Part shown: one piece after another, positions 1 to 64,000 of the stretch
Position numbering within the stretch: position 1 is the first letter of the stretch
Layout of the letters: every line of letters begins with the position of its first letter
Assembly (NCBI GenBank): GCA_049643885.1
Contig: JBARQV010000055.1
Span: 9,052-73,051, forward strand
Origin: Candidatus Omnitrophota bacterium
GTDB taxonomy: Bacteria; Omnitrophota; Gorgyraeia; Tantalellales; Tantalellaceae
Length of the DNA stretch: 64,000 bases
Reading direction: 5' to 3'
Program-made: the position numbers and the translations under genes
Notes under the pieces: model-generated
The model's input: the letters and a program-made list of their open reading frames with translations, nothing else
What the model was told of the DNA's origin: nothing
The model's database searches: none

Positions 1-467
1 AGGATGAAAATATCTATCTCCCCGAATCTCCGATATGCCAGGCAGAGAGGCGGCGCCGTGTATTCCATTGTAAGGAATGCGGCTACCAGCATGAGTACAA
101 GGAAAACAGGATTTCCTGTCAAAAGCCATATGCCGGTCCCGCACAGAAAAGAGATCAGGAAGAGAAAGGCAGCAAGACGCAATATATCCCGTGCCTTGGC
201 CAGGCCTTCCTGTATTACCCTCGACCCTCCAAAGAACGGACTTTCCCTGATCTCGACATTATCCGCTCCCGTTCTATGATCACAGTAATCGTTCAAGGTG
301 TTCCCGGCGAGATGCGCGGTAATTACGCCGGCCAGACCGAGCGTAAACCTGAGCGGGTGGATATAAAATCCCCTGCCGTAGGCGAAAGCGGCACCTATAA
401 GAAACGGTATAACGCTTGCCGGAAGAAAATTCGCCCTGGTCACCCTGGGTAGGATCTTAAGGATCAT
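1..467 (-). CDS. UbiA-family prenyltransferase (MenA-like), partial; C-terminus lies beyond the window edge
   Basis: Manual minus-strand translation from the ATG at 465-467 gives MILKILPRVTRANFLPASVIPFLIGAAF...NDYCDHRTGADN, with the NDxxD prenyl-diphosphate-binding motif and hydrophobic TM segments. The start overlaps the tlpA stop (ATGA). It is absent from the ORF track because it runs off the window. Confidence 0.55.
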   Translation of the reverse strand, partial: MILKILPRVTRANFLPASVIPFLIGAAFAYGRGFYIHPLRFTLGLAGVITAHLAGNTLNDYCDHRTGADNVEIRESPFFGGSRVIQEGLAKARDILRLAAFLFLISFLCGTGIWLLTGNPVFLVLMLVAAFLTMEYTAPPLCLAYRRFGEIDIFI

Positions 468-973
468 AAAAGTTTCTTTATCGCTTCTTCAAGGATCTCT
501 TTTCCGCGATATCCCACAAACTTTTCAACGATCCGTCCCTGGCGGTCGATCACGAACGTGGTGGGAATGGCGCGTATCCCTCCATAATCCTGCGTCACTT
601 TTTGATCATCAATAACGATAGGATAATTTATACTGAACTGCCTGGCAAAAGGCATGACCGTAGCCGCTCCTCCCCTGTCAAGAGAGACACCGACGATCTC
701 GAGCCCCTGTCTCTTGTAATCCATATAAAGCTCGACAAAGTGCGGTATCTCAGCCTTGCACGGGGGACACCACGTCGCCCAGAAATCAAGTATGACTACT
801 TTCCCCCGGGTCGAAGAAAATCGAAAAGGCTTACCGTCCAGGTCATTGAGGGTAAAATCGGGCGCCATCCCCAAGCCTGACTCCGTTTTGACCGGTTGGC
901 ACGAGACCAGGCCCGCGGCCAGAAATAAGACCAATGTCATCGGAATAAACCAGAACTTCCTTTTCCACTCCAT
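464..973 (-). CDS. TlpA/ResA-family thiol-disulfide oxidoreductase (thioredoxin fold, secreted/lipoprotein)
   Basis: WATWCPPCKAEIP active-site CxxC motif and an N-terminal signal peptide with a lipobox-like VSC. It lies directly downstream of ccdA. Confidence 0.8.
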   Translation of the reverse strand: MEWKRKFWFIPMTLVLFLAAGLVSCQPVKTESGLGMAPDFTLNDLDGKPFRFSSTRGKVVILDFWATWCPPCKAEIPHFVELYMDYKRQGLEIVGVSLDRGGAATVMPFARQFSINYPIVIDDQKVTQDYGGIRAIPTTFVIDRQGRIVEKFVGYRGKEILEEAIKKLL

Positions 974-990
974 TGTCTACCCCTCTCCCG

Positions 991-1719
991 CTACTTTGCG
1001 AGTTTATAAAAAACCGACGGAACGAATTTTATTAAAACATCAAGACTGTTGAAAAATATCAAGATCCCGATAATGATCAAAAGCAGTCCCGCAACGATCT
1101 CTCCCCAGCGTATGAACTTTTTATATTTCTCAAAAAATCGCATAAAAAGGCCCACGCCAAAACCTGTAATGATAAACGGTATTCCCAGCCCGAGGGAATA
1201 AACCGCCAGGAGAAACATCCCCCTGATGAGGGTCTGCTGGGCAGCCGCCAAAGCGAGGATACCCGCCAGGATAGGCCCAACACACGGTGTCCAGCCAAAA
1301 GCGAACGCGAGTCCTATTACAAAAGCCCCGAAGAACGAAGGTGAAAAATTTTTTACCTTCAGGCGTTTTTCATAGCCCAGCCAATCCATCCGGAGAACAC
1401 CTACGAGGTGCAATCCGAGAAGAACGATCACCACACCGGCTATTTTAGTAAATATGCCTATGTGCTCTGCAAGTAATCTTCCGATGAAGGATGCTGAAGC
1501 GCCTAACGCGATAAAAACGAGGGAAAACCCGGCTACGAAAAAGACAGATGTGAGCCCAGCCTTCCTGACGAGCTTACCGTGCGCAGTACCATGCTCAAGC
1601 TCTTCCAGGGAAATCCCCGAAAGGAACGAAATATAAGCCGGGACGAGCGGCAATACGCAGGGGGAAAGAAAAGAAACAATACCTGCAATAAATGCTATAC
1701 CAACTGAGACCTGATCCAT
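991..1719 (-). CDS. ccdA: Cytochrome c-type biogenesis protein CcdA (DsbD transmembrane domain)
   Basis: CVLPLVPAYISFLSG and WTPCVGPILAGIL paired-cysteine TM motifs typical of CcdA/DsbD-beta. Confidence 0.85.
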   Translation of the reverse strand: MDQVSVGIAFIAGIVSFLSPCVLPLVPAYISFLSGISLEELEHGTAHGKLVRKAGLTSVFFVAGFSLVFIALGASASFIGRLLAEHIGIFTKIAGVVIVLLGLHLVGVLRMDWLGYEKRLKVKNFSPSFFGAFVIGLAFAFGWTPCVGPILAGILALAAAQQTLIRGMFLLAVYSLGLGIPFIITGFGVGLFMRFFEKYKKFIRWGEIVAGLLLIIIGILIFFNSLDVLIKFVPSVFYKLAK

Positions 1720-1745
1720 ATGTATTTCACCTCGGATTATGGTAA

Positions 1746-1756
1746 ATTATACCACA
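1746..1756 (-). promoter_or_regulatory. Candidate extended -10 promoter (TGTGGTATAAT) for ccdA
   Basis: Minus-strand TGnTATAAT about 30 nt upstream of the ccdA ATG. It is followed by a GAGGTGA ribosome-binding site 7 nt before the start. Confidence 0.35.
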
Positions 1757-1761
1757 TTATG

Positions 1762-1803
1762 TATATAAAAAAAGCCCCGGGTATATCGCAACCCAGGGCT
1801 TTT
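1762..1803 (-). terminator. Rho-independent terminator downstream of gdhA
   Basis: AAGCCCCGGGT...ACCCAGGGCTT hairpin followed on the minus strand by a T-run (TTTTTTATATA). Confidence 0.55.
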
Positions 1804-1860
1804 ATCCATATGCCCGCACAAATATATAAGCCGTCCTTGCGCGAAAAACAGGGGTGGATC

Positions 1861-3375
<1,515 letters not shown>

Positions 3376-3443
3376 TTAAAGGACTTCGTCAAGGGATTTT
3401 ATAAAGATACAACTATTGGCATAACTTATTGAAATACGGGATG

Positions 3444-3827
3444 TTACGCCTTCCCCTCTTTCTTCCTGCGGAGGTGTTCTATCTTCGGGAGAAGAAAATC
3501 GTCCAGAAATTCTATCCTGAAAGGCTTGGGGATAAAACCGTCGGCACCGAGCCTCTTTGCTTCCCTTATGTTCTCATCACTGTCGTAACCGCTGAACATG
3601 AGAACCGGAATGTCCGGGCATTCTTCTTTTATTTTTTTGAGAAGCGGAAAACTCTTTTCCCTGCCAAGAGCGATATCGAGCATCACCATGTCATAATCCG
3701 GGCTGAATTTTTCTGTTCCGCTAGCCAGGTCATAGGCAATATCCACCTGAAACCCTCTCTTTTTGAAAAAGCGTAAAATAACATCGGCGACCATCTTTTC
3801 ATCCTCTACTACAAGTATCTTATTCAT
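3444..3827 (-). CDS. Response regulator, stand-alone receiver (CheY-like) domain
   Basis: ILVVEDE...MLDIAL...GADGFIPKPF receiver-domain hallmarks with no output domain. Confidence 0.85.
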   Translation of the reverse strand: MNKILVVEDEKMVADVILRFFKKRGFQVDIAYDLASGTEKFSPDYDMVMLDIALGREKSFPLLKKIKEECPDIPVLMFSGYDSDENIREAKRLGADGFIPKPFRIEFLDDFLLPKIEHLRRKKEGKA

Positions 3828-3855
3828 ATCTTCCCCCTGAACCGATCGATATTAT

Positions 3856-4389
3856 TTATATAAAAAAGAAAAACCTGAGCGCTCGTTCCAGTATACCGCC
3901 TTTGCCGGGACCGGACACTATGCCTTTTATCCTCGCATGGACGGGATTGGAACGGAATCTGATTATATAGCCCTCGGCAAACCTGAAAGGAGACTTTTCC
4001 TCTTCGAAAACCCTGTTGCACTGGTCCTGGAATCTTTCCCTGAACTCCGGATGTCTCATAATAATACTATACATCTCTAACGCGTCAAAGACACGTTCCG
4101 GCCCGGTCTCCGCAAGGAAATCATCAAGTTCGCCTGTTTCCCATAGTTTACCGTCCCGGTGGAGCTTGAAAGAAGTACCACCGTAAAGCTCCAGGAGCCC
4201 CCTCTTAAGAACAAAATGGAACATTGAACCATCCATGTCCCAATTATTCCATATATTATTCCTGTGCATGCAATCGATCAATTTCTTTCTGAGGTCCTTC
4301 GAAAGGAATAGGGACAACTCCCCGTTCTCTATTTTATCAGAGTGTCTTTGTGAGAAAAACTTCATCGTTAGGATAAGTATACACGTCAA
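3856..4389 (-). CDS. Hypothetical protein
   Basis: A 177-aa ORF tightly packed between pyrG and the receiver gene. I recognise no family. Confidence 0.4.
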   Translation of the reverse strand: MTCILILTMKFFSQRHSDKIENGELSLFLSKDLRKKLIDCMHRNNIWNNWDMDGSMFHFVLKRGLLELYGGTSFKLHRDGKLWETGELDDFLAETGPERVFDALEMYSIIMRHPEFRERFQDQCNRVFEEEKSPFRFAEGYIIRFRSNPVHARIKGIVSGPGKGGILERALRFFFFI

Positions 4390-5858
4390 TTATTCATATG
4401 GCAAGATGAATGCTGTTTGACCGCCGCTTTGACAAAATCCCGGAATAATGGATGGGCCCTATCGGGTTTTGATTGAAATTCCGGATGGAACTGGCAAGCC
4501 ACGAACCAGGGATGCCCTTTTAATTCGATTATTTCGACAAGATCACCTTTGGGGTGAACGCCGGAAAAGACCATCCCCTTCTTTTTCATAACATCCCGGT
4601 ATGAATTATTATATTCATACCTGTGCCTGTGGCGTTCCATCATTTTGTCTTTTCCGTACGCCGCAGAGCTTTTTGTCCCCTTTTTGATCTTACAGAGATA
4701 CTGCCCGAAGCGCATTGTCCCACCCTTTGCCTTTATTTTTTTCTGCTCCTCGAGAAGACTGATCACGGGATGTCTTGTCTTCTTATTGAACTCTGACGAA
4801 TTGGCCTTCTTCAATCCGCAGACGTTCCGGGCAAATTCGATCACCGCCGTCTGCATGCCGAGACATATCCCGAAATATGGGATGCCATTCTCCCTGGCAT
4901 ACGTTATCGCCTTTATCTTACCTTCGATCCCCCTGTAGCCGAAACCGCCGGGGACCAGGATCCCGTCGATCTCTTTAAATAATTTTTTGGCACTGGCCTT
5001 GGAAATACTTTCTGAGTCGACTCTCCTGATCTCGACTTTTGCGTTATTAGCTATACCTCCGTGTATCAAGGCTTCATATATCGATTTATACGCGTCCTGA
5101 AGAGTGATATATTTGCCTACGACCGCTATGTTCACCGTGCACTTGGGGGATCTTATGCGGTCGACGACTCTCTTTTTCCACCCGGCCAGGTCCTTTTTGC
5201 TGGATCTTAATTTTAATTGCCTGACAATAAGCTCGTCCAGCCCCTGCCTTCCAAAAACTACGGGAACTTCATAGATGCTCTTGACATCAAGAGCAAGGAT
5301 CACCTTTTCTTTGTCCACGTTGCAGAAAAGGGCTATCTTTTCCCGCGCCTCTTTGGATATAGGATGTTCCGACCTGCACAGAAGAATGTCGGGCTGTATA
5401 CCGATCTCCCTCAATTTACCTACGCTATGCTGAGTGGGCTTGGTCTTCATCTCCCCCGCGCTTTTTATATAAGGAATAAGCGTCAGGTGTATGAACAATG
5501 AGTTTCCTCTGCCCTCCTCCATGGAAAACTGCCTGATGGCCTCAAGAAAAGGGAGGCCTTCGATATCGCCCACGGTCCCCCCTATCTCGACTATTACGAG
5601 ATCGAGTTTTTTGCCCCTGGCCGCTCTGCGTATACCGTCCTTTATTTCGTCCGTTATATGGGGAATGACCTGGACGGTATTACCGAGATACTCGCCCTTC
5701 CTTTCCTTGCTGATGACCGAATGGTATACCTTGCCCGTGGTTATATTGTTATCGCTTCCCAGGTCGGCGTTCGTGAACCTTTCATAATGCCCGAGATCGA
5801 GATCGGTTTCAGCCCCGTCCCGTATTTTCCCTGGTCCGGCAATTCGATGGCCAGATCT
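4386..5858 (-). CDS. pyrG: CTP synthase, 5'-truncated (lacks about the first 60 codons and a start codon); possible pseudogene or assembly deletion
   Basis: The glutamine amidotransferase GICLGMQ motif and the synthetase GGTVGDIEGLPFLEAIRQ motif are present. Upstream translation in frame reads DGAETDLDLGHYERF...GEYLGNTVQVIPHITDEIK back to a TGA at 5859-5861 with no start codon. The P-loop GGVVSSLGKG region is absent, and a terminator hairpin sits at 5902-5937. Confidence 0.75.
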   Translation of the reverse strand, partial: RSGHRIAGPGKIRDGAETDLDLGHYERFTNADLGSDNNITTGKVYHSVISKERKGEYLGNTVQVIPHITDEIKDGIRRAARGKKLDLVIVEIGGTVGDIEGLPFLEAIRQFSMEEGRGNSLFIHLTLIPYIKSAGEMKTKPTQHSVGKLREIGIQPDILLCRSEHPISKEAREKIALFCNVDKEKVILALDVKSIYEVPVVFGRQGLDELIVRQLKLRSSKKDLAGWKKRVVDRIRSPKCTVNIAVVGKYITLQDAYKSIYEALIHGGIANNAKVEIRRVDSESISKASAKKLFKEIDGILVPGGFGYRGIEGKIKAITYARENGIPYFGICLGMQTAVIEFARNVCGLKKANSSEFNKKTRHPVISLLEEQKKIKAKGGTMRFGQYLCKIKKGTKSSAAYGKDKMMERHRHRYEYNNSYRDVMKKKGMVFSGVHPKGDLVEIIELKGHPWFVACQFHPEFQSKPDRAHPLFRDFVKAAVKQHSSCHMNN

Positions 5859-5891
5859 TCACACTCTTCCCTGTACTTCATTTTTCCGCTT

Positions 5892-5943
5892 CCAAATAAA
5901 AAAGCCCTTTCTAAGCCTTCTTCGCTTAAAAAGGGCTTCTTCG
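5892..5943 (-). terminator. Rho-independent terminator of the GAF-ANTAR/glnN transcript
   Basis: A 15-bp stem (AAGCCCTTTCTAAGC / GCTTAAAAAGGGCTT, one mismatch) with a 7-nt loop, followed on the minus strand by TTTTATTT. Confidence 0.6.
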
Positions 5944-6017
5944 CCTTTTATCTAACTTCTTTGTCAGTTACACGTTAGCACAAATAAGGAAAAATATCAA
6001 GCTTTCTATTTTCTTAA

Positions 6018-6722
6018 TTATTTCCTTCTTATCTCATAAGACAGTATTATTGCTTCTGCTATCTCTTTCATAGAAACTCTTTTGTTCATGCTCGACTTCC
6101 TTATCAGGTTGAAGGCCGTTTCTTCCGTAAGATCCTGTTCTTTCATCAGGATACCTTTTGCCTTTTCGACCTTCTTCCTCGTCTCCAGTTCCTCCTGGAT
6201 GACCTTCGTCTTGACCATAAGTTCGGTATTCTCGATGGCTACCGCCGCCTGGTTAGCTACGGTGATCAAGAGGTCTATGTCACTTTTGGTGAAATTATAA
6301 GGGTCTACCGTGTAAACGTTAATGACACCGACCACCTCGTTCTTCTCCATCATCGGAACGCTGAGCATGGAGACAAGTTTTTCCTTTTTAGCGAGAGTCT
6401 TCTCCTTGTACCGCTCGTCTTTAAGAACGTCGGGGATGACGATAGGCTCCCTTTTCTTAGCCACCAGGCCCACTATACCCTCTCCTACTTTCAGTGTCCT
6501 CTCTTTCAGGTATTCGCTGCTCATCGCCTGCGTCGCCCTTATCTTCAGCTCCTGGGTATCCTTGTCGACAAGCCATAGCGAGCATATTTTGGCGTTCATC
6601 ACTTTCGCCGTCAACGATACGATAAGCTTCAGGACGTCCTCCAGGTAAAGGTCAGAGGTTATCGCCCTGCTTATCTTGCTCAGTGTTGAAAGATACTCTT
6701 TTTCAGATGGCTTCTTCGGCAT
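6018..6722 (-). CDS. GAF-ANTAR RNA-binding antitermination regulator
   Basis: An N-terminal GAF-like domain and a C-terminal ANTAR motif (KAKGILMKEQDLTEETAFNLIRKSSMNKRVSMKEIAEAII). An AAGGTGA ribosome-binding site precedes the start. It lies immediately downstream of glnN. Confidence 0.8.
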   Translation of the reverse strand: MPKKPSEKEYLSTLSKISRAITSDLYLEDVLKLIVSLTAKVMNAKICSLWLVDKDTQELKIRATQAMSSEYLKERTLKVGEGIVGLVAKKREPIVIPDVLKDERYKEKTLAKKEKLVSMLSVPMMEKNEVVGVINVYTVDPYNFTKSDIDLLITVANQAAVAIENTELMVKTKVIQEELETRKKVEKAKGILMKEQDLTEETAFNLIRKSSMNKRVSMKEIAEAIILSYEIRRK

Positions 6723-6775
6723 ATCTTCACCTTTTTTTAATCCCGTCCGTTATCATCCCCAAGTTATAGCCTCAT

Positions 6776-8860
6776 TTAGAATCTGAACATCATTTCCGCG
6801 TATGAAGGAAGCGGCCACTTGCTTGCCGGAACCAGGCCTTCAAGTTCGTCGACCGATTTCCTGAGTTCGTTCATCGCGGCTATCTTTTTATCGGCCGGTT
6901 TTCCCTCGCCGATAGCGTTGTCGAGCTTTTTTACGCTTTTAAGTGCATCTTCAGTCAGTTTACATATCTTTTTGAGTAGATCTTGCGGCTCCGCAAACGC
7001 GCAACCGCGGCCATCCACTCTCTTAATAGTACTTGCAAGCTCATTCTGATATTCCAGCACAGCGGGTATTATCATTGTCTTCGCCATGGTCAAGGCGCAT
7101 TCCGCTTCGATCTCTATAGTCTTTTCGTACTGCTCCTTGTAGATCTCGTACCGTGACTCCAGCTCTCCCTTGGTGAGAACACTGTGTTTTCCAAAGAGTT
7201 CTTCAGTCTTTTTATCTTTCATTACTTCCAAGGCTTCCAGTGTGGTTTTCTTGTTCGAGAGGCCCCTCTTCTCGGCTTCTTTATGCCACTCCTCGGTATA
7301 GTTATCACCATTGAAAAGTATCCGCTTGTGTTTTTTGACGATATCATGCAGGACCACCTGTAGCGACTCGTTGAAATCTTTACCAGCCGCCAAGTCAGAC
7401 TCCAGTCTAGTGCATATCTCGTCCAGGGCTTCCGCGACAATGGTGTTCAGTATGACATTCGAGCCCGCGCAGCTCTGGTTCGAACCAACAGCGCGAAATT
7501 CGAATTTGTTCCCCGTGAAAGCGAAAGGCGAAGTCCTGTTCCGGTCGGTCACATCGCGCGGAAGCGGCGGCAGCGAAGTGACACCTATCTCAATGATCCC
7601 GCCTTTTTTAGAGCTTTTTGCTCCGCCTGCTTCTATCTGCTCGACGACATCAGCCAGCTGATCTCCGAGAAAGATCGAAAGGATCGCCGGTGGCGCTTCG
7701 TTCGCTCCCAGCCTGTGGTCATTACCGGCAGTAGCAACAGATGATCTCAAAACGTCCGCGTAAGTATCCACCGCTTTCATGAGCGCGCATATTATCGTAA
7801 GGAACTTAGCATTTTCGTGCGGATTTTCACCGGGTGTTAACCAGTTTTTGCCGTCAGGGCCGGTAACAGCCCAGTTATTGTGTTTGCCGGAACCGTTGAC
7901 CCCCGCATACGGCTTTTCATGAAGTAAACAAACCAGATTATGTCTCTCGGCGACCATTTTCAGCGTATCCATGATCAGCATATTGTGGTCGACCGCTAGA
8001 TTCAATTCTTCATAGACCGGCGCTATCTCGAACTGCGCGGGGCAGACCTCATTGTGTCTAGTCTTTGAGGGTATGCCAAGTTTCCAGAGCTCACGGTCCA
8101 ATTCCGCCATGAAATCCATTATCCTGCTCTTTATGGTCCCAAAATAATGATCTTCCATCTGTTGGTGCTTAGCCGGGGATCGCCCGAAAAGAGTCCTGCC
8201 GGTCTGCAATAGATCAAGCCTGCTGTCATAATACTTTTTGTCTATGAGGAAATATTCCTGTTCCGGGCCCATTGTTGCATACGCGCGCTTGTTTTCCACA
8301 TCGATCCCAAAAAGTTTCCCCAAACGGCATACCTGCTTAGAAAGAGCGCCCATCGACCTCAACAGAGGAGTCTTCTTGTCCAGGGCTTCGCCATGATATG
8401 AGTAAAAAGCTGTCGGGATACACAATGTTGCACCGTATTTATTCTTCTTGATAAATGCGGGGCTGGTCGGGTCCCAAGCAGTATAACCGCGGGCTTCGAA
8501 AGTCGCCCTGAGGCCCCCTGAAGGAAAGCTCGAAGCGTCAGGTTCTCCTTTTATCAGCTCTTCCCCGGAGAACTTAAGCACCACGCCGCCTTCGCCGTCG
8601 GGCATTATGAAAGAATCGTGTTTCTCTGCCGTCGCGCCCGTAAGCGGCTGGAACCAGTGCGTAAAATGGGTCGCGCCTTTTGACACGGCCCACGTTTTCA
8701 TGGCATCAGCGACTTCATCGGCTATCTCCGGATCAAGCGTGCGCCCTTCCTTTATCGTGGCCCAAAGCGATTTGTACGCTTTTTCCGAAAGATAGTTGCG
8801 CATAGTCTTAAGGCTGAATACGTCTTCACCGTAAATATCCGCAATAGTCTGAACATCCAT
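6776..8860 (-). CDS. glnN: Glutamine synthetase type III
   Basis: About 700-aa GS with a GSIII-type N-terminus (MDVQTIADIYGEDVF...ATHFTHWFQPLTG). The start is placed at MDVQ, which is preceded by AGAGGTGA. The ORF-track start at 8920 is an extension. Confidence 0.85.
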   Translation of the reverse strand: MDVQTIADIYGEDVFSLKTMRNYLSEKAYKSLWATIKEGRTLDPEIADEVADAMKTWAVSKGATHFTHWFQPLTGATAEKHDSFIMPDGEGGVVLKFSGEELIKGEPDASSFPSGGLRATFEARGYTAWDPTSPAFIKKNKYGATLCIPTAFYSYHGEALDKKTPLLRSMGALSKQVCRLGKLFGIDVENKRAYATMGPEQEYFLIDKKYYDSRLDLLQTGRTLFGRSPAKHQQMEDHYFGTIKSRIMDFMAELDRELWKLGIPSKTRHNEVCPAQFEIAPVYEELNLAVDHNMLIMDTLKMVAERHNLVCLLHEKPYAGVNGSGKHNNWAVTGPDGKNWLTPGENPHENAKFLTIICALMKAVDTYADVLRSSVATAGNDHRLGANEAPPAILSIFLGDQLADVVEQIEAGGAKSSKKGGIIEIGVTSLPPLPRDVTDRNRTSPFAFTGNKFEFRAVGSNQSCAGSNVILNTIVAEALDEICTRLESDLAAGKDFNESLQVVLHDIVKKHKRILFNGDNYTEEWHKEAEKRGLSNKKTTLEALEVMKDKKTEELFGKHSVLTKGELESRYEIYKEQYEKTIEIEAECALTMAKTMIIPAVLEYQNELASTIKRVDGRGCAFAEPQDLLKKICKLTEDALKSVKKLDNAIGEGKPADKKIAAMNELRKSVDELEGLVPASKWPLPSYAEMMFRF

Positions 8861-8948
8861 TTTTTCACCTCTTTTTTCCATGGCACCCTCTCTTTTTTCT
8901 TTTGAAGTATATATTACCATTATTTTACCACCTTTCCCTTACCCGTAA

Positions 8949-8997
8949 ACAAAAAAACGTCCTTTTCAGCCGCAGCCTCCGCGGCCAAAAAGGACGT
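8949..8997 (-). terminator. Strong hairpin plus U-tract in the glnN 5' leader (terminator or attenuator)
   Basis: The minus strand reads ACGUCCUUUU-UGGCCGC-GGAGGCU-GCGGCUG-AAAAGGACGU followed by UUUUUUUG. It sits about 80 nt upstream of the glnN start. Confidence 0.45.
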
Positions 8998-9023
8998 CAT
9001 TATCCTGAGCTCCTAACGTAGAA

Positions 9024-9053
9024 ATATAAAAAAAGGCGTTCACCTGAACGCCT
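9024..9053 (-). terminator. Rho-independent terminator of the GH5 gene
   Basis: An 8-bp stem (AGGCGTTC / GAACGCCT) with a 4-nt loop, followed on the minus strand by TTTTTTTATATTT. Confidence 0.6.
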
Positions 9054-9114
9054 CATCGCTGAGCATACTGCTTTGTGCTTACAGTGTTGATTTTAATCCC
9101 TTCTACTATTTTTA

Positions 9115-11313
9115 TCAAGAGATTTCCTTGATCCTTAGCGCTATGTCCCTTGAAAAATCCGGAAGTTCGATGTGCAGGACGCCTTTTTCAGATCTCGTTT
9201 TCTCGGTCGAGATCACTTTCCCCTTAAAAGTATCCCACTGCTCGATCAAATACTGGCCGTCTTTTAACACATCGGCCTCAAAATATGCTTTCTTTATGGT
9301 TTTAGGCTCTGCCGCGTCGAATGTATTTCTCCAGTTGAAATCCTTATTCTGCACCCATAAAAGCATATCCTTCCCGACGATCAAGCCGAGGCACCTCGCG
9401 TTAGCGATCGAACTGTCAACATAATCCTTGAGCGTGATACTCTTTATGCCTATCCAATCCTTCCCTGTATTAGTCAATCTTATCACGTGCCTGCCCCGGG
9501 GAACGTTTATTTTCACGTCGGTGTTATAAACGCATTGCCAGATGCCGTGGTCTTTTCTGAACATGCACCTTTCCCACGGCCCTTTTCCTTCACCGGTCGG
9601 GAAGTCTTTCTCCAGAACTTTCTCCTCGTCCAGGTAAGCGACAAGATGTCCCCCCTGGGATACCATGTCCACATGCGCGATGAATTTGCTGTCGACGGGA
9701 TAGTCGACATAAAATATCAGGTCAGCTTTGTAGTCTTCCCTGGCTTTACCGTGCAGGTATTTATTAGGCTCTCCTGAGCCCAGCATGTCGCCGTTCCTCA
9801 GAACTTCGAACTCGTTAAAGAAGATCTTGCTCCACTTGTCCACCGGCTTGATGGTCTTGTCGTGGTACGCTTTCTTTTTGCCCCGCGGGAGTTTTATCCT
9901 TACAGGGCTTGTCCGGGCGAGTTTGACCGTTTTTGAATCCCAGTCGACATCATGGAGAAAAGCGCTGAGCCCCTTGTAATGATAATATAGCCCTTTCGGC
10001 CTTATATAGTTGTCCCACCACCAGTTCATGGCGGTCGCGCAATACCTGGAGAGGGCCGTGCTCCATATACTGTTATGAAGCGCGGTCCCCTCGCCCTTCG
10101 GGTCGTAATATGAATCGTCCCTGGTATTGTCTATGCCGAACTCGGAAATAACGCAGGGCTTGCCGTACCTGTCAGTAAGCTCCTCGGCCCTCCGCACAAG
10201 TGAAGGCACCATTTCCTCTTTTACCGCGTTACTGTGGACATGGATCGTTGCCAGGTCTATCTCGTCCAGTCTCCAGATCCCGCTTTCATCGAAATTCTGT
10301 CCATAAGGATAGCCAAGACTGGTCGTAACGAGCTGCTCATGGGGGTTGGCCGATCTGATATAAGAAGCCATCTCTTTTACCCAGTCCGGAGGGGCATTGT
10401 ATTCATTCCAGATCTCAAACGCCATCACGTTCGGGGAATAACCCCACCTGGATATTATATAACGCAACTTGTTCTTATAAGCGCGCTTAGCTTCAGGATC
10501 GGTAAAAAGATCTTCCGGGTTCTCGCAAGGCCCCCCGTTTTTCGCGTTATAGGGATTTATCTTCCACCTGTTCTCTGCCCACTGACCCCCCTCGTCCATC
10601 AGGCTGCCGTAAGTATCAAGGCACAGCATGATGTATATGTTCCTTTTTTCAGCCAGCCTGAACAGTTCATCCAGTTTACCGGAGGCGTTCTGGTCGTATT
10701 GCCCCAGCTTTTTCCACTCTATCGGGAAAGACCAGTCGCAGATCCATACCCTGGTCAGGTTACAGCCATTTTTTCCAAGTTCGGCAAAGTATCTGTCGAA
10801 AAGAGAAATACTGTTATTATTGACCCATGCCACGTTGTGTCCTATGCCGAAAAAGGGCTTTCCGGAGTCGAATCTCAGATAATGATCGTTGTTCCTGCTT
10901 CTTCTAAGAAAACCGTCCTTTTCCCCTTTTTTCACGTCAAAAGAAAAAGAACTTGATTCTTCCCTTGTCGTCCGGGACTTCAGCTCCATAAAACACCTGT
11001 ACTTGCCCTCTTCAAGCGGAGTAAAACGTACTTCCCAAACGGATTCCTTGCTCTCCATATTGTTTTGAAGACAAAAGGCCGGCACCGTGATCAATTTCCC
11101 TGACGGGCTGGTGATCTTAGCGTCTAATCTCACCTGGTCGGAGTCATAGGGATCCCCTGAGAAATAAGGAAGGCTGAGCTTGAACACCAAAGGCTCATAC
11201 TGATCCGCCTTGCTTGGTTTTGAGCTTATCTTTATAAGCTCCGCGTGGGAAGAGGAACTTATAAAAAAGGCCCCCAGCAGGAAAAATATAGTAAAAAATA
11301 ACGTTCTTTTCAC
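9115..11313 (-). CDS. Secreted glycoside hydrolase, GH5-like catalytic domain with N-terminal DUF5060-like Ig domain
   Basis: A signal peptide, and FEIWNEYNAP (GH5 NE acid/base motif) within a TIM-barrel-like region. The N-terminal 100 aa resemble DUF5060. Confidence 0.7.
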   Translation of the reverse strand: MKRTLFFTIFFLLGAFFISSSSHAELIKISSKPSKADQYEPLVFKLSLPYFSGDPYDSDQVRLDAKITSPSGKLITVPAFCLQNNMESKESVWEVRFTPLEEGKYRCFMELKSRTTREESSSFSFDVKKGEKDGFLRRSRNNDHYLRFDSGKPFFGIGHNVAWVNNNSISLFDRYFAELGKNGCNLTRVWICDWSFPIEWKKLGQYDQNASGKLDELFRLAEKRNIYIMLCLDTYGSLMDEGGQWAENRWKINPYNAKNGGPCENPEDLFTDPEAKRAYKNKLRYIISRWGYSPNVMAFEIWNEYNAPPDWVKEMASYIRSANPHEQLVTTSLGYPYGQNFDESGIWRLDEIDLATIHVHSNAVKEEMVPSLVRRAEELTDRYGKPCVISEFGIDNTRDDSYYDPKGEGTALHNSIWSTALSRYCATAMNWWWDNYIRPKGLYYHYKGLSAFLHDVDWDSKTVKLARTSPVRIKLPRGKKKAYHDKTIKPVDKWSKIFFNEFEVLRNGDMLGSGEPNKYLHGKAREDYKADLIFYVDYPVDSKFIAHVDMVSQGGHLVAYLDEEKVLEKDFPTGEGKGPWERCMFRKDHGIWQCVYNTDVKINVPRGRHVIRLTNTGKDWIGIKSITLKDYVDSSIANARCLGLIVGKDMLLWVQNKDFNWRNTFDAAEPKTIKKAYFEADVLKDGQYLIEQWDTFKGKVISTEKTRSEKGVLHIELPDFSRDIALRIKEIS

Positions 11314-11320
11314 GAATTAT

Positions 11321-11587
11321 TTAAATAGATATGCTCTTTCGTTCTCTGGCAACGCTGAATATCCACCCGATAAATATAGCGGCTGTAATGGTGACACCCA
11401 ACATCAAATCCTTAGCCGCATTCTCAGAAATGAGGAACAACTCCCCATTCCACAAATGGTCTATCACGCCGAATATGGAGGCGCCGTAAAGCATGAGGGT
11501 CAGCCGCCAGATCCTGGGATCCTTGTTCTTTTTCTTCCATACGATCGTTGAAACCACTGAAGCCACCAACGGAACAGTGTAACACAT
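11321..11587 (-). CDS. Small integral membrane protein (hypothetical)
   Basis: An 88-aa protein with hydrophobic helices. A strong ribosome-binding site (AAGGAGGAG) lies 5 nt upstream of the ATG. It sits between the porin-like and GH5 genes. Confidence 0.5.
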   Translation of the reverse strand: MCYTVPLVASVVSTIVWKKKNKDPRIWRLTLMLYGASIFGVIDHLWNGELFLISENAAKDLMLGVTITAAIFIGWIFSVARERKSISI

Positions 11588-11608
11588 TTTCTCCTCCTTT
11601 TTTAAAAT

Positions 11609-12928
11609 TTAGAATCCAACTTGTCCTCTCGCGCCATAGACAAGCATAGTATCCCCGTCCTCGTCTTCCATTTTTCTGCCTACACCATTTGGACGCCATA
11701 TTATTTGTAAATCAGGACTTATTGTCAAATAATCATTCAACTTCCAGGCATAATAAGTCTCAAGATGCGTCTCACAATTGTTTGGATTTCCTGTTTTGCC
11801 ATACGGCCAACCGGGTATCGCCTGACCTACACCCAGGCCGATTACATCCTCGGCCCTGTTCCAGTACGCTCCTGTCATCTGCCCGCCGAGCGACCAGTGG
11901 TATTCTAAAGTCCTGTCCGCGGGATCCTGCCATCCGAATCTACCGAAAAGACCGAAAACATCCGTAACCATCTGGTCGCAGCTGATCCCCAGGCCATAAT
12001 TCCTGTCCTTGGTCTTTTCAGGATCTTTCAGCCTGGTATGATCAGTGCCGTTGCACCAGAAGTAAACACGGTAATTTCCGCCCCACTTCTCCTCGTCATA
12101 ATCAAAAGCCCTGGCAGGCATAAAATTCAGCTGTGTCCCGACAAATGGATGGTCAAATACATCTTCCCAATCGCCGTCACCTTCCATCCATAATCCTTCG
12201 ATCTCTATAAAGTCAAGCGCCTCGGGCGCAATGTTCACCCTGCCGCCCAGAGCCCAGTCACTTGAAGGAAACTCGACGGTGTCCGCGTTCCGGAACATCC
12301 TGCTTATAAACTGGGTGGTTTCATCGTTTGCGTATTCGTTTGTGTCAATATAGTTCGGCGCGTATAACTTGCCGGCTGTCAAGCTCAACTGGCCGTCGAA
12401 CAAATAATGTTCGTACCATACTTCGCTGACAAATACGTTAGAACTGGTATCATACGCATCGAAATTAACAATACTGAAAAGCGATAGGTCTTCGTCTAAA
12501 CCGTTCCCTTGGCCGGGTTCCATGAGGATATAAGCTAAGCCCCAGTCGGCGAACGATTTTTCTATTTCAAGATCGAGTGTATAACTTCCGTCGATCCTGC
12601 TATCCTCCTTGGTCCCGGCATTATTGGCATTTGACGTTCCCTGGACGATAAACGTTCCCCCGGCGCCGATCCGGAAACCTTCCCATTCAAACATTTCTTT
12701 GACCCCTTTCCGATGGAACACATGTTCCTCATGCGCCACGTCTTTAAGCTCCTGGACGCCCGGCTCCGCTTTTATGACTGATATCTCGCCTTCAAGCTCA
12801 GCGACTCTCCTCTCCAGGGACTCGATCTTCATCATTAGCTGGTCCATCGTGGGGGTTGCACCCGCCCACGCAGACATGGAAGACAAAAAGAAAATTGCAA
12901 TCAGGAACAATGCCACTTTTTTCTTCAT
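11609..12928 (-). CDS. Putative outer-membrane beta-barrel porin (OprB-like carbohydrate-selective porin) with N-terminal coiled coil
   Basis: A signal peptide (MKKKVALFLIAIFFLSSMSAWA), a coiled-coil segment, an aromatic/Gly-rich region ending in a C-terminal Phe, and an AAGGAG ribosome-binding site. Confidence 0.5.
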   Translation of the reverse strand: MKKKVALFLIAIFFLSSMSAWAGATPTMDQLMMKIESLERRVAELEGEISVIKAEPGVQELKDVAHEEHVFHRKGVKEMFEWEGFRIGAGGTFIVQGTSNANNAGTKEDSRIDGSYTLDLEIEKSFADWGLAYILMEPGQGNGLDEDLSLFSIVNFDAYDTSSNVFVSEVWYEHYLFDGQLSLTAGKLYAPNYIDTNEYANDETTQFISRMFRNADTVEFPSSDWALGGRVNIAPEALDFIEIEGLWMEGDGDWEDVFDHPFVGTQLNFMPARAFDYDEEKWGGNYRVYFWCNGTDHTRLKDPEKTKDRNYGLGISCDQMVTDVFGLFGRFGWQDPADRTLEYHWSLGGQMTGAYWNRAEDVIGLGVGQAIPGWPYGKTGNPNNCETHLETYYAWKLNDYLTISPDLQIIWRPNGVGRKMEDEDGDTMLVYGARGQVGF

Positions 12929-12943
12929 GACGGTTCTCCTTTT

Positions 12944-13930
12944 TTAACAAATACGAGGAAGCTGGTCAGCTTCCAAAACTGGGAGTATCCTGCTCGACCC
13001 GATCTTTGTCTTTAGATAAACCTCTTCTTTATGTTTTGATGTGACCTCGCCTATGATACGCGCTCCGGGTCCCATCGCTCTTTTAACTTTCCCTGCGTCC
13101 TGTTCCATGACGAAACAAACGAACTTTCCTTCATTGGCGACATACAAGGGATCAAACCCCAGAACATCGCAAAGTTTTTTGACGCTTTTTCTTATGGGTA
13201 TATCTTTTTCGTAGATATCGATCCCGAGACCCGAAGCCGAGGCTATTTCGTTAAGAGCCGTAGCCAGGCCCCCTCTTGTAGGGTCACGCATCACGCTGAT
13301 ATTTTTCGACGCTTTTAAACATTTTTCTACCACAAAATTGAGATTAGAGCAATCACTCTTTATGCCGGACTCAAACCCAAGCCCTTCCCTTGCGTTCAGG
13401 ATGGCCATACCGTGTTCGGCTATGCTCCCGTTTATAATTATCGCGTCGCCAGGCCTTGCCTTTGCGCCGATCCGCCTGCCCTTATTATATATAATTCCTA
13501 TACCTGAGGTATTGATATACAGCTTATCGGCCGCGGCTTTCTCGACCACCTTTATATCCCCGGTGACTATCTTCACTCCTGCCTTCCGTGAAGCCCGCTT
13601 GATCGATCTTGCGACCTTTTCAAGGACCGAAAACTCAAGCCCTTCTTCGATTATGAACGCGAGGGAAATATAAAGAGGCTTGGCGCCTTTCATCGATATA
13701 TCGTTAACGGTCCCGTAAACGGCAAGTTCCCCTATATCGCCCCCGGGAAAAAATAAAGGTTTTACGACGAAAGAATCGGTGCTGAAAGCAAGTTTACTCT
13801 TGGCCACCCGAAGCTCCGCGGCATCGGTAAGTTCATCGAGTATCGGGTTGGAAAACTCCCGACGCAACACGTCTATGAGCTCGTGCATGAGTCTTCCGCC
13901 ATTACCATGAGACAAAGTGATAGTATTCAT
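12944..13930 (-). CDS. hypE: [NiFe]-hydrogenase maturation protein HypE (carbamoyl dehydratase)
   Basis: Starts MNTITLSHGNGG and ends with the conserved C-terminal PRIC motif. The ORF-track start at 14002 is an extension into the repeat. Confidence 0.9.
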   Translation of the reverse strand: MNTITLSHGNGGRLMHELIDVLRREFSNPILDELTDAAELRVAKSKLAFSTDSFVVKPLFFPGGDIGELAVYGTVNDISMKGAKPLYISLAFIIEEGLEFSVLEKVARSIKRASRKAGVKIVTGDIKVVEKAAADKLYINTSGIGIIYNKGRRIGAKARPGDAIIINGSIAEHGMAILNAREGLGFESGIKSDCSNLNFVVEKCLKASKNISVMRDPTRGGLATALNEIASASGLGIDIYEKDIPIRKSVKKLCDVLGFDPLYVANEGKFVCFVMEQDAGKVKRAMGPGARIIGEVTSKHKEEVYLKTKIGSSRILPVLEADQLPRIC

Positions 13931-13957
13931 TGCAAATTTAAAAGGTAAAATTAAAAG

Positions 13958-14063
13958 TATGTCATCCCGGAATCGTGCCGTAGGCACGATATCCGGGACC
14001 AATTAAAATTATTATGTGATCCCGGGTCTCCTTCGCCTTCGGCTCAGTCGCCCGGGATGACAT
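13958..14063. repeat. Two tandem palindromic repeat units (GTCATCCCGG-hairpin-CCGGGA family)
   Basis: Unit 1 is GTATGTCATCCCGGAATCGTGCCGTAGGCACGATATCCGGGA. Unit 2 is GTGATCCCGGGTCTCCTTCGCCTTCGGCTCAGTCGCCCGGGATGACAT, which is the reverse complement of the unit at 32198-32246 with one mismatch. Confidence 0.65.
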
Positions 14064-14070
14064 ATTTTCT

Positions 14071-15081
14071 TCATCCGCCATATCTATACGCCGCCGCGCA
14101 CGTCCCCTCTGATGAAACCATGCACGGCCCGACAGGGCTCCCGGGGGTGCACTTTTTCCCGAACAATCTGCAATCCCGGGGCGAGCTTATGCCCTGGAGA
14201 ACATCACCGCATAAACATCCTTTGGGCAGCGGCACATCGGGCACGTTTACGTTAAATTCTTTTTCCGCGTCAAATTGCCTGTATTCCTTTTTCAGCCTAA
14301 GGCCGCTTTTTTTTATTTTTCCCAGGCCCCGCCATTCCGAATCTCCCTGTTCAAAAACCGACTGCAGGATCTTGTTCGCTTTCCGGTTACCTTTCTTCTT
14401 CACGGCTCTTTTATATTCTATCTCTACCTTGCTGTCGCCTTTATTTACCTGATCGACCAGACGTTTTACTCCTTTTATGATATCGATCTCATCAAACCCG
14501 GTTATTACACAAGGCTTTCCGTAACGCGCCGCGATCCTCTCGTAAGGCGCACTCCCTGTAATGACGCTTACATGGCCGGGACAAATAAAACCGTCTATTT
14601 GTATCTTATCTGATCCCGCTATCGCCTCAAGGGCAGGGAAAATGACCTTAAAATTCGAAAGCAGGAAGAAATTCCTGATCTTCCGCTTCTTTGCCTCCAT
14701 GATCGTCGCCGCGGCAGTAGGAGAAGTGGTCTCGAACCCCACACCCATGAACACGACTCTTCTGGAAGGATTCTCTTCAGCGATCCTGAGGGCGTCAAGA
14801 CAAGAATAGACCACTAACACATCCGCCCCGCTCTCGGCCGCGTCCTGAAAACTTGACCTGCTTCCGGGAACGCGCACCATATCCCCGAAAGTGGTCATTA
14901 GCACGTCTTTGATGCCGGCTATTTCTACAGCCCTGTCGATATCCCGCTGGGACGTCACGCAAACGGGACACCCCGGGCCGGAAACAAGCTCGATCTCTTC
15001 AGGAAGGAGCTTTTTTATACCCGCCCTGGCGATAGCCATCGTATGCGTCCCGCATACTTCCATCAGTTTTATCTTTTTCAT
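14071..15081 (-). CDS. hypD: [NiFe]-hydrogenase maturation protein HypD
   Basis: CGTHT, GPGCPVC and CPVCV Fe-S/cysteine motifs of HypD. Confidence 0.9.
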   Translation of the reverse strand: MKKIKLMEVCGTHTMAIARAGIKKLLPEEIELVSGPGCPVCVTSQRDIDRAVEIAGIKDVLMTTFGDMVRVPGSRSSFQDAAESGADVLVVYSCLDALRIAEENPSRRVVFMGVGFETTSPTAAATIMEAKKRKIRNFFLLSNFKVIFPALEAIAGSDKIQIDGFICPGHVSVITGSAPYERIAARYGKPCVITGFDEIDIIKGVKRLVDQVNKGDSKVEIEYKRAVKKKGNRKANKILQSVFEQGDSEWRGLGKIKKSGLRLKKEYRQFDAEKEFNVNVPDVPLPKGCLCGDVLQGISSPRDCRLFGKKCTPGSPVGPCMVSSEGTCAAAYRYGG

Positions 15082-15083
15082 AG

Positions 15084-15362
15084 CTATTCTTCCTCCACAC
15101 TCTTATGCGTGTGGTATCCATTCCCTGCACGGAAGTATAGGGTGCTAACCGCGTCTTTGAGCTCTTTTAGGGCTTTGAGTGTATCCGCAGCTTCTTCTCT
15201 TTCGACCTTGCCTATAGCGAACCCGGCGTGAACAAGGACATAATCCCCTTCCCTGACGCCGCTCAAAACGCCGAGAGACACTTCCTTAAACACGCCTCCA
15301 AAATCCACTTTTGCCGTGTTTTTATTTACGCTTTTAACTTTTGCAGGAACTGCTAAGCACAT
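15084..15362 (-). CDS. hypC: [NiFe]-hydrogenase maturation protein HypC
   Basis: The N-terminal MCLAVPAKV (essential Cys2) and its roughly 90-aa size. Confidence 0.85.
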   Translation of the reverse strand: MCLAVPAKVKSVNKNTAKVDFGGVFKEVSLGVLSGVREGDYVLVHAGFAIGKVEREEAADTLKALKELKDAVSTLYFRAGNGYHTHKSVEEE

Positions 15363-16392
15363 GATATTGTCCTAACGCGATATTCAGGTCGTTGACGGGA
15401 ACAGACCTATTAATGAAAACATTAAATCCTTCCCGGGCCAGATCTTCTGTAACTTTTTTTCTTAAAAATTTATTCTGAAAAACTCCCCCGCTCAAGGCCA
15501 CGTCCGTGACCTTCGCCTTTTTCGACAGGGCCTTAACGGTTTTGACTGCGATCTCGGACATGGAATTATGGAATTTTGTCGCTACTTCTTCCTTCTTCTT
15601 TTTCCTTTTCACATCACCGGCCATACCCCGGAACAGGCCTTTAACATCTATAATATAACACTCTCCGTCTCTTATTGTTTCAAATCCATAGCTTTCTTCC
15701 AGATCGTCCCTGCACATCGATTCAAGCTTTATCGGCCCTTCCGCTTCATAAGACGCGTAAGTGCAGATCCCCAAAAGGGCCGCCGCGGCGTCAAAAAGGC
15801 GCCCCGCGCTTGACGTCAAAGGCGAATTTATATTCCTTGTCATCATCTCAAAAACAAGTTTTTTATCGCTCTCTGGAACATCTTTTATAAAGGAACTGCC
15901 CTCTTCCCCTAATATACTCAATACCATGCGCCAGGGCTGGCTTACGACCTTGTCGCCGCCGGGCATCTTCCTGTACTTCAGGTAAGCCGCCCTTTCGAAA
16001 CTATCGCCTCTGGCGATAAGGAACTCACCGCCCCAAATATTACCGTCTGCCCCATACCCTGTCCCGTCAAAAGAAACGCCGATAACCGGTCCCTTCAGGT
16101 CAAATTCGCGCATCACGCTCGCTATATGAGCGTGGTGGTGCTGAACGGGCACGACATCTTTGAAGGATCCTTTCGCAAATTTTGTCGAGAAATACCCGGG
16201 ATGAAGATCGCAGGCGACGATATCCGGTTTTGCCTTCTTTACAAGCTTGCGGACCTCTTTTTTGAAGAGTTCATAGTTCTGGACATCGCTTAAGTCTCCG
16301 ATATCCGGACCGGGATACAGAGAATCCCCTTTTGCCAGGAGAAACCTGTTCTTTATATCCGCTCCGGTTGCAAAAATCGTTCTATTTTTCAT
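15334..16392 (-). CDS. hypF: HypF-like carbamoyltransferase, Kae1/YgjD-like C-terminal domain only (no acylphosphatase, Zn-finger or YrdC domains)
   Basis: A 352-aa protein with the HHHAH metal motif, GGEFL and GGVFQN. It aligns to roughly residues 400-750 of full-length HypF. The ORF begins right at the domain boundary. Confidence 0.75.
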   Translation of the reverse strand: MKNRTIFATGADIKNRFLLAKGDSLYPGPDIGDLSDVQNYELFKKEVRKLVKKAKPDIVACDLHPGYFSTKFAKGSFKDVVPVQHHHAHIASVMREFDLKGPVIGVSFDGTGYGADGNIWGGEFLIARGDSFERAAYLKYRKMPGGDKVVSQPWRMVLSILGEEGSSFIKDVPESDKKLVFEMMTRNINSPLTSSAGRLFDAAAALLGICTYASYEAEGPIKLESMCRDDLEESYGFETIRDGECYIIDVKGLFRGMAGDVKRKKKKEEVATKFHNSMSEIAVKTVKALSKKAKVTDVALSGGVFQNKFLRKKVTEDLAREGFNVFINRSVPVNDLNIALGQYHVLSSSCKS

Positions 16393-16404
16393 ATTGCGTT
16401 AAAG

Positions 16405-16506
16405 GGACCGGTTGGGAGGGTGTTCCGTGCTCAAACAGTTCGAAAAAAAGCGACCTAAAATCGCTTTTTTTCGAAAACTCGCACTGAACACCCTCCCAAC
16501 CGGTCC
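16405..16506. repeat. 102-nt near-perfect palindrome (21-bp perfect outer arms and 13-bp inner arms)
   Basis: GGACCGGTTGGGAGGGTGTTC...CGAAAAAAAGCGA-cctaaaa-TCGCTTTTTTTCG...GAACACCCTCCCAACCGGTCC. It fills the whole hypA-like/hypF intergenic space. Confidence 0.7.
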
Positions 16507-16510
16507 TTTC

Positions 16511-16753
16511 TTACTCTATATCAAAAGATAACACTTGCACGATCGTTCCGGGAAAAAACGTGATATCAAGTTCCGCGTTCTCAAGGACCGTGCCCTTAGC
16601 CAGGACTTTAAACGTCTCTTTAAAAGATTCCTCTTTTACGCCTGTCAGCTCCCCGACTTTTAACTTCACCGTGGCAACACTCTTTGCCCCTTCTTTCTCG
16701 GCATGTTCCGCTATCCCTTTTATTATTGGCTCGATCAAATGGGTCTCATGCAT
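16511..16753 (-). CDS. hypA: HypA-like nickel-binding domain protein lacking the C-terminal zinc finger
   Basis: The N-terminal MHE nickel-binding motif (MHETHLIEPIIKG...), an 80-aa length and no cysteines. Canonical HypA is about 113 aa with CxxC-x12-CxxC. Confidence 0.55.
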   Translation of the reverse strand: MHETHLIEPIIKGIAEHAEKEGAKSVATVKLKVGELTGVKEESFKETFKVLAKGTVLENAELDITFFPGTIVQVLSFDIE

Positions 16754-17204
16754 TTTTCGTCTCCTTTATTTTATCCGTGATCTCCGATATCGCGTTTTTA
16801 ATGCTTTCCGACATCTCTTCACCGAAAGAAACATTTTCGGGCTGGACAGCCAACATGTAAATACCGGCCTTTGTTTCTTTCTCCAGAAATTCCAAAAATA
16901 AGTTCGGCGAAAGGTCATGCGTAGTAAGACCGGTTTTGGCTATCTCTTCCTTTTTCAGGAACGCATATTCGCCGGGTTTAAGGTCAAGATGTGCCGCATC
17001 GGCTATTACAACAGTATCGGGGTCTTCTTTGATTATTTTGCCGGTATAATTTTCAGGCGCACTGCCGGCGTCGATACATGTAAGATCTGTTTCAGCCTTC
17101 AGTTTCTCGATAAGGGCCGGGCCGAAAGCGTCATCGCCGCGCAAAACATTACCGATGCCTACAAAGACAACTTTCCCCTTTAATATCTTCTTAAATGTAT
17201 CCAT
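16746..17204 (-). CDS. Hydrogenase maturation endopeptidase (HycI/HyaD family)
   Basis: The VVFVGIGNVLRGDDAFG motif typical of the large-subunit C-terminal-processing proteases. Confidence 0.8.
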   Translation of the reverse strand: MDTFKKILKGKVVFVGIGNVLRGDDAFGPALIEKLKAETDLTCIDAGSAPENYTGKIIKEDPDTVVIADAAHLDLKPGEYAFLKKEEIAKTGLTTHDLSPNLFLEFLEKETKAGIYMLAVQPENVSFGEEMSESIKNAISEITDKIKETKNA

Positions 17205-17210
17205 AGAAAT

Positions 17211-17250
17211 ATGTCATCCCGGATGAGCCCAAAGGGCTCAATCCGGGATC
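17211..17250. repeat. Palindromic repeat unit (GTCATCCCGG-hairpin-CCGGGATC family)
   Basis: ATGTCATCCCGGATGAGCCCAAAGGGCTCAATCCGGGATC. It is the reverse complement of the unit at 18652-18692 apart from a single A/G difference in the loop (CCCAAAGGG versus CCCGAAGGG). Confidence 0.65.
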
Positions 17251-17268
17251 AAATAAAAGCAATAATCC

Positions 17269-17910
17269 TTACTCTTCGTGCTTTTTATTCTCTTCCGGCT
17301 TAGTGGTCAGGGTAGTCTCTCTCCTGCACCGCGCGCACACTATCTTAACCCTGTCGGACCTGCCGTAGTCCTTGAGCGCGGAAATAATATTCTCATCAAC
17401 AATACCAAGACTTTTCAGGCGGGATAGATAAAGGGTGGGATTGGAATAAGTCAATTCGCCTATTCTTTCGGATATCCATTTCAGGTGATCCTTGCATGTA
17501 ATAACATCGCCGCATACTTCACAAAGCTGCAGTTCCTTTTCGATTTTTTCGCTAGCTTCTTTTCGGTCAAAAAACGCGAGTTCCCAGTCAGTTGAAAGCT
17601 TGATGCCTTCATTGTCCGCGATGCATGCCGCTTCACACTGCCCGCAGAATATGCATGTATCGGTATGATGATACAATGTCCTTTTCGGATTTTCAGGATC
17701 CGCTGAATCCTCAAAAGAGAGCGCCTCCACCGGGCAGACCTGGACGCACGCCGTGCATCCCACGCATTTCTCGTCATCATATTTCGGCTGGCCCCTGAAG
17801 TTAGGATGAGGCTTGTGCATGACCTTGGGGAATTTGGACGTATATGGCCCTACGATAAGCGCTTTTATCGCTTCTAACAATTCTCTAATTTTTGGCTTCG
17901 GTATTCTCAT
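17269..17910 (-). CDS. 2x[4Fe-4S] ferredoxin subunit (NuoI/MbhN-like) with C-terminal Cys-rich extension
   Basis: The two cluster motifs CVGCTACVQVCP and CIFCGQCEAAC. The start is placed at MRIPKPKIRELL. The ORF-track start at 18033 overlaps mrpG. Confidence 0.7.
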   Translation of the reverse strand: MRIPKPKIRELLEAIKALIVGPYTSKFPKVMHKPHPNFRGQPKYDDEKCVGCTACVQVCPVEALSFEDSADPENPKRTLYHHTDTCIFCGQCEAACIADNEGIKLSTDWELAFFDRKEASEKIEKELQLCEVCGDVITCKDHLKWISERIGELTYSNPTLYLSRLKSLGIVDENIISALKDYGRSDRVKIVCARCRRETTLTTKPEENKKHEE

Positions 17911-17938
17911 TTTTGATTTTTGCTCTTTGATCTTTGAT

Positions 17939-18274
17939 CTATATTTCGCCCTCTTTGTCTTCTTTATACCTGTCGACGACGCTTCCTTCCCAGAGCTTGA
18001 CCCCTGCCCTGTGCGCACCCCTGGCCACGGCATGCGCCGCGACAGGAGCGGTCAGGAGAATGAACAATATACACAATAAAGATTTAAATCCCGCCGATGT
18101 AAAACCGACAATGAGAAACGTTCCGAAAAGTATGCTGCATGTCCCTAAAGTAACACTTTTCGTCGCCGCCTGAAGACGATTATAAACATCGGGGAGCCTC
18201 ACCAGACCGAGACACCCGAAAAAGTCAAACGCCAGTCCAACTACTATGAAAATAAGACCTATCTTCTCAATCAT
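17939..18274 (-). CDS. Mrp antiporter subunit G-like (MnhG/MbhC-like)
   Basis: The LGLVRLPDVYNRLQAATKSVTLG motif characteristic of MrpG/PhaG. Confidence 0.7.
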   Translation of the reverse strand: MIEKIGLIFIVVGLAFDFFGCLGLVRLPDVYNRLQAATKSVTLGTCSILFGTFLIVGFTSAGFKSLLCILFILLTAPVAAHAVARGAHRAGVKLWEGSVVDRYKEDKEGEI

Positions 18275-18635
18275 CGAAACTCTTTCCCTCCAGATATTTT
18301 GAAAGCGCCAGTGTGCTTATGAAACTCTGAAGCGCCCACGCTATCCCTATGTCAATATACCAGGACCTGCGGGTAGTAATGGTCAGCACCGCGCACAGGC
18401 CCACGATCAATATCCCGAGAATATCTATGGCCACGATCCTGTCAGCACCGGTAGGCCCTTTCCATATCCGGTAAAGACACATCAACGCGCCAAGTGTCAA
18501 TATATAAAGCGCCCTTCCGAAGAAACCGACCAGCGGCAGGTCCGGGTAAAACAGGAACGGAAAAGGCTTTATCAGTATCCTCGTGATGATCGCGCCTAAT
18601 ATGATCGCGCCTATGATCCACCTTATCATTTTCAT
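18267..18635 (-). CDS. Mrp antiporter subunit F-like (MnhF/MbhB-like)
   Basis: A small 3-TM protein with the GPTGADRIVAID segment typical of MrpF. Confidence 0.6.
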   Translation of the reverse strand: MKMIRWIIGAIILGAIITRILIKPFPFLFYPDLPLVGFFGRALYILTLGALMCLYRIWKGPTGADRIVAIDILGILIVGLCAVLTITTRRSWYIDIGIAWALQSFISTLALSKYLEGKSFDD

Positions 18636-18651
18636 GATTACATCCTTATTC

Positions 18652-18692
18652 GATCCCGGATTGAGCCCTTCGGGCTCATCCGGGATGACACA
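18652..18692. repeat. Palindromic repeat unit (inverted copy of the 17211-17250 unit)
   Basis: GATCCCGGATTGAGCCCTTCGGGCTCATCCGGGATGACACAT. Confidence 0.65.
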
Positions 18693-19193
18693 TTATTCAA
18701 AAATTTTGGACAGTATTTCCTCGAACCTTTTAATAATTATTTTTGTAGCGGCCTCGGTATCTTTATCTTTTACATCGATCCAGTGGACATACAAAAAACC
18801 GTTGTCCCTGTCCACGTCCACGCTCATCGTCCCCGGCGTAAGAGTTATAGAATTCGCCAGAAAGGTAAGTCCCGTATCAGTCTTCAGTTCCGTCTTCACT
18901 TTGACGATCCCCGGATTTATGGGAAGCTTCGGGTGCAATACGCGATAAGCCACGTCGATATTCGCCTTGAAGCACTCCCACAAAAACACCGGAACATACC
19001 AGAAAATAAAATAAAACCATCGATGGGGATGGCTTAGTTTCAGGGGCTCCTGTATAAAAAAGTCACCCGTTATAAAAGCCACAAAAGCCGCTATAAATAC
19101 ACCGACGACAAGATGCTGCCAGTCAGGCATCCAGTTCAAAAAGCACCATACCACGTAAGCCAATATGAATAATATTATCCTGCTTTTCATCAC
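18693..19193 (-). CDS. Mrp antiporter subunit E-like (MnhE/MbhA-like)
   Basis: A 166-aa membrane protein with the LTPGTMSVDV motif of MnhE. Confidence 0.6.
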   Translation of the reverse strand: MMKSRIILFILAYVVWCFLNWMPDWQHLVVGVFIAAFVAFITGDFFIQEPLKLSHPHRWFYFIFWYVPVFLWECFKANIDVAYRVLHPKLPINPGIVKVKTELKTDTGLTFLANSITLTPGTMSVDVDRDNGFLYVHWIDVKDKDTEAATKIIIKRFEEILSKIFE

Positions 19194-20698
19194 CCGATCC
19201 CCTTAAACACTATCACGGCGTATTTGGTGCCTTCTAAAAGGACGTCCGTAGCGCGCTCCAGAAAAAGCTGGTTCACGCCCGCGAGTAGAAGAACGCCTCC
19301 TACCAGGCAAATAAGCGCGAGCACGCCCATTGAAAGCCTCATAAAAATTGGGACTTCTTTTACCTGCCCGCATCTTTCCTTTAACTTGTCGTAGAAAGCG
19401 TATTTCATCACCTTCATGAAAGAGGCCAAAGTCAATACGCTGGCCAAAACCGCCCAGAAGGCGTACCCATATCTTCCCGCCTGGACAGCCGCGATAATAA
19501 TTATCAACTTGCTCCAGAAACCGTTAAAAGGCGGGATCCCGGCGATCGACATCGACGCTACCAGGCAGGTCGAACCTGTCACAGGCATTTTCTGGGACAA
19601 GCCGCCCATTTTCTGGAGATCACGCGTTCCCGTTGAGTATTCGAGCGCCCCGGAATTCAAAAAGAGGAGCGATTTAAAAATAGAGTGATTGAAAAGATGG
19701 AACAGCCCACCTAGTATCCCGAGCGGCGTTCCCAAGCCGATGCCCAGTATGACATATCCTATCTGGCTTATGGAGTGATACGCGAGAAGACGCTTAAAAT
19801 CCCACTGCCCGATAGCCAGGCACACTCCCACGACCATGGACAAAGCCCCAAGAAACAAAAAGATCTCCAAAACCTTGGGGGTCATACCGAACACGTTAAA
19901 GAAGATCCTGCACAAGGTATAAATACCGAGCGATTTTATTATGACTCCCGAAAGCATGGCCGATATAGGCGCCGGGGCTGAAGGGTGAGCGTCAGGCAGC
20001 CAGGCATGGAACGGGACAAGCGCCGCCTTCAGGCCGAACCCCATGATAAAAAGTACACTTACCATGAGGATAATATTCCCCCCTCCTTTTTGGGCCAGTA
20101 TAGAAGCCATGTCCGCCATGTTCAACGTCGAAGTATAACCGTAAAGAAGGACTATGCCTAAAAGGACAAAAAGAGAGCCGACGGTGCTCATAATGGCGTA
20201 CTTAAAGGCCGCTTCAAGCTCGTGTTTTTCAGTCCCGAAAGCGACCAGCGCGTAACTCGCCACGGACGCTATTTCCAGGAACACAAAAAGATTGAATATA
20301 TCCCCGGTTATAATGACACCGTTCATCCCTGCCAGCATGAGGAGGAACAGGCTATAGAACTTCCATTTGGAGGTATATTTTTTCATGTAATCTATGGAAA
20401 AGACCGAAATACAGAACGCTACCAGATTGACCGTTACCAGCATGAACGAGGTCAGGCCGTCAAGCACCATGGCTATACCGAAAGGAGGTTTCCATGCGCC
20501 GACTCCGTACACAAGAGTTCCGTATTTGTTATATATGAAAATAGCGGCGATCGAAAGCAAAAGCGAACCCAGTGTCGACAGGTTCCCCATAAAATCCGGA
20601 AACCATTTCAGCCGTTTTCCGCCCAGGGTTACAAGAAAAGCACCGGCAAGCGGGATAACCGTAAATAAAGGAATTATATTAGCTGCTTCTACTATCAT
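19190..20698 (-). CDS. Proton-translocating antiporter-like subunit (MrpD/NuoN family)
   Basis: A 502-aa polytopic protein with the NuoL/M/N-family core (WLPDAHPSAPAPISA...). Confidence 0.85.
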   Translation of the reverse strand: MIVEAANIIPLFTVIPLAGAFLVTLGGKRLKWFPDFMGNLSTLGSLLLSIAAIFIYNKYGTLVYGVGAWKPPFGIAMVLDGLTSFMLVTVNLVAFCISVFSIDYMKKYTSKWKFYSLFLLMLAGMNGVIITGDIFNLFVFLEIASVASYALVAFGTEKHELEAAFKYAIMSTVGSLFVLLGIVLLYGYTSTLNMADMASILAQKGGGNIILMVSVLFIMGFGLKAALVPFHAWLPDAHPSAPAPISAMLSGVIIKSLGIYTLCRIFFNVFGMTPKVLEIFLFLGALSMVVGVCLAIGQWDFKRLLAYHSISQIGYVILGIGLGTPLGILGGLFHLFNHSIFKSLLFLNSGALEYSTGTRDLQKMGGLSQKMPVTGSTCLVASMSIAGIPPFNGFWSKLIIIIAAVQAGRYGYAFWAVLASVLTLASFMKVMKYAFYDKLKERCGQVKEVPIFMRLSMGVLALICLVGGVLLLAGVNQLFLERATDVLLEGTKYAVIVFKGIG

Positions 20699-21036
20699 TA
20701 TCCTCGTAGCTCCCGAATTTTAGTAATGTCAAATGTTTGGTATTTCTGGTATATCCTCATGGCAATGGCGGCCAAAAGCGCGGTCGTCGCCAGTCCGATG
20801 ACGATGGCCGTGAGGACCAGCGCCTGGGGAAGCGCGTCGACCATATTCACGATCGTCTGGTCAGGAGCATAGATCGGGGCCCGCCCGCCCTCACGATACG
20901 CGGTCAGGATAAAGAACAGATTTACCGCGTATTCCATGATTATCACACCGATTATGATCTTGATCACGTTGCGCTTCCTCAAAACACAGTAAAGGCCTAT
21001 ACTAAAAAGCACGATACTTAAAAGATAAACAGTCAT
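20698..21036 (-). CDS. MrpC/NuoK-like membrane subunit
   Basis: A 112-aa, 3-TM protein positioned between the MrpD-like and MrpB-like genes. Confidence 0.7.
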   Translation of the reverse strand: MTVYLLSIVLFSIGLYCVLRKRNVIKIIIGVIIMEYAVNLFFILTAYREGGRAPIYAPDQTIVNMVDALPQALVLTAIVIGLATTALLAAIAMRIYQKYQTFDITKIRELRG

Positions 21037-21485
21037 TATTCGTTCTCCTCGAAGATCTTCATAAGTGTCAAAGCTACAAAAATCGCGAAAAGTCCCGCAC
21101 CTACCTTAAGGCTTATCGCCACGTTACAAAGCGGGATGATCCCGGCGCTGAAAAGCTTGAAAGGTTCGCCTTTGCCCACGAAATTCAAAAAGAAATACCC
21201 GCCGGTAAACCCCAAAAGAGCTATGCTAAGAAAGAGCAGCGCGCCCATTCCTTCAAAAAAAGAAGCGACCGGACGCGGAAGCTTGCTCAATGCCACGTCT
21301 TTTCCGTAGGCCAGCATCAAATGGACAAAAGACAGAGCTATTATGACACCTCCCGCAAAACCGCCGCCGGGCGAAACGTGTCCATGCGCCACGATATATA
21401 TCCCGTACAGGAGTATGATCCCCACCGTAAGACGGGTGATGGTCTTGACGATCAGGGACATTCCTTTTTCGTGTTCTCTGCTCAT
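21036..21485 (-). CDS. MrpB-like subunit (MnhB domain)
   Basis: The HGHVSPGGGFAGG signature of MnhB. Confidence 0.7.
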   Translation of the reverse strand: MSREHEKGMSLIVKTITRLTVGIILLYGIYIVAHGHVSPGGGFAGGVIIALSFVHLMLAYGKDVALSKLPRPVASFFEGMGALLFLSIALLGFTGGYFFLNFVGKGEPFKLFSAGIIPLCNVAISLKVGAGLFAIFVALTLMKIFEENE

Positions 21486-22027
21486 CGATCTTCCTCTATC
21501 TTTTCGTCCCCTTTTATCCTTCCTATGCGCCGAACCACGGCAAGCACACCGATAACTGCCGTGAAAAGGATCGTCGCCTCGCCCAGTGTATCAAAAGCCC
21601 TGTAGTCCAGGATGACCGAAGCGACAAGGTTGGCAGCTCCGGACTGCATGAGGCCGTCTTTCAGATAAGTGCTTCCCACTCTCATTATCGGATGACCGAA
21701 CTCCGGCAGATCCTTGAAACACACGTAAGAGATCACCAGAAACGTTACGATAAAGATCACGGCAATAACGGTGTTAAGAAACCACCTGCCGGACGTCGAA
21801 AACGGCAGATCCTTCTTCAAGGTCGCCTGGATCAATATTATGAGTATCAGGATCTCTACGACCAGCTGGGTAATGGCCACGTCCGGGGCCTTGAGCATCA
21901 GAAACGCGATCGACAGTCCCAGCCCGACCGCGCCTACCGCGATGACCGAGGAAAGGAGATCCTTTACCTCTATAGCCACTATCGCGCCTATTATCATAAA
22001 TACTAAAAGCACATGCAGTTCTACCAT
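21482..22027 (-). CDS. MnhB-domain membrane subunit (MrpA C-terminal-like; MbhD/E-like)
   Basis: The NLVASVILDYRAFDTLGE motif. The start is placed at MVELHVLL just after the mrpA-like stop. Confidence 0.6.
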   Translation of the reverse strand: MVELHVLLVFMIIGAIVAIEVKDLLSSVIAVGAVGLGLSIAFLMLKAPDVAITQLVVEILILIILIQATLKKDLPFSTSGRWFLNTVIAVIFIVTFLVISYVCFKDLPEFGHPIMRVGSTYLKDGLMQSGAANLVASVILDYRAFDTLGEATILFTAVIGVLAVVRRIGRIKGDEKIEEDR

Positions 22028-23679
22028 GGTTTCCTCATCAATACATAAAACAGGACGATCATACCGAGCATGCACCAGGCCAGGTATGTGAGAAGAACCC
22101 CGTTATGTATATACCGTAACAACCTGTTAAATCCTAAAGTGATTTTAATGCCGATATCGTATATATCAAAAAACTTTTTCTCCGCCCAATCATATATCCT
22201 TTTTAAACCTCCCACCTTCCTTATGGTCTCGTAAAATTCGACTCCCGAAACTCTCATGTCGGGATGTTCTTCCACAATTTCTCCGCCCACGAATATTTCA
22301 GTGGTCCTTGTCTTCACTGCCGTACCCAAAAGATATATTATAAGACCCACAATTATCGCAGAAATCATCAAAACCGTTGCCAGCCCGGAATCCCATATTC
22401 CCGTGAACGCCGCACCGCCCCCGATACTCGGAAATATGAACATCTTAAGAGGAACGGCATAAGCAAAAATACCGAAAACGATGCACAATACGGCAAGTAC
22501 GGCCGGGGGTATCCACATTGACGGCCCGGTCTCGCCTTTTTTTCGTTCGGCTTCTGTAATTTCCCGGGAAGGCTGCCCGAGAAAAACCGAATGCACCAGT
22601 TTCATAAAACTGGCCAGTGTAAGCGCGCTGCCGAACATGGCCGCTATAAGCCATAGCACCCAGAGCGGGTTGTCCTTGGCCGTATCGATCACGCCCTGGT
22701 ATATCATCCATTTCGAAGCGAAACCGTTCAAGGGCGGTACTCCCGATATAGCCAATGAAGCTATCAGAAAAGAAGCGAAACTTACAGGCATTATCTTCGC
22801 GAACCCCCCCAGCTTTTCCAGGTCCGTAGTCCCGGTCCTTTTTTCAACCGCTCCGCCTGACAAAAACAAGCAGGATTTATAGATGGCGTTATTGAGCATA
22901 TGAAAAAGAGCGCCTGCGATGCCTATCGGGTTGCCCGTGCCGATGCCCAAGACCATATAACCGACCTGGCTTACCGCGTGATACCCAAGTAGTCTCTTTA
23001 AATCATGCTGGACAAGTGCCATCATGACAGCGGCAACTATTGTCACGCTTCCCAGGGCCATCAAAAATGTGTTCATGGCGGCATCCATCTGGAACATGTC
23101 CAGGGTCAACCTGACAAGAAAATAGATCCCCAGCAGTTTGTCGAGAGACGCAGGCAGAAAAGCAGCCACTGGCGTCGGAGCGTCTTCCGCGGTATCGGGC
23201 ACCCAGGTATGAACCGGCATGACCCCGCCCTTCGCGAACGCGCCAAGGGCCAGACACAGGTAAGCCCAGACTGCCGCGCCAGAGTCCAGGGGTATATTGA
23301 TCTTATCCATTTCAAACGCGCCGGACAGCTTCCAGACTAACCCGAGTCCCAAAAGCATAACGGCGTCCGTCCCGCCGATTATTATGAATGTTTTCTTGGC
23401 GGTATACGTTGTGCTTTCTTTCCGGCCGAATCCTATCAAAAGATAAAGAAGCAGTCCCAAAAATCCCCAGAAACCTATGAAAAGTATAAGGTTGTTCGAG
23501 AAAACCGCGCCGAGGGAAGCCGCTATGGTAAGCAATATGTAAAAGAAATACCTGATGAGCCCTTTTCTCCCTCGCATGAATCCTATTGAGTAAATAAGCA
23601 CGAGCAAAGAAAAAAGACAGACAAAGATCCCTACAAAAATGGACAGATGATCGATCCTGAAAAGCTCAGCGTTTGGCAT
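22021..23679 (-). CDS. MrpA/NuoL-like antiporter subunit (MbhH-like)
   Basis: A 552-aa polytopic NuoL-family protein (WVPDTAEDAPTPVAAF). Confidence 0.85.
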   Translation of the reverse strand: MPNAELFRIDHLSIFVGIFVCLFSLLVLIYSIGFMRGRKGLIRYFFYILLTIAASLGAVFSNNLILFIGFWGFLGLLLYLLIGFGRKESTTYTAKKTFIIIGGTDAVMLLGLGLVWKLSGAFEMDKINIPLDSGAAVWAYLCLALGAFAKGGVMPVHTWVPDTAEDAPTPVAAFLPASLDKLLGIYFLVRLTLDMFQMDAAMNTFLMALGSVTIVAAVMMALVQHDLKRLLGYHAVSQVGYMVLGIGTGNPIGIAGALFHMLNNAIYKSCLFLSGGAVEKRTGTTDLEKLGGFAKIMPVSFASFLIASLAISGVPPLNGFASKWMIYQGVIDTAKDNPLWVLWLIAAMFGSALTLASFMKLVHSVFLGQPSREITEAERKKGETGPSMWIPPAVLAVLCIVFGIFAYAVPLKMFIFPSIGGGAAFTGIWDSGLATVLMISAIIVGLIIYLLGTAVKTRTTEIFVGGEIVEEHPDMRVSGVEFYETIRKVGGLKRIYDWAEKKFFDIYDIGIKITLGFNRLLRYIHNGVLLTYLAWCMLGMIVLFYVLMRKPW

Positions 23680-24856
23680 CCCAGTCTTTCCTTATTTTTT
23701 CCGTTTTCTCCTGTGACAGCCTTACCAGATCATGTCCGGTGTACAGCTTTTTCCCCTTTGTATTACGGACAGCCATCCTCTCCGTGCAGCAGTAACACGG
23801 GTCTATCGCCGCGAGGATTATCGTAGCGTCGGATATCGTCTCTCCCTTGACAGTCGCTTTATATGTAGGAAGATTCATGAACGTAGGCGCTCTAACCTTG
23901 TGGCGCACCGGACTGTTCGTCCCGTCACTCCTTACATAATGGAAAGTTTCTCCTCTCGGCGCTTCATGAGTGCCGATGCCCTCCCCGGGAGGTATGTTCT
24001 TGATCTTCGCGTCGATCTCACCTTCCGGTAGATTCAAAAGGCATTCTTTCATTATCTTGTATGACTCGAACATCTCCAGTATTCTTACTACCACTTTATC
24101 AAAAACATCACCATTATGAGTGACTATCATGTCCCATTCCACCTTATCATAAGCCGCGTAAGGTGAATCTTTTCTGACGTCCCGGGCAACTCCGGAAGCC
24201 CGTGAAGTCGGTCCCAGAGCGGAAAAGTTTATCGATTCTTCTTTCGTTAGAATGCCTATTCCCTTTGTCCGGGCGTGAAGCACAGGGTCATCCACTACCG
24301 CTTTTTTCAGCATGTTCAGTGTGGGAATTATGGAATCAATTTTCTTGATCACCACAGGTATGTCTTCCTTCTTTATATCTCTTCTTACCCCTCCCGGCTT
24401 GAACATGGCGTAGTTATTCCTGTTCCCGGAAAGTATTTCCATAACATCCAATATCTCTTCCCTCAATTTCCAGGCCCACATATAGACAGTGTTGTATCCC
24501 AAAAAATGTCCCGCGAGGCCAAGCCACAATAGGTGGGAATGTATCCTTTCTCCTTCACCTATTATGGTCCTTATGTATTTAGCCCTGTCGGGGACTTCCA
24601 TGGGTATGATGTCCTCCACCGCCTGGGCATAAGCAAATGGATGGCTTGTGGAGCATATGCCGCATATTCTTTCGATCACGAATGTCGACTGGTCGAAAGT
24701 CTTCATCTCGGATAATTTCTCAATACCCCTGTGGTTGTACCCGACCTGGACATCGATATCGACGACCCTCTCACCCTCAACAGTAAGAGTGAAAAACTCA
24801 GGTTCTTCCTGAAGCGGGTGGTACGGTCCTATGGGAACTATTGTCTTCGCCATCAA
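23666..24856 (-). CDS. Group-4 [NiFe]-hydrogenase large (catalytic) subunit, NuoD-like
   Basis: The N-terminal L1 motif RICGICSTSH and the C-terminal L2 motif DPCYCCTER, that is, both Ni-Fe-ligating Cys pairs, in a 396-aa protein. Confidence 0.85.
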   Translation of the reverse strand: MMAKTIVPIGPYHPLQEEPEFFTLTVEGERVVDIDVQVGYNHRGIEKLSEMKTFDQSTFVIERICGICSTSHPFAYAQAVEDIIPMEVPDRAKYIRTIIGEGERIHSHLLWLGLAGHFLGYNTVYMWAWKLREEILDVMEILSGNRNNYAMFKPGGVRRDIKKEDIPVVIKKIDSIIPTLNMLKKAVVDDPVLHARTKGIGILTKEESINFSALGPTSRASGVARDVRKDSPYAAYDKVEWDMIVTHNGDVFDKVVVRILEMFESYKIMKECLLNLPEGEIDAKIKNIPPGEGIGTHEAPRGETFHYVRSDGTNSPVRHKVRAPTFMNLPTYKATVKGETISDATIILAAIDPCYCCTERMAVRNTKGKKLYTGHDLVRLSQEKTEKIRKDWDAKR

Positions 24857-25326
24857 ACACCTCTATCCCTTATTGCGCCCTCATCCCACTCCTTATAATC
24901 GCACCTCAAAGGATAGACACCTTCCGGCCATTCGTCAGGAAGAAGGAGTCTTCTCATATCAGGATGACCCTTGAAACTGATCCCCAGCATTTCGTTCATC
25001 TCTCTTTCTATCCAGTTTGCCGCCTCAAAAACAGGAGCAAGTGAATCGATCTCCAATCTATCTTTGGGCAGCTTTACTCTCAAAGATATCTGAAGATTTA
25101 TTTCTTCGATGATAAAATGATAAAGGATCTCCATGTGGAACCTGACATCCACGCCGGTCGCGATATTGAACCTCGCTCCCATATCTTTAAAAAGATAACT
25201 GCCGATCTTGACTATCGATTCAGGTTTTATCTCGATATAGACTCTCTTTTGGGACTTATCGAAAATATCGATAATATCGTCTTTGAATTTGCTTTTAAGA
25301 TTCTTTAAAACTTCATTCCTTGTCAT
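24853..25326 (-). CDS. NuoC-like (30 kDa) hydrogenase subunit
   Basis: ANWIEREMNEMLGISFKGHPDMRRLLL, the NuoC/EchD signature. Confidence 0.8.
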   Translation of the reverse strand: MTRNEVLKNLKSKFKDDIIDIFDKSQKRVYIEIKPESIVKIGSYLFKDMGARFNIATGVDVRFHMEILYHFIIEEINLQISLRVKLPKDRLEIDSLAPVFEAANWIEREMNEMLGISFKGHPDMRRLLLPDEWPEGVYPLRCDYKEWDEGAIRDRGV

Positions 25327-25361
25327 AATTCACTTCTCTGCTTGAGTATCCATCATCGATT

Positions 25362-25444
25362 GGGCGGGTCCTGTCGCTCAGTGCCCTGCGCGCCTCCGCG
25401 CCACTGGCTTGTGCGGTGCTCGGACACTGTCGCGCCACCCGCCC
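25362..25444 (+). repeat. GC-rich 83-nt structured repeat, copy A (GGGCGGGT...ACCCGCCC)
   Basis: It is 97-98% identical to the copies at 44575-44656 (+) and 30116-30198 (-). It has 8-bp terminal inverted repeats and an internal CAGTGTCC/GGACACTG stem. GC is about 70%, against roughly 45-50% for the flanks. Confidence 0.7.
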
Positions 25445-25485
25445 GCCGCTGACCGCAGACCGCTATGCCCTCTGCGCTCTGCTCT

Positions 25486-25911
25486 TTACTTCTTCCCTCT
25501 AACCTTCTCAATGAGCTTCACTACCCCCGCGATGATAGCTTCCGGCTTCGGGGGGCAGCCGGGAATATAAACGTCTACCGGGATGATCTTATCCAGCGGC
25601 ACGGGACAATTATAACTGTGGATGAACATGCCGCGGGACATGGAACATTCCCCTACAGCCACCACAAGCAAAGGTTTTGGCGCTTGTTCATATAATCTTT
25701 TCAATCTCTCCACGGACTTCCTATTACAAGAACCCGTGATCAGGAGCACATCTGCGTGTTTAATACTTCCGACAAGAAGCATCCCGAACCTCTCAATGTC
25801 GAACCTGGGGGTAAGACAATCGAGTATCTCGATATCGCAGTTATTACAACTACCGGTAGACAGGTGAAACACCCATGGAGACTTCAAAAGTGCTTTTAAT
25901 TTCATACTCAT
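25486..25911 (-). CDS. NuoB-like [NiFe]-hydrogenase small subunit (proximal 4Fe-4S)
   Basis: GSCNNCDIEI and VDVYIPGCPPKPE motifs. Confidence 0.85.
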   Translation of the reverse strand: MSMKLKALLKSPWVFHLSTGSCNNCDIEILDCLTPRFDIERFGMLLVGSIKHADVLLITGSCNRKSVERLKRLYEQAPKPLLVVAVGECSMSRGMFIHSYNCPVPLDKIIPVDVYIPGCPPKPEAIIAGVVKLIEKVRGKK

Positions 25912-25913
25912 GA

Positions 25914-26837
25914 TTATTTCCCTAATAATGCTAACACGACCGCTAGAGCAGCAAGAACCGTCATGGGGCCCCAGAAAAACCTCACCGCCTGGTCGATCCT
26001 CACCCGCGGGTTTGTATTCCGTATGACTGTTATTACCGCTACCAGTCCTATGTATTTCAGCACGCCGTATAAAAGATGAATACCGTCTACCCTCAAACCG
26101 CCCATGAACAGGATCATCAGGAAAAAAGGCAACGTGAACATGAGCATGTTCTTCATCAACCTGTAAACGGCGAGACCGGAACCTGAATATTCAATAAGCG
26201 CCCCTCCCGATATCTCCGTTTCCGCTTCCGGCATATCAAAAGGAACAAGGGCGAGTTTGGCCTGGGTGCACATAATGGCCACCACAAGGGCTATTACACC
26301 TGAAATGTTTCCCGCCACCACTCCGTTCGAAGCCTGAAAACTCAGGATATCCCCGATCCTTATAGAATATCCTGCTTTAATGACAGGCACTAAAAGCGCC
26401 AGGACAAAAGGAAGCTCGTAACTCAAGACAAGTTTCATCTCCCGCGAAGCACCCAAACTCGCAAAGGGATTGGCGGAGGCGAAACCCCCAATAATGATGC
26501 TTATAGAGGGAATGGTCAATAAATATATCGCGACAATAAGGTCCCCTAAAAATCCCGAGCCTGTATAGATATCATTCATCCAAAGCAAGGTCGACACCAC
26601 CACGACACTCCCGAAACCCAGGACAGGGGCCATCATGAAAGTCGCTTTTGAAGCACCGGCCGGGACAAGCGTCTCTTTTCCCAGGAGCTTGACTATGTCG
26701 ATCAAGGGCTGCAGAAGCGGCGGCCCGACTCGGTACTGCACCCGGGCAGTGACCTTCCTGTCGATCCAACTTGCCGCGAGCCCCATGGCGGCCGTCAGCA
26801 AAAATCCATAAACTAAAAGATATCCAATATAGTTCAC
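25914..26837 (-). CDS. NuoH-like membrane subunit (MbhM/EchB/HycD family)
   Basis: A 307-aa polytopic protein with the NuoH-family pattern. Confidence 0.8.
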   Translation of the reverse strand: MNYIGYLLVYGFLLTAAMGLAASWIDRKVTARVQYRVGPPLLQPLIDIVKLLGKETLVPAGASKATFMMAPVLGFGSVVVVSTLLWMNDIYTGSGFLGDLIVAIYLLTIPSISIIIGGFASANPFASLGASREMKLVLSYELPFVLALLVPVIKAGYSIRIGDILSFQASNGVVAGNISGVIALVVAIMCTQAKLALVPFDMPEAETEISGGALIEYSGSGLAVYRLMKNMLMFTLPFFLMILFMGGLRVDGIHLLYGVLKYIGLVAVITVIRNTNPRVRIDQAVRFFWGPMTVLAALAVVLALLGK

Positions 26838-27421
26838 GCTTTCTCCCTGTCCCAGTGAGTTGAATGGACTATTATGTTATCTCCTGCCAGGAATTCGTTC
26901 TCCCCGAGCTCCTTGTCAGCCTCTCTCAGGCTTAACGCCCCGTAGGGGCAAGTCGTTATGCAAAGCGGTTCTTGCTTCACGTCCCTCCGGTCCAGGCAGA
27001 AATCACAGTTGTGGACCAGGAGCGGAACAAGCTCGGGATAGATCGTCCCGTAAGGGCACGCATGCGAGCATGACCTGCAGCTTATACACCTCATGTTATG
27101 CCGCACGAGAAGAGCATCTTTCTCCTCCTCCTGCTCAAGCGCCTCTACCGGACACGCGGCGACACAGTGCGGATCCTCGCACCTGCGGCAGACAAGCGCG
27201 TAGGTAGCCAGTTCCGCCACGGAAAGGATCCCGTTATTCGCGGTCTGTCGGTGATACAAATAACTGCACTTTGTAACGCATTCTTCGCATTCACCGGAAG
27301 CGCAAACATCTAGATCGATAAAGAGCCTCTTGTCCTTGCCTTTCTTCGGCTCTACGTTCATCTTCCCCTGATGTATCTGTTCCGCGCTCGTATCCATATG
27401 GTTTTTGTCATCCCCGCGCAA
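26834..27421 (-). CDS. CooF/HycB-like multi-cluster 4Fe-4S ferredoxin
   Basis: Four CxxCxxCxxxCP-type motifs in 195 aa. Confidence 0.75.
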   Translation of the reverse strand: MRGDDKNHMDTSAEQIHQGKMNVEPKKGKDKRLFIDLDVCASGECEECVTKCSYLYHRQTANNGILSVAELATYALVCRRCEDPHCVAACPVEALEQEEEKDALLVRHNMRCISCRSCSHACPYGTIYPELVPLLVHNCDFCLDRRDVKQEPLCITTCPYGALSLREADKELGENEFLAGDNIIVHSTHWDREKA

Positions 27422-27432
27422 GCGGGGATCTA

Positions 27433-28260
27433 TTAATCCCAGATCTCGGAAAAATTCTTTATCTTGTCATACGTAAAAACTGGGCCATCCTTGCAGGCGT
27501 AATATGTCCCGATCCTGCAATGACCGCATTTACCTATGCCGCAGGACATGTTTTTTTCCATTGAAAGATAGATGTTGCCTTCTTTGAACCCCAGCTCCAG
27601 AAGTTTCATGGTCGCGAACCTCATCATTATAGGAGGTCCGCAGACGACCGCAATGCCTTTGGCGGAATCCATTTCGATACCGTCCATGATAGTGGTCACT
27701 ACCCCGACATTACCTTTCCACTCTTCGTCGCCGACATCGACCGTGAGCCTGAGATCAAGATCTTCCCTCTCGTGCCACCCGTGGATCTCGCTCCTGTAAA
27801 GCATTTCTTTGGACGCGCGGCACCCGCCTCTGAAAAACAGTTTCTTGAATTTTCCGCTCCTGTTGAAAAATTCATACATCAGGCTCCTCAAAGGCGCGTA
27901 ACCGCACCCGCCCCCGACAACCAGGACTTCCTTGCCTTCAAATTCATCCACCGGGTACCCGGTCCCGAGAGGGCCTCTCACACCGACCTTGTCACCTTTT
28001 TTAAGTTCATGGATCTTATCAGTGACTTTCCCTACCCTCATGACGGTGACTTCCAACACTTCTGTTGATTCAGGGTTTGAAGACGGCGTGAACGGCGCTT
28101 CCCCCACACCGGGAATGGTTATTTCCACAAACTGCCCGGTCTTGAAAGTCATGGGTTCTTTGGGTTTAAACCTTATCGTCTTGATGGTAGGCGTCTCGGT
28201 TATGACGTCAAGAACTTCGGCTTCGATCGGCCTGTATGGATTATTATTTTTCCCCATCAC
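27433..28260 (-). CDS. FAD/NAD(P)H-binding oxidoreductase subunit with C-terminal [2Fe-2S] (PyrK/HydG/AsrB/SudB family)
   Basis: A ferredoxin-reductase-like fold (FKTGQFVEI...GGGCGYAPL) and the C-terminal CGIGKCGHCRIG cluster motif. Confidence 0.75.
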   Translation of the reverse strand: MMGKNNNPYRPIEAEVLDVITETPTIKTIRFKPKEPMTFKTGQFVEITIPGVGEAPFTPSSNPESTEVLEVTVMRVGKVTDKIHELKKGDKVGVRGPLGTGYPVDEFEGKEVLVVGGGCGYAPLRSLMYEFFNRSGKFKKLFFRGGCRASKEMLYRSEIHGWHEREDLDLRLTVDVGDEEWKGNVGVVTTIMDGIEMDSAKGIAVVCGPPIMMRFATMKLLELGFKEGNIYLSMEKNMSCGIGKCGHCRIGTYYACKDGPVFTYDKIKNFSEIWD

Positions 28261-29284
28261 TATCTTTCAGTCTTCTTAGAACTTTCCTTATGTCTATTTT
28301 AGCCGGGCAGGCGGTTATACACCGGCCGCACCCGGTGCAGGCATGAAAATCGGCTACTTTAGGGAAAAAATCGAATTTTTTATCGAACCTGTTCCTGAGC
28401 CGCATCCAGAGTTTCTCCCTGGGGTTCGCACCCCCGGCGACCCGGGCGTAATCTTTTATCATGCACGAATCCCAGATCCTGAGCCGGGTCATCTTATCTT
28501 CGCTTTGCTGGTCATACAAGAGAAAACAATGGCAAGTGGGACAGATGATCGTGCATGCTCCGCATTCCACGCATGTCTTGGCCTCGTCGCTCCAGATATC
28601 GGATTCCCAGTTTCTTTCGATAATATCTTTCCTGAACTTATCATAACTGGGGACATTATTTTCCTTAATATTATTTTCTACTTCCTTCATAACCCGGTTA
28701 CGCTGCTCGTCCCTTTGGCGGATCATATCCGGCTTTGCTTCAATAAAGAGAGACGGGTTCTTGTCTATTAGTTCCTGGCCTCTCTTTGAACCGGTTTCCA
28801 CAACAAAACCCTTTTTGACCGGAGAAAGGCCGAGATCAAAATTTTCCTGGGGATACGGCTGATTTCCTGCCGCGAGACAGTAACACGTGTCTATCGTGCA
28901 GGTGCAATCGGAAGCTATGACCAGATTTTCTTCACGATTTTTAACGTAAAAAGGGTCCACATGATCATGATCCTTAAAAACATGATCCTGGACTTTGAAA
29001 CCCTGTCTCAGGTCGCAGTTCTTGACCCCTACTATCGCAAAAGGCTTGTCCCTGGAGTGGGGGATCTCGGGGCTGAAATCCTCGGCAACGACCTCTCTGG
29101 CCATGGTGAAAAAGGCTTTCAGCGGCTCAAAAGGCCTTACCTCGCCGATCATGATATCATCAGACCAATCATTGAGTTCTTTATAAAACCTTTGGTCGCC
29201 TTTCTTGACCGGGGCAAAGACCCTGTAATCCTTTTTCAGGTTTTCGAGTAAGATCGCGAGTTCATTAATAGCTAAATATTTCAT
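28244..29284 (-). CDS. 4Fe-4S dicluster protein, AsrA/HydB family (sulfhydrogenase beta-like)
   Basis: CVECGACTIICPTCHC and CTGCGRCITACP motifs in a 346-aa protein. It partners with the HydG-like gene. Confidence 0.7.
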   Translation of the reverse strand: MKYLAINELAILLENLKKDYRVFAPVKKGDQRFYKELNDWSDDIMIGEVRPFEPLKAFFTMAREVVAEDFSPEIPHSRDKPFAIVGVKNCDLRQGFKVQDHVFKDHDHVDPFYVKNREENLVIASDCTCTIDTCYCLAAGNQPYPQENFDLGLSPVKKGFVVETGSKRGQELIDKNPSLFIEAKPDMIRQRDEQRNRVMKEVENNIKENNVPSYDKFRKDIIERNWESDIWSDEAKTCVECGACTIICPTCHCFLLYDQQSEDKMTRLRIWDSCMIKDYARVAGGANPREKLWMRLRNRFDKKFDFFPKVADFHACTGCGRCITACPAKIDIRKVLRRLKDSDGEK

Positions 29285-29910
29285 TTCTTTTCCGCCAAAA
29301 AATACGAAAGCGTCTCGAGCTCACGCGAAAGGTCGACATCCTTGACTTTTACATTATCGGGAACATTCAGACTGACCGGGGCGAAATTGAGCAGGCATTC
29401 AATACCGCTGTTCACGAGTTCATTCGCCACTTCCTGGGCTTTATCGGAAGGGACGGCGATAATACCGATACTTATATTTTTTTTCGCTACCGTCTCCTGC
29501 AGGTCGCTCAAAGGCTGTATTATTATCCCGCCCAATTCTTTGCCGATCTTTTTTTCGCTCTCGTCAAAAGCGGCAACGATCTCTAGCCCGTGCTTTTTAA
29601 ATCCTGAATATGAAATGAGCGCTGAACCCAGGTGACCGGCGCCGACAACAGCAACGTTCCAGGTCTTATCCTTCCCCAGTATCTTTTCCAGAGCCTGTTT
29701 CAGTTCCTTCGTGTCATAACCGGAACCGCTCACCCCGAACTGCCCGAAATACCCCAGGTCTTTCCTTACCTGGGCGTCGCTTAGGTTTGTCCTGTCTCCT
29801 AATTCAGCTGATGATATGGTCCGGATGTTCAGCTTGACCAGTTCCGCCAGCTCACGCAAGTAAATGAAAAGACGGGAAATCGTTCCCTCGGGGATTTTTT
29901 TTCCGCTCAT
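29281..29910 (-). CDS. rex: Redox-sensing transcriptional repressor Rex
   Basis: A winged-helix N-terminus (ISSAELGDRTNLSDAQVRKDLGYFGQFG) and a Rossmann motif (VAVVGAGHLG). The start is placed at MSGKKIPEGT; the ORF-track start is an extension. Confidence 0.85.
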   Translation of the reverse strand: MSGKKIPEGTISRLFIYLRELAELVKLNIRTISSAELGDRTNLSDAQVRKDLGYFGQFGVSGSGYDTKELKQALEKILGKDKTWNVAVVGAGHLGSALISYSGFKKHGLEIVAAFDESEKKIGKELGGIIIQPLSDLQETVAKKNISIGIIAVPSDKAQEVANELVNSGIECLLNFAPVSLNVPDNVKVKDVDLSRELETLSYFLAEKK

Positions 29911-29917
29911 ATTTGGA

Positions 29918-29935
29918 TTGTGATAATCTTCACAG
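29918..29935. promoter_or_regulatory. Candidate Rex operator (TTGTGA-N6-TCACAG)
   Basis: A near-consensus Rex box (TTGTGAAnnnnTTCACAA) 8-25 nt upstream of the rex ATG, at the head of the hydrogenase operon. Confidence 0.5.
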
Positions 29936-30115
29936 ACTTCGTTCCGATTTTCACGAATATAATACTTTCGCAATAAAAAGTCAAGAGTTTTTTGGGGTGC
30001 TGGATGCTTGTCGTTAGTCGGTCGTCGGTCGTATTTCAAAGGACAGAGTGCGGAGCGGAGATATCAGATAGCATAGCGCAAAGAGCATCGCGGTTTGTGG
30101 TGTGCGGTCTTCGAT

Positions 30116-30198
30116 GGGCGGGTGGCGCGACGGTGTCCGAGCACCGCACAAGCCATTGGCGCGGAGGCGCGCAGGACACTGAGCGACAGGACCCGCCC
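30116..30198 (-). repeat. GC-rich 83-nt structured repeat, copy B (inverted orientation)
   Basis: It is the reverse complement of the 44575-44656 copy with 2 mismatches. About 40 nt of flanking sequence show weaker similarity to the copy-A flank. Confidence 0.7.
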
Positions 30199-30301
30199 AC
30201 TGGTAAACAGCCCTCTGCCTCGTTCTTCGAAAGTTGGAAAAATACCGTTAAAAAAATTGGTTGGGAAAGATTTTATTGTTTTTGCAAAGCTCAATGCTCG
30301 A

Positions 30302-32149
30302 CTAATGGCGCCTGCGCTTGCCGAGAAGGACTATGTCACGCAGGGCTTTCTCGTCCTTCGCTCTCATCCATTTTTTCTCGAAATGCGTATCCTGCACTAT
30401 TTGTGCGATAGCCGAAAGCGCGCGAAGGTGAAAATTGCGCTCGTCCTTCGTCCCCGCAATGACGAAGACGGTCCTCACTTTGCCTTCCGTTTCCGGAAAT
30501 ACTATGCCCCCCTTGCAGCGCACGAGGAGCATAACGAAATCCTTCTTCCCGTCTATTATAATGTGAGGTATGGCAAGCCCCGGAGCGAGAACGGTGCTGC
30601 TTTCCTTCTCCCTTTCAAGGAATTTATTGTAAATTACATCGGCGCTCGTTGAGAGCCTTTCCGAGAGCTTTTCCGAGGCGAGCCTGAAGAACTCGTCGGC
30701 GTTCATGGGTCCCGGAATATCGAGGACGATCGCCTCTTCCACGGATCTGTCGAACCTGTCCTTGACTATCTCATCCCTCTCCCTTATTATCTCTTTAAGC
30801 TCCTCTTCAAGCGTGACATCCACCAGCTCGCGGGCGGTCAGTCTTTCTATAAGATGTAAAAGCGCGAAATCTCTTCTTGCCCTTTCCCTGCCGTAAAACC
30901 AGTAAACCAGAAGCCCGCACGCGAAAAGCGTCGATCCCAGAAAAAGCGCCGCTTTACCCATGCCGACCACGAGCTGCCAGCACCCGAAGATCCCGATTAT
31001 CTGCGTCCAGGGATAAAAAGGCGAGCGGAAACGTGGCTGGTAGTTCTGGACCCTGCTCTCCCTCATGATGATGACGCAGAGCCCGGAAAATATGAAAGTA
31101 AATATAAGTACGGTCGAGGCAATTTTCACAAGTATACTGAGCTTAAGGAAGACCGCGATTATCATTAAGAGGCCGGTAAAGACGATCGAAATATGCGGAG
31201 TCTTGAACTTGGGATGTACGTTAGAGAAAAACTCAGGAAGCAGTCTGTCCCTGCTGAGGGCCAGGGGATACCTTGAAGCTGACATGATGCCCGCGTTGGC
31301 GGTCGAGATAAAAGCGAGCATCGCCGCAAAGGCCATTGCGAGCACTCCCCATTCTCCCATGAACACGCCCGCGCCGGCGGATATAGGAGTAAGGGAATTA
31401 TCAAGCGCCCCGCCCGGAAGTACACCGGTAGTGATAAACACGACCAGGGTATAAAGCACTCCCACCGCTGTAAGTGAAAGTATCATTCCCAGGGGCACCG
31501 TCCTCGCCGGATTTTTTACTTCTTCAGCAATGCTGGCGACTTTCAGAAGCCCTCCGTATGATATAAAGACAAATCCCGCCGTTGAAAAAACAGCGGCAAG
31601 GCCGTTGGGCATAAAGGGCTTAAGATTGGAATATTTTACGGCCGGCCAGCCTTTGAAAATATAAAAAACAAGTAAGCCGATAAGAACAATTACTATCACC
31701 GTCTGCACCTTTCCCGCTCCCTTGATCCCTATGTAATTCAAAATAACGAAAAAAGCGCAAAAAGCCAGGGCGATAAGCCGCGGATCCACACCAAGCATAA
31801 GATGGGTAAAGGCCGCCATTCCTACGAGGGCAAAAGAGCTTTTCAGGGAAACCGAAAGCCAGGTAAGCAAGCCGTCTACTGTCGCGATAGCGGGTCCCAT
31901 GCTTCGGGCGACGTAAAAATAAGTGCCTCCCGCTTTGGGCATTGCGGAGACAAGTTCGGCTTGGCTCAGCATACCCATCACGGCCAAAAGCCCCGCAAGA
32001 AAATAAGAAGCGATGACTGCGGGTCCGGCTTTGGCGTGGGCCAAGCCGGGAAGGACAAACAGCCCGGAACTGATCATCGCCCCGGAGGCTATGCAGAAAA
32101 CATCAAGAAGTCCAAGCTCCCGTTTAAGCGTAGAATTTTTTCTTCGCAT
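30302..32149 (-). CDS. APC-family amino-acid permease fused to a C-terminal PTS EIIA(Ntr/fructose)-type domain
   Basis: About 430 aa of 12-TM permease followed by a cytoplasmic domain with GLAIPHIII...VRTVFVIAGTKDE (EIIA-2 fold). Confidence 0.7.
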   Translation of the reverse strand: MRRKNSTLKRELGLLDVFCIASGAMISSGLFVLPGLAHAKAGPAVIASYFLAGLLAVMGMLSQAELVSAMPKAGGTYFYVARSMGPAIATVDGLLTWLSVSLKSSFALVGMAAFTHLMLGVDPRLIALAFCAFFVILNYIGIKGAGKVQTVIVIVLIGLLVFYIFKGWPAVKYSNLKPFMPNGLAAVFSTAGFVFISYGGLLKVASIAEEVKNPARTVPLGMILSLTAVGVLYTLVVFITTGVLPGGALDNSLTPISAGAGVFMGEWGVLAMAFAAMLAFISTANAGIMSASRYPLALSRDRLLPEFFSNVHPKFKTPHISIVFTGLLMIIAVFLKLSILVKIASTVLIFTFIFSGLCVIIMRESRVQNYQPRFRSPFYPWTQIIGIFGCWQLVVGMGKAALFLGSTLFACGLLVYWFYGRERARRDFALLHLIERLTARELVDVTLEEELKEIIRERDEIVKDRFDRSVEEAIVLDIPGPMNADEFFRLASEKLSERLSTSADVIYNKFLEREKESSTVLAPGLAIPHIIIDGKKDFVMLLVRCKGGIVFPETEGKVRTVFVIAGTKDERNFHLRALSAIAQIVQDTHFEKKWMRAKDEKALRDIVLLGKRRRH

Positions 32150-32197
32150 TGCATATTAATTATACACGAGCGTGGTGAAGAAAAAAAGGATTAGAAG

Positions 32198-32302
32198 TAT
32201 GTCATCCCGGGCGACTGAGCCAAAGGCGAAGGAGACCCGGGATCACACAAAATTTTTATTTGATCCCGGATATTTCGCTTCGCGAAATTCCGGGATAACA
32301 TA
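32198..32302. repeat. Two tandem palindromic repeat units (GTCATCCCGG family)
   Basis: TATGTCATCCCGGGCGACTGAGCCAAAGGCGAAGGAGACCCGGGATCAC is the inverse of the 14016-14063 unit. It is followed by GATCCCGGATATTTCGCTTCGCGAAATTCCGGGATAACAT. Confidence 0.65.
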
Positions 32303-32303
32303 T

Positions 32304-32933
32304 TTACTGACTTCTCGCTTCTTTCTTCACAAAAAGCATCGGGAACACAATGTCGCTCACGCAGCATGGTACCCAGACCGCGATGAAAAGGAACACGAAA
32401 ACCGCCGCGCAAGAGAACCAGGACCATGATTTTCCTGCCGCCATGATGATGTGCAAAAGCGAAGCCCAGGTGCTGATCAAGACATGGCCGGCGTGGGGAA
32501 ATTTTGTTGTTGGATATTTGTAGGCTATAGCGATACCTATGACCGCAAGGGGATTTACAAGCCACCATTCTTCGATAAAACCGATATGGGCATGCCTGTG
32601 GGGCATATTGAGAAGTGTCTCGCCAAGGTAGGGGATCAAGGAATCACTGAGTGTCGCGATGCCTACGGACCCCACATAACCGACAATGAACAATACCCAG
32701 AGATTGCATTTTCCTTTTATATGAGGACCCGGGCCGCAAACGTGGAGCCGGTAAATCGACGCCGTGACAAGAGCGCTTAAAACCACGTGCATCGGGTGGA
32801 ACGTGTAAAAAAGCTTATAAGCAATACCTTCGGGTATATTATGCAATAAGATCATTATAACTATCCCAGTAACCGCCCCGAAAATGGTAAAAGGCGCGTG
32901 ATGTTCCAGTTCTTTTAAAATATTTTTAAACAT
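32304..32933 (-). CDS. Hypothetical His-rich integral membrane protein (possible metal transporter)
   Basis: A 209-aa protein with about 6 TM helices and multiple His pairs (EHHAP, HRHAH, HAGH). I cannot assign a family with confidence. Confidence 0.4.
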   Translation of the reverse strand: MFKNILKELEHHAPFTIFGAVTGIVIMILLHNIPEGIAYKLFYTFHPMHVVLSALVTASIYRLHVCGPGPHIKGKCNLWVLFIVGYVGSVGIATLSDSLIPYLGETLLNMPHRHAHIGFIEEWWLVNPLAVIGIAIAYKYPTTKFPHAGHVLISTWASLLHIIMAAGKSWSWFSCAAVFVFLFIAVWVPCCVSDIVFPMLFVKKEARSQ

Positions 32934-32963
32934 TTTTACCTCTTTCTTTGCAAACTATGGGTT

Positions 32964-33332
32964 TTATAATAGAATGGAGATCTTTGCCATTATACTTCGT
33001 TTCAAATATTCAAGGTCAAACGGTTTGATGATATAATCCGCGGCCCCCAGCTTCACGGCTTCTTCCGCTATGTTTTTATCGACAACAGCCGTGGCCATGA
33101 TTATACCCACATTTTTATCGATCTCTCTGATCCTCCTCATCACCTCAATACCGTCCATCCCCGGCATCCTGATATCCAAGAGGATGACTTTTGGCCTTAC
33201 CGTTTTGAACTTTTCCATGCCTTCCATAGCGGAAGATGCCGTTGTCACTTCATACCCCTCTTTTGTAAGAAAAACATCCAGGAGCTTGCATATTTCGATC
33301 TCGTCGTCGATCACTAGAATTTTTCCTTTCAT
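32964..33332 (-). CDS. Response regulator, stand-alone receiver domain
   Basis: ILVIDDE...LLDIRMPGMDG...ADYIIKPF. Confidence 0.85.
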   Translation of the reverse strand: MKGKILVIDDEIEICKLLDVFLTKEGYEVTTASSAMEGMEKFKTVRPKVILLDIRMPGMDGIEVMRRIREIDKNVGIIMATAVVDKNIAEEAVKLGAADYIIKPFDLEYLKRSIMAKISILL

Positions 33333-33341
33333 ATCTTCCTC

Positions 33342-35252
33342 CTATCCACCAACTACGGGCAGGATAATAGTAGCTGTTGTCCCCTTCCCCTGCTTGCTGA
33401 CATAAGTGAGTTCGCCGCCATGGGCCTTCACGATACCGTAACACACCGAAAGCCCAAGACCCGTCCCGTGTTCCTTGGTCGTAAAAAACGGATCGAATAT
33501 TTTATTCATGTCTTCCTTTTTTATCCCAGTACCCGTATCTGAAATATCCACTCGTACTTTTTTGTCTTCTGCCCGGGAGGTGGTTATCGATATTCTTCCA
33601 CCTCCAGGCATCGCCTCTCCCGAATTCCTAAGAAGATTCATGAATACTTCGTGCATTTGTTTTTCATCGATCCTTACCGTGTGGAGGCTATCTGCGTAAT
33701 CTCTTACTATCTCTATGTTGGACAAAGAATATTGATGTTCGAGCAATTTAACGACGAAAACCACAACATCATTTATATTGACTTCCTTCATCTCTCCCTT
33801 GCTGGGTCTTGAGAACAAAAGCAGCCTGTGGATAACGTCTTTCGCGCGTTCGCACTGATCCATTATGATCTTCAGGTTTTCGTCGATCTCAGCGTTCAGA
33901 TCTTCACTCATAAGTGAAAGCTGGGCCCTGCCGGAGATTATCTGGAGAGGATTATTGACTTCATGCGCCATGTCTGAGACAAGCCTGCCGAGTGAAGCGA
34001 GCTTTTCGGATTGGAGAAGCTGTTCCTGGCTGCTTTTGAGCTCTCCATGGGATTTTTTGAGATCCGCCAGTATGTTTAAAACCGCTTGCTCATTTCTTCT
34101 TAGCTGTTCGTTGAGACGTTTCAACTCCTCTTCCGATGCCCTCATCTTGGTAATATCCTTGGCAACGCCGAGCAAACCGTCCAGCTCGCCTTTCTTGTTA
34201 CGCATTATGGAAGCGGAAAAAAGAATGGGTATCCTTTCCCCTCCTTTTGTTATAAAGGTCATTTCGTAAAGCTCCTGGGGATACCTCTGGACGAAGTCAA
34301 GCAGCCCCCGGCCTTCCAGTTCCAGTTTGGCGACGGTATGCGGGGAAAAGAGCTCGGATATCTTCTTCCCTATCATTTCCTCCTTTTCATATTTTAAAAG
34401 ATCAAGCGTCGCCTTGTTGATCGAACTTATCGACCCCGAGGGATCAAGAACGATCAGGGCATCAGTCATGGACTTTATTATGTTCTCTGCGTAATCCCTC
34501 GCGGATATAAGCTCTTCTCTCGATCTTTGAAGCGCTTCGGTCATCTTGTTGAACGATTCGGCGAGTATCTCTAGTTCATCCCCAGTCGATATCGATGCTC
34601 TCGCCGTCAGATCGCCTTTTGCGACTTTTTGGGTAACATCGGTCAGTGAAAAAATAGGCTGGCTTAACCGTCTTGCAAAAAGGTAAGAAAAACCCAGTCC
34701 CAGGAAAATACATAAAAAGGCGACCCAGAAAGTCCCCCGGTATATCGCTTTCAGGTCTTTGTAAAATCTCTCAGGTGAAAGGCCGATGTGTATCCAGCCC
34801 CAATTTATCCCCGAATAAGTAAAAGGAAAAGAATAATTGTAGACTGTTTTATTTGTAAGATCACTTTTGATAAATTCTCCGCTGGATGTCCTTTCCGGAG
34901 GAAGCCACATCCCGCTTAAAGTCTTTACATTCCATCCTTTCTCAGTGCTGATCAAAGAAAAACCATCGTTGCGCGTAATAACTACATAATCAATGCCGGG
35001 TCTTTCCAAAACCACCTTCAGACAATGATCGACAACAAAACTATAATCCTCCAGAACGAGCGCCTGAGCTACTACCTGCCCCACAGAAGTGGCTATAGCC
35101 TCGGCCGTTGAGTTCATGCCGCTTATAAGAGATTCCCTCTCAAAAGGTATGACAAAAAGAGCCATCACGGATATTGTTAAAATGATCACTATCCATAATA
35201 AGGTAACAGTACGAAATAATATGCTCCGGCCTCTAAACCCTAACTTTTTCAA
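33342..35252 (-). CDS. Sensor histidine kinase (periplasmic sensor domain-HAMP-PAS-HisKA-HATPase)
   Basis: Two TM segments flank an approximately 150-aa periplasmic region. It also has the H-box HEVNNPLQ and the G-boxes DTGTGI and GTGLGLS. Confidence 0.85.
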   Translation of the reverse strand: MKKLGFRGRSILFRTVTLLWIVIILTISVMALFVIPFERESLISGMNSTAEAIATSVGQVVAQALVLEDYSFVVDHCLKVVLERPGIDYVVITRNDGFSLISTEKGWNVKTLSGMWLPPERTSSGEFIKSDLTNKTVYNYSFPFTYSGINWGWIHIGLSPERFYKDLKAIYRGTFWVAFLCIFLGLGFSYLFARRLSQPIFSLTDVTQKVAKGDLTARASISTGDELEILAESFNKMTEALQRSREELISARDYAENIIKSMTDALIVLDPSGSISSINKATLDLLKYEKEEMIGKKISELFSPHTVAKLELEGRGLLDFVQRYPQELYEMTFITKGGERIPILFSASIMRNKKGELDGLLGVAKDITKMRASEEELKRLNEQLRRNEQAVLNILADLKKSHGELKSSQEQLLQSEKLASLGRLVSDMAHEVNNPLQIISGRAQLSLMSEDLNAEIDENLKIIMDQCERAKDVIHRLLLFSRPSKGEMKEVNINDVVVFVVKLLEHQYSLSNIEIVRDYADSLHTVRIDEKQMHEVFMNLLRNSGEAMPGGGRISITTSRAEDKKVRVDISDTGTGIKKEDMNKIFDPFFTTKEHGTGLGLSVCYGIVKAHGGELTYVSKQGKGTTATIILPVVGG

Positions 35253-36166
35253 CGTGATCCTTTCAATTCGTTATACTCATTGATAAGTTCTTTTATGCTA
35301 TTGAAATAAGTTGGATCGAAGAGAACGATCTTATCAACACGGAACAGGGTCAATATCTGTTTTCCTTTGGGATCCTCATGCAATTTTAAGCTTGTATCCA
35401 TGATTATCTTCTTATATTTCTCATCATACCCCTCTCGAAAACATGCCACGCTGACCAAGTAAGGCGGAGATTCCGCCAATACATCAAGTTCCCCGCCGAG
35501 CTGTGGATTCAATTCGGCAGCGGTACGGAAAGATCCGCGGGTCACGATGCAGGCATCCGCCTGACCAAAAAAAACAGGCAATACCGCTTGGGACGCCTTG
35601 GTCGCCCTTTTGATATTCGAGAATAATTCCCCGCTTTCCGGCAATCTGTCCTTTAGAAGGGTCGTGTTCAGCCATAATAAACCGATATCTCCTCTGCCAC
35701 CCGTCTCGACTAGCAGCTTTTTTCCTTTTAATTGGCTCAGTCTTTTGATCCCCTTGTCTTTCCTGACCAGGAGAATGAATTTCTGCTCAACTTCGCCGCC
35801 CGAAACCGTCGCCATAGAGACTTCCAGGGGGGCTTTATCTTTGACCTCGAAATATTCAAGGGTGGACATTCCAAGCATATCGGCTTTTTTATTCTTAATT
35901 GCTTGCACCAGCTCCCGAAGATCATAAAAAATGTGCTGTTCTGCCGTAAATTCTTCTTCCATGTTCCTTAAGATAACGTCACCCCATACCTGCAAAGCGG
36001 CAACTGCATCCTTTATATCGACTTCTGCAAAGGAATTGGCCATGTAACCGATCTTGAGGATTTTTGGTTCGCCGGCGGATAACTCTTCTTCCGCTTTAGA
36101 ACAACGGAATGCGCAGAAGGAAATAAAAAACAAAGTGCCGAGAACGATACAAATCGTATTTTTCAT
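35249..36166 (-). CDS. Periplasmic substrate-binding protein (PhnD/SsuA-like, PBP type 2), co-transcribed with the sensor kinase
   Basis: A signal peptide and a PBP2-like fold. Its stop overlaps the kinase start by 4 nt. Confidence 0.55.
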   Translation of the reverse strand: MKNTICIVLGTLFFISFCAFRCSKAEEELSAGEPKILKIGYMANSFAEVDIKDAVAALQVWGDVILRNMEEEFTAEQHIFYDLRELVQAIKNKKADMLGMSTLEYFEVKDKAPLEVSMATVSGGEVEQKFILLVRKDKGIKRLSQLKGKKLLVETGGRGDIGLLWLNTTLLKDRLPESGELFSNIKRATKASQAVLPVFFGQADACIVTRGSFRTAAELNPQLGGELDVLAESPPYLVSVACFREGYDEKYKKIIMDTSLKLHEDPKGKQILTLFRVDKIVLFDPTYFNSIKELINEYNELKGSR

Positions 36167-36174
36167 TTACTCCC

Positions 36175-37683
36175 CTATTGTTTTTCGCTTTTCAATATCT
36201 TGCTGACCTCTTCCCCAATGACAAAATCCAAATTAGACTTAGCTTCAAGGTGATCATAAAGTGCTTTTTGATGCTGGGCCTGCATGAAAGATTCCATGAT
36301 CTGGGCTTCTATAACGTCTTTTGTCTCGACAAGCCCGTCCTGGTAGGCGCGCACGTTAAGCTCTCTGTTCTCTTCCGCGGCCTTTGCCGCTTCAAGAGAA
36401 AACCCATACTGCTCCTGGGCGCTCGACATGCGCAGAAAAAGATGTTTTACCTGCAGGGCCAGTCCTTCTTTTAAAAGTATCTGTTCCTGTTTTAACTTCC
36501 TCAAACGCGCGCGGGCTTCCCTGACCTTGCTTGCGGTAAGAAAACCATCAAAAATAGGGAACTCCACGGCAAAACCCACTGTCCAGGTCTCTTTGTTCCT
36601 TGCGGCAGCCATGCCATACTTGTAGGGGTTTGCCCAGTAATTCAAAGTCCCGGTAAAAGCGACTTTCGGGCCAAAACCCCCTTCTTCCTCCTTTATCTTG
36701 GCCTCGGCAGCTTCGAGCCCTGCTTCCAGTTTTGCCCAATCCGGATTGAACATGTAGGAATCACTGACTAATGCCGCAAGGTCCACATCATACGGCGCGT
36801 AAGGGATCTCCGTATCCGAAAGTTCGATCCCCGTATTCCATTCCAGTCCCATGGTATTCACAAGGGCCGACCTAGCGACCTCTTTGTTGCTTTTTAAGGA
36901 CGCGACCGCGGAACGCAGCGCTTCTACTATGGTCTTGTTCCTCAAGTAATCCGTTTTTTTAACCCGGCCGGACCCTCTTTTATACAGGTTTTCCGTAAGT
37001 TCCAAGGTGACTTCTAAACGTGAAAGCGCGTCCCGGGCGATCTTGTAAAGTTCCCTTGCCAGCACTGTTCCGTAATACATCCTTTTTACGTCGTATATCA
37101 CCTGTAGATCGGTCCGTCTCACTTCCTCTTTTGCGGCCTTGATCCCCGAACTGGCTTGTTTCAATAGCGCGCTCCGCACGCCTCCGGTATACAGGGGATA
37201 CATCAGATCGAATGAAACGACCGTGTTCCTCCTGTCGGCGAGCTTTATTGTCTTCTCCCCCACCCTGGCCAGGGTTATCGTATCTCCAAAACCGAGGCCC
37301 GGACCCGACAGGACCGTGTTCCTTGAAACAGTATTTTCGCTCGGAAATACGAAAACCGGGTCACGGTTGAGCTCCTGGTAAGTCGCTTTCAAGCCGACTT
37401 GCGGGAAAAAGCCCGACATGGCCTGCATATACTGGGCTTCGGCTATCTCAAGGGCGAGTATGGAAGCGGGGCGCCTGCGGTTGTTTTCAAGAGCGAGCTC
37501 TATGCAATCTTCGAGACCCAGCATTCTAGGGAATTGAACCTCCTCTCCTGTCGAGGACCTGACACATGCGGATGTGCAGATAAAGCATAATAGAAAAATG
37601 AAGAACCTCTTCAACATTCTCACCTCTTTTTCCCTTGGATATTTAGTCGCTGAAGGATATATCATAAGGTGTCGGTTTACCAA
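36175..37683 (-). CDS. TolC-like outer membrane efflux protein (OEP family)
   Basis: A signal peptide and two OEP repeats with coiled-coil/beta segments in a 502-aa protein. Confidence 0.75.
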   Translation of the reverse strand: MVNRHLMIYPSATKYPREKEVRMLKRFFIFLLCFICTSACVRSSTGEEVQFPRMLGLEDCIELALENNRRRPASILALEIAEAQYMQAMSGFFPQVGLKATYQELNRDPVFVFPSENTVSRNTVLSGPGLGFGDTITLARVGEKTIKLADRRNTVVSFDLMYPLYTGGVRSALLKQASSGIKAAKEEVRRTDLQVIYDVKRMYYGTVLARELYKIARDALSRLEVTLELTENLYKRGSGRVKKTDYLRNKTIVEALRSAVASLKSNKEVARSALVNTMGLEWNTGIELSDTEIPYAPYDVDLAALVSDSYMFNPDWAKLEAGLEAAEAKIKEEEGGFGPKVAFTGTLNYWANPYKYGMAAARNKETWTVGFAVEFPIFDGFLTASKVREARARLRKLKQEQILLKEGLALQVKHLFLRMSSAQEQYGFSLEAAKAAEENRELNVRAYQDGLVETKDVIEAQIMESFMQAQHQKALYDHLEAKSNLDFVIGEEVSKILKSEKQ

Positions 37684-39703
37684 GTTCCTTGGAAAGTTCG
37701 TTTATTTTCTTTTTAAGTTCGATCATCTGCAGCTCGCGCCCGACTGTGACTTCTTTATATTTCTGCAGTTCATCTATGGTCTTCCTCAGCGCTTCCTCTG
37801 TCTCTTTGAGTTCGGTGACATCTATATCCGCCCCCCTATACCCTTTAAGTTCCCCTTTTCTGTCCAGGACAGGGACTCCGTTTGTCAAAAGCCAGATTAT
37901 CTTACCGATCTTAGTCATATTCCTGTTTAAAAATTCCTGAAAAGGCTCTTTTCTTGCGAAAACTTCGAGCGCTTTCTTCTTTAATTTTTCCTTTTCTTCG
38001 GGCATAAACATATCGTAAAAATGCTTTTTTCCGATCACTTCCTCAGGTTTGTAGCCAAGTATCTCCTGGATCTTTGGGTTTGCGTACAGGTACAAACCCT
38101 CCTTGTCGACTTCCCATATCCACTCTTTCGTGCTTCCCACGACCTGCTGGAACCTCTCTTCGGACTCTTTCAGCGCTTTTTCCGCCAGTTTTTGTTCGGT
38201 TATATCCCTCACGCTTTCAACAACACCCGTTATATTTCCTTTGTCGTCTCTAAGGGGAAAAGCTGAAAGCAACATCCATCCGGCGGGTGTTTCCTCAGAG
38301 GGATAAGGAACAACGCTTGATTGCGTTTCCCCCGTTTCCATGGCTTTTTTGGAAGGACACCAGGGACAGGTCTCTCCTCTTTTTTGATAAATCTTATAAC
38401 ATTTTTTCCCGACAATAGGCATGCTATCAGCGTACATCTTTTCCATCCACTTGTTCGTATTTATGATGTTAAAATCCCTGTCAAGAACGCTTATGCCGTC
38501 CTGGATCCCATCGAAAATATCCTGGAGAAATTTCCGGTTTTTCTTAATCTCGGTTTCCATTTTCCTGCGTTCGGTTATATCCCGGATAAAAATAAGACTG
38601 GCTCTTTTTCTCCCGTACATGACAAGGCTCGCGCTTACTTCCACATTGATATTTTTGCCGTTTCTGTGGACAAAAACTGTCTCGAACACCTGTCCTCTTT
38701 CCTGGCCTGAGATATGTTTTTTGTATTCCTCGTTAAAACTCTCGAGCGTGTCAGGACTGACATATCCGGAAAAATCCTTTCCGAGGACTTCACTAAAGTC
38801 GTATCCCATCATCTCCAAAAACCGCGGGTTAGCGTAAACGCTGCGCTTGTCCTGGATGACGCATATACCGTCATTTGCTTTCTCGGCGAGCGTCCTGTAC
38901 CTCTCTTCGCTTTCCCTGAGCATATCTTCCGCCCATCTGCGCTTGGTCACATCCCTTATGATGACCTCCATGCCGATGAAGTCGCGATTCTTCATGATAG
39001 GCGATGCCGCGGCCTCTATAGGGAAGATATGTCCGTCGCTATGGACCGCGCTGAATTCAAGCTTTCTGAAAGTTACGCCTTTCGATAGCTCCAAAAATGC
39101 TTTTACAGCTTCTTCTTGTGATCCTTTTGTCAGGTAATCCCGGAAATTAGTCCCGAGGGATTTTGAAGCGGCAATATTGAACATTTTTTCCGCGGACGGA
39201 TTCACATATGTAAGATTGCCTACCTTGTCTGTCGTGATGATGCCGTCAGCCGAAGTCTCCGCCAGGACCCTGTATTTTTCCTCGCTTTTACGAAGCTCGG
39301 CCTGGGCGGCCTCTTTTTCATCTTCTGCTCTTTTTTTATCAAGCGCCGATCTGACTACCATGCCAAGGTGGACCAGGTGGTCCTTCAGGACATAATCAGA
39401 GGCTCCCGCTTTCATACAAGTTACCGCGACTTCTTCGCTTATCGAACCGGTAACGACCACAAATGGAGTTTTCGGGGCGTAATTTTTCACAAGTCTAAGC
39501 GCGCTCATCGCATCGAACTCGGGAAGCGTGTAATCGGCAAGAATGATGTCCGGCTTGAAACTCCCCAGTTCTCTCAGGAGCGCGCCCTTCGTTTCGACTC
39601 TCCTTGCTTCAAATTTAAGTTGTTCTTTTTTGAGCGCCCGCCGCATGAGTTCAGCGTCAGCGGCATTATCTTCAAGGATCAGTATCCGTAATTTCTCTTC
39701 CAT
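37643..39703 (-). CDS. Signal-transduction protein: N-terminal receiver domain plus four PAS domains, no enzymatic output
   Basis: ILILEDN...LADYTLP receiver domain, then repeated PAS-like blocks, and a C-terminal coiled coil. Confidence 0.8.
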   Translation of the reverse strand: MEEKLRILILEDNAADAELMRRALKKEQLKFEARRVETKGALLRELGSFKPDIILADYTLPEFDAMSALRLVKNYAPKTPFVVVTGSISEEVAVTCMKAGASDYVLKDHLVHLGMVVRSALDKKRAEDEKEAAQAELRKSEEKYRVLAETSADGIITTDKVGNLTYVNPSAEKMFNIAASKSLGTNFRDYLTKGSQEEAVKAFLELSKGVTFRKLEFSAVHSDGHIFPIEAAASPIMKNRDFIGMEVIIRDVTKRRWAEDMLRESEERYRTLAEKANDGICVIQDKRSVYANPRFLEMMGYDFSEVLGKDFSGYVSPDTLESFNEEYKKHISGQERGQVFETVFVHRNGKNINVEVSASLVMYGRKRASLIFIRDITERRKMETEIKKNRKFLQDIFDGIQDGISVLDRDFNIINTNKWMEKMYADSMPIVGKKCYKIYQKRGETCPWCPSKKAMETGETQSSVVPYPSEETPAGWMLLSAFPLRDDKGNITGVVESVRDITEQKLAEKALKESEERFQQVVGSTKEWIWEVDKEGLYLYANPKIQEILGYKPEEVIGKKHFYDMFMPEEKEKLKKKALEVFARKEPFQEFLNRNMTKIGKIIWLLTNGVPVLDRKGELKGYRGADIDVTELKETEEALRKTIDELQKYKEVTVGRELQMIELKKKINELSKELGKPTPYDISFSD

Positions 39704-39730
39704 TTATTCTCCCATTTATTTTAAATAGAT

Positions 39731-40150
39731 CTATCTTGCCGGCTCATTGATCTCCACCCAATAATGACATACTTCTGAAACTATATCTTCGAACTTTTCC
39801 GAATCAACAGGCTTGATTATATAACTGTTAGCGCCGTTCCTGTAGCTTTTTACAATATCCTTATCCTGTTTAGACGAGGTAAAAATGACTATTGGCGTCT
39901 TTTCTATGTTCTCGACCGATTTTATCTCTCTTAATAGCTCGTTACCGTTGATCTTGGGAAGTTTAAGGTCAAGAAGTATGAGCTTGATCCTGGTTTGGCC
40001 GCTCAAAAGGATGTCCCTTGCTTCCGGGCAATCTTTTACCACTTTGATCTTGTAATCAAGCCCCCGTTTTTTAAGCGATCTTTTGACAAGTTCCGCGTCC
40101 GTGGGGCTGTCCTCTATTAAGAGGATATCAAGTTCTTCTATATTGTTCAT
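39731..40150 (-). CDS. Response regulator, stand-alone receiver domain
   Basis: ILLIEDS...LLDLKLPKINGNELL...NSYIIKP. Confidence 0.85.
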   Translation of the reverse strand: MNNIEELDILLIEDSPTDAELVKRSLKKRGLDYKIKVVKDCPEARDILLSGQTRIKLILLDLKLPKINGNELLREIKSVENIEKTPIVIFTSSKQDKDIVKSYRNGANSYIIKPVDSEKFEDIVSEVCHYWVEINEPAR

Positions 40151-40162
40151 TTTTTTATTTCC

Positions 40163-41851
40163 TTATTCTTTCGGTAATGTGAAATAGAATGTCGCGCCTT
40201 CGCCGGACTTCCCTTCCGCCCAAATATCCCCTCCGTGGCGGCGGATTATCCTCTGGACTATGGCAAGCCCCACGCCGGTTCCCTCGAATTCGTCTTTCCC
40301 GTGCAGCCGCTGAAAAACAGCGAAGAGCTTGTCCTTGTATTCCATGTTAAACCCCACACCGTTATCTTTGATGTAATAGATGTTCCTGTCTTCCTCAGGC
40401 GTTGCCCCTATTTCTATCACTGCTTTCTCTTTCGGGCGGGTGAATTTGACCGAATTAGACATGAGGTTCGCGAGGGCCTGCTGTATCATCTTCCTGTCCC
40501 CTTTAGTAGCGGGAACTTCTTTTATGTCGAACTCTATATCTCTTTCCGGGGCGCTCGCCTTCTGTCTTTCGCTCTCCTCTTTCGCAAGAGAACTTATATC
40601 CACTTCCGATACCCTCATATCCTGCCTGCCTACCCGGGAGAATGCAAGGAGATCATCGATGAGCTGGCTCATGTTCCGCGTGTTCTCTTGTATAACATCC
40701 GTAACTTTCTTTCCTTCCTCGTCAAGTTTTTCGGAATAATCCTCCTTGAGGATATTGGAAAAGCCGTCTATCGCCCTCAAGGGAGCCCTGAGGTCGTGTG
40801 AAACGGAGTAGGAAAACGATTCAAGCTCTTCGGTGCGTTCCTTTACAAGTTCTTCAAGATGTTCCCGATATCTTATAAGTTCTTCTTCCGCCCTCTTACG
40901 TTCGGTTATGTCCCGTCCATAAATATTAACATACCCTGCTTCCAAGACAGGTGCTACGGAGAATAAAATGATCCTTCCCCTGATCTCTGTTTCTTTTTGT
41001 GAAATTATTCCTGTTTCTACCGATTCTTTTACAACATCATCCCAACAATGCCTGGGGATCTCTTCTCCGATCGTGCATCCAAATTCTTCTAATACAGGCT
41101 TGCTTGCGTCATTTGCGTAAAGAAGTATCTTTTTGGTTGATATCCGCAAAACAGGATTTGGATTTTCCTCTGGGAACTTCGCAAGGCTTTGTATCTTTTC
41201 TGTGGCCTGCATTTTTTCGGTAATATCTTCATAGATAGCGACTATTTCTCCCGTGGGCAGTTTGTAGACATAATTATCTCTCCATCCAACTATCCTTTGG
41301 TCTTTGTATATTTTTGCGGGAAAGTGTTCCGGCTCTCCTGTTCGCCACACCCTCTGGAACACCTCAAAAAGGCCGAATTCCTTTACCCCCGGGAATACTT
41401 CCGTAACGGGCCTGCCTATGATGTCCTCTTTTCTTGCTTTTTCCATCTTCTCGCCGGACCGGTTGAAATCCTGAAAAATAAAATCTCTCCCTTCATCGAC
41501 TGACTTGTATATCGCTACGGCACTCTTCATATTATTAAAAAGTTCTTTAAACCTTGTTTCACTGTCTCTCAATTCTTTTTCGGCTATTCCCTTCAGGAGC
41601 GCGTAAAAAACGAAGGCCCACCACATAGGAATCAACGCCCCAATAAGGTCTTCCAGAATATCGAGCGCCTTGGTTATCCCGGCCCATTCCAGAAAAAGAC
41701 ACAAGCTGTAAACAAGAGTAAAAAGGAGAGTTCCCGCCAACAACAGTTTCGTTTCCGTCTGCAAAGCACGTTTCCACCCTTTTAAAAGTATGCCCAGTGT
41801 AAACACTGAAGCCAGAAAAGTGATAAGGTCAATAATAGCGATAGGGTGCAT
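40163..41851 (-). CDS. Membrane sensor histidine kinase (3TM-PAS-PAS-HisKA-HATPase)
   Basis: The H-box SHDLRAPL, the N-box NLMSNSVKF and the G-box GTGVGLAIV. The start is placed at MHPIAIIDL, coupled (ATGA) to the upstream small ORF. Confidence 0.85.
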   Translation of the reverse strand: MHPIAIIDLITFLASVFTLGILLKGWKRALQTETKLLLAGTLLFTLVYSLCLFLEWAGITKALDILEDLIGALIPMWWAFVFYALLKGIAEKELRDSETRFKELFNNMKSAVAIYKSVDEGRDFIFQDFNRSGEKMEKARKEDIIGRPVTEVFPGVKEFGLFEVFQRVWRTGEPEHFPAKIYKDQRIVGWRDNYVYKLPTGEIVAIYEDITEKMQATEKIQSLAKFPEENPNPVLRISTKKILLYANDASKPVLEEFGCTIGEEIPRHCWDDVVKESVETGIISQKETEIRGRIILFSVAPVLEAGYVNIYGRDITERKRAEEELIRYREHLEELVKERTEELESFSYSVSHDLRAPLRAIDGFSNILKEDYSEKLDEEGKKVTDVIQENTRNMSQLIDDLLAFSRVGRQDMRVSEVDISSLAKEESERQKASAPERDIEFDIKEVPATKGDRKMIQQALANLMSNSVKFTRPKEKAVIEIGATPEEDRNIYYIKDNGVGFNMEYKDKLFAVFQRLHGKDEFEGTGVGLAIVQRIIRRHGGDIWAEGKSGEGATFYFTLPKE

Positions 41852-42126
41852 TATGCGGTATCCCTTCCCCTTCCGAATACTTTCCAACACCAGACAACTA
41901 TCAATATCGAGCTGACCGCGTAAGAAATGTGTTCAAGGTAGTTCAAAACCTTCTCCAGGAAGAAACCTTCGAGGATGGTCAGCATCCAGCCTGCCAGAAG
42001 AACAGCATATCCTATAAAAAGTATGTTCGAGGCCGGGATCGATCTTACCCGCTGGCGGTTACTTATAATGAAGATCATGACGCCGGCGCCAAGCAAAAAC
42101 ATGAGGACTTCGTTTTCATGTACCAT
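41851..42126 (-). CDS. Small 3-TM membrane protein (hypothetical), translationally coupled to the sensor kinase
   Basis: A 91-aa hydrophobic protein. Its stop overlaps the kinase ATG. Confidence 0.4.
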   Translation of the reverse strand: MVHENEVLMFLLGAGVMIFIISNRQRVRSIPASNILFIGYAVLLAGWMLTILEGFFLEKVLNYLEHISYAVSSILIVVWCWKVFGRGRDTA

Positions 42127-42412
42127 CTATCCTGTCGCTCCTTTTTTACCTCTAAATCTAAATCTGTACCGAATCACGTCCGTTATTATCCCCAACGCCA
42201 TTTAGGGTGTTTTTATATCGGACGGAATAAATAAAAAAGCCCGGGTAAAAAATACCCAGGCTTAAAAAATCAGGATTTTTCAAGTATAACAAAGAAAACA
42301 AACCATAGATCCATTTTTCCCCCCTGAAAAATGGAATGTATTGTATATGCGCTAAACAAGTATATTGTATTACACATGTTTACCATGTCAACATAATAAG
42401 CGAAAAGTCAGT

Positions 42413-42441
42413 TTGCCAAATCCTGCTGGTTAAGTTATAAT
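42413..42441 (+). promoter_or_regulatory. Sigma-70-like promoter (TTGCCA-N17-TATAAT) for the GT2 gene
   Basis: Near-consensus -35 and -10 elements with a 17-nt spacer. An AGGTGA ribosome-binding site lies 4 nt before the ATG at 42463. Confidence 0.5.
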
Positions 42442-42462
42442 ACAGCAAATCCCAGGTGAAAT

Positions 42463-43158
42463 ATGGCAAAATTACAAAACTTATCAGTATTTTTCCCCGC
42501 TTATAACGAGGAAGATAATATAGTCCGGACGGTCAATAAGGCGCTCGATATCTTCCCCTCCTATGCCGAAAACTTTGAGGTCATAATCGTCAATGACGGT
42601 TCCGGCGACCGCACCAAAGAACTGGCCGAAGAGATGGCCGAAAAACATGCAAATGTCAGAGTCGTCTCTCACGAAAAGAACAGGGGTTACGGCGGAGCTT
42701 TGAAAAGCGGCTTTACCAGCGCTAAATACGAGAATGTTTTCTATTCTGACGGTGACGGTCAGTTCGACCTTAAAGAAATAGAACAGCTTTTGCCTTTGGT
42801 CCCGGAATGCGATATTACCGCCGGTTACAGGATAAAAAGGAACGACCCCATCCACAGGATCATAAACGGCAAGGCATACAATCTGCTGGTGCGGATCCTC
42901 TTCGGATTAAATGTGCGGGATATAGACTGCGCTTTTAAGATCATAAAAAAGAAAGTCATTGAAAACGTCGATCTTAAAAGTGAAAGCCAGTTCATAAGCG
43001 CGGAACTTTTGATCAAAGCGAAGAAAAAGGGGTACTCGATAAAACAGGTCGGCGTCCACCATTACCCAAGAGAGAAAGGCAAACCTACCGGAAACAGCAT
43101 CCGCGCGATCATAGGCTCTTTCAGTGAACTGTTCAGTCTTTGGCGGGAACTACTGTAA
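42463..43158 (+). CDS. GT2-family polyprenyl-phosphate glycosyltransferase (DPM1/ArnC/GtrB-like)
   Basis: LSVFFPAYNEE...VIIVNDGSGDRT...SDGDGQ (the DxD-type GT-A motifs). Confidence 0.85.
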   Translation: MAKLQNLSVFFPAYNEEDNIVRTVNKALDIFPSYAENFEVIIVNDGSGDRTKELAEEMAEKHANVRVVSHEKNRGYGGALKSGFTSAKYENVFYSDGDGQFDLKEIEQLLPLVPECDITAGYRIKRNDPIHRIINGKAYNLLVRILFGLNVRDIDCAFKIIKKKVIENVDLKSESQFISAELLIKAKKKGYSIKQVGVHHYPREKGKPTGNSIRAIIGSFSELFSLWRELL

Positions 43159-43197
43159 ATCAAAAATTAGTAGATAGAAATTAGATAGTAGTGAAGC

Positions 43198-44559
43198 TCA
43201 CTCCATTTTGATGAGTTCGAAATCAGATTTATCAAAAAGAATGGAATATTTTACCTTAGCGAAGGCATTTATGCTTCTTTTGTCGGTGAAGATATACCGG
43301 CCTTTTTGTGTGATCACAGTTTCAAAAGCCTCTTCCCCTACGATATTCTCGCCCACATCCCCAAGATAAAACTGAAGACCCGGATCGCTTATGTCATAAA
43401 GATACAGTTTTTCGCCCTTTGGAACAGTCTCCTTGACCTTCACGGCTATTTGCTTTATGCCGGGAGAATAATCGAGATCCATGATATTCTTATCAATAGA
43501 AAGATACGAAAGTGAGGCGAAAGCCAGCATAGAAACGATCGCTATTGTACGCTTTTTAAGAAGCCTGCTCGCTCCCCAACCGGTCATTATCGAAAGCGCC
43601 GGGTATATCGGCATCATGTACCAGTGAAGCTTGGTCCGGACCAGGCTGAAAAGTACCAGCACCGTGCCCGCCCATATAACCGGTATAAGATGTTCTTTTT
43701 CCCCGTTCCGAAATATCCTCCATATCAAATACGGCGCCAGGACAAGACCTACCCCCGCCCAGGGCCGGCCTTTATTCGGTACCACCCCGATGTATGTCAA
43801 TAGATCCCCGGTATGGCCTTCGACCGCCTGTGTCGTCCGGATAAAAAGATGCTTGATAATATAGTCTTTAACAAAATCATCGCCGTAATGAGAAAAAGCA
43901 AGCCAGTGCCACCAGCCCAGGACAAGCAAAGTGACCGCAAGGCCGGCAACAAGCGCCGGCTCTTTCAACATTTTATATTTTCCGGTAAAAACCAGATACA
44001 GACCAAGTATGATCGGGATAAGGAACGACCCCAACCCCTTCACAAGAAACGCGCAGGTAAAAGCTAAGCATGAGAAAAAAAGATAGATCTTCTTTTCTTC
44101 GCCGAGTTTGAACATAAAAAGTGAAAGAATTATAAAAAAAGTAAGGGGCATGTCAAGCATACCCACTCTTGCCGACCAGATAAAATGCCAGGTGGAAAGT
44201 AGGACCAGAGCCGAAGTAAAAGCGGCGTTCCTGGAATATAACCTGTTCGCGAAAAGGTACGTCAAAAGAACCGCGCCTATCCCGCAAAGAGCCGAAAAAA
44301 GCCTTACTGAAAATTCACTTACCCCGAAAAGCATATAGAAAAGCGCGGTGACCCACATGTAAAGAGGCGGCTTATCGCTCCACGGTTTGTCCGCCCAAGA
44401 AAGATCGATCCAATTCCCGGTCTTCAGGATCTCGCGTGAAACTCCCCCGTACAGGCCTTCGTCCCAGGAAAGAAGGCTTCCCGTGCCGAGATTCCAGAGA
44501 AGCAATATCGCGGCAATAACGAAGAGTATCAGTAAGTCGATTCGTGTTCTATTACCCAT
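43198..44559 (-). CDS. GT-C glycosyltransferase, ArnT/PMT family (GT39/GT83)
   Basis: The first-loop motif SWDEGLYGG and a polytopic 453-aa membrane protein. Confidence 0.75.
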   Translation of the reverse strand: MGNRTRIDLLILFVIAAILLLWNLGTGSLLSWDEGLYGGVSREILKTGNWIDLSWADKPWSDKPPLYMWVTALFYMLFGVSEFSVRLFSALCGIGAVLLTYLFANRLYSRNAAFTSALVLLSTWHFIWSARVGMLDMPLTFFIILSLFMFKLGEEKKIYLFFSCLAFTCAFLVKGLGSFLIPIILGLYLVFTGKYKMLKEPALVAGLAVTLLVLGWWHWLAFSHYGDDFVKDYIIKHLFIRTTQAVEGHTGDLLTYIGVVPNKGRPWAGVGLVLAPYLIWRIFRNGEKEHLIPVIWAGTVLVLFSLVRTKLHWYMMPIYPALSIMTGWGASRLLKKRTIAIVSMLAFASLSYLSIDKNIMDLDYSPGIKQIAVKVKETVPKGEKLYLYDISDPGLQFYLGDVGENIVGEEAFETVITQKGRYIFTDKRSINAFAKVKYSILFDKSDFELIKME

Positions 44560-44574
44560 TATCCACTATCCAAT

Positions 44575-44656
44575 GGGCGGGTCCTGTCGCTCAGTGTCCT
44601 GCGCGCCTCCGCGCCAATGGCTTGTGCGGTGCTCGGACACTGTCGCACCACCCGCC
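44575..44656 (+). repeat. GC-rich 83-nt structured repeat, copy C
   Basis: It differs from copy A (25362-25444) by 3 mismatches. Confidence 0.7.
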
Positions 44657-44689
44657 CTGGCTAATCCAAATTCCAACATCCATTATCTA

Positions 44690-45235
44690 TTATCTATTAT
44701 CTATCTCTTCCATGTATTTCGTCGGAACTTCCTTTACAAGAAAAAGGTTCCCTTCTTTATAAAACTCTATCCCATCGGCAAAAGCTTGTCCAGCCATAAT
44801 TTTCAAAATGACCGGTTCGGAGTCGTGCCGCAACCCCACCGCGTAGGCATCCTTTTCATTCATGCTCAAATGGACGAACTGGCGGTCCATCGATCTCAGC
44901 CCGCCGGCAAGTATATTGTCCATACTGTCCCCGGATGTCCCGTGGTATAAAAATTCCGGCGGCTCAACGTTCCCCGACACCGGCCGGACCTCTACTGAAT
45001 GGCCGTAAGTGGCCCGTATTTTCTTCCGCGATATCCCAAAGCGGCCTTTGGGATCCTTTTCAACAAGGGTGAAAAGCTCCTCTTCCTGGAACTTCTTGAA
45101 TCTTCCCTTAAGAACGGCAAGGACTTTCTCAAGATCGGCAAAACCATTCCCGTCAAGTTCGAGACCATACTTGCCGGGATCATGCCGCAGGATATAGGAC
45201 AAAAACTTGCTCAGTCTTATACTGTATTCAGTCAT
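44690..45235 (-). CDS. kptA: RNA 2'-phosphotransferase (Tpt1/KptA family)
   Basis: LSKFLSYILRHDPGKYGLELDGNGFADLEKV and HGTS motifs. The start is placed at MTEYSIRLSK. A heptamer repeat overlaps the stop. Confidence 0.8.
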   Translation of the reverse strand: MTEYSIRLSKFLSYILRHDPGKYGLELDGNGFADLEKVLAVLKGRFKKFQEEELFTLVEKDPKGRFGISRKKIRATYGHSVEVRPVSGNVEPPEFLYHGTSGDSMDNILAGGLRSMDRQFVHLSMNEKDAYAVGLRHDSEPVILKIMAGQAFADGIEFYKEGNLFLVKEVPTKYMEEIDNR

Positions 45236-45236
45236 A

Positions 45237-46139
45237 TTACGAAAAACCTCGATGCAAGCCTGTTTCCGCGGCGTAGTCAAGAGCTTCCTTGAATTCTTCC
45301 AAAGTGATTCCCCGCGAAAGCTCTTCGTGTTTATACGCCTGAAAACAGGGGTGGTATTGTTCCATGATGTTCACGTATGAATCTTTCGAAATTTTTTCAG
45401 CTATAAAATCCAAAACGACGATCGACCCGGCCAGCCTGTTAGGAAGAACAAGATGGCGGATCAAAAGCCCCCTTTCGGCTACCCCTTCATCGTTTATTGC
45501 CAGATCTCCTACCTGACCGTGCATTTCAAGAAGCGTTTCTTTGCATACCTTCCAGTAGTTCTGCGCTCTCGAATATTTTTGTGAGTGCCCTTCGTCAGAA
45601 TATTTCGCGTCCGGCATATATATATCAAAAATACCCTCCATCTCCTTCAAGGTGGAGGCCTTGTCATATCCTCCCGAATTGTAGACCAGGGGCAGTTTTA
45701 GTCCTTCTTCTATCGCTATAATAAGAGCTTCCAGTATCTGCGCGGTGACATGTGACGGGGTCACGAAGTTTATGTTATGGGCGCCTCGCCTTTGCAGGGA
45801 AAGCATCACTTCAGCAAGTTCTCTAGGTTTCATCTCTACGCCTTCCCCGAGATGCGATATCGTGTAGTTCTGGCAGTATATGCACCCCAGATTACACCAT
45901 GTGAAAAAGATGGTCCCGGAACCGCCTTTCCCGACTAGCGGAGGTTCTTCCCCGAAATGAAGGCTATAACTGGAGATCATGGCATAGCGCCCGGCCCTGC
46001 AAAACCCCAGTTCCCCTTCAAGCCTGTTAACCTTACAATCCCGGGGACAAAGATCGCATTTCGCGAGCCTTTCAACAAAGCTGTTCTTTATCTCTTCAAG
46101 CTTTCCGCTTTCGTACAGTTTCAGATATGACGGTCTCAT
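45237..46139 (-). CDS. Radical SAM enzyme (PFL-activase-like; AmmeMemoRadiSam-type rSAM family)
   Basis: The CNLGCIYCQN CxxxCxxC motif plus an upstream CDLCPRDC auxiliary cysteine cluster. Confidence 0.8.
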   Translation of the reverse strand: MRPSYLKLYESGKLEEIKNSFVERLAKCDLCPRDCKVNRLEGELGFCRAGRYAMISSYSLHFGEEPPLVGKGGSGTIFFTWCNLGCIYCQNYTISHLGEGVEMKPRELAEVMLSLQRRGAHNINFVTPSHVTAQILEALIIAIEEGLKLPLVYNSGGYDKASTLKEMEGIFDIYMPDAKYSDEGHSQKYSRAQNYWKVCKETLLEMHGQVGDLAINDEGVAERGLLIRHLVLPNRLAGSIVVLDFIAEKISKDSYVNIMEQYHPCFQAYKHEELSRGITLEEFKEALDYAAETGLHRGFS

Positions 46140-46140
46140 C

Positions 46141-46923
46141 TTATTTGTGAACGGTCACGGGAGTACCTTTTTTCCCGTTAAAAAATTTCTGGGCGTTATC
46201 GTTGCTGACAGAGATCTCCAGAAAACCGAAACTGCCGAAAATAGCCAAAGGTTTCCTCTGCTCAGTATCCTCATACGACCTGGATATGGTCTTTATCGTT
46301 TTATCTTCTATTTTAACTTTATACGGCCGGCCTTTCGCGAACCGCCTCATCGATAATTTACTTATATTGCTTACAAGGTTGCCGAACCTGTCTATGTAGA
46401 TCACTTCTCCTTTCAATACGTTCTTGTCCTCCTCAGGCTCATGGATATTCAGCTGTTCTATATAATCATTGCTTTCGCCGAAACTGTCCAGTTTCTTCCC
46501 TCCGGAGAGGTGGGCCGCCACAGGGGCGAATATGTCCCTGCCGTGAAAGGTATCCGAAACCGGTTTCCTGAAATATGCTTTATTTTCTGCTACTTTTATT
46601 TCCTTTATGCCGTCCTCCCTGACCGCCAGGCTTAAAACACCGTTATCCGGTCCCACGAAACAGTAATGTTCGGTCTGGACTATGACCGGCCTCCTTTCCG
46701 AACCCACGCCGGGATCGACCACGACCAGAAAAATGGTCCCTTCCGGAAAATATTTGAAAGAGCCTTTTAATAGAAACGCGGCTTCAAAAATGTCCTGTGG
46801 GTTCACATCGTGGGAAATATCGACCAACCTGACATCAGGATTTATCGAGAGGATCGCTCCTTTCATGACGCCCACAAAATTATCTTTTAGCCCAAAATCC
46901 GTCATTAAAGCTATAGTGCTCAT
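46141..46923 (-). CDS. SAM hydroxide adenosyltransferase (DUF62, fluorinase/chlorinase-like fold)
   Basis: MSTIALMTDFGLKDNFVGVMKGAILSINPDVRLVDISHDV, a DUF62-type N-terminus. Confidence 0.7.
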   Translation of the reverse strand: MSTIALMTDFGLKDNFVGVMKGAILSINPDVRLVDISHDVNPQDIFEAAFLLKGSFKYFPEGTIFLVVVDPGVGSERRPVIVQTEHYCFVGPDNGVLSLAVREDGIKEIKVAENKAYFRKPVSDTFHGRDIFAPVAAHLSGGKKLDSFGESNDYIEQLNIHEPEEDKNVLKGEVIYIDRFGNLVSNISKLSMRRFAKGRPYKVKIEDKTIKTISRSYEDTEQRKPLAIFGSFGFLEISVSNDNAQKFFNGKKGTPVTVHK

Positions 46924-47086
46924 TTTTCAAACTCCCCCAATCTTTTAAAAGCTTTCATTTTTTCACTCTGTCCTATTTTCGCTTTGGAGACCGCGCCCCT
47001 GAGGAACCGTATGGACGAGTCATAAACAGTTCGATTTACCGGATCTTCTCATAATCTCACACAAACTACCAACTACTAACTACTAA

Positions 47087-47518
47087 CTACATCTTCTTAT
47101 AAAGCCCTACCACCTCAGCCTTATCGACTACGTGGCCTTCCATGGCTTTTTCAAGGTCTTTCTTGCTTATGCCTTCTTTCAGGCCAAGTTCCCTGTCCAG
47201 CGCGTACACCTTGAAAAAGTAACGGTGAGTCCCCGAAGGCGGACAAGGGCCGCCATAATCTTTTCTGCCGAAATCGTTCCTTCCCTGTTTCCCCGGGACC
47301 GTATCTTCTTCGACCCTGGAGATAATAGGCATGTCATAGACCACCCAGTGGACCCATGTTCCCATGGGGGCATCCGGGTCATCAACTACCAGTGCCAGGC
47401 TTTTAGCTTCCACCGGAATATCGTCGATCATGAGCGCGGGATTCACGTCATCCCCCTGACACGTAAACTTAGAAGGGATCATCTCGTTATTTCCGAATTC
47501 AGGGCTTGCGATCCGCAT
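47087..47518 (-). CDS. YbhB/YbcL-family PEBP (Raf-kinase-inhibitor-like) protein
   Basis: DDPDAP...HWVVYDMP...GGPCPPSGTHRYFFKVYALD. Confidence 0.8.
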   Translation of the reverse strand: MRIASPEFGNNEMIPSKFTCQGDDVNPALMIDDIPVEAKSLALVVDDPDAPMGTWVHWVVYDMPIISRVEEDTVPGKQGRNDFGRKDYGGPCPPSGTHRYFFKVYALDRELGLKEGISKKDLEKAMEGHVVDKAEVVGLYKKM

Positions 47519-47538
47519 AACACACCTCCTCTTTACGC

Positions 47539-49671
47539 CTAGAACGGACACTTCCGGAAAACGCATCCTCCGGAGTATTCCGACCCGGCAGTCATTATCT
47601 CTTCAGCGTTCGAGGGTTTTCTTTTTTCCCTGTGATCAAAGGACAATACCTGCCCGTCCTTGCTCCCGTACCTGTAAACGGTTATCCCTTTGCATTTAAG
47701 CCCGTGTGCCATCATGTAAATCTTTCTTACGTCCTCTATCGTGGCATCTTCCGGAAGATTTATTGTTTTGGAGACAGAGTTATCGGTATATTTCTGGAAT
47801 GCCGCCTGGACTTTTAAATGATCATCGGGTGTTATATCGAATGCCGTGGTGAATATTCTTTTCAGATCATCCGGAACTCCTTTAACATCCTTCAATGATC
47901 CGCTTCTCGCGATATCGGAAACGGTTTTTTTGTTATATATCTTCCTTTTTCTGGCCGCTTCTTCAAACAGAGGATTGATCTCAAAAAGCCGGGAGCCGGA
48001 AAGAACGTTCCTGACAAAACTGACCGCGAATAAAGGCTCGATCCCGGAAGAACACCCAGCGATAATACTTATCGAACCCGTCGGGGCTATGGTATTGACC
48101 GTCGCGTGCCTGATCTTCAGTTTCTTCTTGGAATAAATGCTTTTCCTGTAATTGGGGAACGTTCCTCTTTCTTTCGCGAGGATCGACGAGGCCTTCAGTG
48201 ATTCCTTGTGGATGAACTTCATGAGTCCTTCCGCCAGGCCGACAGCCTTTCTTGAGTTGTAAGGAACGCCCATTTTTATCAGCATATCCGCGAACCCCAT
48301 GACGCCCAGCCCGATCTTCCTGTTGGCAAAAGTTATCTTTTTTATTTCCGGCATGGGAAACTTGTTAACCTCGATAACATCGTCCAGGAACCGGATGCCC
48401 CATTTAACGCTTTCCCCGAGCTTTGACCAGTCCGGAGCGTTTCCTTTGACCATTTTGGCCAGATTTATGGAAGCCAGATTACAGCTTTCATACGGCAAAA
48501 GCGGAAGTTCGCCGCAAGGGTTCGTAGCCTCTATCCTGCCGACTTCGGGGGTCGGGTTTTTCCTGTTTATCTCGTCAAGGAACACCAGGCCCGGGTCCCC
48601 CGTCCGCCAGGCCGTGTTCACGATAAGATCGAAAACAGCCCTAGCCTTTATCTTTCTGACCCTTTTACCGGTCCGCGGGTTCACGAGAGCGAACTCCCCG
48701 TTCTTTTTCACCGCTTCCATGAACTTATCCGTAACGCCCACGGATATATTGAAATTCGAGAACTTCCCCTTATCTATCTTTGACCCGATGAATTCGACAA
48801 TATCCGGATGGTCACAGCGCAGTATCCCCATGTTCGCACCGCGCCTTCTGCCGCCCTGGACAATAACACCCGTGGCCTGATCGAATATGCTCATGAAGGA
48901 GACCGGGCCCGAAGCTTCTCCTTTTGTAGACGTGACAAGATCGCCTTTCGGCCTCAAACCGGAGAAACTGAAACCGGTCCCACCGCCGGTCTGATGGATC
49001 CTGGCCATATCCTTCAAAGCCTCGAATATCCCGTCCATTGAATCTTCAACCGGTATGACAAAACAGGCCGAAAGCTGCCCCAGCGATGTCCCGGCATTCA
49101 TAAGGGTCGGGGAATTCGGCAGGAACTCCAGGTTTCTCATCATGTGATAGAAATTTTCCTCTATCTCTTTTATGTTCTTCTTTGTTTTGAAATTCTTTTC
49201 CCCCTGGGCGACAGCGGAAGCCACCCTCCTGAAAAGTTCGCTCGGGGTCTCGACTATATTCCTTTCATCGTCTTTCTTGAGATATCTCCTCCTCAAGACC
49301 TCAACGGTATTCACCGGCAGCTTTAGATCATCTTTCAGACCTAAAGCCGATTTTGCCAAACGTAGCTCTTTTCGCCTTTCGCGGTATAAAATATAACTCT
49401 TGGCTATGTGGCTGTATCCCTCGCTCATCAAGGACATCTCGACAATGTCCTGGATAGATTCGATGCCTGGTATTTTGTCTTTGTACAGCGAAACAAGTTT
49501 TTCGACTACAATATCGGTTACTGCTGTCGATATATTACGGGCTTTTGTTCTGTTCTGCAGGACTTCAAACGCGGCCCCCTCTATCGCCTGCTGGATCTCT
49601 TTTTTATTGAACCTGACAACTGTCCCGTCTCTTTTCTTTACTTTTTTGAGAAATGTTTTTTTCGGCATCAC
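47539..49671 (-). CDS. nrdJ: Class II (adenosylcobalamin-dependent) ribonucleotide reductase with N-terminal ATP-cone
   Basis: ATNPCGELPLLPYESCNLASINL and an N-terminal ATP-cone (KRDGTVVRFNKKEIQQAI). Confidence 0.85.
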   Translation of the reverse strand: MMPKKTFLKKVKKRDGTVVRFNKKEIQQAIEGAAFEVLQNRTKARNISTAVTDIVVEKLVSLYKDKIPGIESIQDIVEMSLMSEGYSHIAKSYILYRERRKELRLAKSALGLKDDLKLPVNTVEVLRRRYLKKDDERNIVETPSELFRRVASAVAQGEKNFKTKKNIKEIEENFYHMMRNLEFLPNSPTLMNAGTSLGQLSACFVIPVEDSMDGIFEALKDMARIHQTGGGTGFSFSGLRPKGDLVTSTKGEASGPVSFMSIFDQATGVIVQGGRRRGANMGILRCDHPDIVEFIGSKIDKGKFSNFNISVGVTDKFMEAVKKNGEFALVNPRTGKRVRKIKARAVFDLIVNTAWRTGDPGLVFLDEINRKNPTPEVGRIEATNPCGELPLLPYESCNLASINLAKMVKGNAPDWSKLGESVKWGIRFLDDVIEVNKFPMPEIKKITFANRKIGLGVMGFADMLIKMGVPYNSRKAVGLAEGLMKFIHKESLKASSILAKERGTFPNYRKSIYSKKKLKIRHATVNTIAPTGSISIIAGCSSGIEPLFAVSFVRNVLSGSRLFEINPLFEEAARKRKIYNKKTVSDIARSGSLKDVKGVPDDLKRIFTTAFDITPDDHLKVQAAFQKYTDNSVSKTINLPEDATIEDVRKIYMMAHGLKCKGITVYRYGSKDGQVLSFDHREKRKPSNAEEIMTAGSEYSGGCVFRKCPF

Positions 49672-49672
49672 T

Positions 49673-50266
49673 TTACCCCGCCTTTACTATCTTCGAATAA
49701 GTCACTTTCCTCGCGCCTCGCCTGACCATAAGGGCCGCTGACTTTTCGGAGTCCTTCGGTTTAACATTTACTCCTTTTATCGCGTCCGTAAGCAGCTTGA
49801 CGCTGAACCCTGATCTCAAAGCGTCCAGAACAGACCACTTCACGCAATAATCCGTGGCCAGGCCGCCTATATATAGTTCCTCTATACCAAGTTTTTTCAG
49901 TAGATCCAGGAACGGCTTTTTGCCCCGGCTGGCGGCGTGAAAAGCGGAATAACTGTCCCTGCCGGGATCCATCCCTTTGGATATGATGATCACGTTTTTC
50001 GGCAACTTTAAAGCGGGACGGAACCTGGCTCCTTTGGTCCTTTGGACGCAATGCGACGGCCATTTCCCGCCGTATTTTTTGAAATGTTTTGTCGTCCGGG
50101 GATGCCAATCCCTGGAAGCGAAAACGGGAAGCTTTTTCTTTGAGAAGATCTTAATATATTTGTTCAAAACAGGGACTGTCTTATCCCCGTCGGTGACCGG
50201 CAGGGCGCCGCCCGGACAAAAATCATTCTGGACGTCGACTACGAGAAGGGCTTTATTTTTTTTCAT
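49673..50266 (-). CDS. pncA: Isochorismatase-family nicotinamidase/pyrazinamidase
   Basis: KALLVVDVQNDFCPGGALPV. The ORF-track start at 50380 is an extension. Confidence 0.75.
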   Translation of the reverse strand: MKKNKALLVVDVQNDFCPGGALPVTDGDKTVPVLNKYIKIFSKKKLPVFASRDWHPRTTKHFKKYGGKWPSHCVQRTKGARFRPALKLPKNVIIISKGMDPGRDSYSAFHAASRGKKPFLDLLKKLGIEELYIGGLATDYCVKWSVLDALRSGFSVKLLTDAIKGVNVKPKDSEKSAALMVRRGARKVTYSKIVKAG

Positions 50267-50295
50267 AGTTCGATATAGAACTTGGATCTTGGAAA

Positions 50296-50778
50296 TTAGA
50301 GCTTGGAGTTTAAGCCCAACTGACCAAGAATACTTTTTACGAATCCCTCGGCACCTTCTTCGCCTTCGCGTGGAGCCCACCCGGCAAACGTCTTATCGAC
50401 TTCTTTATCGTAAGGCCCGTCTTTTATCTCGTATAGGACCGAGACTTCGTCAAGCGGTATCAAGTTATGCCAGGTTCTTGGCCCGAGTTCGACCCCGAAA
50501 CTTCCTTCTTTTGGGTCCAAAACAATATGATCAGTTATATTCCCGCTATCGTCATATTCTACCATGACAACCCTTCCTTCAAGAATAATAAACACTTCAC
50601 GCTTATCGGGATCTTCATGCTTATGGGGCGGGAAATACGCGGACCGTTCCATGACGTTGATCATCCTGTTGATCGGATCGCTGTTGTCCTCATGAAAATT
50701 GTAATTGCACCTTTTTCTTTCAGCCTTCCCGGCTTTAGCGGCGATCTCTGTAAACAGTTTTTCCGTTATTTTGATCAT
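50296..50778 (-). CDS. Cupin-fold protein (WbuC-like)
   Basis: HKHEDPDKREVFIILEG, a cupin metal motif. Confidence 0.5.
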   Translation of the reverse strand: MIKITEKLFTEIAAKAGKAERKRCNYNFHEDNSDPINRMINVMERSAYFPPHKHEDPDKREVFIILEGRVVMVEYDDSGNITDHIVLDPKEGSFGVELGPRTWHNLIPLDEVSVLYEIKDGPYDKEVDKTFAGWAPREGEEGAEGFVKSILGQLGLNSKL

Positions 50779-50781
50779 TTT

Positions 50782-51771
50782 TTAAAACCTGATAAACTTC
50801 CCTTTTTTGAGTTTTTTCGCTTTATTGTAGATAATAACGGCTACCGCTATATCCTGGACCGCGAGCCCTGTCGAATCGAATATGGTAATTTCTCCTTTTC
50901 TAGTCCTGCCTTTTTTCTTTTTTGCGGCTATCTCTCCTATGCTCGCATATACATTTTTCTTTGACAACTGTTTTTTGGCCAAAGGGACATTGATCTCACC
51001 CGAATGGCTGGCCTGTTCCCAGGCGTCAACGACTATCTTCCCCTTTTTCAATATATTCACGTCCAGCTCCTGTTTTCCCCTGGCGTCCGCCCCTATCGCG
51101 TTTATATGCGCTCCTTTCTTAAGCCATTCCAGTTTTAAAAGCGGTCGGCGGGAGGGCGTTGTGGTAACAATTATGTCGCTATCCTTTACACAGGACTCTA
51201 TAGTCGCGCAAGATCTCATTTTAAGCTTTTCGCCTTCCCCTGCCTCTTTAATGAATTTCCTTACTTCATTTTGTTTAAGGCCCCAGACGTTCACCTCTTT
51301 TATTTTGAAAATCTCCTTTAAGGCCGCGAGCTGTGTCTGCGCCTGGACGCCGCAACCGACCAGGGCTACTACCCGGGAATCTTTCCTGGCAAGATATTTA
51401 GCCGCCACACCTCCGGCCGCACCGGTCCTTAAGGCCGTGATATGTGTCGCGTCCATCACGCAAAGCGGAAATCCGGTAGCAGGATCGTTCAAGATCATCA
51501 AGGCCATGACCGTTGGCAATCCTTTTTTCCTGTTCTCCGGATGCACATTCACCCATTTTATACCGGCAGCTTTAAATCCTTCCACGTACGCGGGCATCGC
51601 CCGGAAATCCCCCCTGTATTTATCAAGGTTGATGTATACCTTGGGCGGCATCTGCGTTTTTCCTTCCCCGAAAAAGCGAAAACTTTTTTCGACCGCTTTT
51701 AACGCCTCTTTCATGGTAACGATCTTCCGGACTGTTTTACCGTCCAAGATCAAAGTCCCGCGTCTTGTCAT
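50782..51771 (-). CDS. Ornithine cyclodeaminase/mu-crystallin-family dehydrogenase
   Basis: A Rossmann motif (VALVGCGVQAQ) within the ornithine cyclodeaminase (OCD)-family architecture. Confidence 0.7.
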   Translation of the reverse strand: MTRRGTLILDGKTVRKIVTMKEALKAVEKSFRFFGEGKTQMPPKVYINLDKYRGDFRAMPAYVEGFKAAGIKWVNVHPENRKKGLPTVMALMILNDPATGFPLCVMDATHITALRTGAAGGVAAKYLARKDSRVVALVGCGVQAQTQLAALKEIFKIKEVNVWGLKQNEVRKFIKEAGEGEKLKMRSCATIESCVKDSDIIVTTTPSRRPLLKLEWLKKGAHINAIGADARGKQELDVNILKKGKIVVDAWEQASHSGEINVPLAKKQLSKKNVYASIGEIAAKKKKGRTRKGEITIFDSTGLAVQDIAVAVIIYNKAKKLKKGKFIRF

Positions 51772-51890
51772 ATCCTCTCCTTTTTGTATTCTTTTATGCT
51801 CATTATAATTGCTATTGTTTTCTTACTTATTCTAGTTTAGAGAGAAGCTGGTTGCAAATTAAATAATGTAAAAAGCCAGGGAAGGAACAA

Positions 51891-52892
51891 CTAAACGGTT
51901 AATTCTTGAGAGGAGACAAATTCTTCTATAAGACCGGTCATCTCAGGTTTATTGCAGGCTTGAGAAACATTAATTCTTAGGGGTTTGGTTTTTGAAAACC
52001 CACGAGTGTACCAGATATAAAATTTGCGAAAATGCACAGCACCTGTCTTTTCGCCATAGAAATCCAGACATAGATCCAGGTGACGTTTCATCATCTGCGC
52101 AACTTCCTTTACAGCCGGTCTGGATACGACTTTTCCTGTGGCTAAAAATTTGTCAATTTCATTGAATATCCAGGGATTACCCAAAGCTCCACGGGCTATT
52201 GTAATTGCATCGCAACCGGTTTCATCAAACATTTTTTTAGCCATTTGAGCCGACCAGATATCACCGCTGGCAATAACCGGAATACTAAGGGCGTCTTTTA
52301 CTTTTTTTATTGCCGCGTAGTTGACTGGACTTTGATATCCCTGTGCCATGGTCCTGCCGTGCACGCAAACAGCCTTAACGCCGGCGTCTTGAACATATTT
52401 TGCGATATCGACAATATTTTTTTCGTTGTCCCAGCCAAGCCGTAATTTAGTAGTTACCGGAACGGTTACTTCTTTAACGATAAAGGCCAATAGTTTTTGC
52501 AATTCTTTGGGGCATTTAAGGAGGGCTGCTCCTTTGCCATGACTGGTTATTTTTTTCTGAGGACAAGCAGCATTAAAATCTAAGATATCATAAGAGTAGT
52601 CTTTTAATTTTTCTAATGCTTTTGATATGTAGTAAGTATCGTTTCCTAAGAGCTGTACGCCTAAGGGACGGTCATGTTTATTGGTAAGCATCATCTGAAG
52701 GGTTTTTTTAGTTGAATAGCTTAAAGAGCGCGCGTTCACCATTTCCAGGAAAGCAAATTTGCAGCCAGCGTTTCTATTAAGCGTGCGAAAGGGTAAAGAA
52801 CTTATCCCCGATAAAGGTGCAAGAATTACGCGGGGAAACAGGCTGTGCATCAAAAATCTCCTTTTCCTTTCAATTATATCATCCAACTTCAA
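51891..52892 (-). CDS. dus: tRNA-dihydrouridine synthase
   Basis: A TIM-barrel Dus pattern (ILAPLSGISSLPFR...NAACP...VTTKLRLGWD). Confidence 0.8.
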   Translation of the reverse strand: MKLDDIIERKRRFLMHSLFPRVILAPLSGISSLPFRTLNRNAGCKFAFLEMVNARSLSYSTKKTLQMMLTNKHDRPLGVQLLGNDTYYISKALEKLKDYSYDILDFNAACPQKKITSHGKGAALLKCPKELQKLLAFIVKEVTVPVTTKLRLGWDNEKNIVDIAKYVQDAGVKAVCVHGRTMAQGYQSPVNYAAIKKVKDALSIPVIASGDIWSAQMAKKMFDETGCDAITIARGALGNPWIFNEIDKFLATGKVVSRPAVKEVAQMMKRHLDLCLDFYGEKTGAVHFRKFYIWYTRGFSKTKPLRINVSQACNKPEMTGLIEEFVSSQELTV

Positions 52893-53090
52893 ATAGGTTA
52901 TTTTATTATCTTGGTTAGCATTTGTGTAATTAAGCCTGCTACGGGAGGAAAGAAGAATACACTAATAATGCGTATAAGCGTGAACCGCCACCCCATTATC
53001 CCCATTTCCATAGGTAATTTGAATTTTTCCTATTTTTGTTCATTTTTATATCTTTCTCGATTATTGTGACCTCTATTTTACAATAAACAA

Positions 53091-53124
53091 AAGCCCTCTG
53101 CATCATTTTTTGATGAGAGGGCTT
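53091..53124 (-). terminator. Hairpin plus T-run (minus strand), candidate terminator
   Basis: AGCCCTCTGCATCA-TTTTT-TGATGAGAGGGCT, followed on the minus strand by TTTTGTTTATTG. Confidence 0.4.
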
Positions 53125-53132
53125 AGAATATA

Positions 53133-53148
53133 TGGCTCCCCGGGTTGG
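53133..53148 (-). repeat. 16-nt direct duplicate of the tRNA-Asn 3' end (CCAACCCGGGGAGCCA)
   Basis: An exact copy of tRNA positions about 61-76 lies 127 nt downstream of the gene. It resembles an att-site remnant. Confidence 0.5.
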
Positions 53149-53235
53149 CGCCGGCTTCGCCGGCATTCCTTCAGCACTTCGTGCTTCAGTCACTCCCTCA
53201 GCGGTTTCACCGCTAACTTCGCCTCACGGCGGCCA

Positions 53236-53275
53236 ATATTAAAAAGGCCCACTTTTAGTGGCCCTTTTTAATATT
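53236..53275 (-). terminator. Palindromic terminator immediately 3' of tRNA-Asn
   Basis: AATATTAAAAAGGCCCAC-TTTTA-GTGGCCCTTTTTAATATT, with an 18-bp arm and 1 mismatch. Confidence 0.5.
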
Positions 53276-53351
53276 GGCTCCCCGGGTTGGACTCGAACCA
53301 ACAACCTACTGGTTAACAGCCAGTCGCTACTACCATTGAGCTACCGGGGAG
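53276..53351 (-). tRNA. tRNA-Asn (anticodon GUU)
   Basis: Manual cloverleaf: acceptor TCCCCGG/CCGGGGA, discriminator G, CCA. The anticodon stem is ACTGG/CCAGT with loop CUGUUAA. The T-arm is GTTGG-TTCGAGT-CCAAC. Confidence 0.85.
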
Positions 53352-53424
53352 CGTATAAAAAAGAGCAATACTGTGTTTAAATTATAGGAGAAACGTATAC
53401 CGTTGTCAATTGCAAAGGCCCTCC

Positions 53425-53433
53425 TGATATAAT
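53425..53433 (+). promoter_or_regulatory. Candidate extended -10 promoter (TGaTATAAT) upstream of dinB
   Basis: A TGnTATAAT element about 95 nt upstream of the dinB TTG start, with a possible TTGTCA -35 element 19 nt upstream. Confidence 0.3.
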
Positions 53434-53526
53434 ATACTGGAATGAACATCCGGGCAAAAACAATAAAATCAAAGGACCCCATTTACAAATTTTATTGTTT
53501 TTGCAGAAATATAAAGGAGTACCGCT

Positions 53527-54714
53527 TTGACAGCTAAAAATTTAAACATTACAAGATACATAGTCCACGTGGACATGGACGCCTTTTTCGCCTCTGTCGA
53601 ACAGAGGGATAATCCCTCTTACCTGGGCAAGCCCGTCATCGTGGGGGCGGATCCAAAGCACGGAAAAGGCCGGGGTGTAGTATCCACCTGCTCATACGAA
53701 GCTCGTAAATTCGGGATCCATTCGGGCATGCCTATTTCTACTGCTTACAGGAAATGTCCACGCGGTATATTTCTTCCCGTTAACATGGCAAAATACGCCC
53801 GCGAATCCCACAATATCTTCGATATCCTGGAAAGATTCACCCCGGACATAGAACCGGTAAGCGTGGACGAAGCGTTCCTTGATATTACCGGAAGTTACCG
53901 TCTTTTCGGATCTCCGACCGGGACCTGCCGTAAGATAAAGGAGACTATAAAAAAAGAAACCGGTCTTACAGCTTCCATCGGCTTGGCCTCCAATAAAATG
54001 ACCGCGAAAATAGCTTCCGACATCGGCAAGCCTGACGGTCTGGTGGAAGTGAACGAAGAACGGCTCCTGGATTTCCTCCACCCTCTTCCCGTCGATACAT
54101 TATGGGGTGTCGGCGAAAAGACCAAAAAGGAGCTCGTAAAGATAGGCATAAGGACCATAGGAGACCTTGCCAGGCGGGATGTGGATGAACTTGCCGGCAT
54201 CTTCGGAAAAAACGGGGAACACGCGTGGGAGCTTGCTAACGGTATCGACCCGCGCGAAGTCGAACCGAGTTATGAAATAAAATCAGTAAGCAACGAACAT
54301 ACCTTTGAGCAGGACACAAGAAATCTTGAAAAGATCAAAGACGCGCTTATGAATTTAAGCGAAAGCGTTTCCATGCGCCTGCGTAAGGCCGGGCTCAAGG
54401 GAAAAACCGTTACACTGAAAATACGTTTCAGCGACTTCAGTACATATACCAGATCAAAAACTATTGAACATCCAACTAACTTTATCGATGATATCTATAA
54501 AAATTGTATCAGCCACCTTGAAAAGTTCGACCTTCACAAAAAATCGGTGAGATTGGTCGGCGTGAGGGCATCGAACCTTTCGGAAGGTTCATGGCGATCC
54601 GACCTTCTGGACGAAAATTCCGAAGAAACGATCAAAAAAGAAAGATTGCACAAAGCACTGGGCCGGATAATAGACAGGTTCGGCGAAGGAGCTATTGGAC
54701 ACCGGGACGCTTGA
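53527..54714 (+). CDS. dinB: DNA polymerase IV (Y-family translesion polymerase)
   Basis: YIVHVDMDAFFASVEQRDNP and the SIDEAFLDIT catalytic motifs. It has a TTG start with an AAGGAG ribosome-binding site. Confidence 0.9.
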   Translation: MTAKNLNITRYIVHVDMDAFFASVEQRDNPSYLGKPVIVGADPKHGKGRGVVSTCSYEARKFGIHSGMPISTAYRKCPRGIFLPVNMAKYARESHNIFDILERFTPDIEPVSVDEAFLDITGSYRLFGSPTGTCRKIKETIKKETGLTASIGLASNKMTAKIASDIGKPDGLVEVNEERLLDFLHPLPVDTLWGVGEKTKKELVKIGIRTIGDLARRDVDELAGIFGKNGEHAWELANGIDPREVEPSYEIKSVSNEHTFEQDTRNLEKIKDALMNLSESVSMRLRKAGLKGKTVTLKIRFSDFSTYTRSKTIEHPTNFIDDIYKNCISHLEKFDLHKKSVRLVGVRASNLSEGSWRSDLLDENSEETIKKERLHKALGRIIDRFGEGAIGHRDA

Positions 54715-55269
54715 TCACGCAGAGTACAGCATCTGCTTCCCTACCATGTCCGCAGTTTCTTTTCCTGCAAGGTTTTCCGCGATCTTTAAGCTGAAATCAA
54801 ACGCTGTGCCCGGTCCCCGGCTGGTGATCACGTTGCCGTCCTGCACGACCTTCTCTTTGGCGCATTTGACCTTGGCGGAAAAATTCTCATCCATGCCCGG
54901 GTAACACGTCGCTTTTTTCCCGTCAAGGACCCCAAGCGGGGCAAGAACGAGAGCCGGAGAAGCGCAAATCGCCGCGATAAGTTTCTTGCCTGAATCCATG
55001 GCCAGGATCATATCCTTGACTTTTGACGACCTGGCGAGATTCTCGGCGCCCGGCATCCCCCCGGGAAAGATCACAGCATCCGGAAGAGTCTTGATCTTTT
55101 CAAGAACCGTATCAGTCTTGAACATCATGCCATGAGCGCCTGTCACGGTATCATCTTCCAGCCCGGCAACAATGACGTCTATACCTGCCCGGCGAAGGAC
55201 ATCTATTGGAGTGGCGGCTTCTACTTCCTCAAAACCATTTGCAAGGACGACTATAGCTTTTTTCTTCAT
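54715..55269 (-). CDS. DJ-1/PfpI (ThiJ) family protein
   Basis: KAIVVLANGFEEVEA...AICASPALVL, a nucleophile-elbow Cys. Confidence 0.8.
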   Translation of the reverse strand: MKKKAIVVLANGFEEVEAATPIDVLRRAGIDVIVAGLEDDTVTGAHGMMFKTDTVLEKIKTLPDAVIFPGGMPGAENLARSSKVKDMILAMDSGKKLIAAICASPALVLAPLGVLDGKKATCYPGMDENFSAKVKCAKEKVVQDGNVITSRGPGTAFDFSLKIAENLAGKETADMVGKQMLYSA

Positions 55270-56036
55270 TCTCTTTCCTCCTCTTCCGCGAATCCTACCG
55301 AATAACGGATCACCTTGTCCATCCCATCCGAGTAAGCCTTTTTTTCGCCTGGGATGAGCTCCTCTCCCAGGGGTTTTTTCAAAGGAAGGTCGCTGACGAA
55401 AAGCAGTCCCGCGGCCTTGCGCCCTATCGCCCTTGCGGCGCTGTAAACCGCTGACAGCTCAAGATCTATGCCGATAAATCCCTTACCTTCGATCTGCATC
55501 AGGTTTTCGCGGTTTTCCGCAAGAAGCGACCCGATGGTGAATATGCTTCCGGAGTTTAAGTTGATCTCTTCATCGCCCCTCCCCAGCACAAATTCTTTCA
55601 TCTTTCCGACATATTCGTCATCGGCATAAGACATCTGCCCGGTGTCAAAAACGGTATCCATGCCGGAGTTCTGGATATGATACTGCGAAAACCCTTCACC
55701 GCTGAACGCGCTCTCGCACAGGACAAGGTCCCCTATCTCACGATCTTTAAGCCCCCCGCAAGTGCCGATAAAAATTATCTTCGATGCCGGGGTCTCTTTC
55801 ATAAGAAGAACAGCGTCACCCATGAGACGGTCCCCGATGCCGCACCTTACCACCGTGACATATTTCCCATCCCTGTAAAGCGTGCCGCCCGAATAGACCT
55901 TCCCCTTGAACGTTGAAGCTATATCCGAGAACTTATCGAACGAATCCAGGTAAAAGAACGGTGTCACTATCACCGTTCCCGATATATGCGACTCGGGACA
56001 TCCAAAGCAATATTTAAAAAATTTCTCGTTACTCAC
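55266..56036 (-). CDS. PNP_UDP_1-family nucleoside phosphorylase/nucleosidase-like protein
   Basis: VVRCGIGDRLMGDAVLLMK...IFIGTCGGL resembles MTA/SAH nucleosidase and futalosine hydrolase. Confidence 0.55.
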   Translation of the reverse strand: MSNEKFFKYCFGCPESHISGTVIVTPFFYLDSFDKFSDIASTFKGKVYSGGTLYRDGKYVTVVRCGIGDRLMGDAVLLMKETPASKIIFIGTCGGLKDREIGDLVLCESAFSGEGFSQYHIQNSGMDTVFDTGQMSYADDEYVGKMKEFVLGRGDEEINLNSGSIFTIGSLLAENRENLMQIEGKGFIGIDLELSAVYSAARAIGRKAAGLLFVSDLPLKKPLGEELIPGEKKAYSDGMDKVIRYSVGFAEEEERE

Positions 56037-56757
56037 GGGGCTTCCTGCATTTCTGGCATACTTTGCTAAGCACGGGGTTATCCGTATAGCAATTAGGGCA
56101 GACCCAGAATCCCTCAGGAGGATTCTTCAGCCTTTTCTGTCTCTTGTAATGCGGCCATACCCTATACCTTGCCACAATATAGAGCAGTACTAAAACTAAC
56201 GCCAACAATAAAGGAGAAATAAATACCGGAAAAGTTATTACCGGGAAAACCTTGTCCAGGTCTATCCCATACCCTTTCAACCGCTCCCTGACAAGCTCTT
56301 CCGCCGGCACGTATTCTTCAACGTTATACGCTGAAAAATAACGTATTAGTGATTCCGAGATCGGATACTCTCCTTTGTGAAACTTCTTAAGCTTGTTCAG
56401 ATAACTTTTATAATACCTTGCGGCTCTTTCATAATTCCCTTTATTTTCATACGTAAGCGCCAATAAAAAATCCGGGGCGAAATATTCCGGCCATATTTCA
56501 CGTGCCTTTAAAAAATCTTTCTCCGCTTCTTCAAAATCACCTGAAGAAAATTCGTAAATCCCGTCTATAAAAAAGCTGGTGAATCTGCTGATATCTTGCT
56601 GGGCCCTCCCGTCGGAGGGCATTTCTTCAGTGTATTTTAAATCAAAGGAAAAACGTTCATGAGAAAAAAATCTATCCCGGTCTACATAGCCTTGGGCGGG
56701 CACAATGGAACACAGAAGGATCGTAAGGGTTATAAAGAAGAACAGTTTGGGTCTCAT
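56029..56757 (-). CDS. TPR-repeat membrane-anchored protein with C-terminal zinc ribbon
   Basis: A signal/TM segment, TPR-like helices, a second TM and a CPNCYTDNPVLSKVCQKC motif. Confidence 0.45.
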   Translation of the reverse strand: MRPKLFFFITLTILLCSIVPAQGYVDRDRFFSHERFSFDLKYTEEMPSDGRAQQDISRFTSFFIDGIYEFSSGDFEEAEKDFLKAREIWPEYFAPDFLLALTYENKGNYERAARYYKSYLNKLKKFHKGEYPISESLIRYFSAYNVEEYVPAEELVRERLKGYGIDLDKVFPVITFPVFISPLLLALVLVLLYIVARYRVWPHYKRQKRLKNPPEGFWVCPNCYTDNPVLSKVCQKCRKPRE

Positions 56758-56778
56758 CTTCGAATGAAGGCAACGTGA

Positions 56779-57138
56779 TTATACGTTGTCCTTGATCAAG
56801 CCCAGGACTTTATCTATTTCGAAAGGCTTATAGATAATATCCGAAGCTTTTTCCTCGATGGCTTTATGGACCATCTCATCAACGGGATACCCGGTCATCA
56901 TGATAACTACGGTATCCGGGCGGAGTTTTTTGACTTCCTTGAGAGTCTGGATACCATCCATGACCGGCATCCTGATATCCAAAAATACGACATCATAGAC
57001 ATCGCTTTTTACCTTTTCCACGGCCTGGGCGCCTCCGTAGCAACAATCGGCCTTGTAGTTATTTGTCCTCAGCATATCGCAGAAAATATCGGCAAAATCC
57101 TTGTTATCGTCTACAATCAGGATATTATGCTCTTTCAT
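56779..57138 (-). CDS. Response regulator, stand-alone receiver domain
   Basis: ILIVDDN...FLDIRMPVMDGIQTL...IIYKPF. Confidence 0.85.
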   Translation of the reverse strand: MKEHNILIVDDNKDFADIFCDMLRTNNYKADCCYGGAQAVEKVKSDVYDVVFLDIRMPVMDGIQTLKEVKKLRPDTVVIMMTGYPVDEMVHKAIEEKASDIIYKPFEIDKVLGLIKDNV

Positions 57139-57217
57139 GTACTCTCCTGTGGTTGAACGGGTACGCAGAATCGATATAGATTCTACAATAATAAGCTGGA
57201 TTTGTCGACAACAATGT

Positions 57218-57841
57218 TCATTTTATGACCACATTATCGATATAGACAGGCCCGTGGTACTTATGGCCTACACGGTACGGGGGCGAAGCGTCATATTCGA
57301 TCCGGATAGCGATCTTCTTGACATGGTGGATATGGTGGAAAAGGCGTTTTTCCTTTCTACCTTTCCAGTCTGACTTTTCAACCTCATCATTCTCAAGCTT
57401 CGCTTCTATCCTTGTCCAGCGACCGGGAACCAGGGGCACCGCGTAACGCATCTCGGTAAAATGCCATCCTATCCCAATAGTCAATATAAACCGGGCAACG
57501 ATGATGCCTTTCGGGGCGTCCTTTGGAAGATAAATGTCCGCGGAGATGGTTTCCTTTCCGCTTAGATCCATGTCTTCAAGGTGTTCTACAAGCGCAGCTT
57601 TCCAGACATTACCGGGGAATTCGCACATCACGGCCAGGGAGCTCTCGCCTGTTGAAGCTTTTTTTGAGCTCACTTCAACTTCTTTTGCCACGTGATCGCC
57701 TTGATAATAAGCCCAATCAGGTATACTCCACCCCTTATTGCTTCCTTCAAAATCATATTTGATCTCTTCGGAAGCATAAGAAAAACTGCTTGCGGCAAAA
57801 ATAAGCGCAATTATCATTATCAAGCAAGCTCTCTTTTTCAT
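57218..57841 (-). CDS. Secreted hypothetical protein (possible carbohydrate-binding beta-sandwich)
   Basis: A signal peptide and 207 aa. I recognise no catalytic motif. Confidence 0.4.
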   Translation of the reverse strand: MKKRACLIMIIALIFAASSFSYASEEIKYDFEGSNKGWSIPDWAYYQGDHVAKEVEVSSKKASTGESSLAVMCEFPGNVWKAALVEHLEDMDLSGKETISADIYLPKDAPKGIIVARFILTIGIGWHFTEMRYAVPLVPGRWTRIEAKLENDEVEKSDWKGRKEKRLFHHIHHVKKIAIRIEYDASPPYRVGHKYHGPVYIDNVVIK

Positions 57842-57858
57842 CGGATTTTCCCCTTTTT

Positions 57859-57894
57859 GGATATAAAAAACCTTAAGATTGCCTTTTTATATCC
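57859..57894. promoter_or_regulatory. 11-bp perfect inverted repeat (GGATATAAAAA-N14-TTTTTATATCC) in the divergent promoter region
   Basis: It lies between the divergent starts at 57841 (-) and 58009 (+), with a CTTAAG centre. It is a candidate operator. Confidence 0.3.
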
Positions 57895-58008
57895 TTTACG
57901 CTAATATTATACCTCATAAGTCTATAAACCACAAATAGTTATAATTTTTTTCACTGTCTTGCTTTTTGGGACCTGATATGATACTCTTATTTGAAAGGAA
58001 ATTGAGCC

Positions 58009-59181
58009 ATGAACAGCCAAAACAGCGAAATAGAACTATCTGTCGTAATGCCCTGCCTTAACGAGGAGAAAACCCTCGGGACATGCATTAAAAAAGCCAT
58101 CGGGTCCATGGAAAAAATGGGTATAAAAGGCGAGGTCGTAATATCCGACAACGGTTCAACCGACAATTCCGTGGAAATAGCCGAGTCTCTCGGGGCCAGG
58201 GTCGTATACGAGCCTACGAAAGGCTACGGGAACGCCCTTGTAAAAGGGATAACCGAAGCCAGGGGTAAATACGTCATAATGGGTGACGCCGACGAATCGT
58301 ATGATTTTTCCGATATAGAGAGATTCGTGAATAAACTTCGCGAAGGTTATGACCTGGTGATGGGGACGAGACTAAAAGGAGAGATCAAAAAAGGCGCAAT
58401 GCCGCTGCTCCACCGTATCGGGAATCCCCTCATGACCCGGTTCTTAAATATGCTGTATAAGACAGGTATATCCGACGTCCATTGCGGGATGAGAGCTTTT
58501 TCCAAAGAAGCTTTCAATAAACTGGACTTGAAGTGCGGCGGTATGGAATTCGCGTCCGAATTCGTCATCAAGGCCGTGAAAGAAAAACTGAAGATCACAG
58601 AGATCCCCATCACTCTTTATAAAGACGGGAGAGAAAGACGCCCGCATTTAAGGACCTTCCACGACGGTTGGCGGCACCTGCGGTTTTTCCTTATTTATAG
58701 CCCTGTTTTTCTTTATCTCCTTCCCGGGATACTGCTGCTTTTTATCGGCTTTTTGATCCTGATCAGCGGCCTTTTTGTCCCTATCAGGATCGGGAATGTG
58801 ACTTTTGATTATCACATAAATTTTCTGGCCGCGGTCATGGCCATAATAGGGTTCCAACTATGCACGATCGGAATACTTGCCCGCTCATTTGCCTACATCA
58901 AAGGTTTCGACAAATACGACAGGTTCATAGAACGCTACCTGAAAAGATTTTCACTGGAAAGAAACCTCGTACTGGGTTCGATCATTACCGGCGTGGGAAT
59001 AGCGTTTTTCGTGATAATCCTGGTAAAATGGCTGATAACAGGCCTTGGACCTTTATTTGAAGTCAGAAGAGCGATCCTCGCGGTAACACTCTTCGCGATA
59101 GGTTTCCAGTATATAAGTTCATCTTTTTTTCTTAGCATGCTGCTGATGGAATCCGAAAGAACAGACACGCAGACACTATAA
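58009..59181 (+). CDS. GT2 glycosyltransferase with C-terminal multi-TM domain (GtrB/DPM-synthase-like)
   Basis: SVVMPCLNEE...VISDNGSTDNS...GDADESYD, followed by 4 TM helices. Confidence 0.8.
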   Translation: MNSQNSEIELSVVMPCLNEEKTLGTCIKKAIGSMEKMGIKGEVVISDNGSTDNSVEIAESLGARVVYEPTKGYGNALVKGITEARGKYVIMGDADESYDFSDIERFVNKLREGYDLVMGTRLKGEIKKGAMPLLHRIGNPLMTRFLNMLYKTGISDVHCGMRAFSKEAFNKLDLKCGGMEFASEFVIKAVKEKLKITEIPITLYKDGRERRPHLRTFHDGWRHLRFFLIYSPVFLYLLPGILLLFIGFLILISGLFVPIRIGNVTFDYHINFLAAVMAIIGFQLCTIGILARSFAYIKGFDKYDRFIERYLKRFSLERNLVLGSIITGVGIAFFVIILVKWLITGLGPLFEVRRAILAVTLFAIGFQYISSSFFLSMLLMESERTDTQTL

Positions 59182-59183
59182 AT

Positions 59184-60104
59184 ATGTCTCCCTACGCATC
59201 AATTATCATTCCAACAAAAAATGCCGGCAAGCAGCTGGATTCCGTCTTTGAAGCCATATTTAAAAATTTTCCGCACTTTTCTTTTGAGGTCATTGTCGTC
59301 GATTCCGGATCGACTGATGCAACCAAAGACATAATTTCGAAATATCCCGTAAAACTGCTCGAGATCCCTCCGTCTTCCTTCAGCCATGGCGGTGCAAGAA
59401 ATCTTGGCGCCCGGTCCGCAGAAGGAAAAATACTTGTATTCCTGACCCAGGACGCGGTACCCGCTGATAACTGGTTATCTAGCCTGGTAAAAGATTTTGA
59501 AGACAGCAATGTTGCCGGTGTCTTCGGAAGCCAGCTTCCGAAAAAAGATTCTTCGCCGCTCGAAAAGTTTTTTTTAGGCTACCTTTATCCTGACCGCAGG
59601 ATAATCAAGGATTCAATAAACCCTGACGATTGCCTTTTGTCCGAGATCTTTTTCTCGAACGTCAATTCCGCCATAAGAAAAAGCTTGTGGCAAAATACCA
59701 GATTCAACGAAAAACTTATTATGAGCGAAGACCAGGAATGGTCCAAGGATATGCTTATGAAAGGGATGAAGATAATTTACGAACCTTCAGCAGCGGTATA
59801 TCACAGCCACAAATATACTTTCGCGGAAATAATAAGAAGAAACTTCGACAGCGGGATGTCCTTAAAAGGCATGGTGAACGCGCCCCTGAAAAGAAGTTTT
59901 CGTTGTGAGATGGATTACCTGAAAAGCGGTTTTTCGTTCTTTTTGAAAAATAAATCCTATCTTTCCCTGCTTGTATTTCCCTTCTATGAGACCGCCAGGA
60001 TGCTCGGTTTTTTCCTGGGATTCCATAACAGGTTTTTGCCGCTGTTCCTGAAGAAGTTCCTGAGCCAGAATAAGGCCTATTGGCGGGCAGGCAAAAAAGC
60101 TTAA
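59184..60104 (+). CDS. GT2-family glycosyltransferase
   Basis: ASIIIPTKNAGKQLD...VIVVDSGSTDAT...TQDAVP. Confidence 0.8.
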   Translation: MSPYASIIIPTKNAGKQLDSVFEAIFKNFPHFSFEVIVVDSGSTDATKDIISKYPVKLLEIPPSSFSHGGARNLGARSAEGKILVFLTQDAVPADNWLSSLVKDFEDSNVAGVFGSQLPKKDSSPLEKFFLGYLYPDRRIIKDSINPDDCLLSEIFFSNVNSAIRKSLWQNTRFNEKLIMSEDQEWSKDMLMKGMKIIYEPSAAVYHSHKYTFAEIIRRNFDSGMSLKGMVNAPLKRSFRCEMDYLKSGFSFFLKNKSYLSLLVFPFYETARMLGFFLGFHNRFLPLFLKKFLSQNKAYWRAGKKA

Positions 60105-61570
60105 AAGAAAAAGAAATTATTCTTCACTACCACTGTGAAATCAAAATAAAGGGTTTTAGCCACGGCATACATCACAACCATTATTATTAATACTGCGGGA
60201 ACTGTCCTCATCCATCCGGATCTGCTTAAACAAAGGGATAATGATTCCTTTACAGTGTAAGCCGCCAGCATCATCAAGGCCGGCATGGCTATGATAACAA
60301 AACGTGATTCATACGCTTTGAAAAGGCCAAAAAACGTAAACAGTGATATCGCTACCGCTGCCAGAAGAAAATTCCATTCGTCCCATTTCTTTATAAAAAG
60401 AACTGAAAAATACGAGATAAGGAACAAAAGCGATATCCTTGCCATATGGTAGAAATAGAAATAACCGGGCTGACCTTTAAAGGGATCCATCAGATTCGTC
60501 GGGACGGGTAAGTACGTCCAATCAAGCGCTTTTAAAAAATGTTCGCCTGACAGGAGAAATAATATTGCCGTGAATATGGCGATAAGGAAGTAGGAAAAAT
60601 TTTTCACTTCCCGGGCCAAAGAAGATCCTTTAGTTTTTGCCAGTATTTCGTCTAACTTGTCTTTAAAAAAATATTTTGCCGTAAAAAAACCGGCCATCAA
60701 TATAACCGGGACAGCGGCTATTAATGAAAATTTAGTAATATACTTAAATGACGCTGCCGATGAATTGATCTTCATTATTTCATAAAAAAGATTATTTCCG
60801 TAGACATTATAATTCCATAAAACCCACGGAAGGCCTACTATAAACGGGGTCAAAACATAAAGAAGCATCTTTTTTCTGTCGGGGATGATATCCGTAAATA
60901 AGATAATGGCATAAATAGCAATAACCGCCAATATCGCCGAATATTTGCATAATAAGGCCATTCCTAAACATACTCCAGATATAATGAGAAAAAGCGTTCT
61001 TTTCCTGCCTAAGTACAAAAAAAAGATCCCCAAATAGACAAATAAACCAAGCGTTGTTTCTATCCATATCTTTTGTGAGCAAAGCCAGTAATTCGGCTCT
61101 ATCGCCATGAAAAACGCCGCCAGCAGTCCCCAAATTTCTCCCCACAAGGATTTACATAAAAAATATACGACAAAAATTATGGCGACTCCCGAAAAAAGCG
61201 ACACGAAATTAGCCGGCATATATTCGTCCCCGAAAAGGGTCTTTGATATCGCTATCAGATAGCAAAACAGCGGCGGATGTTTGAACAGCGGGACATCCAC
61301 ATACCTCTTCACCCTTTCTCTTTCCTTCGGGTTACGTATATATTTGGCCATCAATTTATAAAAATTACTTGAAGAATAGTTAAGCGGCTGGTATTTCAAC
61401 TGCGTGCCCAGGTAATTATAAAGCCCTTCATCAAAACTTCTGATGCTGGCGTTTTTCGCGGCGTTGAATCTCGGGATCAGCGCGAAAATAAGCAAAATTA
61501 CGATCAAGCTCGGGGCGATCATTTTCAAGAAAAATTTTTGCCTTATATCATTTTTAGAAATTTTCTGCAT
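60101..61570 (-). CDS. GT-C membrane glycosyltransferase (ArnT/PMT-like)
   Basis: A 489-aa polytopic protein with the first-loop FDEGLYNY (DE motif). Confidence 0.6.
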   Translation of the reverse strand: MQKISKNDIRQKFFLKMIAPSLIVILLIFALIPRFNAAKNASIRSFDEGLYNYLGTQLKYQPLNYSSSNFYKLMAKYIRNPKERERVKRYVDVPLFKHPPLFCYLIAISKTLFGDEYMPANFVSLFSGVAIIFVVYFLCKSLWGEIWGLLAAFFMAIEPNYWLCSQKIWIETTLGLFVYLGIFFLYLGRKRTLFLIISGVCLGMALLCKYSAILAVIAIYAIILFTDIIPDRKKMLLYVLTPFIVGLPWVLWNYNVYGNNLFYEIMKINSSAASFKYITKFSLIAAVPVILMAGFFTAKYFFKDKLDEILAKTKGSSLAREVKNFSYFLIAIFTAILFLLSGEHFLKALDWTYLPVPTNLMDPFKGQPGYFYFYHMARISLLFLISYFSVLFIKKWDEWNFLLAAVAISLFTFFGLFKAYESRFVIIAMPALMMLAAYTVKESLSLCLSRSGWMRTVPAVLIIMVVMYAVAKTLYFDFTVVVKNNFFFF

Positions 61571-61590
61571 TCTTTATTCCCTGTACCAGA

Positions 61591-62799
61591 TCACAATAAT
61601 CCGGTGATCTTTTCATAAACCCTCTTACTATTATCCCCGTCACGATATTCATGGATGATCTCCCGGACTCTTTCCCTGTCGGATCTGTATTTATCCGGTG
61701 AGGACACGCAGTCATCAACCCACCTTAAAACATCTTTCCAGCTGTTTGCCTTAGGCCCCGGCGTAATTTCATTATAGTCGTAATATAACTCTCTGTCGAC
61801 CTTGATATAATCATCCATATCAAAAGGCGCAAAAATAACAGGCCTATCCAACAGCAAGTAATCGAAATATACACTCGAATAGTCTGTGATCATAAAATCC
61901 GTTAACGGAAGGATCGAATATATATCCTGTTCGATATCCTCATTTTTTATGAAATAAATGTTTGAGTGATCCAACTGTAGTTTTTCAATCTCTTTCAAGT
62001 GATAATAGTGCAATTTTACCAATAATATGACCTGTTTTTTCTTTAATTCCAAATTTAGATCTTCAATTTCATCGACTAACAGCGAAAGAATGGACGATCT
62101 TCCTTCCTTCCGGTGGGTGGGCATGTATATCCCTATTTTAAGGCCCTTCTTCCTGTATTCGGATAATTTCTCATCAAAAGGTGTTTCGACGGTCTTTTCC
62201 TTAAAGAAAACATCATTCCTGGGATAGCCCGTTACCGCAATATTACCGCCCGGGATCCTCAAAGCCCCGGCCATGATCTTTTTAACAGCATGGGAAGGCG
62301 CAACAACAAGATCCCATTTTTTCTTCAGAAAAGGAAAGAAAAAAAGATGGGCCCCGGAGAGCCTTTCATAAGTGATCGTGTCATCGTATACCACCTTTTT
62401 TAAAGGGGCACCATACCACAGATTGACGATAATTTTCCCCGCCATCGTATACCAGTTAATATCCCTGTTGCTCACGCAGATCACGCCGACCTTTGCCCTC
62501 ATGGACAGCCAGCAGCCCCTTAAGCTATAAGTACGATACGCTTTGTATCCCTTTTTTCTCAAAAGTTCTAAGGTGTTTTTGCTCGTGGTCAGCCATATCG
62601 CCCTGATCCCGGGCTGGTTCTTATTGACATATTCGAACAGATACTTGCTATTGTCCGAATAAGTTCCGCCAAACCAAGCGCCAAAAACCCAGATATTTTT
62701 GCTCTTCGGGATAAAAAATGACATCAAATACAGCAGGTTCCCGAATAACAGTGAAAGTATCCCAATAAGAAATCTATTTTCTTCTTTTAAGAAAGCCAT
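61591..62799 (-). CDS. CDP-glycerol/CDP-alcohol glycerophosphotransferase (TagB/TagF family)
   Basis: A TagF-family C-terminal domain (DFMITDYSSVYFDYLLLDRPVIFAPFDMDDY). Confidence 0.8.
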   Translation of the reverse strand: MAFLKEENRFLIGILSLLFGNLLYLMSFFIPKSKNIWVFGAWFGGTYSDNSKYLFEYVNKNQPGIRAIWLTTSKNTLELLRKKGYKAYRTYSLRGCWLSMRAKVGVICVSNRDINWYTMAGKIIVNLWYGAPLKKVVYDDTITYERLSGAHLFFFPFLKKKWDLVVAPSHAVKKIMAGALRIPGGNIAVTGYPRNDVFFKEKTVETPFDEKLSEYRKKGLKIGIYMPTHRKEGRSSILSLLVDEIEDLNLELKKKQVILLVKLHYYHLKEIEKLQLDHSNIYFIKNEDIEQDIYSILPLTDFMITDYSSVYFDYLLLDRPVIFAPFDMDDYIKVDRELYYDYNEITPGPKANSWKDVLRWVDDCVSSPDKYRSDRERVREIIHEYRDGDNSKRVYEKITGLL

Positions 62800-62804
62800 C
62801 AGCG

Positions 62805-63500
62805 TTATCGAGAGGATCTAATGTGATCTTTAACCTTTTCAAGATCTTCGGGAAAATCTATTTCTACGCAAAACAGATCCTTTATCTCCACAGGCGTTAT
62901 TTTAATCTTGTCTTTCTTGATCATATTTTCAACGGCCTTTTCGAAGTAATCCTGCGGTCCCACTGCTTTTAAATGTTCAACGAACGCGGGGAGATCTTTT
63001 TCCTTGATAAGATTGATCCCTACCGCCTCCCCGAGGCCGCCGGTCACGGATTTAGATATCTCTTTCACGAAACCCTTGCCATCCACGTTATATTTTATCT
63101 CTTCCTCCCCGCACTTTTTGTTCTGTACAAGGATAGTCGTATTTTTTGCGTCAGTCAGCTTTGCCAGGACCTCTTCATCGAAAAACACATCACCGTTAAG
63201 CCATATTGTATCCTCTTTTATCTTCTGTAAGGCCAAGAGCAGGCTTTTAGCCGTGTTGGTCTTTGTATATTGATGGTTATAAACGTATGCCAGCTCAGGA
63301 TGTTTTTCCATTAAAAGTTCTTTTTTATAACCTACCACCACAAAAATATCATGAACCGATATGTACTTTGTAAGTTTTTTGATCTGGAAATCCAATATGG
63401 TTTCCCCGCCCTCTAGTGATATCATGGGTTTGGGAACGGTATCTTCCAACCTCATCCCCATCCCCGCCGCTAAAATAACAGCTTTCATTCTGTCCTCCAA
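62805..63500 (-). CDS. Sugar/alcohol-phosphate nucleotidyl(cytidylyl)transferase (LicC/NTP_transferase family)
   Basis: MKAVILAAGMGMRL, an N-terminal nucleotide-binding motif. Confidence 0.75.
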   Translation of the reverse strand: MEDRMKAVILAAGMGMRLEDTVPKPMISLEGGETILDFQIKKLTKYISVHDIFVVVGYKKELLMEKHPELAYVYNHQYTKTNTAKSLLLALQKIKEDTIWLNGDVFFDEEVLAKLTDAKNTTILVQNKKCGEEEIKYNVDGKGFVKEISKSVTGGLGEAVGINLIKEKDLPAFVEHLKAVGPQDYFEKAVENMIKKDKIKITPVEIKDLFCVEIDFPEDLEKVKDHIRSSR

Positions 63501-64000
63501 GAATTAAGTTTATAACTTGTTTTCTCTATTAAAAGATGAATCGTATAAAAAAACTTTCTCATGATCAAAAGTAGTCTCCATAATACATGTAAACAAGCCC
63601 GATTCGATCTGGCAAGAGAGCCAGGAGGCCAAAATCCCCTGAATGGCCTGATCTTGGAACTGTACAGTAAAACATCAGCAATATTTACGACTGGTGCAAC
63701 TTCTATAAGATCGTTCTTCTTGAACTGAAAAGAATGGAGATATTTACCATATGCCGTCGCTTCCGCAAGAGATGGCGTGAATATGAATTTTGTCAATATA
63801 GTCCTTAATATTTCACGGGCCGCCTTATCTTCCACAAGATCCTTTTTACAATGTTTCGTAAATTCGTCCGCAAACTTAATTATACTTTCTTGTTGGGTTT
63901 TTACTCCCCATTCAATGGCTTCTTTGTTGATCAGGTTATCAAAAACCGGATAAAAGACCTCATTTTTTTGTGAATATTCTATTGTTTTTCCATGATCTGC
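63485..64000 (-). CDS. Hypothetical protein, 5'-partial; the ORF continues in frame past the window end
   Basis: Minus-strand translation is open from 64000 down to a stop at 63485. The ORF-track GTG start at 63835 is internal. No family assigned. Confidence 0.35.
   Translation of the reverse strand, partial: ADHGKTIEYSQKNEVFYPVFDNLINKEAIEWGVKTQQESIIKFADEFTKHCKKDLVEDKAAREILRTILTKFIFTPSLAEATAYGKYLHSFQFKKNDLIEVAPVVNIADVLLYSSKIRPFRGFWPPGSLARSNRACLHVLWRLLLIMRKFFYTIHLLIEKTSYKLNSWRTE

Follow-up and report, generated by a model that had tools for sequence, protein, structure and literature searches.

Among the small dispersed repeats described in bacteria, the NIMEs of Neisseria are mosaic intergenic elements that combine dRS3 units with other motifs. 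The BIMEs of E. coli are mosaic intergenic elements as well, composed of REP units plus other motifs (PMC2817692). The REP unit itself is a GT(A/G)G head placed directly before a GC-rich palindrome of 20-35 nt, and two such units in inverted orientation form a REPIN (PMC2817692, PMC3337134). The GI REPIN of Pseudomonas fluorescens SBW25 is 89 bp in length and is mobilised by a RAYT (PMC3116915, PMC3337134). Bacterial MITEs are represented by ERIC/IRU of about 127 bp, Correia/CREE of 104-157 bp, and RUP of 107 bp (PMC3184786).

Here we describe a GC-rich element of 83 nt in the genome of a Candidatus Omnitrophota MAG, found in a window of 64 kb, which is the whole stretch of DNA that was analysed. 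The element is best explained, with a probability of roughly 0.7, as a dispersed mobile-type repeat of the REP/REPIN/MITE kind, whose effects through RNA are incidental. A degenerate 83-nt pattern has exactly three matches in the window and none in 100 dinucleotide shuffles, which bears out the three near-identical copies that the first-pass annotation had reported. They are listed here with the bases that they carry at the variable positions.

25362 to 25444, plus strand: core copy 1 (C23, C43, T67, G73), in the spacer between mbhJ and mbhK, antisense to the operon mRNA
30116 to 30198, minus strand: core copy 2 (T23, A43, C67, G73), between the permease-EIIA stop codon and the rex promoter, in the same orientation as transcription
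44575 to 44657, plus strand: core copy 3 (T23, A43, T67, A73), between KptA/Tpt1 and PMT_2, antisense to the mRNA

The copies vary only at positions 23 (C/T), 43 (C/A), 67 (T/C) and 73 (G/A), and any two of them differ at three positions or fewer. Against the consensus (T23, A/C43, T67, G73), each copy carries one or two private substitutions, in a star-like pattern. Position 43 of copy 3, which is window position 44617 and lies in the loop, is polymorphic between assemblies. The window and GCA_049644745.1 have A there, whereas the ENA assembly, GCA_049645405.1 and GCA_049644805.1 have C, as does copy 1 (L097, L100, L113). This polymorphism is compatible with gene conversion between copies, or with a polymorphic source copy.

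Structurally, the ends of the core are sharp in all copies and carry terminal inverted repeats of 8 nt, GGGCGGGT and ACCCGCCC, which are perfect in all three, as had been noted before. The GC content of the copies is 72-76% against a window mean of 46.9% (z = 3.4-3.9, the top 0.1% of 83-nt windows), so the sharp contrast with the surroundings that was first remarked upon is real. The element has no coding capacity; it contains no transposase and is well within the size of a MITE (less than 500 bp). The open reading frame said to overlie copy 2 (29992-30411, plus strand) does exist mechanically as an open frame, and no public assembly calls it a gene. Likewise, when the six-frame translation of the core was compared with 5.8 billion protein clusters, no predicted protein was found to contain it, and no spurious reading frames were found over other copies.

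In RNA folding, the whole 83-nt unit forms one long imperfect hairpin on either strand, with an energy of -43.6 to -48 kcal/mol and a z score of -2.4 to -4.8 across both strands. With DNA folding parameters, the outer and middle stems still form. The GCGC hairpin claimed earlier is present as GCGCG-CCTC-CGCGC, a local palindrome found in one arm only. The inner stem of the earlier description is real and pairs CAGTGTCC with GGACACTG over 8 bp; its ninth pair does not exist, as the base after GGACACTG is T and not A. A single mismatch falls in this stem in copy 1, and another in copy 2.

The copies are all intergenic, one of them between the NuoC-like and NuoB-like hydrogenase genes, as first stated, and the genes that flank them all lie on the minus strand. 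Copy 1 occupies a spacer of 159 nt between the NuoB-like mbhJ (25486-25911, minus strand) and the NuoC-like mbhK (24853-25326, minus strand), 35 nt upstream of the mbhK start codon. The host cluster encodes a group 4 [NiFe]-hydrogenase of the Mbh/Mrp type; HycI and Hyp genes follow downstream. Copy 2 is located between the stop codon of an amino-acid permease-EIIA gene (30302) and rex, the head gene of the Mbh cluster, upstream of a good sigma-70-type rex promoter, TTGACT-17-TATATT (29984-29956, minus strand). Copy 3 lies between the KptA/Tpt1 stop codon (44690) and the start of a PMT_2 glycosyltransferase gene (44559), 15 nt from the PMT_2 ATG. Copies 1 and 3, placed between co-oriented genes 130-159 nt apart, are probably co-transcribed with them. 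Copy 2, being upstream of the rex promoter, is probably transcribed only by read-through from the permease gene.

The neighbourhood holds several further features. A Rex-box-like palindrome, TGTGAAGATTATCACA, is found at 29919-29934 (minus strand), just downstream of the TTGACT-17-TATATT promoter and before rex. The position of rex at the head of the Mbh cluster, with this palindrome, suggests a putative autoregulated, redox-sensing control of the hydrogenase. The HypF homologue (15334-16392, minus strand) is a protein of 352 aa that consists of HypF_C domains without the acylphosphatase, zinc-finger or YrdC part. This short form is conserved, since the orthologue in an 84%-related lineage has 350 aa. 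Three tandem TAGATAA units mark the end of the KptA gene (44683-44703, minus strand), with the stop codon in the second unit. TGGAT pentamers are repeated to either side of core copy 3 and also beside copy 1. A tRNA gene is located at 53278-53350 (minus strand), and both ENA scaffold_66 and the Logan contig L093 end inside it. The DNA beyond the tRNA, from 53.5 to 64 kb, has a lower GC content, 39-45%, and is rich in genes for glycosyltransferases and polysaccharides; this part may represent a variable island at the tRNA.

Comparison with relatives shows what these sites look like when empty. In the closest relative found (L111), which has about 91% nucleotide identity and belongs to the same 90% protein cluster, mbhJ and mbhK overlap by 4 nt (AAATGA), and the 156 nt at window positions 25327-25482 are missing entirely. 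The copy 1 site is likewise empty in a second relative (L112). Of 77 orthologous loci, mostly from Omnitrophota, about 60 have -7 to 25 nt between NuoB and NuoC, against 159 nt here. At the copy 2 site, about 300 nt (30000-30301) around the element have no counterpart in L008, in which the permease stop codon stands 6 nt from the conserved rex promoter region. At the copy 3 site, KptA and PMT_2 overlap by 8 nt in two more distant relatives (L114 and L115). Presence and absence at orthologous positions were thus seen at all three sites, always in comparisons between species, and no within-species empty site was seen. All three copies are insertions, placed in extra DNA that is specific to the lineage.

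The mbhJ-mbhK junction carries other inserts elsewhere in the phylum. Unrelated palindromic or hairpin inserts of 45-243 nt occupy it in about ten other Omnitrophota genomes (L011, L012, L054, L057, L061, L062, L066, L069, L070, L086). Small repeats seem to land, or to be tolerated, at this junction repeatedly.

The number of copies was approached by direct search and through assemblies. Three copies were seen directly in about 82 kb of genome, all within 19.3 kb, with none in the other 63 kb or so. The latter includes about 18 kb beyond the window ends (about 9 kb on each side), where no further copy was found. A fuzzy search of the window for half-elements or extension modules gave no extra partial copies. 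The BLASTN comparison of the 83-mer with related Omnitrophota, which the first-pass annotation had proposed as a check, was run on 80 orthologous loci comprising 1.36 Mb, with blastn-short and with a covariance model built on the three copies, and no copy was found. Exact 23-mers had no match in GTDB species representatives, 20-mers had none in IMG/VR, and blastn gave none in plasmid and phage collections. The 20-mer scan of JGI metagenomes returned a single match (L007), a chance one with dissimilar flanks. On the explanation favoured here, the element has spread recently, inside a single Omnitrophota species-level lineage.

Within that lineage, at least five NCBI MAGs (GCA_0496...) contain the same DNA, as do the ENA assembly ERZ23498717 and Logan assemblies of at least four SRA runs. 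The MAGs include GCA_049644805.1, GCA_049644745.1, GCA_049645405.1, GCA_049645485.1 and GCA_049642145.1. The anomalous GC content and the contig breaks at the repeat would be in line with an assembly or contamination artefact. This explanation is effectively refuted, because the element stands at the same three loci in the MAGs, the ENA assembly and the SRA runs, with flanks particular to each locus, and every copy retains the SNPs of its own locus. The breaks carry information of their own. In Logan assemblies of different runs, contigs that enter copy 1 from the extension side stop after exactly 30 nt (L110), and others begin at position 52 of its reverse complement (L004-L006). At copy 3, contigs begin at a distance of 26 nt plus 5 flank bases from its end (L098, L099, L101). 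Among the three copies in the window, no 31-mer of copy 1 is shared, and neither are the relevant 31-mers of copy 3. The Logan assembly uses k = 31. The contigs break inside the element despite unique 31-mers, which implies that at least one or two further loci share those k-mers. Accordingly, the genome should hold at least one or two copies beyond the three, a figure deduced from k-mer break points and not from counting; for the genome-wide family proposed in the first-pass annotation, these break points are the sole sign of further copies.

The core does not stand alone in its spacers. Beyond its ends, modules that the first-pass annotation had missed are shared by pairs of copies.

25445 to 25490, plus strand: 3' extension module of copy 1, which reaches the mbhJ stop codon and spans it
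30069 to 30108, minus strand: 3' extension module of copy 2, with a 7-nt spacer ATCGAAG (30109-30115) adjoining the core
25347 to 25361, plus strand: 5' flank module of copy 1, TATCCATCATCGATT, direct repeat family D1
44560 to 44574, plus strand: 5' flank module of copy 3, TATCCACTATCCAAT, direct repeat family D1

The 3' extensions of copies 1 and 2 match at 35 of 46 positions (76%) with a 7-nt offset (P = 8e-13), and the 5' flanks of copies 1 and 3 at 11 of 15 (P = 1.3e-4). The shared modules are more diverged than the core, with 11 differences in 46 positions against 3 in 83 (Fisher p = 7e-4). Either the core entered related sequences that were already there, or it has been homogenised or selected; since it is better conserved than the modules, selection on the core is also possible.

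Together with their extensions, copies 1 and 2 constitute an inverted repeat (I1, arms 25361-25490 and 30070-30199). These arms, 130 nt long and 85% complementary, flank a promoter-bearing segment, as would be expected if they were recombination sites that invert the 4.6-kb stretch from rex to mbhJ and thereby switch hydrogenase expression. We regard such a switch as highly improbable and have rejected it. All contigs that span the junctions, in every assembly, are collinear and keep the ancestral gene order, with no alternative arrangement on record, and the private substitutions remain bound to their own copy in all assemblies. Additionally, no recombinase gene lies nearby, and copy 3 does not fit the scheme.

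None of the three copies has a direct repeat immediately next to its core ends. Possible target-site duplications are found at a greater distance.

25485 to 25493, minus strand: possible target-site duplication of copy 1, left, AGAAGTAAA, which contains the mbhJ stop codon
25329 to 25337, minus strand: possible target-site duplication of copy 1, right, AGAAGTGAA, which ends 2 nt upstream of the mbhK ATG
44680 to 44687, minus strand: possible 8-nt duplication of copy 3, left, GATAATGG
44556 to 44563, minus strand: possible 8-nt duplication of copy 3, right, GATAATGG, which contains the PMT_2 ATG

The 9-nt sequence AGAAGT(A/G)AA brackets a block of 147 nt that holds core copy 1, and GATAATGG brackets a block of 116 nt at copy 3; the former is suggestive only, and neither pair is statistically compelling when taken alone. 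Within 80-nt flanks, a direct repeat of 7 nt or longer occurs at 39% of random sites. The bracketing repeats of copies 1 and 3 contain the ancestral stop/start junction, as expected for a duplication at overlapping genes. The bracketed blocks at these two copies have no inverted repeats at their ends and differ from one another. A model of one unit with a target duplication was rejected. The blocks that direct repeats delimit at the three sites measure 147, 109 and 116 nt, and their arms are not homologous; the block at copy 1 includes the 3' extension, whereas the one at copy 2 leaves it out.

The spacers that hold the core are mosaic, and two other repeat families occupy them. The first of these is made of hairpins of the form (TGTC)ATCCCGG...CCGGGAT(CA), with conserved ends and variable inner stem-loops, and is unrelated in sequence to the 83-nt core. 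The second, the third family of the window, is AT-rich and ends in GCAAAAACAATAAAATC.

13959-13999, 14017-14063, 17208-17256, 18646-18694, 32199-32250 and 32262-32302: ATCCCGG family
30225-30291 (minus strand) and 53454-53505 in the window, and 16603-16816, 18086-18291 and 19445-19508 in the related locus L088: GCAAAAACAATAAAATC family

The ATCCCGG family has 5-6 copies in the window, often as adjacent pairs and in both orientations; strict matches number 5, against 0.02 in shuffles. Of 80 related loci, 9 have similar hairpins of the form ATCCC(C/G)G...C(C/G)GGGAT, and in L012 and L054 these occupy the mbhJ-mbhK gap. The GCAAAAACAATAAAATC family is built in L088 from units of about 200 nt that have inverted arms of about 48 nt and hold a terminator-like hairpin, GGGCG...CGCCCTTTTT, inside. 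In the window, it is represented by a half-copy just upstream of core copy 2 and by a perfect hairpin of 50 nt beside the tRNA. Logan contigs break inside both families. Separately, a 29-nt inverted repeat (16402-16430 and 16481-16509), 93% complementary with a 50-nt spacer, takes up the space between hypA and the hypF-like gene, and may be another palindromic insert.

The first-pass annotation had also offered a small structured RNA, acting as a processing or stability signal, and the evidence does not support it. One form of this idea is that the unit is a cis-acting RNA hairpin, held nearly invariant by selection, which would stabilise mRNA, serve as a processing site or decouple translation, with its mode of copying secondary. 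The hairpin is indeed very stable on both strands, copies 1 and 3 sit inside co-directional gene pairs at 35 and 15 nt from the following start codons, and conservation is far higher in the core than in the shared modules next to it. REP and ERIC elements, moreover, affect mRNA decay (PMC3184786). However, the orientation with respect to transcription is mixed, with copies 1 and 3 antisense and copy 2 sense (the plus strand of the element being arbitrary), and copy 2 lies upstream of the rex promoter, outside the operon. The 32 hairpin pairs show no double change, in a comparison of three sequences that has low power; two of the four substitutions break pairs, one alters a pair by wobble, and one falls in the loop. 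The element is missing in the relative of about 91% identity and in all others, whose genes simply overlap, and it matches no Rfam family. We therefore consider a selected cis-acting hairpin unlikely.

Another form of the idea is a family of trans-acting small RNA genes or self-cleaving ribozymes with their own promoters, which a GC-rich, structured and multi-copy element in an AT-richer genome could bring to mind. It is very unlikely. The Rfam check that had been proposed was run, and Rfam 15 over the window gave no match to the element, its sole hit being the tRNA at 53278-53350 (minus strand). At E <= 10, the region 25300-25520 gave three noise hits only on the two strands (E > 1), and no family, ribozymes included. 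No promoter or terminator consensus of its own was seen at any copy, no copy has a T-run or U-tract after it on either strand, and none is flagged by the terminator scan. The copies lie in mixed orientation inside transcribed spacers and show no covariation, and the family is not conserved beyond one species-level lineage. Mixed orientation and absence from the 91%-identical relative together leave the RNA-gene reading unsupported.

Several other identities were considered and rejected. An intrinsic terminator does not agree with a GC-rich hairpin that has no U-tract, and a ribozyme or sRNA does not agree with the Rfam results. An attC site would carry GTTRRRY/RYYYAAC, which is missing; a CRISPR repeat would stand in an array, and there is none. 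For the template or variable repeat of a DGR, there is no reverse transcriptase, and the differences between copies are not adenine-specific.

The designation of a REP/MITE-like element, also from the first-pass annotation, is the one that the results favour. It is supported by near-identical copies with sharp ends, inverted repeats, a hairpin, and both orientations, and further by the empty sites in relatives and by independent assemblies that break inside the element. As a dispersed mobile-type repeat, the element would owe its copying to an enzyme that acts in trans and is encoded elsewhere in the genome. A candidate is a HUH/Y1 (RAYT-like) transposase that recognises hairpins in single-stranded DNA; another is a DDE transposase that makes target duplications of 8-9 bp. 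Gene conversion may help to keep the copies alike. Once transcribed, a copy would place a hairpin of -44 to -48 kcal/mol in the spacer, and such a hairpin could slow 3'-to-5' decay or uncouple the translation of genes that formerly overlapped. The effect of the element on expression is probably incidental.

Neither the window nor its 18 kb of flanks contains a transposase or RAYT gene, Y1_Tnp included, and the plasmid and phage collections hold nothing similar to a parent insertion sequence with the inverted repeats of the element. In a related MAG (GCA_046759285.1, L114), a Y1 transposase of 169 aa is encoded at 4156-4665 (minus strand). Its best model is NF047646, the REP-associated tyrosine transposase, at 76.8 bits, which is below the cutoff of 80, and the IS200 model gives 25 bits. 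The gene stands 0.8 kb from the orthologue of the copy 3 site, inserted between a GT2 gene and a 91-aa gene whose spacer is 336 nt in the window (42127-42462). It is flanked by AT-rich inverted repeats, TTGTACCGTTTGCAAG and GCAAACGGTACAA, which are unrelated to the 83-nt element. RAYT-type machinery is thus present in the clade, with nothing that ties it to the 83-nt element; in a REP/REPIN-RAYT system, the cognate RAYT is a single-copy gene with the repeat on its flanks.

A more far-reaching reading, which we hold to be rather doubtful, is that the core is a maintained hairpin that works in either orientation. It would be kept 96-99% identical within decaying inserts by selection or by a domesticated RAYT-like conversion, and would uncouple or differentially stabilise the ancestrally overlapping mbhJ/mbhK and KptA/PMT_2. 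If true, it would amount to a host-beneficial REPIN-like system in uncultured Omnitrophota, with a new recognition sequence that has no GTAG head.

As a dispersed mobile-type repeat, the element is of interest in several respects. Small dispersed repeats are hardly described in Omnitrophota, a phylum known only from metagenomes, and this lineage packs at least three unrelated repeat families into short spacers. The repeats break short-read assemblies at predictable places, which can be useful for binning or finishing such genomes. Additionally, the insert turns overlapping, presumably translationally coupled hydrogenase genes into genes parted by a very stable hairpin. If it changes the stoichiometry of the subunits, the locus is a natural experiment on operon architecture.

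Returning to the known systems, the element resembles REPINs in its similar size, its extragenic position, its GC-richness relative to the genome, its lineage-specific distribution, and the lack of a duplication abutting its ends. In all three copies, its complementary ends would form a hairpin in single-stranded nucleic acid, and a RAYT-like gene is found in a related genome (L114). It differs at the place of the head, where the 5' side reads TTGG, GTGG and ATGG and the 3' side reads GCGG, ATGG and CAGG, none of them GT(A/G)G. Without this head, and without a short palindrome in each arm, it falls outside the sequence definition of a REP. REPINs number tens to hundreds of copies per genome; here three are seen in about 82 kb, and at least one or two more would be expected from the break points. 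The spacers of REPINs vary (PMC3116915, PMC3337134), whereas the spacer between the arms of the element is as conserved as the arms.

With MITEs, the element shares small size, a non-coding nature, terminal inverted repeats and a long stem-loop. It is also like them in its location in transcribed intergenic spacers, in either orientation, with presence and absence across related genomes. The target duplications of MITEs, often TA, directly flank the inverted repeats (PMC3184786), whereas nothing abuts those of the element, and its candidate duplications of 8-9 nt bracket larger, non-identical blocks. The strict definition of a MITE therefore does not apply, since no duplication abuts the inverted repeats. 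In comparison with BIMEs and NIMEs, the element has no regularly alternating REP arrays, and its modules match no described BIME or NIME unit. It is like them in that the core is combined variably with other short repeat modules, namely the 5' module, the 3' extension, the GCAAAAACAATAAAATC family and ATCCCGG hairpins, which occupy the same spacers. The element fits this familiar class of small dispersed repeats, and beyond the points on assembly and operon architecture it opens no new question.
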